From IMG/VR virus record IMGVR_UViG_3300025647_000214, positions 1 to 27,320 of that record: a stretch of DNA of 27,320 bases. One strand, written 5' to 3'. This DNA is from a virus (Duplodnaviria > Caudoviricetes). A program made the translations under genes and the position numbers. The notes below the pieces were generated by a model that was not told where the DNA came from, ran no database searches, and saw only the letters and a list, made by a program, of their open reading frames with translations. Below are positions 1-27,320 of the stretch, in pieces. The stretch's first letter is position 1; each line of letters begins with the position of its first letter.

Positions 1-942
1 CCTTCAGCCATCATCAAAACAGACCCAGCGGAAGCCATCAAACTTGCTGAAGCTGCGAAGCTAGCAGAACAGCTTGCCAAAGATCAAGAAAAACAAGCAG
101 CGGCCATTCGTTCGGCCATTACCGCAGCGCAGCCAGCCTTAAAAACGTATCTCGATAGTGAGGCACAAGCCTTAGCCCTGCTTGATGCCAAGAAAATCTC
201 ACAGTCCGAATTTAATAACGTTATGTCGATTTATAAGAAACGACTTGATGATGCAACGGGCGCTAATGAGCAGTGGCTTACAGATATTGCGGACGCAAAC
301 AGGTTTATCGAAGGCGCAACCACTGAGATAGAAAAGCTCAATATAGAGTTAACCAGAGCAACAGAGCTGGCTGATAAAGGGCTGATCTCGCCAGAAACAT
401 TAAGCAGAACAAAAGACCGTATTGCTAAAGACCTTGAAGAAATTAAAGAGGCAGCGAAAGAGATAGACAAGATTGGCGAAGCCTTAGCTGAAGGGATGCA
501 AAACGTAGTTGCAGATGGCTTCGTATCTATTTTTAAGGGCGGCTTTGACGATGTTCTCAATTCGTTCGGAGAGCTTCTTGTCAATATGGCAGCGCAGGCA
601 GCGGCGGCCGACTTCCTTCATCTGATCGGGTTTGGTGGCAAAGACAACAAAGGCGGGAACCTCGGCAAGCTGTTCGACGGACTGTTTAGCTTTGAAGGCG
701 GCGGTTATACCGGAGCTGGATCAAGAACTGGCGGACTAGATGGTCGCGGCGGGTTCCTGTCGATGGTTCACCCAAATGAAACCGTGGTTGACCACACCAA
801 AGGCCAGTCTTTAGGCGGTACAAGCAACGCCATTTACATCAACTACACTGGCACAGGTGACAGAAACACCGACAACAGGGCAGCGGGGCAAATGGGTCGC
901 GATATATCACGAAGAATTGGCGGCGCGGCGAGGTATACCTGA
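1..942 (+). CDS. Tail tape measure protein, C-terminal part (5'-partial)
   Basis: Frame is open from base 1. Ala/Glu/Lys-rich helical sequence ending in the typical TMP tail 'FEGGGYTGAGSRTGGLDGRGGFLSMVHPNETVVDHTKGQ'; lies directly before Dit. Confidence 0.9.
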   Translation, partial: PSAIIKTDPAEAIKLAEAAKLAEQLAKDQEKQAAAIRSAITAAQPALKTYLDSEAQALALLDAKKISQSEFNNVMSIYKKRLDDATGANEQWLTDIADANRFIEGATTEIEKLNIELTRATELADKGLISPETLSRTKDRIAKDLEEIKEAAKEIDKIGEALAEGMQNVVADGFVSIFKGGFDDVLNSFGELLVNMAAQAAAADFLHLIGFGGKDNKGGNLGKLFDGLFSFEGGGYTGAGSRTGGLDGRGGFLSMVHPNETVVDHTKGQSLGGTSNAIYINYTGTGDRNTDNRAAGQMGRDISRRIGGAARYT

Positions 943-1841
943 TGTTTTTAGAAGAACGGCTCACGGAAAAACTGTTATACGGCTCTACGTTCTCCGGCGG
1001 TTATGACGTAGACGCGTCGGAAGTCAGGGGGGGAAAGAAGTATAAGAAATTAATGAACCCCTATCCCACGGCGAGAATAGATATCAATCTGCTCGATGTA
1101 GAAGATGTCATTATTCTGTCCTTGATTGACTTCTTTAACCGAGTCGGCGGCATGTTTGGCGGGTTTAGGGCGCGGCACCCTAAAGACTATTCCACCAATA
1201 ATTATAAAGATGTGCCAACTTATAACGACCAAAAAGCCGTTAATACTTCAGGCCTAATCTATCAAATCACTCGATGGTTTGGTGATGAGGATGTTTCTAC
1301 TTCGACTAGGCGCAGAGTGTTAAAACCTGTAGCCGATACGGTGCTAGTAGGCATACGCGATGACTTTGGCAACCCCAGCCAGATTATCGAGGTCAGCACC
1401 GACCCAGACCCAGACGTAACGCGATGGACGGTCGATATAACAACCGGCCTTGTCACGTTTGCGGCTGATAGCGAAAACACGATTACAGGCATCACTCAAG
1501 CCTCTCAAGCGGTTATCACACTAGGAGCCGCACACGGTCGCGTAGCAGGCGACTCTATCCATATCTCTACCGTTGCAGGCATGACAGAGATTAATGGTCT
1601 AAGGGCTGCTGTGCTGTCTGCTGATGCCACTACGGTCACTGTTGATATAGACAGCACTCTGTTTACTGCCTACACGTCTGGTGGCGTGACAAATACCGCG
1701 CCTCAATCGGGCGAAGTCGTTACGGCGGGGTGTTATTACGACATTCCTTGCGAGTTTGAAACCGACCTTAACAACGTCTCGCTTTCAAACTACAAAGTCC
1801 TCGCGGCTTCCATCTCTATTGCTGAACTGCTCGACGTTTAA
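942..1841 (+). CDS. Distal tail protein (DUF2460/GTA-like Dit) with an inserted beta domain
   Basis: 'MFLEERL...FFNRVGGMFGGFR...KPV...VDITTGLVTF...VTAG..YDIPCEF' motifs; follows TMP; internal insert 'ITGITQASQAVIT...HG...GD.I.I..V.GMTEING'. Confidence 0.8.
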   Translation: MFLEERLTEKLLYGSTFSGGYDVDASEVRGGKKYKKLMNPYPTARIDINLLDVEDVIILSLIDFFNRVGGMFGGFRARHPKDYSTNNYKDVPTYNDQKAVNTSGLIYQITRWFGDEDVSTSTRRRVLKPVADTVLVGIRDDFGNPSQIIEVSTDPDPDVTRWTVDITTGLVTFAADSENTITGITQASQAVITLGAAHGRVAGDSIHISTVAGMTEINGLRAAVLSADATTVTVDIDSTLFTAYTSGGVTNTAPQSGEVVTAGCYYDIPCEFETDLNNVSLSNYKVLAASISIAELLDV

Positions 1842-1859
1842 TCCCCCTCATAACTAAGG

Positions 1860-1879
1860 CCCGCTACGGCGGGTTTTTT
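1860..1879 (+). terminator. Rho-independent terminator inside the late operon
   Basis: CCCGC-TACG-GCGGG hairpin followed by TTTTTT. Confidence 0.75.
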
Positions 1880-1886
1880 ATTGCCT

Positions 1887-2777
1887 ATGAAAAGCTCCGT
1901 TGCTGATCCAGAAACGCCACTTTACTGCGCTCGAATAGAAGCGGTAACGGGTGAAATCTATCGCTTTGCCTGGTATCCCCATGATGTTGTTATGTCCAAT
2001 GGCGATGTCTATGTTGCCGACCCCTTTTATAAACCTTCCGACCTTTCTGGGACTGCCGACCTAACGCCCTCTGTATTCGATTCTCAAGGCTTCTTTGATG
2101 CCACAGGTATCACGAGAAATCAGCTAATTTCCGGTCTCTTGGATAACGCCAAGGGTTATGCCTTTAAAACTTCATGGGCTGCTGCCCCGGTTAAGGATGA
2201 AGAACCTTTAAGAAAGGTCATTTTAGGTGCGGGTGAAATCCAAGATGAGGTTTATAAATTAGAGCATATGAGTTTGAAGGACGCTCTCAATCAAACCGTC
2301 GGCTCTGAGGTGTGCGCGAAATGTACCTATGTCCTTTTTGATGAAACCTTAGATGGTGATGTTATTGCGTCAGACCGCTCTCGCTGCTCTGGGCCTAGAG
2401 CGGCCCCCGATGGCCCCGTTATCGGTGATTATATTGTCACAGGAGCCGTTACCAGCGTCACCTCCCAAAAAGTGTGGCAAGACTCTTCACGTGCCGAAGC
2501 CGAAGGTTATTTCAACTACGGCTCGGTGAAGTGGAAAACCGGGGCAAATGCCGGACTGCGTTCTACAGAAATCAAATCTTCCTTAGCGGACGGAACCATC
2601 ACCACCCATCTAGCGGCCTATTACACCATCGAAATCGGTGACGAATATGAAGCTCATCTGGGCTGTGACCACCTTCGAGACGGCGACTGCTACACCAAGT
2701 TTAATAACAACATCAATTGTAACGCCATGCCTGACGTTATCACCCGCGAGGAGTATTCCAAACATGGCACAAGCTGA
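1887..2777 (+). CDS. Baseplate hub protein (DUF2163/BR0599-like)
   Basis: 'YFNYGSVKWKTGANAG', C-terminal 'GCD...DC..KFNN..N', Cys cluster; GTA-like gene order. ATG at 1887 preferred over TTG at 1881. Confidence 0.8.
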   Translation: MKSSVADPETPLYCARIEAVTGEIYRFAWYPHDVVMSNGDVYVADPFYKPSDLSGTADLTPSVFDSQGFFDATGITRNQLISGLLDNAKGYAFKTSWAAAPVKDEEPLRKVILGAGEIQDEVYKLEHMSLKDALNQTVGSEVCAKCTYVLFDETLDGDVIASDRSRCSGPRAAPDGPVIGDYIVTGAVTSVTSQKVWQDSSRAEAEGYFNYGSVKWKTGANAGLRSTEIKSSLADGTITTHLAAYYTIEIGDEYEAHLGCDHLRDGDCYTKFNNNINCNAMPDVITREEYSKHGTS

Positions 2778-3171
2778 TGCCGTTATTGCGCTTGCCCGCG
2801 AATGTATGGGTACGCCTTTTCTCCACCAAGGCAGGGTTTGTCGTTTGGCGCTGGATTGTGCGGGCGTACTGGTTCACGTCTTGAAAGGATTAAACCTGCC
2901 CTATAAAGATCAGAAAGGCTACCCCAAACGACCCTATCAAGGGCTACTAGAAAAAGGCTTATCTGAACAGCCCCATCTTGAAGAAATCCCCCTGCCCGAA
3001 TTATCAGCGGGTGACGTTGTGTTATTCCGTATCACCACGGCTCCCAGACATATCGGCATCTATACGGGAGAGAACGTGATTCACGCCTATTCAGACACAG
3101 GCTGTGTCACCGAGCAATCATTCAAGCCCTGGCTTCCCCAACTTAAACACGTCTATAGGATTGTGCCATGA
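2764..3171 (+). CDS. NlpC/P60 tail-associated peptidase
   Basis: 'GTPFLHQGR...LDCAG...GDVVLF...RHIGIY...IHAY'; ATG at 2764 overlaps the hub gene end. Confidence 0.9.
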   Translation: MAQADAVIALARECMGTPFLHQGRVCRLALDCAGVLVHVLKGLNLPYKDQKGYPKRPYQGLLEKGLSEQPHLEEIPLPELSAGDVVLFRITTAPRHIGIYTGENVIHAYSDTGCVTEQSFKPWLPQLKHVYRIVP

Positions 3172-6100
3172 GTGTAGGTCAAGGAATAGGCGCTGCTGTT
3201 GGTGGTGTCGTTGCCGCTGTTTATGGTGGCCCTGCTGGTGCAAACCTTTTCGCTACACTACAAGGCGCCGCATACGGAGCCGCTATCGGTGGTTTTTTGG
3301 ATCCACCTCCCGGCCCCGATTTACAGGGTTTAAAAATCGACGATGCCTCAGCTCAAACGTCGGAGTATGGAGCCCCCATTAATCGCGGTAATGGCAAGTT
3401 TCCTGCGGTCGGGAGTGTCGTTTGGGTTGAGGGGGGGGAAAGAAAAATTGTCCCTGTTAAAACCGATAATGAGGGCGGTAAAGGCGGCGATGCTGGCACA
3501 ACGAAGAACGACGAAGCATTCTGGACAGGGGCTATTATCCTGGCTGACCACCCCGTCGATGGCATAGGTAGGCTATGGTTTGGGCCTAATTTAGTGTCAA
3601 ACAGCTTAACCGAAGATTTGGCAACGGCTGCTGCCTCGGGTGAAATATTTCCTACGCTCTCGCTTCAGGCCGACACCGGCTTATTAAAAGCCAGCCTGAA
3701 CACTAACCCCACTGGTGGGACGGTGCGACTGTACCCGGGAATGGATGATCAGCCAGTTGACCCCCGTTACGAAGCAGACAGGGGGGCTGGCAGAGCTTCA
3801 GCCTGGCGTGGTTACACAGTCTTATTCGTGTACGACATGCCGTTGAAGGATTACGGCAATAGTATCCCTGGCATGGAGGTCAAGGCTGAATTAATTGTTG
3901 GTGATGGCAGCGCCGATCCTGTGCTTTTGCATGAAGAAGAAAGAGACCGCCCAGGCGCTGCCATTTACATTAATGCGCCACACTTAAGTAATGGTACGGC
4001 GTATGTTTATGCAGTAGAACATACCACCGACCCAGTAGACGGCTGGTCGTATGCTATGGGGCTAGAGACCCAGCCTTTTCTTCTCTCATCAGAAAACGAT
4101 GGCCCCGGTGCTTTTGTGCCAAGAGCTGCCGAGGGGTGGGCTGATGTAGAGGGGTTCCCGCCAGACGCTCGCCCTCTCACAACAGCGCAAATTGACCTTC
4201 TCCGTGGCGGCATTACCTTTAATTGCTTTAGTAGTTTTGGCCGATATTACCTAAAGGATGGAACCTATTATTATTTCGACCTTGTTTCCCCCTGGAAAAT
4301 CTATGTCGGATTGAACAGCGTGGTTTATGGATCAGACATTGCTCTTATTGCCGTCGATGATTCTGGTAATATCTATGCCGTCAGTGAAACCCTAGTTAAG
4401 AAATACGATAGCGACCTTAATTTGTTAAGTAGCATGGCGGTCTCTTTCGGCACTGACATCTTTGGTAACGCCTCGCGGGTTATGTTTGATGACTCTACTG
4501 GGCTGTTATGGGTGCAAACCAGAACGGTGGCGGCACCTAACGACCATTATCACCCCATTTTATTTGAAGAGGGTTATCAGGCCGACCCTGTAGTTGTCCC
4601 TATTGGCGATTTTTCAGGCGCTTACGCCAGTCTTAATTTTAGTATTCGGGGAAATCTTCTTACGCGGTTTCGGTATATCGCGGGATCAACCTTATCAGGA
4701 AATGTACAAAGCTGGCGACTCCCGACCCCTAATGGCGGCGGCCAATCCCTCGCCGCAGTCGTCAGAGAAAGAATGGAGGCCTCCTCTTTAATTGAGCCGT
4801 CAGATATTGACGTTACGTTGCTGACTGACACGGTGAGAGGCTTTAAAACAGCGGGCCTTAAGCCTATTCGCACAGCGATAGAGACCTTGATGGCGGGTTA
4901 TCACTTTGACGTTGTAGACTCAGGGTATCAATTAAGATGTGTGGCTCGTGGTCAGTCTTCCGTGATGACCATTGATTACGAAGACTTGGATTGTAGACCG
5001 GCTGGTTCTGCCCCAAGCCCTGCATTATCAACAACATTTGAGATGGCAAAGCAGCTACCCAAACGGGTTGATATTGGCTTTCTCGATGCTGATCGCAATT
5101 ACAATAAGAACGTTCAGCCGTCTATTGAGCGATTAGCCTCGCAAGCGGTGAGTATTGAATCTTATGACCTCGCCATTGTTTTTACTGTGGACGAAGCAGC
5201 GCAACTGGCTAACCATGAGATTGATCGCAAATGGACAGAGCGACAACGGTTTAATACCTTTACCTTGCCTCAAACATACCAAGCACTAGAGTCTGCTGAC
5301 GTTATTACCATTCCCGCGCCTGAAGCTACTTATGAAATAAAATTGACGGAAGTAAATCATTTAGCCGATGGCCGTGTGCAATGCCAGGGTGTGGTGAATG
5401 ATGCCGCTATTCATGTTCAAAACGCGGTAGGCGGTCAAGGTGTTCTCGGTGATACCGTCGTGAAATATGCGGGCGCGTCCATTATGCATTTATTGGATAT
5501 TCCTTTAATTAGGGATGAAGACGACAAGCCCGGTTTTGCCGGAGCGTTAAGCGGTAAGACTTCAAGCTGGCCGGGCGGGTCAATTACGCGATCCGTCGAT
5601 AGTGGTCAGACGTGGAAGTCTGTCCAGAGCTTTAGAGGCCCGGTCACGGCGGGTATTTGTAGGGGTTCTTTACCTGTTAACGATGGCGCTGTGATTGATC
5701 GAGTCAACACATTAACTGTAGATTTTTACAGTAGTGATATGCTCATATCCTCGATCACCCAAGAGCAAATGTTAACGGGTATGAATTGGGCCGCCTATGG
5801 TGTTCCTGGCCGCATGGAATTAATCCAGTTTGCCAACGCCACATTAAATGCAGATGGATCGTATACCCTTGATACATTTGTGCGGGGGGCTAAAGGCACA
5901 GAGCAATATACCGGCACCCACGTTGATGGTGATGTGTTTGTGTTTCTCAGCGACGCAGATGCCGCCTTTATTGCGGCCAACATCTCTGACATCGGGGCAG
6001 AGAGGCTCTATAAAGGATTAACGTCTGGCAAGAATATTGACTCCGTACAAGAGACAGCTTTCACCTATTTAGGCGTGAATAAAAAGCCTCTTTCTCCTGT

Positions 6101-6410
6101 TCAGCTTGACGGGTCTATTGATGGCTCTGATAACTGGGATTTAACGTGGTTAAGAAGATCACGCTTATCAAGTAGCTGGTGGACAAATGGCGTAGAGGCG
6201 CCCATTGGTGAGGATTCAGAGAGCTATGAAATTGACATTATGAATGGGGCGACTGTCGTCAGGACGCTAACGTCGACCACGCCAGCAGTTCAGTACACAT
6301 CTGCCAATCAAGTCACTGATTGGGGAAGCAACCAGACCACCTTAACCCTCCGCGTCTACCAGATGTCCGCCATTGTAGGGCGTGGATATGTAGCAGAGAT
6401 AACACTATGA
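3168..6410 (+). CDS. Tail tip / host-specificity protein (GTA megatron / gpJ-like)
   Basis: 1080 aa; 'TSEYGAPI', 'SAWRG', 'LPKRVDIGFLDADRNY', 'ELIQFANA...RGAKGTE', 'W.RRSR', 'E.SESYEIDI'; follows NlpC. Confidence 0.85.
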   Translation: MSVGQGIGAAVGGVVAAVYGGPAGANLFATLQGAAYGAAIGGFLDPPPGPDLQGLKIDDASAQTSEYGAPINRGNGKFPAVGSVVWVEGGERKIVPVKTDNEGGKGGDAGTTKNDEAFWTGAIILADHPVDGIGRLWFGPNLVSNSLTEDLATAAASGEIFPTLSLQADTGLLKASLNTNPTGGTVRLYPGMDDQPVDPRYEADRGAGRASAWRGYTVLFVYDMPLKDYGNSIPGMEVKAELIVGDGSADPVLLHEEERDRPGAAIYINAPHLSNGTAYVYAVEHTTDPVDGWSYAMGLETQPFLLSSENDGPGAFVPRAAEGWADVEGFPPDARPLTTAQIDLLRGGITFNCFSSFGRYYLKDGTYYYFDLVSPWKIYVGLNSVVYGSDIALIAVDDSGNIYAVSETLVKKYDSDLNLLSSMAVSFGTDIFGNASRVMFDDSTGLLWVQTRTVAAPNDHYHPILFEEGYQADPVVVPIGDFSGAYASLNFSIRGNLLTRFRYIAGSTLSGNVQSWRLPTPNGGGQSLAAVVRERMEASSLIEPSDIDVTLLTDTVRGFKTAGLKPIRTAIETLMAGYHFDVVDSGYQLRCVARGQSSVMTIDYEDLDCRPAGSAPSPALSTTFEMAKQLPKRVDIGFLDADRNYNKNVQPSIERLASQAVSIESYDLAIVFTVDEAAQLANHEIDRKWTERQRFNTFTLPQTYQALESADVITIPAPEATYEIKLTEVNHLADGRVQCQGVVNDAAIHVQNAVGGQGVLGDTVVKYAGASIMHLLDIPLIRDEDDKPGFAGALSGKTSSWPGGSITRSVDSGQTWKSVQSFRGPVTAGICRGSLPVNDGAVIDRVNTLTVDFYSSDMLISSITQEQMLTGMNWAAYGVPGRMELIQFANATLNADGSYTLDTFVRGAKGTEQYTGTHVDGDVFVFLSDADAAFIAANISDIGAERLYKGLTSGKNIDSVQETAFTYLGVNKKPLSPVQLDGSIDGSDNWDLTWLRRSRLSSSWWTNGVEAPIGEDSESYEIDIMNGATVVRTLTSTTPAVQYTSANQVTDWGSNQTTLTLRVYQMSAIVGRGYVAEITL

Positions 6411-6781
6411 GCACAAGTACCTTTTTAGGGATGACACTACTGGCAAATGGGCTGGCTAATTATGTGCTGGCCAATGAGTATTTCGATACATTAGAGAAAG
6501 CATCTTCAGGCCGGATCACGGTAGACTTCACCTCAGATGCAGACCTAACGCTAACGGCCGATCAAGGGTTCCACAAAGTGCTCGCGATTACAGATTCAAC
6601 CGTAGCATTAACCACGGGGCGTGACGTTATCTTTCCCACTAAAGGCCCAGAGCGAATCATCAAGAACTCAACAGCCCAAACGCTCACCCTTAAAATAACA
6701 GGGCAAACCGGCGTAGCAATTTTAGCCTCGACAGTAGGTCGTTATTATTATGATGGGACTGATATTGTTGCGGCTCCTTAG
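6407..6781 (+). CDS. Small tail-associated beta-rich protein (124 aa)
   Basis: ATGA coupling to the tail-tip stop; Thr-rich 'IIKNSTAQTLTLK...G.GV.I...YYDGTDIV'. Confidence 0.6.
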   Translation: MSTSTFLGMTLLANGLANYVLANEYFDTLEKASSGRITVDFTSDADLTLTADQGFHKVLAITDSTVALTTGRDVIFPTKGPERIIKNSTAQTLTLKITGQTGVAILASTVGRYYYDGTDIVAAP

Positions 6782-6993
6782 TTATCTCTGGGTTAAGGGT
6801 TAAAACTCAAGCATGGTTGCTAGGCGTATATCGCGTGGCACCAGCCTTGATAGAGACAGGCAACCACCATCTTCTTGGTACCAAACTTTATTGCTACACC
6901 AGTACACCTTGGCCCATCCCTGCTTAGCGTCGTAGTGGCACCAGAACCTATAATATAAATCCATGACCGGTTATCTCTGGGTTAAGGGTTAAA
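6781..6993. repeat. Perfect 24-bp direct repeat GTTATCTCTGGGTTAAGGGTTAAA (6781-6804 and 6970-6993)
   Basis: Two identical copies read directly; they flank a small ORF. Confidence 0.95.
6800..6964 (-). CDS. Hypothetical 54-aa aromatic-rich protein (MDLYYRFWCHYDAKQG...LATMLEF)
   Basis: Manually translated; it fills the space between the two 24-bp repeats and its TAA lies in the left repeat. Confidence 0.55.
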   Translation of the reverse strand: MDLYYRFWCHYDAKQGWAKVYWCSNKVWYQEDGGCLSLSRLVPRDIRLATMLEF

Positions 6994-7125
6994 GGTAGTG
7001 GGTAGAACCGCAATGCTTATTCCGCTTACTTTTCATTTCTGGCAAAGACCCTTTCAGAGCTTCAACATGAATTGAGTTATCAATCGGCATAGACATACTT
7101 GCCAGTAAGTTGTCAATTCGGTCAA
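6989..7125 (-). pseudogene. 5'-truncated paralog of the 8310-8525 cassette gene
   Basis: Reads DRIDNLLASMSMPIDNSIHVEALKGSLPEMK...; 7056-7125 is identical to 8392-8461. Confidence 0.7.
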
Positions 7126-7334
7126 ATGGTGTGTTCGCCACCTTTGTAGCCGGTGAAGGTTGCACCTAGGGCACTCTTCGCATGTTCTAGCATTTCTCCA
7201 AAGGTCACGTTTTCTTTTGGCGCGAATGCAATTTCATCATAATATCCACGATAGCTGTCAGGTTCCCCGAACCCGTGAGGCACGGTTAACTCAGGGTTTT
7301 GTTGCTCTAGCCACTTAATCAAATCTTCAAGCAT
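7122..7334 (-). pseudogene. Small phage protein, probably C-terminally truncated
   Basis: Good RBS (AAGGAGAG); 'GFGEPDSYRGYYDEIAF.P...TFTGYKGG'; stop falls exactly at the edge of the 70-bp duplicated segment. Confidence 0.55.
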
Positions 7335-7360
7335 TTCTCTCTCCTTCGTAGTTGGTTACA

Positions 7361-7408
7361 CACTAACAACGCAAAGCACGGGATAAACCCGTGTTCGCAG
7401 GGTTATGG
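7361..7408 (+). repeat. attC site A1 (48 bp, very short)
   Basis: CACTAAC AACGC AAAGCACG GGATAAACC CGTGTTC GCAGG GTTATGG. Confidence 0.75.
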
Positions 7409-7552
7409 CTCAAACCTTTCAAAGTCCTGCGCCATCTTTCCAAATTTGCCAGTTGCAATAGTGTAATAATGCTTTCCTGCATAGTGTTGCAGCCATCGCA
7501 GTTTCCTTGCAATTCGTCGGTGTGGTGAAAAATAATCAAGCAGTTTTTGCAT
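7403..7552 (-). CDS. Hypothetical 49-aa cassette protein
   Basis: GAGGA RBS before ATG at 7552; TAA inside the A1 R' box. Confidence 0.6.
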   Translation of the reverse strand: MQKLLDYFSPHRRIARKLRWLQHYAGKHYYTIATGKFGKMAQDFERFEP

Positions 7553-7847
7553 TACGGTAATCCTCTTTTGCTTTGCTTCTTTTGCAAACTGGGCAATAGC
7601 CTTTTTTAGTGTTCCTGATTTTGCATCCGCATTTTCTACAAGGCACTGAATTGTAGTATTCCTCGCCAATGATTCTGGCGGTTTCTGCATCCATGTTTAT
7701 TGGGTCGCGGACGGGATGTGTCAATGCGGTTTCAATATTCCAGCCAGAGTTTAATCTCCGCGCTAACGTTTGCCGCTTCATTCTATATTCGCGCGCCCAT
7801 TCACAAAGCAGCATCTCCCTTTCATCAAAATAAATTAGTCGTCTCAT
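7536..7847 (-). CDS. Protein resembling the DNA-binding tail of phage HNH proteins plus a Cys (Zn) motif
   Basis: 'EWAREYRMKRQTLARRLNSGWNIETALTHP' and CxxC...CxxC; no HNH catalytic motif seen. Confidence 0.6.
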   Translation of the reverse strand: MRRLIYFDEREMLLCEWAREYRMKRQTLARRLNSGWNIETALTHPVRDPINMDAETARIIGEEYYNSVPCRKCGCKIRNTKKGYCPVCKRSKAKEDYRNAKTA

Positions 7848-7856
7848 AGTAAAAAG

Positions 7857-7925
7857 CCATAACAACACGCTGCACTGGACTCACTACGCTGGCGCTTCGT
7901 TCGCGCAGTGAGCTTAGGGTTATAC
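7857..7925 (+). repeat. attC site A2 (69 bp)
   Basis: CCATAAC AACAC GCT[G]CACT...AGTGAGC TTAGG GTTATAC; L''/L' pair with one extra base. Confidence 0.92.
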
Positions 7926-8213
7926 AGCCAAGGCGGCTTCAATCAATTCCAAGACTTTGCCGTCTGCCTCTTTCCTGTCGCAATCTTCTACGCAGTCATA
8001 TTCATCTAGCTCACCGCTAATAACCCCTGCTTTTATCAGCGGCCTGTAAACGTCGTACTCCCACCCGCTATTGCCAAATGGTCGCTTTCCGCTGAAACAT
8101 TCCCCTTCTTTCCAGAGTTCTGTTAGTAGTAGTTTGAAATATCCTGCTATTGTAAGGTCTTTGTCAAAATCGCTACTTTCAATCTTCAGTTTCAATATTT
8201 CTTTTGTTTCCAT
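7920..8213 (-). CDS. Conserved-looking phage hypothetical protein (cassette)
   Basis: GAGGTGA RBS; 'LWKEGECFSGKRPFGNSGWEYD'; TAA in the A2 R' box. Confidence 0.8.
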   Translation of the reverse strand: METKEILKLKIESSDFDKDLTIAGYFKLLLTELWKEGECFSGKRPFGNSGWEYDVYRPLIKAGVISGELDEYDCVEDCDRKEADGKVLELIEAALAV

Positions 8214-8228
8214 AACTCACCTCAAAAT

Positions 8229-8315
8229 GTATAACCAGTCGCTTCAGTGGAAGCCGAGAACGTCCGGTTTTCAATAGTCACTCAGTGGCGGCTCCACTGA
8301 GCTAATTCGTTATAT
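8229..8315 (+). repeat. attC site A3 (87 bp)
   Basis: GTATAAC CAGTC GCT[T]CAGTGGA...TCCACTGAGC TAATTC GTTATAT. Confidence 0.9.
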
Positions 8316-8525
8316 GCCCCACACATCCACACCGCCCAGCTCAAAGTAAGCCTGTATTAGCGGACCTTTCATCTCCGGTAATGCCTCTTTTAGAGCTTCA
8401 ACATGAATTGAGTTATCAATCGGCATAGACATACTTGCCAGTAAGTTGTCAATTCGGTCAACTTGCAGTGCAATGTCTTCAAGCGCGCATTCTTTGTTTT
8501 CTTCGAGTGTTCCGCCGTAGTTCAT
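8310..8525 (-). CDS. Hypothetical cassette protein (71 aa from ATG 8525)
   Basis: AGGA RBS; TAA in the A3 R' box; partial paralog at 6989-7125. Confidence 0.7.
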   Translation of the reverse strand: MNYGGTLEENKECALEDIALQVDRIDNLLASMSMPIDNSIHVEALKEALPEMKGPLIQAYFELGGVDVWGI

Positions 8526-8552
8526 AGTGGTTTTCCTATTTAAATTGGTTTT

Positions 8553-8610
8553 GCATATATAATTCATTATTTATAAAACTCCGCTAAGTTCGGTTAATAA
8601 CGTGTTATAT
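8553..8610 (+). repeat. Degenerate, AT-rich attC-like site A4
   Basis: GCATATA(T) where GCATATAAC is expected; R' GTTATAT intact and complementary to the A5 R''. Confidence 0.55.
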
Positions 8611-8799
8611 TTCATTGCCTTTAAATTCTGATTTAAGCAGCCTTACAGCAAAGTCCAGCGCTTTAATCATGTCCTTCGGTGTATCCCCTTCTAATTCGAT
8701 TCTTTGGTGTCGATCATTATCCCAAGCAATGTGGATAGCCTCTTTACAACCAATATCGGCCAAGTCTCGTTCAATCCAGATCCTTTTCAGTTTTGCCAT
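8605..8799 (-). CDS. Hypothetical cassette protein (64 aa)
   Basis: GAGGTGA RBS; TAA in the A4 R' box. Confidence 0.75.
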   Translation of the reverse strand: MAKLKRIWIERDLADIGCKEAIHIAWDNDRHQRIELEGDTPKDMIKALDFAVRLLKSEFKGNEI

Positions 8800-8813
8800 A
8801 AATCACCTCAAAA

Positions 8814-8886
8814 ATATAACAAGCGCATTAACGCGGACACTCATTCCGCTGCGCTCCATTCGTTCCGGTTATGCTGGTCGTTATGA
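8814..8886 (+). repeat. attC site A5 (73 bp)
   Basis: ATATAAC AAGC GCAT[T]AAC[G]CGGA...TCCGGTTATGC TGGTC GTTATGA; two extrahelical bases. Confidence 0.92.
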
Positions 8887-9081
8887 CTCAAGCCGTTCTT
8901 TAACCCGAAACCATTCCGCAAGCTGCTCCTTGTTGTACCGCCTTGCGTTGTCATTAAGTGGGCCACCAATACAATAAATTTGCCCGAGCGCCCTGTCTAT
9001 CCTGCCCTGCAACTCAATTGTCAGCAGTTTCAATTCGGCAATTTCTTTTGCCTGCCGCGCTATCAGTTCTGCATCCGTCAT
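8881..9081 (-). CDS. Hypothetical cassette protein (66 aa, 'CIGGPLNDN' motif)
   Basis: ATG lies in the A6 R'' box, RBS in the A6 L'' box, TAA in the A5 R' box. Confidence 0.8.
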   Translation of the reverse strand: MTDAELIARQAKEIAELKLLTIELQGRIDRALGQIYCIGGPLNDNARRYNKEQLAEWFRVKERLES

Positions 9082-9137
9082 AACAGTTTCCTCAATTTTG
9101 ACTCCGCTTCGCTACGCAAATTAGGTAGCGGTTAGTG
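9078..9137 (+). repeat. attC site A6 (60 bp)
   Basis: TCATAAC AGTTT CCT[C]AATT...AATTAGG TAGCG GTTAGTG. Confidence 0.88.
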
Positions 9138-9371
9138 TGCCCACCAATCCCCTTCATAGGGTGGCCAGCCCTCCTCATCAAGCACAATCCCAGCTTGTTC
9201 ATAGTGCCCGCATCGACAATATTGCTGCGCCGTTTTTAGTCCAACCAAACCAGACACCTCCCAGTGCCCGCTCTCCATTGTGTCCTGTACCCACCACCGC
9301 ACACGAAACAGATCAGGCACACTAACTTTTTCGCCTTCTGCTGGTTCAGTTTGTTCGTTCACGTTTGTCAT
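9132..9371 (-). CDS. Hypothetical cassette protein (79 aa)
   Basis: GAGGA RBS; TAA in the A6 R' box; N-terminus encoded within degenerate site A7. Confidence 0.7.
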   Translation of the reverse strand: MTNVNEQTEPAEGEKVSVPDLFRVRWWVQDTMESGHWEVSGLVGLKTAQQYCRCGHYEQAGIVLDEEGWPPYEGDWWAH

Positions 9372-9430
9372 GGTTTCAATTCCTCATTACCGTTAGAAAG
9401 GTAAATTACCTCTGAATCGCAGTGTTAGCT
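9320..9430 (+). repeat. Degenerate attC-like site A7
   Basis: R'' (GGCA)CACTAAC and R' GTTAGCT both match the neighbouring cores, but L boxes are not clearly paired. Confidence 0.5.
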
Positions 9431-9754
9431 GTTTTCTGCTTTGTACAGCTCATAGCAGCTAGATTTTGTCCAATAATAAATGCCATCAACTTGCGTGTAG
9501 CCATGAGCACCTTCTGGGGCCAAAAAGTCTGATGATCTCACTCTAAACCCGGCCTTGTTTTGCTTTATTTCTGGGTCAAGCTCCATGGGCCCAAGGTTTC
9601 CCCACTCCTCACAATGCAGTCTAACCGGGCTTTGCTTCTCTTTCGGCAGCCAGGTTTCTCCGCCCAATATATATCTAATACCCTTTGGCGGCTGTGGCTC
9701 AATCACAGCTAACAAGTCGCTCAACACGGACTCACTACAATTCGTTTCACTCAT
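9425..9754 (-). CDS. Hypothetical cassette protein (109 aa)
   Basis: RBS, ATG and the first ~16 codons lie inside A8; TAA in the A7 R' box. Confidence 0.75.
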   Translation of the reverse strand: MSETNCSESVLSDLLAVIEPQPPKGIRYILGGETWLPKEKQSPVRLHCEEWGNLGPMELDPEIKQNKAGFRVRSSDFLAPEGAHGYTQVDGIYYWTKSSCYELYKAENS

Positions 9755-9784
9755 TTCCGTTCTCCGGTTAGCTCAGGGTTATGC
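9707..9784 (+). repeat. attC site A8 (78 bp)
   Basis: AGCTAAC AAGTC GCT[C]AAC[A]CGGA...TCCGGTTAGC TCAGG GTTATGC. Confidence 0.92.
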
Positions 9785-9868
9785 CGGTTACGTCTCCGGC
9801 GCAGAATCCGCTCTGCCGTGGCTGTAGGCAACGCGCCCGCTGTGCGGTGCTGGGGTCATCGGCCAACA

Positions 9869-10087
9869 CTACCTGCTAATTCCAATATGGTCATTGGCTT
9901 CGGCCAGGCACGCTCTCCAATGTTTGCGGTCATCAGGGGAGCATGTGCGCAGATTTTCTTCGGCCAACGATTTTCTTTCCACCCAATCAACTGTCGGGGT
10001 TTTCGAGTGCGGGTCTACTGCTTCGCAATAATCCAGACACTCACAATCTGGGTGTATGCATTTGTCTATCATGTCTGTCTCCGGCAT
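9869..10087 (-). CDS. Hypothetical Cys-rich cassette protein (72 aa)
   Basis: ATG in the A9 R'' box; 'CIHPDCECLDYC'. Confidence 0.6.
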   Translation of the reverse strand: MPETDMIDKCIHPDCECLDYCEAVDPHSKTPTVDWVERKSLAEENLRTCSPDDRKHWRACLAEANDHIGISR

Positions 10088-10143
10088 AACAATTCACAGC
10101 ACGCGGACTCCGCTACGCTCCGCCCGTGTGCTCAGGGTTATGC
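10084..10143 (+). repeat. attC site A9 (60 bp)
   Basis: GCATAAC AATTC ACA[G]CACG[C]GG...CCCGTGTGC TCAGG GTTATGC. Confidence 0.88.
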
Positions 10144-10374
10144 GCTCTCCTGGCTAACCTTTATCGTGTATTCCAGAGTACCATCGGGCCTTCGTATCTC
10201 AATTGCCTTACCCGTCTTCTCACCAAAATGAACTGCATGTTCCGCAACAGCAACCAGCGCTTCAATCGTCACATCCTGTTTGTTCGCTCCCCATGTTCGA
10301 CCGTCTTTCAAAACTGTTCCTACAAAAATAGTTCCGGTGAGCGGGCTTGTTGCTACGTGTAAATTTCTGTTCAT
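10138..10374 (-). CDS. Small conserved phage protein ('SPLTGTIF.G...K.DVT')
   Basis: Motif common in phage early regions; TAA in the A9 R' box. Confidence 0.75.
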   Translation of the reverse strand: MNRNLHVATSPLTGTIFVGTVLKDGRTWGANKQDVTIEALVAVAEHAVHFGEKTGKAIEIRRPDGTLEYTIKVSQESA

Positions 10375-10568
10375 TTATTTAACTCCCCCACCACGAACAT
10401 CTGGTGGCAGCCAAATGTCAGTATTCCATACTTAAAATAGCCATTGTCCTGACACTCGTTAACTATCTCTTGCTTCCCCCTATCCTTTAGCTCTTGTATA
10501 TCTGCATCAAAATCACTACAGGCTGTTAGGAGTAGGGCGGTTAGTATTAGTAATGGTTTCATATCCAT
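10371..10568 (-). CDS. Putative lipoprotein
   Basis: Signal peptide with lipobox LTAC. Confidence 0.65.
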   Translation of the reverse strand: MDMKPLLILTALLLTACSDFDADIQELKDRGKQEIVNECQDNGYFKYGILTFGCHQMFVVGELNK

Positions 10569-10571
10569 GCC

Positions 10572-11006
10572 TCAGAATGTAACGTCAGACCAAGCTCTGC
10601 CGTATTTGATGTCACTTATAAGGCCAGGAGATACTCCATACTCTTCTGCTAGCTTTCCCCTCTGGCCCCACTTAATAGACTGAAGCTTTTGTTTTATTTC
10701 TTTGGCTTGGGTTACCGTTAATTTGGCTCCTTCTCCGCGCCGACAGTTTGTTTGCTGACTAACCACATCAAGATGTTTTGGGTTGACGCAAACTCTGTTT
10801 CCGCACAAATGATCTATAACCATTTCCTGTGGGATGTGGCCAACAAAGATGGAGTAAACCCATCTATGAGCAAGGAGTGTTTTTCCTCCTAACTGCTTAT
10901 GCCCATACCCTGTCGCCTTGTTAACTTTTCCCTGCCAGTCCCAGCATTCACCAAGGCTTTCAGGGATATTAATTAACGGCTTGATTATTTCCCCTACCTG
11001 CCTCAA
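10572..11006 (-). CDS. HNH endonuclease with C-terminal HTH
   Basis: 'CWDWQG...GYG...AHRWVY...[16 protein letters not shown]...N'. Confidence 0.9.
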
Positions 11007-11449
11007 AACGGAATCTCAGAGTCGTCGAAATTAGCTGGCGACTCTGCTGGTTGGTGGTCGCCGTCACCATTCACGTTCGGCGGGGAACTCCCCGCCCCAG
11101 AGCCAGCATCTCCACGCGAATCCAACATCTGCATCTCACTGGCTACAACCTCAGTGGTGTATCTATCAGCGCCGCTTTGGTCTTGCCACTTTCTTGTTCT
11201 AAGCGAACCTTCGATATAAACCTTGGAGCCTTTCTTTAAATACTCGCCCGCTATTTCTGCCAGACGGTTAAAGAAAACTACTCTGTGCCATTCGGTACGT
11301 TCCTGCTGTTGTCCGGTCTGCTTATCCTTCCATGACTCAGATGTTGCTATGGTTATATTGGTAACAGCGTTACCGCTTGGCATAGCTTTTTTCTCTGGGT
11401 CATTGCCGAGGTTTCCTACTAGAATGACTTTGTTAATTCCGCGTGCCAT
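11003..11449 (-). CDS. ssb: Single-stranded DNA-binding protein
   Basis: '[19 protein letters not shown]...TEWHRVVFF...[19 protein letters not shown]', acidic tail ending DDSEIPF. Confidence 0.97.
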
Positions 11450-11458
11450 GTGTGCTCC

Positions 11459-11953
11459 TTATTTAATTCTCAAGCTAGTTTTTGATTTTTCTATTCTTGC
11501 GCCAGGTACATCAGTGCCAGCCTTTAACCGCTTTAATATTTCGCGCTTGTCTGGCTTGCTAATAACGGAGACTTCTACCAGTTCATCAGGAATAAGATCC
11601 TCGTCTTCAATGAAAACAACGTCCCTTCCTTTGGCCAAAGTAATGGCAAACAGTGGACACTCGATCTTTATTATCCCAGATGCCTCCATATTGCCTCTAA
11701 GGTACTCGCGGATAGAATCTCGCCTATTAGCTAGGGCTGTTTTTCTCTTGGTTAGGCGTTGAATCTCGCGGTCTACGGAATCAACATCTGACTGCATGTT
11801 TTCGATCACATGAACCACTGACAAAGCCTTCTCTTTGAATTCGCCCTCAAGCGCCTCGAAAGTATCCGCAATTGCCTCGGCTGTAATTTCTTCAGAGTCG
11901 GCCAGTACTTGAAGCTCTCTATGCTGCTCTGTTATCTGATACAGATGCGTCAT
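11459..11953 (-). CDS. Siphovirus Gp157 family protein
   Basis: 'LY.I...ADTFEALEGEFKEKA...IPDE...PDKREI...LKAG.DVPGARIE...LRIK'. Confidence 0.85.
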   Translation of the reverse strand: MTHLYQITEQHRELQVLADSEEITAEAIADTFEALEGEFKEKALSVVHVIENMQSDVDSVDREIQRLTKRKTALANRRDSIREYLRGNMEASGIIKIECPLFAITLAKGRDVVFIEDEDLIPDELVEVSVISKPDKREILKRLKAGTDVPGARIEKSKTSLRIK

Positions 11954-12620
11954 TTCCAGCCTCCAGCTCTAGTTTTCTTGCGTCTTTTGCGTCAGTGAAA
12001 ACTTTAACCGCCACAATATCTTTAGTTATTCCAGCCTTCCTAATCAACGACTGGTAAATACCCTTTAGTTCGCCAAGGCTGATAGCTGTGCTTATTGTGT
12101 TAACAGACTTATCAACCCATTCTTTGTACTGGGCTTCCTGCTTGGCTTTTTCTTCTAGTTTGTTCTCTGCTTTTTCTAGCGCGTATTGATTCTGCACAAC
12201 CTCGACATAATCAGGGTTATCAAATTCACCAAGAAAAACATCAGCACTAAAGCCAAGCTTAGAAAGAGCCTTGCTCATCGTGTTTGTTTCAGCTTTCTTG
12301 GCAAATTCTGGGTCAACCCTAGCCTTGTCCCCAGAGCCAAGCTTTACTGGCCATGAGTTGTTAATAGGGAAGGTGTGACGCTCGCCTAACACATAGAAGA
12401 ATACAGCTCTAACAACCACGAGGCCGGTAGCTTCTAGCTGGCTAAAATCAAGATCACATGATTCGAACCCCCATCCAGATCCGTAGGGGCCAAGGTGCTC
12501 TGTCGCTTCTTTGATTTGGTATTGGGGGGCAATGGAGGTATACCCGCCACGCTGGGCAACGTGCTTTGTATAATCCGGGTCGGTTTTGCAAACCTTTTCC
12601 CATAAATCTAGATTAGCCAT
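11919..12620 (-). CDS. Putative Rad52/Sak-like ssDNA annealing recombinase
   Basis: 'KTDP.YTK...GG..I.PQY.I..ATE..GP.G.GWG...K.LS.LGFSADVF'; context next to Gp157 and ssb. Confidence 0.6.
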   Translation of the reverse strand: MANLDLWEKVCKTDPDYTKHVAQRGGYTSIAPQYQIKEATEHLGPYGSGWGFESCDLDFSQLEATGLVVVRAVFFYVLGERHTFPINNSWPVKLGSGDKARVDPEFAKKAETNTMSKALSKLGFSADVFLGEFDNPDYVEVVQNQYALEKAENKLEEKAKQEAQYKEWVDKSVNTISTAISLGELKGIYQSLIRKAGITKDIVAVKVFTDAKDARKLELEAGNDASVSDNRAA

Positions 12621-12652
12621 TGTTCTCTCCTATAGGCTCACTTGTGCCTTTG

Positions 12653-12913
12653 TTAAAACTTTGGAACCTTGTGCAAAACATCTAGGCAAATTTCTTCGGC
12701 CTTTTGCAGCTCCGCTTTTATTTCTTCAAGCGTTTCTGCTTGCTTACAGTTATTGTTAATCAGCCAGTTAACGCACCAGCTCAACCGAGGGAAGAAATGG
12801 TCTCTGGTATGACTTTTATCATTACCGTCTTTGTCTTTTCCTAAGTAAGTCTCTGTGATAATCCAGTTATACTTGTCGGTGCTAACTGAATACTTTTCAT
12901 CTATTTTCATCAC
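12653..12913 (-). CDS. Phage hypothetical protein
   Basis: ORF coupled to the upstream gene in the early-left operon. Confidence 0.7.
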   Translation of the reverse strand: MMKIDEKYSVSTDKYNWIITETYLGKDKDGNDKSHTRDHFFPRLSWCVNWLINNNCKQAETLEEIKAELQKAEEICLDVLHKVPKF

Positions 12914-13164
12914 GCTACACCGTTATGGCTAGGATGCCTTAACCCTTTCAAACCGTCGTTGTAGGCGGCTTGCGCTAGGTAATAGGGTGGCCGTTCTTCT
13001 TCGCAGCGTGCTACCGCCAGATTGATATATCTTTCCGCATTTCTTACATGGTCGGGTGTTACTGCCGTCGCTCTCACGCGGCCCGCTTTAAACATTGCCT
13101 CTATGCTTTTTTTGTATTTCATCCGACATCGCTCCATGTATCTGCTAACAAATGATTTACGCAT
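12910..13164 (-). CDS. Phage hypothetical protein
   Basis: GAGGA RBS; overlapping operon structure. Confidence 0.6.
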   Translation of the reverse strand: MRKSFVSRYMERCRMKYKKSIEAMFKAGRVRATAVTPDHVRNAERYINLAVARCEEERPPYYLAQAAYNDGLKGLRHPSHNGVA

Positions 13165-13511
13165 TCCTCAATTCTTTGCGCCCATGACTGCTGGTCTTGT
13201 GGGTTGTTGTGAGGCCGTCTAAATGCGTTTCTAAGCAACTCTTTCTCTGTCTCTGCCTTATCCTTAGGGGACGTGTAAAGCTGCATAATGGTGTCTTTAG
13301 CCATCGTGTTATCAAGCATGGCGTTGTGGTAAACATCTTCGAGTAGGTGGGCTGGCATGTTGGCAAACCAGACTTCTATATAGTTGTCTGTTTGCTTGTC
13401 ATCCATTTTGGCGAAGTTCAACAAATCATAAGAACCGTGATAGCTGTGTATCTTCTCGATGATTGGATAAGCTACTTCTTGGTCAGTATGTGGTAGCTCT
13501 TTTAATCTCAT
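13119..13511 (-). CDS. First gene of the PL operon, hypothetical
   Basis: GGAG/GGGG RBS just downstream of PL. Confidence 0.7.
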   Translation of the reverse strand: MRLKELPHTDQEVAYPIIEKIHSYHGSYDLLNFAKMDDKQTDNYIEVWFANMPAHLLEDVYHNAMLDNTMAKDTIMQLYTSPKDKAETEKELLRNAFRRPHNNPQDQQSWAQRIEECVNHLLADTWSDVG

Positions 13512-13543
13512 TTCCCCATCTCCGTTTAGGCTGGTATGGGGTA

Positions 13544-13585
13544 ATATTAGTTTAGCTAATTATATTAGTCAATAGTTTTACTAAT
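13544..13585 (-). promoter_or_regulatory. PL promoter with two operators (OL)
   Basis: TTGACT-17bp-TAATAT on the minus strand; operators ATTAGTTTAGCTAAT (13546-13560) and AATAGTTTTACTAAT (13571-13585). Confidence 0.85.
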
Positions 13586-13647
13586 AATTATTTTAATGGG
13601 TTGGTGGTAGAGTTGAAGCTGCACTGATAGGCAAAGAGGGTCGATGG

Positions 13648-13800
13648 ATGATAAGGAAATATTTGTTGTTAGTGCTGGCGGTTTCTTTCCCATGTGTGGG
13701 GGAGGAGGCTGATTTGTTGCATAGAGGGCGCTGGAGAATTAACCAGGCAATCCAAGGTCTGCGTTACGCCCATTTCTCCACCAAGGCTCTCTTGCGATAG
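13648..13800 (+). pseudogene. N-terminal remnant of a secreted protein convergent on cI
   Basis: GAGGG RBS; MIRKYLLLVLAVSFPCVGEEAD signal-peptide-like start, running into cI antisense at about 13755. Confidence 0.45.
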
Positions 13801-13899
13801 ACCGGGATCGGACTTTTTGGCCGCGAGGTAGTGGCGCTTAATAAAAGCCCCTTCGCGTTTTTTCTCTTCTGTGGTCGTGCCACGCTTAGTTGTCGTCAT
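13669..13899 (-). pseudogene. cI: Truncated lambda CI-like repressor
   Basis: MTTTKRGTTTEEKKREGAFIKRHYLAAKKSDPGLSQESLGGEMGVTQ resembles the lambda CI N-terminus; similarity stops at the recognition helix; no S24 domain. Confidence 0.8.
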
Positions 13900-13909
13900 G
13901 TCTCTCATT

Positions 13910-13976
13910 ATTAGCCAACCTAATATACTATTCAATTAGCAAAACTATTGACGACCTTAATTAGTTAAACTAATAT
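13910..13976 (+). promoter_or_regulatory. OR region: three 15-bp operators and PR
   Basis: ATTAG-N5-CTAAT/CTATT at 13910, 13935 and 13960 (25-bp period); PR TTGACG-17bp-TAATAT (13948-13976). Confidence 0.88.
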
Positions 13977-13983
13977 AGGTCAC

Positions 13984-14169
13984 ATGAGAGAAATAACACT
14001 TAAGCAGTTCTGCGAAGAGCGGTCACAAACTGAAGCCGCTGAAGTCATGGGTGTAACCCAGGGCGCGGTTTCCTTAATGATCAAAGCAAAGAGAGAAATC
14101 TTCTTCGTAATAGAGGCTAGCGGGCCTTCTTTTTACGAAATTAAACGTGGCAGGAGGACTGCCGCTTAG
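13984..14169 (+). CDS. cro: Cro repressor (lambda Cro family)
   Basis: 'ITLKQF...QTEAAEVMGVTQGAVSLMIKAKREIF'; divergent from cI. Confidence 0.9.
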   Translation: MREITLKQFCEERSQTEAAEVMGVTQGAVSLMIKAKREIFFVIEASGPSFYEIKRGRRTAA

Positions 14170-14281
14170 AGCCTTTTAGCCACCTGTTTAGCCATTTGGT
14201 TGCCATCCTCTCCCAAATGGAATTGCACTAGACAAGTATCTAAAGAGTTTTCAAAAGTTTTCTGGTACTTCAAATAACCAG

Positions 14282-14789
14282 AGTTTTTTAACAATTGGAT
14301 AGATAGATTAATTGGGTTTTATCTCATGAACTCCGCTCCAGTCGAGAGTAGAAAGTAGGGGTTGAAGCCCGCTCATTAGTGCGTCAATGGAGATTAGATA
14401 TGACATCTGAACTTGACCAACAAATAAGTTTAAAAGCACTTCTCGATTATCGGGGACCATGGAAACTGAGACATGACTTACCGGAAGGTGTCGGCTTGGC
14501 CCCGTTAGCTCATGAATCGCTAAATTCGGGTCTTGTGACCACTGCGCGGCGAGTGTTAAGGCCTGTTCAAGGATCAGTCCTAGTGCCTCTGGATTAACAA
14601 GGCTTCCCGAAATGTTTTTTTTCGTGTCAGCAACCATCATTACTTTCACTTTAGGGTTGTCGGTTGCCTCAAATACAAAATCAGTCATGCCGCAGACTTC
14701 AATCTGTTTAGTCACGATGTATCTCCTTATATCTATGTGGAGAGTAAGTGTTACCAACCATTATCTATCTGTCCAGTTGTTAAAAAACT
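14282..14789. repeat. 27-bp inverted repeats (14282-14308 and 14763-14789, 2 mismatches) flanking an antisense gene
   Basis: ATCTATCTaTCCAaTTGTTAAAAAACT (reverse complement of left copy) versus ATCTATCTgTCCAgTTGTTAAAAAACT. Confidence 0.85.
14308..14757 (-). CDS. Hypothetical moron-like protein, antisense to the PR operon (start uncertain, possibly 14688)
   Basis: Long ORF filling the space between the inverted repeats. Confidence 0.6.
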   Translation of the reverse strand: MVTLTLHIDIRRYIVTKQIEVCGMTDFVFEATDNPKVKVMMVADTKKNISGSLVNPEALGLILEQALTLAAQWSQDPNLAIHELTGPSRHLPVSHVSVSMVPDNREVLLNLFVGQVQMSYLISIDALMSGLQPLLSTLDWSGVHEIKPN

Positions 14790-14830
14790 TTAGTCCCGTA
14801 AGGGGTTTTTATTTAAGTAGTAAAGCGTAA

Positions 14831-14864
14831 GCAAACGTTAGCAAACGAGGGCAAACACATGCAG
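14831..14864 (-). promoter_or_regulatory. Putative CII-binding (PRE-like) site
   Basis: GCAAAC at 14831, 14841 and 14851, giving TTGC-N6-TTGC on the minus strand, at the start of the CII-like gene as in lambda PRE. Confidence 0.55.
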
Positions 14865-15266
14865 ACATCATTGCCATTAATGGGGTGTATTTCTAGTGAA
14901 GTGCGTGAAATGCCTTATGAGGAAATAGCACACCTGCCCACAGAACAAGCGGCTTTCAGGTATTGCATCCGTTACGCAAGAGTACACAGAACACAGCGGG
15001 TAGTTGCTGAGCTTCTTAGCGTTGGCGAGAAAAAGATTATTAGCACTGGTGAGTTGAACTGCATGTTAAACGCAGACAACAACGACCGGCCCAAATACAT
15101 GAGCCGCACCAGACAAATAAAGCTGCAAAAAATATGCGGTAACACAGCTATTGACCAGTGGGCCGAGCTTTACTCGAAGGGGTTGCTGGTTTGTCAGAAG
15201 TCCGTTGACCAACGATTAAAAGAGATTGAACTAGAACGCGCTCAGCTATTAGCGCAAGTAGGATAA
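14859..15266 (+). CDS. CII-like HTH transcription regulator
   Basis: Position between cro and the replication genes; 'TQRVVAELL', 'CGNTAIDQW'. Confidence 0.65.
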   Translation: MQTSLPLMGCISSEVREMPYEEIAHLPTEQAAFRYCIRYARVHRTQRVVAELLSVGEKKIISTGELNCMLNADNNDRPKYMSRTRQIKLQKICGNTAIDQWAELYSKGLLVCQKSVDQRLKEIELERAQLLAQVG

Positions 15267-15277
15267 CCACTCCCTTA

Positions 15278-15301
15278 ACCGCCTTCGGGCGGTCTTTTTT
15301 T
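15278..15301 (+). terminator. Rho-independent terminator
   Basis: ACCGCC-TTCG-GGCGGT hairpin followed by CTTTTTTT. Confidence 0.85.
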
Positions 15302-15311
15302 AGGTGAAATT

Positions 15312-15410
15312 ATGAGACATAGCGAACTAAACGGTTGGTATATGAGCATTAAAAGAATCTGTATTGGTGTGTTGGTTGGGTCATTGTTGCTGGTGTTGAT
15401 CGCGCTATGA
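15312..15410 (+). CDS. 32-aa membrane peptide
   Basis: AGGTG RBS; hydrophobic C-terminus; ATGA coupling to the next ORF. Confidence 0.5.
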   Translation: MRHSELNGWYMSIKRICIGVLVGSLLLVLIAL

Positions 15411-15517
15411 GCTGGTCAGAATACGAGAGAGAAAAGGCCCGTCTGGTTCGTCTTAATCTTCCCTATGAAGTGTATCAGGCAGCTATCAAAGAACTCCTAG
15501 CGAGGCTTAAATTGTGA
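15407..15517 (+). CDS. 36-aa small phage protein (MSWSEYEREKARL...)
   Basis: Translationally coupled at both ends (ATGA, GTGA). Confidence 0.6.
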   Translation: MSWSEYEREKARLVRLNLPYEVYQAAIKELLARLKL

Positions 15518-16248
15518 AGTGGTACAAACACGATGCAAACGCCAACGCTGATGCAAAACTTAAAAAGCTAAGAATTAAATATGGCATGGAAGGTTACGGC
15601 CTGTATTGGTATTGCCTTGAATTAATTTGTGATGGTATTGATGAAAGCAATATTAACTTCGATTTAGAACACGACTCAGAAATCATTTCACATGACACCG
15701 GCATCCACTACGAGCGGGTTCAAGAAATGATGTCATATATGGTTAAACTTGAATTATTCGAGATGAATCAAGGGGTTGTGACTTGCATGAAGATGGCTAA
15801 ACGTCTTGATAAGTCGATGACAAGCAATCCAAAAATGCGACAGTTAATTGATAAAATCAGAAACAATCATGCTGAAGTCATGATCCCGTCATGTGTTAGT
15901 CATGACTCAGTCATGCAAGATAAGACTAGACTAGATAAGAATAAACACACTACGCCTTCGGCTCCGTCATGTCCCTATCAGGACATTGTCGATGTGTATC
16001 ACGAAATATTACCTAACTTGCCAGAAGTAAAAATCCTTTCTGATAAACGAAAAAAATATCTTAAGTCTCGATGGCTTGGTTCTAAGGCTGCCCAAGAGGT
16101 TGGATGGTGGCGGGATTATTTCGAGAAGGTTTCACAGTCAGATTTTTTAATGGGTAGAACTGAAAATAAATTCCAAGCCAATTTTGAATGGCTGATTACC
16201 GAAAGTAATTTTATCAAAGTGTTGGAAGGTAACTATGAGCGCGGCTGA
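15514..16248 (+). CDS. Replication initiator (DUF4373/Lin1244-like N-terminus)
   Basis: 'WYKHD.NA..D.KLKKLR.KYGMEGYGLYW', C-terminal 'SDFLMG...ANFEWLI...NF.KVLEGNY'; precedes DnaB. Confidence 0.85.
   Translation: MKWYKHDANANADAKLKKLRIKYGMEGYGLYWYCLELICDGIDESNINFDLEHDSEIISHDTGIHYERVQEMMSYMVKLELFEMNQGVVTCMKMAKRLDKSMTSNPKMRQLIDKIRNNHAEVMIPSCVSHDSVMQDKTRLDKNKHTTPSAPSCPYQDIVDVYHEILPNLPEVKILSDKRKKYLKSRWLGSKAAQEVGWWRDYFEKVSQSDFLMGRTENKFQANFEWLITESNFIKVLEGNYERG
15867..15945. other. Putative replication origin (iterons plus A-rich tract)
   Basis: TCATG at 15867, 15878, 15889, 15900 and 15911 (exact 11-bp period), then GATAAGACTAGACTAGATAAGAATAAA, inside the initiator gene. Confidence 0.7.
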
Positions 16249-17590
16249 ACAAAATGTGATTGGTGGGTTGATGCTCTTGGGCGATCTCTCTGGCGATTCT
16301 GCTCAGAAGGTGATCGGCATGTTGACCCCTTCGTCATTCTCTGATGTTGACCTTGGCATTGCTTTCGAGGCCATTGGTCGCATTGCTGAAAGAAACGGCA
16401 GCGCGGATATGTTTACCGTTGATGCTGAGAGTAAACAAGATAAGCGTTATCGCGCAAACAGCATGGATTATCTAGCAGAGGTTTCTAGCAATGTGCCTAG
16501 CTCTGCCAACATCGTGAGCTATGCCGAGCTGGTTAGGTGTGACGCGGTTGAACGATATGCGGTATCAACATTGAACAACGCTATTGCCACAATCACCGAT
16601 AGATCGAACGGCGATATTTACCAACGGCTAGGGCTGGCTGAGTCGCAACTGTCAGCCATTCAAGATCGCGCCATACGCAACAAAACACAGGGTTTAAGAC
16701 ACGCGAAAGATGTGGGAAGGGATTGGTTGTCTGAGGTCGAGAACAGGCTAGAAGGCAAGACACGGGGCTTTACGCTGGGCATTGATGCACTTGACCGGAT
16801 GTTATATCCCAAGCGTGTGCCGGCGGGTTCATTGGTTGTCGTTGGTGCGCGTCCAAAGATGGGTAAGACGGCCATGCTCACACACATTGCTTTGCACTAC
16901 GCCTTAGACCGGAAAGAGGCGGTCGCGGTGTTTAGCTTGGAAATGCCAGAGGCTCAGATTTATGAACGGATGATGGTTAATCAATCCCATGTAAACCCAG
17001 AGATATTTTATCGCGCTGCAAGGGATGCTGACGACTGGCAGTCCGTTTGCAAGGCCGCTGGTAGTTTTAACGAATCACAGCTTCACATCGACGACACGCC
17101 AGGAATAAGAATTGCTCATGTCTTGAAAGAGGCCAGAAAGCTCAACAGAAAACACAAGGTTGGGCTGGTTGCGGTTGATTACCTAACCCTAATGGAAGCC
17201 AGTGGAGCAGAGCGAAACGATATTGGTTATGGGCAGATCACTAAAGCCCTCAAGAACCTAGCCAAAGAATTAGACTGCGTTGTTTTGATGCTGACCCAGT
17301 TAAATCGCCAGCTTGAAACCAGAGCATGCAAACGGCCACAGCCATCAGATTCAAGAGACACAGGACAGATCGAGCAAGACTGCGATTTATGGATAGGCTT
17401 GTATCGAGAGGGCGCTTATGCCGTTACCCCTAACGACAGTCTGACAGAAGCCATTGTTCGACTAAACCGACACGGAAAAACAGGGACGGTCTATTTCGAT
17501 TTGATTGACGGGACGGTGCGAGAGACAGACCAAGACTCTGCCGCCGCTGCGTCTGAACAGCCACAGAAAGCCAAACGCCTTTCCTACTAG
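16235..17590 (+). CDS. dnaB: Replicative DNA helicase
   Basis: GARPKMGKT, FSLEM, VDYLTLM, LKNLAKEL, QLNR, SDSRDTGQIEQDCD, NRHG. Confidence 0.96.
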   Translation: MSAAEQNVIGGLMLLGDLSGDSAQKVIGMLTPSSFSDVDLGIAFEAIGRIAERNGSADMFTVDAESKQDKRYRANSMDYLAEVSSNVPSSANIVSYAELVRCDAVERYAVSTLNNAIATITDRSNGDIYQRLGLAESQLSAIQDRAIRNKTQGLRHAKDVGRDWLSEVENRLEGKTRGFTLGIDALDRMLYPKRVPAGSLVVVGARPKMGKTAMLTHIALHYALDRKEAVAVFSLEMPEAQIYERMMVNQSHVNPEIFYRAARDADDWQSVCKAAGSFNESQLHIDDTPGIRIAHVLKEARKLNRKHKVGLVAVDYLTLMEASGAERNDIGYGQITKALKNLAKELDCVVLMLTQLNRQLETRACKRPQPSDSRDTGQIEQDCDLWIGLYREGAYAVTPNDSLTEAIVRLNRHGKTGTVYFDLIDGTVRETDQDSAAAASEQPQKAKRLSY

Positions 17591-17601
17591 GAGCTATTCG
17601 C

Positions 17602-17883
17602 ATGAGTGAACACCTAAAAACCTGCATTGAGTGTGACGAAGAAAAACCACTGGTTGAGTTTGATGCCCACCCACTGAGACTGAACTACAGCCGGTGCAGG
17701 CAGTGCTTTCCGGCGGCAAGGCTGGAAACGGTTAAGGACGCTATCACTGCTGCCTGTGCTGCTAAATATCCGGGAAAGATATACGAGAGAGTGCTTGGTA
17801 TCGTCAACGGTCAAAGTCATTGGGAGAAGGTGCAAAACAGAACGCTAGATACTCTTTTGATTAAAAAGCTGTTGGCGGCATGA
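17602..17883 (+). CDS. Hypothetical Zn-finger-like protein
   Basis: AGGAG RBS; CxxC...K...F...CxxC. Confidence 0.7.
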   Translation: MSEHLKTCIECDEEKPLVEFDAHPLRLNYSRCRQCFPAARLETVKDAITAACAAKYPGKIYERVLGIVNGQSHWEKVQNRTLDTLLIKKLLAA

Positions 17884-18111
17884 GTGGAACAGCCCAGCAA
17901 GAAATCACCGGGGGATCTCAGGCGAATGACCGAGGGAATGAGGGTGGAGTTCCTAAAACTACCTTCGACCCGTTCGCATTATGGGCTGGTGGCTTGGAAG
18001 CCTTTTGCCGCTCAGATAATGAACATGCCGAAAGACGCAGCCATTCAGATCGACATGAAGGTCGTCAAGATAATCAAGGCGCAGAAGGGGTGGGGATATG
18101 AAGCTAAGTAG
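17884..18111 (+). CDS. Hypothetical protein
   Basis: Fills the gap in the operon; the alternative frame 17880-18101 cannot be excluded. Confidence 0.45.
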   Translation: MEQPSKKSPGDLRRMTEGMRVEFLKLPSTRSHYGLVAWKPFAAQIMNMPKDAAIQIDMKVVKIIKAQKGWGYEAK

Positions 18112-18241
18112 TTTGGCGTTTTTTGTTTGTATAGTGCTGGCGACATTTCATTTAGTGCTGGGGGACACTGCGACCACCACCGTTTATGCCGCAGCGGGCC
18201 TAGTGATGATTTTCGTTGAGCTGACGAAAAGGGATATGTGA
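18098..18241 (+). CDS. 47-aa protein with two hydrophobic segments
   Basis: Manual translation MKLSSLAFFVCIVLATFHLVLG...VYAAAGLVMIFVEL. Confidence 0.5.
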   Translation: MKLSSLAFFVCIVLATFHLVLGDTATTTVYAAAGLVMIFVELTKRDM

Positions 18242-18655
18242 TTGAGGGCCATCTTCAGGCGTGAAGGCAACACTCTTGTCCCTGCTTGCCAGAATGCAGT
18301 CAAGGTTTTGGCTCAGATTGGCGATAGGGGGGAAGGGTTGATTGATTACACCCAAGGCAGGAACGCTGGCAACCATCGACGCTTTTTCGCCTTCGTTAAC
18401 CTTACGTTTGATATGCAAGAAGGGTTCGATGATCCAGAGGTATGGCGCAAATTTCTAGAAATGTGTGCTGGCCATTTTAACGAAGTTATATCACCCAAGA
18501 CAGGAGAGAAGATGTTCATTGCTAAATCAATCGAATGGGGCCAGTTGGGTGAAGGCGAGTTTCGGGAATTGTTTGGCCGCGTCATTCAGGCGTTTATAGA
18601 CAGGTACGGCCAAGGGATAACCAAAGAACAGTTAGATATGGTTGTGGGGTTTTAG
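18242..18655 (+). CDS. DUF1367-like nin-region protein
   Basis: 'RN..NHRRFFA...AGHF...KSI.W...EFRELF'. Confidence 0.75.
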   Translation: MRAIFRREGNTLVPACQNAVKVLAQIGDRGEGLIDYTQGRNAGNHRRFFAFVNLTFDMQEGFDDPEVWRKFLEMCAGHFNEVISPKTGEKMFIAKSIEWGQLGEGEFRELFGRVIQAFIDRYGQGITKEQLDMVVGF

Positions 18656-18742
18656 GATGACAAAGCTAAAAAAACTTGAAAGGGTAGATCATCACAGCCA
18701 ACAACGCCGGAATAATTAATGATATGAGAGAGGCGATTATCA

Positions 18743-18931
18743 ATGACAATTGAAGAGTTGGCAGTGAAAAAGAAAATGGTCGAGTTTGAGATAACAGGAA
18801 TACTGGCCCAGTTCTTTTCCGAGACAGGTGTTGGTGTTTCTGGCGCGGCCTTGTCCGTTCAGGAGCAAGGGGGCATTGGCGGTGGAGGTGATGGCTGTGC
18901 TGCGACTTGTCGTATAGAGCTGGATTTTTAA
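18743..18931 (+). CDS. Hypothetical protein
   Basis: GAGG RBS; TAATG coupling to ninG. Confidence 0.55.
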   Translation: MTIEELAVKKKMVEFEITGILAQFFSETGVGVSGAALSVQEQGGIGGGGDGCAATCRIELDF

Positions 18932-19350
18932 TGGCTAAGAAGAAAAAAACTATAGCCCAAGCAGTAGATGCAGCCGCCACCAAACTACAGAAACTGGTCA
19001 GGCTTAAAGCCGCTAATGAGAATGGTTTGGTTCAGTGTGTAACCTGTTCTAAATGGGCGCACTGGAAAGACATGCAGGGTGGCCACTTCATATCTCGTGG
19101 ATCAAAGCGTTGGAAGCTGGTAGAGGAAAACGTACACACTCAATGCCCCGGATGTAATGGCTTTGGAATGAAGTATGGAAACGCTGAAGCAGTCTACACA
19201 GCTTACATGATTGATATGTACGGCCGTGATTTTGTTGATGAAATGCTGAGAACGAAGGGCGAGCCAAAAAAGTTTACTTGGGCTGAAGTTGAGGAAATAG
19301 ACGCTGAGTTTTCAGCCTTAATCAAGCACCACGAGAAGAGGGTTGTATGA
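18931..19350 (+). CDS. ninG: NinG/Rap family recombination endonuclease
   Basis: 'CVTC...MQGGHFISR...ENVHTQCPGCN...YG'. Confidence 0.85.
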   Translation: MAKKKKTIAQAVDAAATKLQKLVRLKAANENGLVQCVTCSKWAHWKDMQGGHFISRGSKRWKLVEENVHTQCPGCNGFGMKYGNAEAVYTAYMIDMYGRDFVDEMLRTKGEPKKFTWAEVEEIDAEFSALIKHHEKRVV

Positions 19351-19433
19351 GGAAACATTTAATGATTCCAGACATGCAGGTTAAGCCGGGGCGGCATGAG
19401 CGAATATTCATTCGGAAATTATTTTCCAGATAA
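19347..19433 (+). pseudogene. Stub of a phage metallophosphoesterase gene
   Basis: ATGA-coupled MRKHLMIPDMQVKPG, then unrelated sequence and a stop after 28 aa. Confidence 0.55.
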
Positions 19434-19443
19434 GGAGATAACT

Positions 19444-19737
19444 ATGGATCAAGAAAGTTTAGTTGGGGTAGAGGAAATTCTGGCCCAAAGGGGGGAAGAC
19501 TACGGCAGCTTTATTGATGGCGCATTCATCATGCAGTCGATAAAACAGATCATGTTTGATTCTCCAAACTGGAAAGACCTCTGGCCCGACCAGAAAGAAT
19601 CAATGGAGATGTTCGCGTCGAAAATTGGCAGATTATTAAATGGCGACCCGGATCATTTGGACTCTTGGCGAGACATTGAGGGGTACGCGAGGCTAGTCAC
19701 AAACAGACTAAAAGGTGAAGACAATGAACGACAGTAG
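19444..19737 (+). CDS. DUF6378-like protein
   Basis: AAGGAG RBS; 'RG.DYG.F...KIGRLLNGDPDHLDSWRDIEGYA.L'. Confidence 0.75.
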   Translation: MDQESLVGVEEILAQRGEDYGSFIDGAFIMQSIKQIMFDSPNWKDLWPDQKESMEMFASKIGRLLNGDPDHLDSWRDIEGYARLVTNRLKGEDNERQ

Positions 19738-19873
19738 AAGGCCAACAGATGAAAAGAAGTACGGCGATAACTGGGACAAAATCTTCAGTAAGAAAAAGCG
19801 GACGTTTGCCGATTTTATTAGCAGGGCGGAGAGAGAAGAAAGCGTAAACAGTCAAGCCGAGAAGCAAGTTTAA
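19724..19873 (+). CDS. 49-aa small phage protein ('RP...KY.DNWDKIF')
   Basis: Manual translation; AGGTG RBS. Confidence 0.6.
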   Translation: MNDSRRPTDEKKYGDNWDKIFSKKKRTFADFISRAEREESVNSQAEKQV

Positions 19874-19881
19874 ACCTTTTA

Positions 19882-20451
19882 ATGGGAACCTATATGTCCA
19901 CATATTCCGCATTTGATATACCCCTGCGCAGTGGCAGACAGATATGGTGGGAGTGGTCAAGGTGTTCATCGCCAGAAAAGGGGATGGTTAGAGTTCAAAC
20001 GTCAGGAGGCAGAATATTGCCTCGTTATGAAAAGGGCATCGGGACTGTAATTAACGGCCTTCCTCGCTTGTATCAAGATATTGGTAATTATCTTTGGTCT
20101 GAGAGGGTAGAGTTAGACAAGCGCCTTGATCTCTTGATTGAGCAAAACCTGTACTGCTATCTAAGTGCTACTGTGAAGGCGCAACCCAGAAAGCAGGTGT
20201 GGAAGGTTAACACCGAGACATTGATGCGCCATGCTATTCAGGATTGCCGTTGGAACAACCAAGTACAGACACGCGAGGGCAGCCGTTACACGAAAGAGCA
20301 GCTAGGATTGGTGCTCGGGTGCTCCGCAGATACGTTTAGAAAAGACCATAATGAGAAGTGGAATTTTCTACGCGACAATCTCACTGTATGGATGAACAGT
20401 GCAGAGCAGCCGCTGTATGATTGGATGAGAAGGTTAAAAGATGCGGCATAA
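19882..20451 (+). CDS. Putative late antiterminator (Q-like)
   Basis: Last delayed-early gene before a promoter/terminator pair and lysis genes; C-terminal HTH-like segment. Positional inference. Confidence 0.5.
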   Translation: MGTYMSTYSAFDIPLRSGRQIWWEWSRCSSPEKGMVRVQTSGGRILPRYEKGIGTVINGLPRLYQDIGNYLWSERVELDKRLDLLIEQNLYCYLSATVKAQPRKQVWKVNTETLMRHAIQDCRWNNQVQTREGSRYTKEQLGLVLGCSADTFRKDHNEKWNFLRDNLTVWMNSAEQPLYDWMRRLKDAA

Positions 20452-20464
20452 CGACCAGCACAGG
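20446..20464 (-). repeat. attC-like half site (L'-spacer-R')
   Basis: Minus strand CCTGTGC TGGTC GTTATGC resembles the ends of A5 and A9; contains the TAA of the Q-like gene. Confidence 0.4.
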
Positions 20465-20630
20465 GGCGAGCAAGAGAAATTGTAGAGCGAGCATATCGGC
20501 AATTACGGCATTCAAGCGTGTACAACGGTCGAAGGCAATAGAGCTATAGTGGCGTGTTAATAACTAAGCGCCGCTTATTGGGCCAGATGTGACTGTTTGC
20601 GCTACTGTTTAAAAACACATGCTGTATGTA

Positions 20631-20660
20631 TTGACAGTCCCCCCCCCACTATGCGACACT
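20631..20660 (+). promoter_or_regulatory. Late promoter (PR'-like)
   Basis: TTGACA-18bp-GACACT with an extended TG; C9 run in the spacer. Confidence 0.6.
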
Positions 20661-20692
20661 ATTTCCTAGTGTCGAGTTCCGAGCACAGAGAT

Positions 20693-20717
20693 AAACCAGC
20701 CTAGTGCTGGTTTTTTT
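20693..20717 (+). terminator. tR'-like terminator
   Basis: AAACCAGC-CTAGT-GCTGG followed by TTTTTTT, just after the late promoter. Confidence 0.8.
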
Positions 20718-20745
20718 GTGCCTGTAAAAAAACTAAGGATAAAGC

Positions 20746-20991
20746 ATGGATGTAGGCCACGAACAGACAGTCATAGCCGTTGGGCATAAAACAGCCCAGC
20801 TTGGCGGTGGTCTAGCCCTTGGTTCTGGTGTCACGGCGAAGTTAGCTGAGAATTATGACGCAATAGCCAGTTTAGGTGTTTTGGTTGGTATTGCTGTTGG
20901 TGTGTTTGGGTTGTTTGTTCAACTCCACTACCAAAAGAAACGCGACAAGCGAGAACAGCTATTGCACGATCGCAGAATGAGAAATGGCTAG
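20746..20991 (+). CDS. Putative holin
   Basis: Small, 1-2 hydrophobic segments, basic C-terminus, directly before the endolysin. Confidence 0.7.
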   Translation: MDVGHEQTVIAVGHKTAQLGGGLALGSGVTAKLAENYDAIASLGVLVGIAVGVFGLFVQLHYQKKRDKREQLLHDRRMRNG

Positions 20992-21397
20992 TTTTAGTCA
21001 AGCATCACAAGACAGGCTCGACACCTGCCACACAGATTTAATTGTTTTGTTCGAAGAGGTAGTAAAGCATTTTGATTGCTCTGTGATTTGTGGGCATCGT
21101 GGACAAAGAGAACAAATGGCCGCTTACCTAGAAAACAACACACAAACACGGTGGCCAGATTCTAGACACAACTCAGAGCCTTCTATGGCGGCTGATGTTG
21201 CCCCTTACCCAATAGATTGGAATGACCGAGAACGATTCACGTTGTTTGCAGGTTACGTTTTGGGGATAGCGTCAGCACTTAAAGCGCAAGGACGAATATC
21301 CCACCAGATCAGGTGGGGCGGTGATTGGAATATGAGCAACAAAGTAAGTGATAACAAGTTTGATGACTTGGTTCATTTTGAGTTGAGTGGAGGTTGA
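20984..21397 (+). CDS. Endolysin, peptidase M15 family (T5 Lys-like)
   Basis: 'GHR...SRH...S.A.D..P...RWGGDW...D..HFEL'. Confidence 0.9.
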   Translation: MASFSQASQDRLDTCHTDLIVLFEEVVKHFDCSVICGHRGQREQMAAYLENNTQTRWPDSRHNSEPSMAADVAPYPIDWNDRERFTLFAGYVLGIASALKAQGRISHQIRWGGDWNMSNKVSDNKFDDLVHFELSGG

Positions 21398-21400
21398 TGA

Positions 21401-22036
21401 ATGTCAATAGCTGCTATTCACCTCCATGGATATAACGTTGAAGATTACAGAAACAGTTCCGGCCAGATAGACCAAGCCTTTAAGAATGCAGGCATAGACT
21501 CTCGTGTTCTGGTTTATCACGCCGATAATGTGCGCGAAGCCAGAGAGATGAACGCTGACACAGCACACAGGCTATCAACACTGATTCACTATTTTCAAGA
21601 GAGGGGCCACACCGTCATTGTGACTGCCCATTCTAACGGCAATACCGTTATGCGGCTGTGCTACGACCTTTATCAAACTAGTCCCGATATCGCGGTGTGT
21701 ATTCAGCCCGCTTTACCTTCAGCCATGAACCCAGCACCAGATGCCAAGCATGTCGCTGTTTACTGGAATCCAGAAGATAGGGTGGTGAAGCTAGGAAAAT
21801 TTTTAACCTGGATTACTGGACTGTTTTCCTCTAAGTGGGTAGCGGAACGAAATTGGGGCCAAATGGGAGCAACAGGATATGTGGGAAGCGATAAAAATGT
21901 GGACAACATTAACACGCTGGACGCTCACCACCCCCGTAGAGCTGGTGGCCATAGCGGTATATTTGATCAGCGGGTTGCGGGTTACTGGATGAGCCTTATC
22001 ACGAAAGATGCTTTCGAGAGGGCCGCCCAGTTATGA
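21401..22036 (+). CDS. Alpha/beta hydrolase
   Basis: 'HLHGYN' oxyanion motif, AHSNG nucleophile elbow, 'NPEDRVV' Asp, 'GHS' His. Confidence 0.75.
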   Translation: MSIAAIHLHGYNVEDYRNSSGQIDQAFKNAGIDSRVLVYHADNVREAREMNADTAHRLSTLIHYFQERGHTVIVTAHSNGNTVMRLCYDLYQTSPDIAVCIQPALPSAMNPAPDAKHVAVYWNPEDRVVKLGKFLTWITGLFSSKWVAERNWGQMGATGYVGSDKNVDNINTLDAHHPRRAGGHSGIFDQRVAGYWMSLITKDAFERAAQL

Positions 22037-24540
22037 GGCTAATTTTTACCTGCTTGTTACTCCTGTCATTTGCTGTGTCTGCCGAGGTAGAGCAGTCTTG
22101 GCCTAACCTCATTATTGCTGACGAGGGTGGCGTGCCTATTGACGGCGTTCCGGGGTCTACAACGCGGGTGAACGCACTTGAGAAGGTGTTGAACCTTCCC
22201 TATGGGACTTACAAAGTTATCCGGCCTGACGCAACTATCACAACGTCAGAAGATGTGGTCATTCCACCAGTTGTCGAACCACCAGTTGTTGAGCCGCCTA
22301 TAGAGCCGCCTATAGAGCCGCCAGCAGAGCCGCCTATTGTTACACCAACAGATGATATTTCAGTGGTTTACAGCCGTGTTCCCCGCACTGTTGGGCCTCA
22401 TACCGTTGCCACTAAAACGGGCGAGTTGGTTTTAAACAACGCCGAAGTGTGGGATGTATTACCCGAGGTTGCTACCCAGTTCTACGGCTTTAATGCGCCC
22501 GGTCAGTTGATGTTGCAGCATTCAGATGACAGTGAAGAATTACTATACGACTGCTTTGATAAAGCCCGACCCTGTGTGCCGTTTGATGCTATGCCATCAC
22601 TGGATGGTAAACACATAGCCTTTGCTGTGTACAGTGCCGACAACCTTGTGAACGCGTGGAGCAATGGGGTTACCTTACCCAACGTTCAATTGGGCAGTCA
22701 GAATGCCGACTCCCGCATTTATGTTATTAACGTTGAAACAAAAGAATTAATCGCTTGGCCTCATACGCCTGGGGATAGAGATACCAGCCCTGTCTGGTTG
22801 CCTGATGGTCGGCTCATGTTTACCAGCACACGCAATGGGCAATGGCGACCTTGGTTAAACAAAATTACACCGATGGCCAAGCAAGACCCCCGGTTGTTTA
22901 CGGCCTTGCCCGATGGCTCGGATGTAGTGGATATAAGCCCACACGAGGTGGGTGGGGCCATGCACCCCTTTGTATTCTCCAATGGGCGTGTTGGATATAA
23001 CTCATTGTGGTATAGCCACAACCTGACCTATGTTGGCAATAATGGCAGTATTAATTGGCCTACCACATTAAATAATATGTGGATGATGGCTGATATTCTC
23101 CAAGATGGATCAGATTATAAAGCCCTGTTGGGCGGTCATAAAAACGCCTATCGAGATTCCAGAGGCAGAACCAAAACCCAGAAAGCCCTGCATTTTATTG
23201 GGCAGAGAGAGAATGGGGATGCTTGCATAGGTAGTTATTACCGAGCCAACAATCATGGATTAGGTGATATAGCTTGTTTCCCTTTCGAGCCTGCCGGTGT
23301 AGAAGGCCCAGCCCCGGACTTTTTGCCTACAGGCATTTACAGTGTCGCGTCTTGGAGTAAGTCAAACGATGAGCCAAGCCGCAAAGATGCTAACGGTGTG
23401 CGTCAGGGCAAGATTGGGTTCCCCGATGGTTACGCGGATAACCAGCTCCTATTAACTGTTTGCAGCGGCTACTGTACCAAGGTGGCGACGTCCCCGCCGT
23501 TTATTGATGGGCAGGTAGGTGATGATATTGGCTCAAGTATAGGGCTGTATAAAACCACAGTGATTCCTAGCGAAAACATGGACGATTTAGAGGTGGTTGT
23601 TGATCACCCTGATTGGCATGAATTCAATGGTCGAATAGTTAGGCCGAGAGTTATTCAAACAGCCGCGCTATCGCAGACAGATGACGGGTCATGTCAAGTG
23701 ATCAGTTCAGATGCCGGGGCCACAGATGCCCACGACTTTAACGACTCATCGTTTAATCGCCGATACCGCGCAATGGCGAATAATGGCGGCGAGATTAAGG
23801 GCTTAGACCATTCAGAGGTTCAAGCTATTCGGTTTTATGAAGTATTGCCGAATCTCGACAAAAGCCCAGACTTTAAGAACTCCATTGGTAACGTTGTGAA
23901 ATTACTGGGGGATGCCCCTTTATTGGCTGACAACTCTTTCAAGGTTGAGCTACCTTGTGATATGCCGTACCTCATGGCCGGTGTGGACAAAGACGGTTTA
24001 ATTATTAAGCGCGATCAATTGCCTCAGTCATTAAGACCGGGTGAAAAGCGAGTGTGTACTGGATGCCATTTGCATGGTGAAGAGGGTAGACCTTACGAGC
24101 AATCATTGGCGTTTGCCGCCCCACCTTTACCGTTGGTTTTGCCTACCGCTGTGCCTACGTTTGAAAAAGACATTAAGCCCATATTCGAGGGTAAATGTGC
24201 TGGGTGCCATACCGTCGATTTGCCGGTTTTAGACTATGACAAACTGGTGTGGGATTACCTGCAAGAGTTTGTGCCAGATGACAGAAAGCATGTAGCAGAA
24301 AACACCACCAACCTGAAGAAAAAATACGGGTTACAGCGCCCTAATACCAGCAAGTATGTGAATACGATGTTTGCGCGTGAAAGCCTGCTGTATTGGAAAG
24401 CTGCGAACAAAAGAACGGACGGCAGGACAGATGACACTTATGCTGATGATATTGATTTTGGTGTAGATCACCCAACAACCCTGACGGCTATAGAGCTAAG
24501 AGCTGTGGGCGAATGGTTAGATGGTGGAGCGGCTAGATAG
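22033..24540 (+). CDS. Secreted HzsA-related beta-propeller protein with two c-type heme motifs
   Basis: Signal peptide, Pro-rich linker, PD40-like 'D.SPVWLPDGRLMFTSTR', 'LRPGEKRVCTGCH', 'KCAGCH'. Confidence 0.7.
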   Translation: MRLIFTCLLLLSFAVSAEVEQSWPNLIIADEGGVPIDGVPGSTTRVNALEKVLNLPYGTYKVIRPDATITTSEDVVIPPVVEPPVVEPPIEPPIEPPAEPPIVTPTDDISVVYSRVPRTVGPHTVATKTGELVLNNAEVWDVLPEVATQFYGFNAPGQLMLQHSDDSEELLYDCFDKARPCVPFDAMPSLDGKHIAFAVYSADNLVNAWSNGVTLPNVQLGSQNADSRIYVINVETKELIAWPHTPGDRDTSPVWLPDGRLMFTSTRNGQWRPWLNKITPMAKQDPRLFTALPDGSDVVDISPHEVGGAMHPFVFSNGRVGYNSLWYSHNLTYVGNNGSINWPTTLNNMWMMADILQDGSDYKALLGGHKNAYRDSRGRTKTQKALHFIGQRENGDACIGSYYRANNHGLGDIACFPFEPAGVEGPAPDFLPTGIYSVASWSKSNDEPSRKDANGVRQGKIGFPDGYADNQLLLTVCSGYCTKVATSPPFIDGQVGDDIGSSIGLYKTTVIPSENMDDLEVVVDHPDWHEFNGRIVRPRVIQTAALSQTDDGSCQVISSDAGATDAHDFNDSSFNRRYRAMANNGGEIKGLDHSEVQAIRFYEVLPNLDKSPDFKNSIGNVVKLLGDAPLLADNSFKVELPCDMPYLMAGVDKDGLIIKRDQLPQSLRPGEKRVCTGCHLHGEEGRPYEQSLAFAAPPLPLVLPTAVPTFEKDIKPIFEGKCAGCHTVDLPVLDYDKLVWDYLQEFVPDDRKHVAENTTNLKKKYGLQRPNTSKYVNTMFARESLLYWKAANKRTDGRTDDTYADDIDFGVDHPTTLTAIELRAVGEWLDGGAAR
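22255..22341 (+). repeat. Pro-rich coding tandem repeats (PPVVE/PPIE)
   Basis: Repeated CCACCAGTTGT and GAGCCGCCTATA units. Confidence 0.85.
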
Positions 24541-26028
24541 ATGGCTATTAGCTTTGATGGGAACAGCTCAAAGGTAGTCATAGACACTAGCACTGTCCTT
24601 GAGAACACAAACCCTTACGCTCTTAATTTCAAGATCCAAATTACTGATACTAATTCAGTGTATGAGCGCTGCCTAAGTTACCGTGAAGGGTCGCGGGGGT
24701 TTATGGTCATCCAAGAGGATGACAAGCTGTTCATCATACCGAACGGAACAAATGCTACTACATGGGGCAGAGACGTAGATACAGGCTCTTGTATCGTTTT
24801 GCTCGGCCTTAGCACTGCTACATGGTACAACGTTACCGTAAACTTCTCTGGTGGCGCAGACAACATTCAATCCAATGCTACTGTCTGGTTAGATGGCGTT
24901 GCGGTTACCGAGGATGGAACGGGTAGCCTGAATGGAGGTAGTGGCGCAGGATATGGTTCTGGTACCGACACCAATACATTACACCTTGGGGCTAGATCTG
25001 CCTCAGGATCAACCATTTCGGTTCCCGGCGATTGTATTCTTGCTGAAGTTACGATGTGGGAAAACCACGCCCTAACTATAGCGGACGCGGTTAGTCTAGC
25101 TGCGGGTAATAGTGGTAGTACTGTTGACGCCGCCAACTTAGCAATCCATTACCAAGGCTTAGATAACACCGATACAACTGAGACAGTTAACAGTAAAACG
25201 GTTACGTTTTATGGCACGGTAGTGGATGCCACCCATCCAACTATGGCGGGTGGTGTTGCAGATATTACTGCAACAGGTGGAATGTCTTTTGGTTCATCAG
25301 CAGGTCTAAACGCAACAGGCAAGCTGGCAGGCTCATCGAGCCTATCATTCGGCTCAAGTGCCGACATTAACGCTACAGGAATATTAGGCGGATCAGCCAG
25401 CCTGTCATTTGGCTCTAGTGCTGGATTAAACGGCATAGGGTCGCTACAGGTGAGCGATTTAATATCCTTTGGATCATCTGCTGATTTAAATGCGGTAGGG
25501 ACACTATCAGGGACAAGCGTTCTCACGTTTAGTGGAACAGGCGCATTAAACGCTGCAGGCACATTAAGTGCTACCAGTTCAATCGCTTTCTCCACAAGTG
25601 CTGAATTATCGACATCCGGCGCTTATGAATTAACGGGAACGGCGACACTCTCTTTCTCTGCTGCTGCCAGCTTAAATGCTACAGGTAAATTAACGGGCAG
25701 TGCGGGATTGGCTTTTGCTGATTCTGCCTCATTAACAGGGGCCGGAACTCTAGCCGCTTCCTCGGTTATCACGTTTGGAAGCTCTGCCGATTTATCCCAA
25801 GCCTCACAAGACGCAATAAGCGCCACTGTAGGGCTGTCGTTTGGCACATCAGCAACATTAAACGCTACAGGCGCTATGACCGCTGTTGGCTCTCTCACGC
25901 TGTCTACATCCGCTGATCTTACACAGCCTGGAATAGCGCCAGCTTATCCCGGACTTGAATACACAATGGGCGGCTCACGCCTTCACTACACCATGAGCGG
26001 AAGCCCGCTTCATTACACCATCAAATAG
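24541..26028 (+). CDS. LamG/ConA-like domain plus ~20-aa Gly/Ser/Ala repeats (fibre/adhesin-like)
   Basis: 'ISFDG...WYNVTV...WLDGV...LHLGAR...AEVTMWENHALT', then about 11 repeats like ATGKLAGSSSLSFGSSADIN. Confidence 0.7.
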   Translation: MAISFDGNSSKVVIDTSTVLENTNPYALNFKIQITDTNSVYERCLSYREGSRGFMVIQEDDKLFIIPNGTNATTWGRDVDTGSCIVLLGLSTATWYNVTVNFSGGADNIQSNATVWLDGVAVTEDGTGSLNGGSGAGYGSGTDTNTLHLGARSASGSTISVPGDCILAEVTMWENHALTIADAVSLAAGNSGSTVDAANLAIHYQGLDNTDTTETVNSKTVTFYGTVVDATHPTMAGGVADITATGGMSFGSSAGLNATGKLAGSSSLSFGSSADINATGILGGSASLSFGSSAGLNGIGSLQVSDLISFGSSADLNAVGTLSGTSVLTFSGTGALNAAGTLSATSSIAFSTSAELSTSGAYELTGTATLSFSAAASLNATGKLTGSAGLAFADSASLTGAGTLAASSVITFGSSADLSQASQDAISATVGLSFGTSATLNATGAMTAVGSLTLSTSADLTQPGIAPAYPGLEYTMGGSRLHYTMSGSPLHYTIK

Positions 26029-26037
26029 GTAAACATT

Positions 26038-26481
26038 ATGAGCGCATCAAACGCCTTTGAAGATGCTTTGTTGGATCTTCTTTTTCTCAATACGGCCATT
26101 GCTAATGTGGGGGATGCTACAGGTCTACCGGCTACAGCAACAGCAGGCAGTTGTCAGCTATCGCTTCATACGGTGGCACTCACTGACACCGATACCCTTT
26201 TGACTGCTAACCAGTGCGCTTACACCGGGTACGCGAGACAAACCGTTGCTCGTTCTGGCGCTGGATGGACTAGCTCTGGTGGTACGGCATCTAACGCAGC
26301 CCTTATTCAGTTCGGTGAGAAAACAGCGGGGGCCGATGAGACAGCAGTACATTGTGGTATTGGATTAATCGCTACGGGTGATGTGTTAAGAATACATGCT
26401 GATCTTGGAGCAGACCTCTCCATTAGCAACGGGGTTAATCCTCAGTTTGCTATTGGAGCCCTCGATATTACTTTGGATTAG
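26038..26481 (+). CDS. Putative virion fibre-associated protein
   Basis: 'MSASNAFE..LL.L...SLHT...YTGYARQ.V.R...W...N...I.F...PQFAIGAL.IT.D', a motif common in phage structural regions. Confidence 0.65.
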   Translation: MSASNAFEDALLDLLFLNTAIANVGDATGLPATATAGSCQLSLHTVALTDTDTLLTANQCAYTGYARQTVARSGAGWTSSGGTASNAALIQFGEKTAGADETAVHCGIGLIATGDVLRIHADLGADLSISNGVNPQFAIGALDITLD

Positions 26482-26485
26482 AGCT

Positions 26486-26671
26486 ATGAAACTGACTAAA
26501 GAAAGAATGAATGAAATGAAAGGCAGCAAAGAAGGGCTACTAGAAAAGAATATTGTTCAGTGGTCTGAGCATTGCCGCAAGTTAGAAGCGAAAGTACACA
26601 AGACCACAGAAGATCAAGATGACCTTGATTATCGCCGCCTTCAGATTAAACGCTGGGAAGCTAAAGCATAA
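26486..26671 (+). CDS. Hypothetical protein (61 aa)
   Basis: ATG at 26486 just after the upstream stop. Confidence 0.5.
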   Translation: MKLTKERMNEMKGSKEGLLEKNIVQWSEHCRKLEAKVHKTTEDQDDLDYRRLQIKRWEAKA

Positions 26672-26673
26672 CA

Positions 26674-26934
26674 ATGGCCATCCTACACAACCAACCATAT
26701 AAGGTGTATGCAGAAGGTGAGCTGGTTACCATTGAGCTAGGGAACGTGCCTATCACAGTGGACTATCACACCGCCTTGCAGATGGCTCAGTTCCTACGCA
26801 TAGCAGGGAGAAAGGCTAAATCCAATGCTGGTGACAACTCCTTTACGGTTAAAGCTTTTGGCCTGCTGTCTGATGCTGAAGCTGATGAGAAGGCAGCACA
26901 GAAACGCCGATCTTTCACGGGGTTTGCAGGATGA
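26674..26934 (+). CDS. Hypothetical protein
   Basis: ORF in a tightly packed operon. Confidence 0.65.
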   Translation: MAILHNQPYKVYAEGELVTIELGNVPITVDYHTALQMAQFLRIAGRKAKSNAGDNSFTVKAFGLLSDAEADEKAAQKRRSFTGFAG

Positions 26935-27257
26935 CTGAGACAGCGCCACAGATACACAAGATATCTGTTAATGAGGTAAGGGCTATAGCTGTGTCTATGG
27001 TCAAGAAGCTTGATAGCGGGGAGACACTATCAAGCCCTCCTACTGTTGTAGAGGTGGACACCACAGAGATGACGCTATCATCAAAGGCTGTGAACACAGC
27101 AGCTATATCAATCAATGGCGCAACAGTATCTATAGGGAACGCAGTACAGTTTATAGCTGAATGCTCTACTCCAGGCAACTACAGGGTCAGGGTTGAGTGT
27201 GACACGAGTGGATCACAGACGATAGACGGCATCATCAGGATTCAGGTCTGTGATTAG
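26931..27257 (+). CDS. Putative fibre adaptor / Ig-like small protein
   Basis: ATGA-coupled; beta-rich 'L..GETLSS...G.Y.V...CDTS..QT'. Confidence 0.55.
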   Translation: MTETAPQIHKISVNEVRAIAVSMVKKLDSGETLSSPPTVVEVDTTEMTLSSKAVNTAAISINGATVSIGNAVQFIAECSTPGNYRVRVECDTSGSQTIDGIIRIQVCD

Positions 27258-27320
27258 TGCACCAATACAGTGCAAATCAAAAGGTACTGTCCAGAGTTAT
27301 CCATCACGGGTACGAAGGCG

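What the first reader, a model, noticed from the sequence alone, without database searches (positions are those of the whole stretch)
7361..10143. Phage-borne, integrase-less integron cassette array in the early-left operon
Seen: nine attC-like sites, seven with R''-spacer-L''(+extra base)-VTS-L'-spacer-R' anatomy. They bound eight cassettes: 7403-7919, 7920-8309, 8310-8604, 8605-8880, 8881-9131, 9132-9424, 9425-9778 and 9779-10137. The R' of each site is complementary to the R'' of the next site: GTTATGGCT/AGCCATAAC, GTTATACA/TGTATAAC, GTTATATTT/AAATATAAC, GTTATGAC/GTCATAAC, GTTAGTGTGCC/GGCACACTAAC, GTTAGCTGT/ACAGCTAAC, GTTATGCCGG/CCGGCATAAC (A3/A4 partly degenerate). Established: this is the scar left when circular cassettes are inserted at G|TT by an IntI integrase. 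Inference: the phage shuffles its accessory early genes (possible anti-defence or host-takeover genes) by cassette recombination, perhaps borrowing the host IntI. No intI or attI is in the window.
Basis: partly seen in the sequence, partly recalled or inferred. Interest (0 to 1): 0.95.

Follow-up and report, generated by a model that had tools for sequence, protein, structure and literature searches.

The report
Backwards integron cassette array in phage
A freshwater phage carries a row of eight small genes, each packaged between the DNA recombination sites that bacterial integrons use to swap gene cassettes but facing the opposite way to bacterial cassettes, and it likely built this row with an integrase borrowed from its host, which suggests that phages keep their own mirror-image pool of swappable genes.

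Summary
The array is real. A covariance model built from 12 bacterial attC sites ranks seven of the nine sites as its top seven hits in the window; two are decayed. In 7 of 8 cassettes the start is complementary to the cassette's own R'' over 8-11 nt (chance about 0.002 each). Bacterial cassettes in my control are canonical (34 of 42; 2 inverted). Other phage contigs carry the same inverted layout, one with a true IntI and an attI-like site, one complete genome with no tyrosine recombinase. A homologue of cassette 7 sits between different neighbours in two other contigs, with homology ending at the crossover. No integrase is in this 65%-complete contig, no shuffling was seen within this phage, and anti-defence function is unsupported. 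Phage attC clusters are published (Qi 2023); I found no paper noting the inversion, although published phage H101 shows it. This scan has already reported such arrays in at least 24 other genomes. Verdict: new variant of a known kind.

The parts
7361..7408 (+). attC A1 (top strand +), 48 nt; heads the truncated gene 7122-7334
   Evidence: CM 16.0 bits, bottom strand '-'; bottom-strand fold z -4.1
7403..7919 (-). Cassette 1; overlapping ORFs 7536-7847 (weak HNH-family match) and 7403-7690, possibly one frameshifted gene
   Evidence: 9-nt terminal complementarity; phrog_3377 E 2.9e-7; frames
7857..7925 (+). attC A2
   Evidence: CM 26.0 bits
7920..8309 (-). Cassette 2; 97-aa ORF 7920-8213, phrog_15618, common phage gene of unknown function
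   Evidence: 8-nt complementarity; 78 other viral loci of the family show no attC
8229..8315 (+). attC A3
   Evidence: CM 36.9 bits
8310..8604 (-). Cassette 3; ORF 8310-8525 (71 aa, or 85 aa from 8567), unknown function
   Evidence: R'' decayed
8541..8610 (+). Decayed attC A4 (R' GTTATAT intact; R'' and L'' degraded); left limit approximate
   Evidence: no AAC candidate, no CM hit; boundary supported by cassette 4 complementarity
8605..8880 (-). Cassette 4; 64-aa ORF 8605-8799, unknown function
   Evidence: 9-nt complementarity; no family
8814..8886 (+). attC A5; member of an attC family common in bacterial arrays; nearly identical copy with other flanks in co-occurring contigs
   Evidence: CM 28.1 bits; 73 nt with 1 difference in a deeper contig
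8881..9131 (-). Cassette 5; 66-aa ORF 8881-9081, ATG inside R'', GAGG inside L'', stop inside the previous R'
   Evidence: 8-nt complementarity
9078..9137 (+). attC A6
   Evidence: CM 17.9 bits
9132..9424 (-). Cassette 6; 79-aa ORF 9132-9371 starting inside its attC
   Evidence: 11-nt complementarity
9320..9430 (+). Decayed long attC A7 (R'' and R' intact, L'' not matching)
   Evidence: no CM hit
9425..9778 (-). Cassette 7; 109-aa ORF 9425-9754 whose first ~16 residues are encoded by the attC; widespread conserved family of unknown function
   Evidence: 9-nt complementarity; 128 homologues; alignment; homologous inverted cassette in L203 and L207
9707..9784 (+). attC A8
   Evidence: CM 31.8 bits on '-', 13.3 on '+'
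9779..10137 (-). Cassette 8; 67-aa ORF 9869-10072 that stops 90 nt before the boundary; the same frame ends in the boundary TAA, so probably a premature stop
   Evidence: 10-nt complementarity; frames
10084..10143 (+). attC A9
   Evidence: CM 28.5 bits on '-', 8.5 on '+'
10138..10374 (-). DUF7446 / phrog_1578 gene; stop codon in the last G|TTA, no attC of its own here; a full inverted cassette in phage L011
7122..7334 (-). Truncated phrog_12889 gene behind A1 (matches profile positions 13-83 of 126), fused to a fragment of a cassette-3 paralogue
6781..7125 (.). Rearranged left end: 98-nt, 92% copy of 8364-8461 at 7028-7125 whose frame stops at a G|TTA; two 24-nt direct repeats (6781-6804, 6970-6993), each with three GTTA, around a 54-aa ORF (6800-6964) that also stops at a G|TTA; candidate primary insertion site (inference)
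13544..13572 (-). Candidate leftward early promoter (TTGACT-17-TAATAT) inside one of two inverted operator-like repeats; would read all cassette genes
   Evidence: consensus match only (12 found, 11.2 expected); repeats 13544-13604 / 13915-13976

Best explanation
This is an integrase-less array of integron cassettes at the far end of a lambdoid phage's early-left gene block, with every gene written on the attC bottom strand behind its own attC, and it was likely assembled by repeated insertion of circular cassettes at G|TT by an integron integrase likely supplied in trans by the host. Shown: attC anatomy and polarity, terminal complementarity, inverted ORFs, no recombinase in the contig, the same layout in other phages, and one cassette family in different neighbourhoods. 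Inferred: the cassettes were made from ordinary phage early genes; they are read from the phage's leftward promoter rather than from a Pc; with an origin in the O-like gene (lambda rule, recalled) the bottom strands would be the lagging-strand template, the orientation that favours excision. Parts of the array are decaying, so present activity is uncertain.
For: CM from bacterial attC sites: top 7 hits are array sites, bottom strand '-'; the same model picks the published bottom strands of phage TJE1. Complementarity 8-11 nt in 7 of 8 cassettes, as in bacterial cassettes (median 8). Polarity control: gene left of the same attC family in bacterial genomes canonical 58, inverted 3, unclear or at an edge 27 of 88 sites; whole cassettes 34 canonical, 2 inverted, 6 unclear of 42. 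Other viral or metagenome arrays: 15 inverted, 2 canonical, 5 unclear of 22. L203 and L207 share a cassette-7 homologue (85% over 342 nt) that ends at the crossover, between different neighbours. DUF7446 is a full inverted cassette in L011 and has no attC in L012. A phage contig (portal, head, tail genes) has a true IntI (TIGR02249, 401 bits, cut-off 265) beside inverted cassettes, so IntI and this polarity go together. A 100%-complete phage with nine inverted sites and complete phage H101 have no tyrosine recombinase. H101's attC sites lie in front of genes on the bottom strand and were recombined by IntI1, bottom strand better than top (PMC9892861). Lagging-strand rule: PMC5371416. Cassette G+C ranges 0.40-0.56.
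Against: No gain or loss seen within this phage: L001 and L002 are 100% and 99.99% identical where they overlap and four runs from two samples show no joint (contigs hide rare variants). Host and host IntI not identified; contig only 65% complete, so an own recombinase is not excluded. Two of nine sites are decayed, cassettes 1 and 8 look broken, the left end is rearranged. Predicted minimum-energy folds of most linear sites are not the canonical stem and are not more stable than shuffles; two circular forms fold branched. No clear attI. Viral contigs also hold canonical sites: of motif-selected viral contigs with a model-confirmed attC, 5 are inverted and 6 canonical.
Confidence: 0.65

Rival explanations
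1. The array was served by a recombinase of the phage itself (an IntI, or a small non-IntI tyrosine recombinase) that was deleted with the rearranged left end or lies in the unassembled third of the genome; what remains is a frozen relic.
For: G003 has its own IntI exactly at the downstream end of an inverted array, the place where this window shows a deletion junction and repeats. This phage also seems to have lost most of its repressor and has no integrase. Decay of two sites and two ORFs. Earlier scan notes describe non-IntI recombinases beside inverted arrays (unchecked leads).
Against: Complete genomes with inverted sites and no tyrosine recombinase exist (G004, H101). No recombinase remnant at E<=0.001 in the contig. 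The tyrosine recombinase beside the L011 array is an ordinary prophage integrase with its excisionase on the other side of the array.
Confidence: 0.22
2. The block was captured in one piece from a bacterial chromosomal integron by illegitimate recombination or imprecise prophage excision.
For: Published precedent in Vibrio prophages (PMC9892861). A5 belongs to an attC family common in bacterial genomes.
Against: Bacterial arrays are canonical and longer (median 769 nt against 359 here). Identifiable cargo is phage-type: PHROG families, 183 viral stretches encode a relative of cassette 2. All genes follow phage transcription.
Confidence: 0.05
3. The hairpins are not recombination sites but intergenic terminators, RNA-processing sites or conserved boundary sequences for homologous exchange.
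For: They lie between genes of an early operon and supply ribosome-binding sites and start codons; A1 scores as a terminator-like hairpin; folding energies are modest.
Against: They match a bacterial attC model with strand asymmetry; each R'' matches the start of its own cassette 250-520 nt away rather than its own R'; the sites share little sequence with each other; homology of a shared cassette ends at the crossover; no Rfam match.
Confidence: 0.05

Closest known systems
[quoted passage not shown] 2023, PMC9892861, especially Pseudoalteromonas phage PH101/H101
   Same: Several attC sites between short ORFs in a phage, no intI; H101's tested sites resemble A2 and A8 and, by my check, also precede genes on the bottom strand.
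   Different: Nine sites and eight cassettes, against 2-4 predicted sites for the 14 phages of the paper's Table S1 and three in TJE1; uniformly inverted genes, which the parts of the paper I read do not remark on; TJE1 in that paper is canonical.
Classical integron cassette arrays (intI, attI, Pc, attC cassettes; class 1 and sedentary chromosomal integrons)
   Same: attC anatomy, G|TT crossover, terminal complementarity of the same length (median 8-9 nt), one short promoterless gene per cassette, stop codon inside an RYYTAAC box.
   Different: No intI, no clear attI or Pc; gene on the bottom strand and downstream of its attC in reading direction; attC often supplies RBS, ATG and the first residues; cargo is phage-type and about half as long.
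Off-target cassette insertion at attG sites giving SALINs and small CALINs (bioRxiv 10.1101/2022.09.11.507474)
   Same: Offers a route by which a host IntI could seed an array in a replicon without attI (passages read).
   Different: Described for bacterial chromosomes and canonical cassettes; not tested here.

Membership tests
attC site / integron gene cassette | R''-5 nt-L'' with extra base ... L'-5 to 7 nt-R' (G|TTRRRY), asymmetric between strands | tested here: met
   7 of 9 sites hit by a bacterial attC model at 16.0-36.9 bits, opposite strand at most 13.3; 2 decayed
attC site / integron gene cassette | Cassette start complementary to own R'' (circular intermediate) | tested here: met
   8-11 nt in 7 of 8 cassettes; background about 0.002
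attC site / integron gene cassette | Bottom strand folds into a recombinogenic hairpin | tested here: inconclusive
   Box pairing possible for seven sites; minimum-energy folds canonical for some, branched for others, z mostly weak
attC site / integron gene cassette | ORF on the top strand, upstream of its attC (usual bacterial arrangement) | tested here: not met
   All ORFs on the bottom strand; bacterial control 34 of 42 canonical
attC site / integron gene cassette | Recombined by an IntI at G|TT | not testable with these tools
   Shown for similar phage sites in PMC9892861, not for these
attC site / integron gene cassette | Gain or loss of whole units at G|TT among relatives | tested here: inconclusive
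   Met for homologous cassettes in other contigs; not seen among copies of this phage
CALIN | Two or more attC sites within a few kb and no neighbouring intI | tested here: met
Complete integron | intI gene next to the array | tested here: not met
   No TIGR02249 or PF00589 match in the 27.3-kb contig; contig 65% complete, but both flanks of the array are present
Complete integron | attI site and Pc at the 5' end of the array | tested here: inconclusive
   Repeats with stacked GTTA at 6781-6804 and 6970-6993 lie where attI would be; no model of attI was available

The most novel reading that the evidence does not exclude
Phages run a mirror-image cassette system: ordinary phage early genes are turned into cassettes by gaining an attC in front of the start codon, are traded between phages by host or phage IntI, and the reversed polarity acts as a firewall, keeping phage genes silent when they land in a host integron and keeping host anti-phage cassettes silent when they land in the phage array. 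The near-identical attC seen with different genes in one sample, and gene families that are mostly attC-free, would make phages a place where cassette formation can be caught in the act.
Probability: 0.35. Interest if true: 0.85.

Novelty: new variant of a known kind. Interest (0 to 1): 0.62.

Why it matters
Integrons are treated as bacterial devices, and phage-borne attC sites as borrowed bacterial cargo. If phages keep a separate, reversed pool of cassettes made from their own genes, then site-specific cassette exchange is one source of the mosaic of small early genes in phage genomes, and host integrases serve their parasites. How a gene becomes a cassette is an old open question; here gene families exist mostly without attC and occasionally with one, which gives matched pairs to study. 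The inverted polarity makes direct predictions about strand choice, excision rate and silencing that standard conjugation assays can test.

Tried and rejected
Rfam: no match up to E 1. Distant blastn of the array against 50,697 annotated phage records: no match. Relatives found through the exonuclease (L003-L005, 41-81% identical) carry no array. My first pattern scanner was too noisy to stand alone (1.7 background hits per shuffled window at the score of the weaker sites), so I used the covariance model. The viral motif scan was mostly noise (51 of 64 matches without an attC), and three called sites (L055, L056, L058) were dropped because the model did not confirm them. Idea that phage cassettes have longer terminal complementarity than bacterial ones: not supported (means 8.05-8.86 against 7.31, P 0.08). 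RNAalifold on a sequence alignment of the seven sites gave no structure because the variable loops misalign; uninformative. Function of the cargo: PADLOC 0 of 11, Pfam only DUF7446 among the array proteins, ESM Atlas no usable hit for cassettes 2 and 7. No RNA holder listed. Reads laid on the array showed no joints, but only contigs were available. The contigs that share A5 could not be retrieved, and the host was not identified. The idea that the phage lysogenises through attC x attI was considered and left as unsupported, since the repressor gene looks truncated. The integrase beside the L011 array was rejected as the cassette recombinase (ordinary integrase-excisionase pair).
Full report
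Setting. The window is a whole 27,320-base virus record, linear and estimated 65% complete, held in freshwater metagenome runs. It has lambdoid order: tail genes on +, then a leftward block (exonuclease, Gam-like protein, SSB, HNH, then the array), cro, O-like initiator, DnaB-like helicase, NinB, NinG, Q-like and endolysin genes. The array is at the far end of the leftward block, against the last tail gene. The contig has no match to TIGR02249 or PF00589, and two other assemblies of the phage have none to PF00239.

The observation. The reverse complement of each cassette start matches the zone of its own R'' for 9, 8, 0, 9, 8, 11, 9 and 10 nt; 8 or more occurred in about 0.2% of 20,000 random pairings. 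I built a covariance model from 12 attC bottom strands taken from bacterial genomes (3 of the 12 carry the motif from A5 with which the loci were found, 9 are neighbouring sites). With filters off, its seven best hits of 22 in the window are A3, A8, A9, A5, A2, A6 and A1 (36.9 to 16.0 bits); the best elsewhere is 13.9. A4 and A7 are decayed. Folding energy is weak evidence: z is -4.1 for A1, -3.6 for A3 and -1.8 to +0.2 for the other six tested; in circular form A1, A2, A8 and A9 fold with the R boxes paired in one stem, A5 and A6 fold branched.

Polarity. All seven hits put the bottom strand on the window's - strand; the opposite strand scores far lower (13.3 against 31.8, 8.5 against 28.5, 9.0 against 16.0). 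All ORFs are also on the - strand, so each gene lies behind its attC on the bottom strand. An ORF ends with TAA on the complement of the boundary GTTA in 7 of 8 cassettes and in the DUF7446 gene; in cassettes 5, 6 and 7 the start codon lies inside the attC. Two checks fix the polarity. First, in bacterial genomes the same attC family has the gene on the top strand: of 120 loci, 88 distinct sites were called and the left gene was canonical in 58, inverted in 3, unclear in 19 and at an edge in 8; among whole cassettes between two model hits, 34 of 42 were canonical, 2 inverted, 6 unclear (9 further pairs skipped as too far apart or badly bounded). Second, the model picks the same bottom strands that Qi et al. 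list for phage TJE1, whose array is canonical.

Other phages. Among viral contigs found by attC motifs and confirmed by the model, not counting this phage, five carry inverted arrays of short genes (L013, L016, L030, L044, L051) and six carry one or two canonical sites next to longer genes, mostly methyltransferase-like (L014/L049, L019, L025, L067, L071, L079). So inversion is common in phages but not the rule; it goes with phage-type cargo. At cassette level the viral and metagenome loci gave 15 inverted, 2 canonical and 5 unclear of 22 (4 pairs skipped). That set is not blind: three loci were found through this window's genes, two L011 sites came from my scanner, and I left out one opposite-strand hit in L044 and one hit in L203; one of the two canonical calls is the cassette-7 homologue in L207, which the sequence shows to be inverted. 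In published phage H101 the three model hits and the neighbouring annotated genes are all on the same strand, each tested attC in front of a gene: it is inverted too.

Mobility. The cassette-7 protein has 128 homologues. Of 40 non-self loci of the family (31 metagenome, 9 viral, some the same contig), two have attC hits (11 of them rechecked with filters off). In these two, L203 and L207, the gene is an inverted cassette; the two copies are 85% identical over 342 nt, from the R'' arm to the crossover, and have different neighbours on both sides. The DUF7446 gene is a full inverted cassette in L011 (71% identical), next to a phage adenine methyltransferase cassette, and has no attC in L012. The cassette-2 family is an ordinary phage gene: 78 other viral loci (the best 80 of 183 stretches, less this phage and one locus seen before) gave no model hit. 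In the runs that hold this phage, deeper contigs carry A5 almost unchanged (73 nt, one difference) with other flanks on both sides; the left flank reads on the - strand as a ribosome-binding site and ATG, that is another inverted gene. Against present activity: L001 and L002 are 100% and 99.99% identical to the window where they overlap, and no joint skips a cassette in four runs from two samples, though only contigs could be laid.

Which enzyme. G003, a phage by its portal, head and tail genes, has a true IntI (401 bits, cut-off 265) directly downstream of an inverted array; the last cassette ends in a 13-nt complement of its R'', followed by about 70 nt before the intI start, and the first 30 nt of that stretch recur near a second attC in the same contig, as expected of an attI. 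So IntI is found with this polarity. G004 (100% complete, nine sites) and H101 have no tyrosine recombinase, so such arrays also persist without an own enzyme. Qi et al. showed that H101's sites recombine with attI1 through IntI1, bottom strand better than top. A trans-acting, probably host, IntI is the simplest reading here; loss of an own enzyme is the main rival, because the array's attI-side end is rearranged (a truncated gene fused to a cassette-3 paralogue, and two 24-nt repeats) and the ORF at the repressor position breaks off after a helix-turn-helix-like start (resemblance recalled, no family hit).

How it likely works. Shown steps: anatomy, polarity, scars, family-level mobility. Inferred steps: a circular cassette folds on its bottom strand and is inserted at G|TT; because the gene is on the bottom strand, the array reads with the phage's leftward transcript (candidate promoter at 13572-13544 is a consensus match only). 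If the origin lies in the O-like gene as in lambda (recalled), the fork crossing the array has the - strand as lagging template, which raises attC folding and excision (PMC5371416). A canonical array co-oriented with transcription would have the low-excision orientation. A second consequence, untested, is that phage cassettes would be antisense to Pc in a host integron and host cassettes antisense to the phage promoter; since many chromosomal cassettes encode anti-phage systems (bioRxiv 10.1101/2024.07.02.601686, listing only), this could be selected. What the eight genes do is unknown; methyltransferases occur in other inverted arrays but not in this one.

Literature. PMC9892861: I read parts 1-4 of 7 (introduction to conclusion) and part 1 of 2 of the supplement; its figures and the GenBank annotation file on Dryad were not seen and may show the polarity. 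It reports 17 CALINs in 10,705 phage genomes and calls TJE1 and PH101 typical, without remarking on inversion in what I read. Passages only: PMC5371416, 10.1101/2022.09.11.507474, 10.1101/2022.02.06.479319 (its 'reverse orientation' refers to intI), 10.1101/2022.02.28.482270, PMC13492144. Searches of an open-licence library found no paper describing inverted phage cassettes; subscription journals are largely missing. This scan's own notes report inverted arrays in at least 24 other genomes and arrays with non-IntI recombinases; these are unchecked leads. I had noted the inversion before opening them and tested it independently; no look-alike of this stretch was on record.

Verdict. A real CALIN with nine sites, a member of a known kind, but of a reversed, phage-type variant that I could not find described. 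Interest 0.62: the inversion and the IntI-bearing example are notable and testable, while phage CALINs are known, activity in this phage is not shown and the cargo has no function yet.

Noticed in passing
window 13669-13908 (-) and 13544-13976: The ORF at the repressor position starts like a helix-turn-helix protein and breaks off after about 50 residues, between two 61-nt inverted operator-like repeats; with no integrase in the contig, the phage may be a lytic derivative of a temperate one.
   Followed up: partly
window 6781-7125: Two identical 24-nt repeats, each with three stacked GTTA, flank a 54-aa ORF that stops at a G|TTA; the left one starts in the stop codon of the last tail gene. Possibly a duplicated attI-like site.
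   Followed up: partly
L016:121-2865 and L338:7850-8700 (G003): Phage contig with a true IntI, inverted cassettes reading into intI, an attI-like stretch present twice, and a second tyrosine recombinase upstream of a further attC.
   Followed up: partly
L030:4175-4500 (G004): An excisionase-like gene (phrog_66) is itself a cassette in a nine-site inverted array of a complete phage that has no tyrosine recombinase.
   Followed up: partly
L011:4173-8598: An inverted array lies between the excisionase and the integrase gene of a temperate phage, with a tRNA-like stretch beyond.
   Followed up: partly
L049:42-2224 and L067:151-2832: Two phages 99.9% identical to the right of one canonical attC carry different methyltransferase-containing modules to its left: apparent exchange of bacterial-type cassettes at one site.
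   Followed up: partly
P0001, P0002, P0003; L030:2590-2715, 3571-3646: attC arms are translated into short N-terminal extensions of inverted-cassette proteins; such extensions could be used to find inverted cassettes in protein databases.
   Followed up: no
L203:3730-3966: The attC in front of the cassette-7 homologue has a variable loop of about 200 nt holding a 61-codon ORF, while its outer arms resemble the 68-nt attC in L207.
   Followed up: no
L044:2045-2144: One attC in the opposite polarity inside an otherwise inverted array.
   Followed up: no
window 14308-14757 (-) and 21401-26028 (+): A 149-aa antisense ORF between cro and the O-like gene, and a block of large genes after the endolysin (211-aa hydrolase-like, 835-aa protein with CxxCH motifs, 495-aa repeat protein) not examined.
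   Followed up: no

Follow-up and report, generated by a model that had tools for sequence, protein, structure and literature searches.

Analysis of the window, by which we mean the whole 27,320-nucleotide stretch of phage DNA, points with good probability to an IntI-type cassette array within the early-left operon of a lambda-like phage, its genes running opposite to the bacterial norm, its IntI likely supplied in trans and its expression likely driven from PL. Integron cassettes are generally viewed as bacterial parts whose strand is fixed for expression from the Pc promoter. The window departs from the canonical cassette layout, in which the ORF lies on the attC top strand with attC at its 3' end: each unit follows the order G|TT(A), inverted gene, R''/L''/L', G|TT, so that the TAA stop at the crossover comes with the cassette and attC lies at the 5' end of its gene.

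attC Sites of the Array

Sites were sought with a geometric scan for TAAC, 5 nt, an 8-nt L'' box (bulge at position 4), a 7-nt L' box, 5-6 nt and GTT, with at least 6 of 7 pairs formed. Between 6700 and 10500, seven intact sites were detected on the + strand and none on the - strand, while the same scan of 300 simulated sequences gave a mean of 0.007 sites and a maximum of 1; in long sequence the scan yields some false sites, including one on the - strand at 2702 and several in phage PH101. The initial annotation had described nine sites with top strands on + and genes on -. The strands agree with our results, as do seven of the sites, and the other two (R' at 8604 and at 9424) show decay.

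7361..7408, + strand: attC site A, 48 nt long, with a left-arm bulge and 6 of 7 L pairs formed
7857..7925, + strand: attC site B, geometric scan, R'' matching the R' at 7402 over 9 nt
8229..8315, + strand: attC site C, geometric scan, R'' matching the R' at 7919 over 8 nt
8557..8610, + strand: decayed attC site D, R' (8604) and right arm recognizable, R'' altered, not passed by the scan
8814..8886, + strand: attC site E, geometric scan, R'' matching the R' at 8604 over 9 nt
9078..9137, + strand: attC site F, geometric scan, bottom strand forming the GAGG ribosome-binding motif and ATG of gene 8881-9081
9320..9430, + strand: decayed attC site F2, R' at 9424, R'' matching the R' at 9131 over 11 nt
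9707..9784, + strand: attC site G, geometric scan, R' at 9778
10084..10143, + strand: attC site H, right end of the array, R'' matching the R' at 9778 over 10 nt

An attC site consists of R'' (RYYYAAC) and R' (GTTRRRY) boxes, spacers of 5-6 nt and paired L''/L' boxes. All seven intact sites display this architecture with an exact AAC/GTT core, while the outer bases deviate (GTTATGG, for example). In seven cassette units the R' and R'' flanks are complementary over 8-11 nt, as expected of circular intermediates; the left end of site A's own cassette is lost, and the R' of site H is without a partner to the right. A near-identical copy of site E (one mismatch) lies between other genes in another contig from these samples, one of higher abundance, and site F2 has lost its L'' by an in-frame deletion relative to an intact homolog in phage record L044. 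Constrained and free folds of the bottom-strand hairpins differ from site to site, RNA folds are mostly no better than those of shuffled sequences (z above -1.6 in six of seven), and a search of Rfam returned no match. Folds of modeled circular junctions were set aside, two of the six models being one base off. With seven sites in 2.8 kb and no neighboring intI, the array corresponds to a CALIN, for which Qi et al. (2023) require two or more attC sites in 3 kb. Two marks of a complete integron, an adjacent intI and a Pc promoter driving top-strand cassettes, are absent from the window, in which the genes face the other way.

Genes of the Array and Their Stops

Minus-strand ORFs of 64-109 aa stop in the R' TTA at 7403, 7920, 8310, 8605, 8881, 9132, 9425, and 10138, bearing out all eight of the coincidences between R' and a TAA stop first reported for this array. 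R' supplies a TAA stop at eight of nine sites, as compared with 2 of 38 other GTTA sequences in 6800-13500, one of these two (6988) being at the array's left end.

7403..7552, - strand: ORF of 49 aa, ends in R' of A, open to 7690, no family match
7536..7868, - strand: weak match to an HNH-endonuclease phage family (phrog_3377, E 3e-7), same cassette as 7403-7552
7920..8213, - strand: cassette gene, 97 aa, ends in R' of B, phrog_15618 (E 1e-18)
8310..8567, - strand: cassette gene, ends in R' of C, likely start at 8525
8605..8799, - strand: cassette gene, 64 aa, ends in R' of D, only identical copies found
8881..9081, - strand: cassette gene, 66 aa, begins in R'' of F and ends in R' of E, 151 homologs
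9132..9371, - strand: cassette gene, 79 aa, starts inside F2, homologous cassette in L044
9425..9754, - strand: cassette gene, 109 aa, starts inside G, 128 homologs
9869..10087, - strand: cassette gene, 72 aa, starts in R'' of H
10138..10374, - strand: DUF7446/phrog_1578 gene, ends in R' of H

The broader proposal that all cassette genes end inside R' holds for eight of nine sites; the exception, gene 9869-10087, shares its frame with the TAA in the R' of site G (9778), but two in-frame stops precede that TAA. The gene ending at 7403 is probably the 49-aa frame 7403-7552, which has its own ribosome-binding site and would be the second gene of a two-gene cassette. Sites F, G, H, and F2 also hold a gene's start codon, and the bottom strand of site G encodes the ribosome-binding motif, the ATG and the first ~13 residues of gene 9425-9754. 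All ORFs with homologs lie on the bottom strand, and the possibility that + strand ORFs are the true genes accordingly found no support. Searches for homologs in the same inverted attC context were successful for gene 9132-9371 (in L044) and for the DUF7446 gene (in L006 and L061), and returned only identical copies for gene 8605-8799. The DUF7446 gene has no upstream attC in the window, where, lacking a partner R'' to the right, it is at most a putative cassette. It forms a full inverted cassette in both L006 and L061, with upstream attC sites that are unrelated to each other; this pattern was counted against the preferred explanation.

Orientation in Viral and Bacterial Arrays

The window-derived attC motif was scanned in one viral and one bacterial collection. 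Strand calls based on the longest ORF in a flank were too noisy for small phage genes, and within-segment calls, themselves subject to the noise of a longest-ORF call, were used instead. Five records that are twins of the window (L001, L004, L005, L065, and L097) were excluded from the counts, L097 from the segment survey and the stop and contig tallies onward. The inverted layout recurs across many uncultured phages and prevails among viral arrays, with few bacterial examples: inverted ORFs occupy 79 of 100 viral and 16 of 112 bacterial inter-attC segments (p=4e-22), and by contig the counts are 29 of 37 and 2 of 21, respectively (p=1e-7). Six of the 37 viral contigs were scored as canonical, and the existence of canonical phage arrays was likewise counted against the preferred explanation. 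A stop falls in R' at 101 of 169 viral and 22 of 151 bacterial sites, inverted segments end in R' in 51 of 79 viral and only 3 of 16 bacterial cases, and start signals occur in the attC bottom strand at 51 of 197 viral and 8 of 181 bacterial sites. Matches to PHROG families were obtained for 20 of 68 inverted ORFs and none of 55 canonical-strand ORFs, consistent with the early suggestion that the cargo is phage-type and not bacterial. Taken together, the survey supports the distinct phage-type cassette pool envisaged in the initial annotation. The accompanying statement that canonical cassette genes usually end at or near R'' should be softened to often, an exact ending being found at 58 of 151 bacterial sites.

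Integrase and Promoter

The contig is 65% complete, includes both flanks of the array and contains no PF00589 match to a tyrosine recombinase. Some other phages carry a true IntI at the downstream (attI) end of such arrays: of 40 viral records with arrays, 2 have an IntI scoring above the cut-off, at the attI end in each case, and 38 lack one. The lack of a recombinase in the contig and these 38 records were both counted against the preferred explanation. An initial scan with one protein returned 2 IntI-like and 36 unrelated recombinase loci. Scanning of 81 viral IntI-like loci gave 76 sites, of which 69 are located upstream of intI with normal polarity; 31 of these 69 have an intI-strand ORF stopping in R', while 15 have a top-strand ORF ending in R''. 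Segments beside viral IntI were inverted in 22 cases and canonical in 12, and all 17 viral IntI tested pass TIGR02249.

Two features outside the array may bear on its expression and replication.

13544..13585, - strand: candidate PL, TTGACT-17-TAATAT between two operator-like palindromes
15514..16248: O-like gene, possible ori location

The cI/cro divergence (13910-13974) has three more occurrences of the operator-like palindromes, a pattern whose chance value is biased since it was derived from those very sites. The promoter scan overall performed at chance level (12 found versus 11.7 expected), a further point held against the preferred explanation. The layout of operator-like repeats, a promoter-like site and contiguous minus-strand ORFs suggests that the array is likely read through from the phage PL.

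Left End, Decay and Neighborhood

The array is partly frozen, as is evident from its two decayed sites and its left end.

6781..7334, no strand assigned: scrambled left end with direct repeats, bare G|TTA, a duplication and a truncated gene

Here, 24-nt direct repeats (6781-6804 and 6970-6993) look like the right arm of an attC site with a second GTTA added, and ORF 6800-6964 takes its TAA stop from a bare G|TTA. When compared by eye, the bare G|TTA at 6799 and 6988 are unlike the sites upstream of phage intI genes, leaving the 24-nt repeat unsupported as an attI. Sequence 7028-7125 duplicates 8364-8461 (92%) and truncates gene 7122-7334, this 98-nt duplication breaking the gene away from any G|TT. 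The array adjoins a Gam-like gene, a recombination-type gene and an SSB gene.

Identical arrays occur in other records. A search for a close relative carrying other cassettes was negative, which was also counted against the preferred explanation, and relatives identified by the recombination gene (L315-L317) are without the array, so that cassette gain or loss between close relatives could not be shown. Searches of annotated phages found no DNA resembling the array or sites G and H, and assembled contigs of four DNA runs, representing at most two samples and a data type that drops rare variants, contained no cassette-skipping joint, a negative that was given no weight.

Strand Polarity and Alternative Explanations

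The polarity assigned to the sites rests on two independent observations. The 8/7 asymmetry of L'' and L' places the bulge on the left arm of the + strand in all seven intact sites (bulged base G in three, T in two, C in two) and never on the - strand, and the boundaries of homologous cassettes in three other phages (L049, L075, and L054) give the polarity independently of the bulge: homology of one cassette runs from G|TT across the inverted gene and on through the hairpin at its 5' end, homology between cassettes stops at G|TT, and in the comparison of the window with L044 the hairpin again moves together with the gene's 5' end. Extrahelical-base analysis, which might have moved the top strand to -, therefore leaves it on +, in agreement with the cassette boundaries. 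Flank complementarity was dropped as a test of polarity because it is symmetric. That the strand is mis-assigned, the top strand being - and the cassettes canonical, is scarcely credible: attC is nearly palindromic, leaving flank complementarity alone unable to separate the strands, and the bulged top base is C in only two of the intact sites, but the uniform bulge and the traveling hairpins contradict this reading, the identical motif marks the gene strand in bacteria, and the polarity of attC to intI is normal. The idea that phages have captured ordinary bacterial cassettes, selection keeping rare inverted ones without any separate phage pool, is very improbable, though somewhat less so. GWT genome sites are described as taking cassettes in either orientation (10.1101/2022.09.11.507474), and bacterial segments scored as inverted do exist, yet these seldom share the R' ending of the viral ones, the cargo matches phage families, and bottom-strand start signals are enriched in viral sites.

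Two further alternatives, each unlikely and neither ahead of the other, accept the inverted cassettes and differ as to what moves them. The mover might be a shorter, Xer-like phage recombinase; a 278-aa non-IntI tyrosine recombinase does lie ~2 kb beyond the array of L041, and IntI is absent from the contig. The sites, however, show the 8/7 L-box bulge of IntI sites and cross over at G|TT, an IntI that passes the curated cut-off is present at the attI end in phages whose sites are of this type, and Cury et al., 2016 (PMC4889954) reached the conclusion that the non-IntI recombinases found near attC are not integron integrases. Alternatively, the sites might be fossils, former IntI substrates now changing only by homologous or illegitimate events, with hairpins persisting as translation-start elements. 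Decay at two of nine sites, in one case by an in-frame deletion sparing the protein, a duplication remote from any G|TT, the identity of arrays in other records and the adjoining recombination-type genes fit this view, whereas the retention of 6-7 of 7 L pairs and 8-11 nt of flank complementarity by seven sites, the sharing of site E between contigs with other genes on both sides, and RNA folds mostly not above shuffles all argue against it.

The preferred explanation, an IntI-type array of inverted cassettes, would operate as follows. An IntI acting in trans, coming for this array perhaps from the host, a co-infecting phage, or a gene since lost, likely inserted the cassettes one after another, and read-through from PL would express the inverted genes. 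Inversion may be favored since it aligns the genes with the transcript of the phage without disturbing the usual orientation of attC toward intI and, should the O-like gene contain ori, would put the recombinogenic bottom strand on the lagging-strand template, a placement with a described effect (PMC5371416). This layout likely lets phages trade accessory genes read from their own early promoter. We give even chances to a wider proposal, namely that tailed phages run their own integron branch, with a phage IntI and compact attI at the end of the early operon and a shared inverted pool of phage genes in which crossover provides the stop and attC the start, on which phages without IntI, such as this one, draw in trans; an attC-for-start swap in gene 9425-9754 would then record the making of a cassette. 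A phage-specific, mirror-image pool, if real, would be a site-specific turnover route for accessory genes (methyltransferases, small early proteins), and such cassettes would enter bacterial integrons facing away from Pc. It would also offer a handle on how cassettes arise, as boundaries are readable by comparison with homologs of these genes outside cassettes, and strand preference, excision, and translation starts encoded by attC are open to direct tests.

Relation to Known Systems

Phage attC clusters without intI are already published as phage-borne CALINs, and five phage attC sites were shown to recombine with IntI1, the bottom strand being preferred over the top (Qi et al., 2023; PMC9892861). 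The window shares with these CALINs the clustering of attC without intI and small cargo genes, the latter often DNA methyltransferases in the published text, but differs in that all its genes are inverted, end at the crossover and in some cases start inside attC. In the text of Qi et al. (2023), which describes TJE1 and PH101 as typical, the strand of the genes with respect to attC is not analyzed. Our check of orientation among those phages covered TJE1 and PH101. TJE1 is canonical, as is Rctr41k, while the annotated genes of PH101 run opposite to the attC top strand, none ending in R', and unannotated + ORFs exist. No paper on inversion was found in the literature searched, although the figures and Dryad annotation file of Qi et al. 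may show orientation.

The window also shares attC box geometry, G|TT boundaries and R'/R'' complementarity with classical IntI/attI/Pc arrays as described in the text of Cury et al., 2016 (PMC4889954), and IntI-bearing phages share their attC-to-intI polarity. Unlike classical arrays, the phage type has the gene on the bottom strand, attC at the 5' end and the stop in R' instead of R'', and needs no Pc. Where a phage version is complete, intI lies downstream of the cassette genes and on their strand, such that insertion at attI would leave the newest cassette at the greatest distance from the promoter. The inverted-integrase integrons of the Treponema group, as described in the same text, and Rctr41k likewise have intI and cassette genes on one strand; in those, the genes are canonical and it is intI that is reversed with respect to attC, whereas in the phage type the genes are flipped and attC-intI polarity is normal. 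Finally, in attG insertions and SALINs, IntI is described as inserting cassettes at bare GWT, which could found an array without attI (10.1101/2022.09.11.507474). The insertions described there are of canonical cassettes in bacterial chromosomes and without strand bias, and a gene end of TAAC is itself a bare GWT-type site on the other strand.

Inverted cassettes in the window

A geometric scan of positions 6700-10500 recovered seven attC sites on the + strand and none on the − strand, while simulated sequence yielded 0.007 sites on average under the same scan; two further sites, with R' at 8604 and at 9424, are decayed. The initial annotation had placed the attC top strands on +, the genes on − and the gene stops inside R', and all three placements hold. 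In all but one of the nine R' boxes, G|TTA supplies the TAA stop of a minus-strand ORF of 64-109 aa, as compared with 2 of 38 other GTTA within the operon; the remaining box also has its TAA in the reading frame of the gene, which two stops end earlier. These minus-strand ORFs are real genes: PHROG families are matched by four in or adjoining the array, and homologs number 151 for gene 8881-9081 and 128 for gene 9425-9754, neither of them among the four. In seven units the left R' is the reverse complement of the right R'' across 8-11 nt, as expected if each unit came in as a circle. The array is real rather than a product of chance, one instance of a phage-type form of integron cassette that is widespread. 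It is a CALIN whose sites have the structural features of attC, its cassettes lack the canonical orientation, and it does not amount to a complete integron.

The window is the whole of a linear viral contig, estimated as 65% complete, whose gene order is lambda-like by PHROG matches:

up to 6781, + strand: tail genes
about 13500 to 6800, − strand: leftward block of small genes, HNH, SSB, Gam-like and recombination genes
after the leftward block, + strand: Cro-like, O-like initiator, DnaB, NinB, NinG, Q-like, holin and endolysin genes

The array lies at the distal end of the leftward block, the position occupied in lambda by int. No tyrosine recombinase was found in this 65% complete contig. 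In the place of cI is a repressor-like ORF (13669-13935, −) just 88 aa long, and the early-left operon is not followed by an integrase; the window phage may have lost lysogeny. Beyond the lysis genes (22033-26028, +) are two proteins with no PHROG match, both unusual cargo in a phage late operon: one of 835 aa has cytochrome-c-like CxxCH motifs, and the other, of 495 aa, is rich in repeats.

Polarity of the cassettes

Flank complementarity is symmetric between strands, and polarity was therefore judged by which hairpin travels with the gene. Three different viral contigs (L049, L075, L054) share a cassette whose homology extends from its left G|TT, across the inverted gene and the right-hand attC, to the G|TT of that site, while the left-hand attCs are unrelated. 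Window cassette 9131-9430 matches locus L044 from G|TT to R'', and the decayed site F2 is related to the intact right-hand site of L044 but has had its L'' removed by a deletion that kept the frame (85 to 79 aa). Together these comparisons show that the unit is a standard cassette of + polarity with its gene reversed. A counter-example to strict gene-attC linkage is the DUF7446 gene, whose upstream sites are unrelated in L006 and L061 and lacking in the window.

Orientation in viral and bacterial arrays

Viral contigs and GTDB genomes were scanned with a single left-arm motif taken from the window, giving 125 loci out of approximately 140 viral stretches and 132 loci from a sample of approximately 2400 GTDB genomes; long flanks were examined for 80 loci of each kind, and each segment was called by the longest ORF contained between consecutive sites. 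With this window-derived motif, and with related phages not independent, 79 of 100 viral segments were inverted vs 16 of 112 bacterial (p = 4e-22), and the inverted gene ended in R' in 51/79 and 3/16, respectively. By contig, 29 of 37 viral were inverted, 6 canonical and 2 tied, while among 21 bacterial contigs 2 were inverted, 18 canonical and 1 tied (p = 1e-7, under the same limits). Bottom-strand ORFs of at least 40 aa stop in R' at 101/169 viral vs 22/151 bacterial sites, and top-strand ORFs stop in R'' at 29/169 vs 58/151. The suggestion that the cargo is phage-type was likewise supported: where flanks were complementary over 6 nt or more (70 viral segments), PHROGs are matched by 20 of 68 bottom-strand ORFs vs none of 55 top-strand ORFs, the matches including DNA methyltransferases and PAPS-reductase-like proteins.

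The available text of Qi et al. (2023; PMC9892861) describes 17 phage CALINs and recombination of five phage sites by IntI1, and does not discuss gene strand relative to attC. Of the phages named there, TJE1 differs from the window in its canonical orientation; PH101 has annotated genes opposite its sites, yet none ends in R', unlike those of the window. PH101 also carries two duplicated blocks of attC plus flank at 30900-33000, where + and − ORFs converge between sites. Full-text search, with subscription literature mostly outside its coverage, found neither inverted phage cassettes nor phage-native IntI arrays treated in any paper.

Integron integrases and entry of cassettes

IntI above the TIGR02249 cut-off occurs in 2 of 40 array-bearing viral records. 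In both it occupies the attI end and, like bacterial intI, is divergent from the attC top strand, which puts it on the same strand as the inverted genes and downstream of them. Alignment-based scanning gave 529 confirmed relatives among tyrosine recombinases, of which the 80 closest to array-record IntI were kept together with locus L272. In this set (best 80 of 529 plus L272), 76 sites were scanned and 69 of them are upstream of intI with normal polarity, with an intI-strand ORF stopping in R' at 31 of the 69 and a top-strand ORF stopping in R'' at 15. Segments beside viral IntI were inverted in 22 cases vs 12 canonical (16 loci), and 17 of 17 tested proteins, mostly picked for nearby sites, passed the IntI cut-off; L271, L328 and L329 are clear cases of complete inverted arrays. 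These data establish that true IntI occurs among phages with the inverted layout. Many viral intI have, as judged by eye, a GTT-containing attI-like site within approximately 90 nt of the intI start. Most phage arrays, that of the window included, are without IntI.

In L272 (4998-5972), IntI sits at the end of the early-left operon directly ahead of the phage integrase; the similarly temperate-type phages L323, L324, L325 and L329 also have IntI at that operon end, and all five share a conserved attI-like motif with L265. Phage Rctr41k (KX853513, 4680-10100), absent from the phage tables in the available text of Qi et al. (2023; PMC9892861), has an IntI-like gene that is annotated as xerD; the cassettes after it are canonical and share its strand.

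Cassettes would have entered the window array through IntI acting in trans, and such insertion combined with PL-driven expression is quite probably the mechanism behind the array. One palindrome occurs twice at 13546-13585, on either side of a promoter-like site that points leftward, and has three more copies at 13910-13974, where the repressor-like gene adjoins the Cro-like gene; these five operator-like copies, spaced at 25 nt, at the candidate PL and the cI/cro divergence show the pattern of OL and OR. Together with minus-strand ORFs that run near-gapless from 13511 to the array, this layout supports putative read-through from the candidate PL. In lambda the origin sits within the O gene. 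Were that of the window phage in its O-like gene, the minus strand would be the lagging template of the leftward fork, and the array genes would remain co-directional with that fork. Lagging-template orientation raises excision, according to the available text of PMC5371416.

Present state of the array

Other records of the window phage are identical or near-identical. Site E (8813-8885) is shared, with one mismatch, by another contig approximately 6-10x deeper in freshwater DNA runs X1-X4, where different genes flank it on both sides. There, a bottom-strand ribosome-binding motif and ATG directly past R'' suggest that this site is also used by other inverted genes close by. A duplication, at doubled depth in the DNA runs, scrambles the left end of the array: 7028-7125 duplicates 8364-8461 (98 nt, 92%), part of one cassette gene, and is fused into gene 7122-7334, truncating it. 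A half-site-like 24-nt direct repeat at this end (6781-6804 and 6970-6993), which looks like the right arm of an attC with a second GTTA behind it, brackets a 189-nt unit with a 54-aa ORF, and its first copy takes the G of the tail gene's TAG.

Translation starts inside attC

Bottom strands of three window sites contribute translation start signals:

site F, bottom strand: GAGG motif and ATG of gene 8881-9081
site G, bottom strand: GGAG, ATG and first ~13 codons of gene 9425-9754
site H, bottom strand: ATG within R''

Alignments of gene 9425-9754 begin at residue 14 in 76 of 119 homologs and at residue 1 in three, and most of the residue-14 homologs listed have their own Met at exactly that point; by these alignments, site G has replaced the natural start of the gene. 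A bottom-strand ribosome-binding motif with ATG is found at 51/197 viral vs 8/181 bacterial sites, and approximate start calling for 50 inverted cassettes of viruses placed the start within the site in 11 and just past it in 39. N- or C-terminal tails of many small phage proteins resemble bottom-strand translations of attC (L044 2785-3042, L033, L074; P0013, P0159), and such tails could reveal inverted cassettes using protein data alone.
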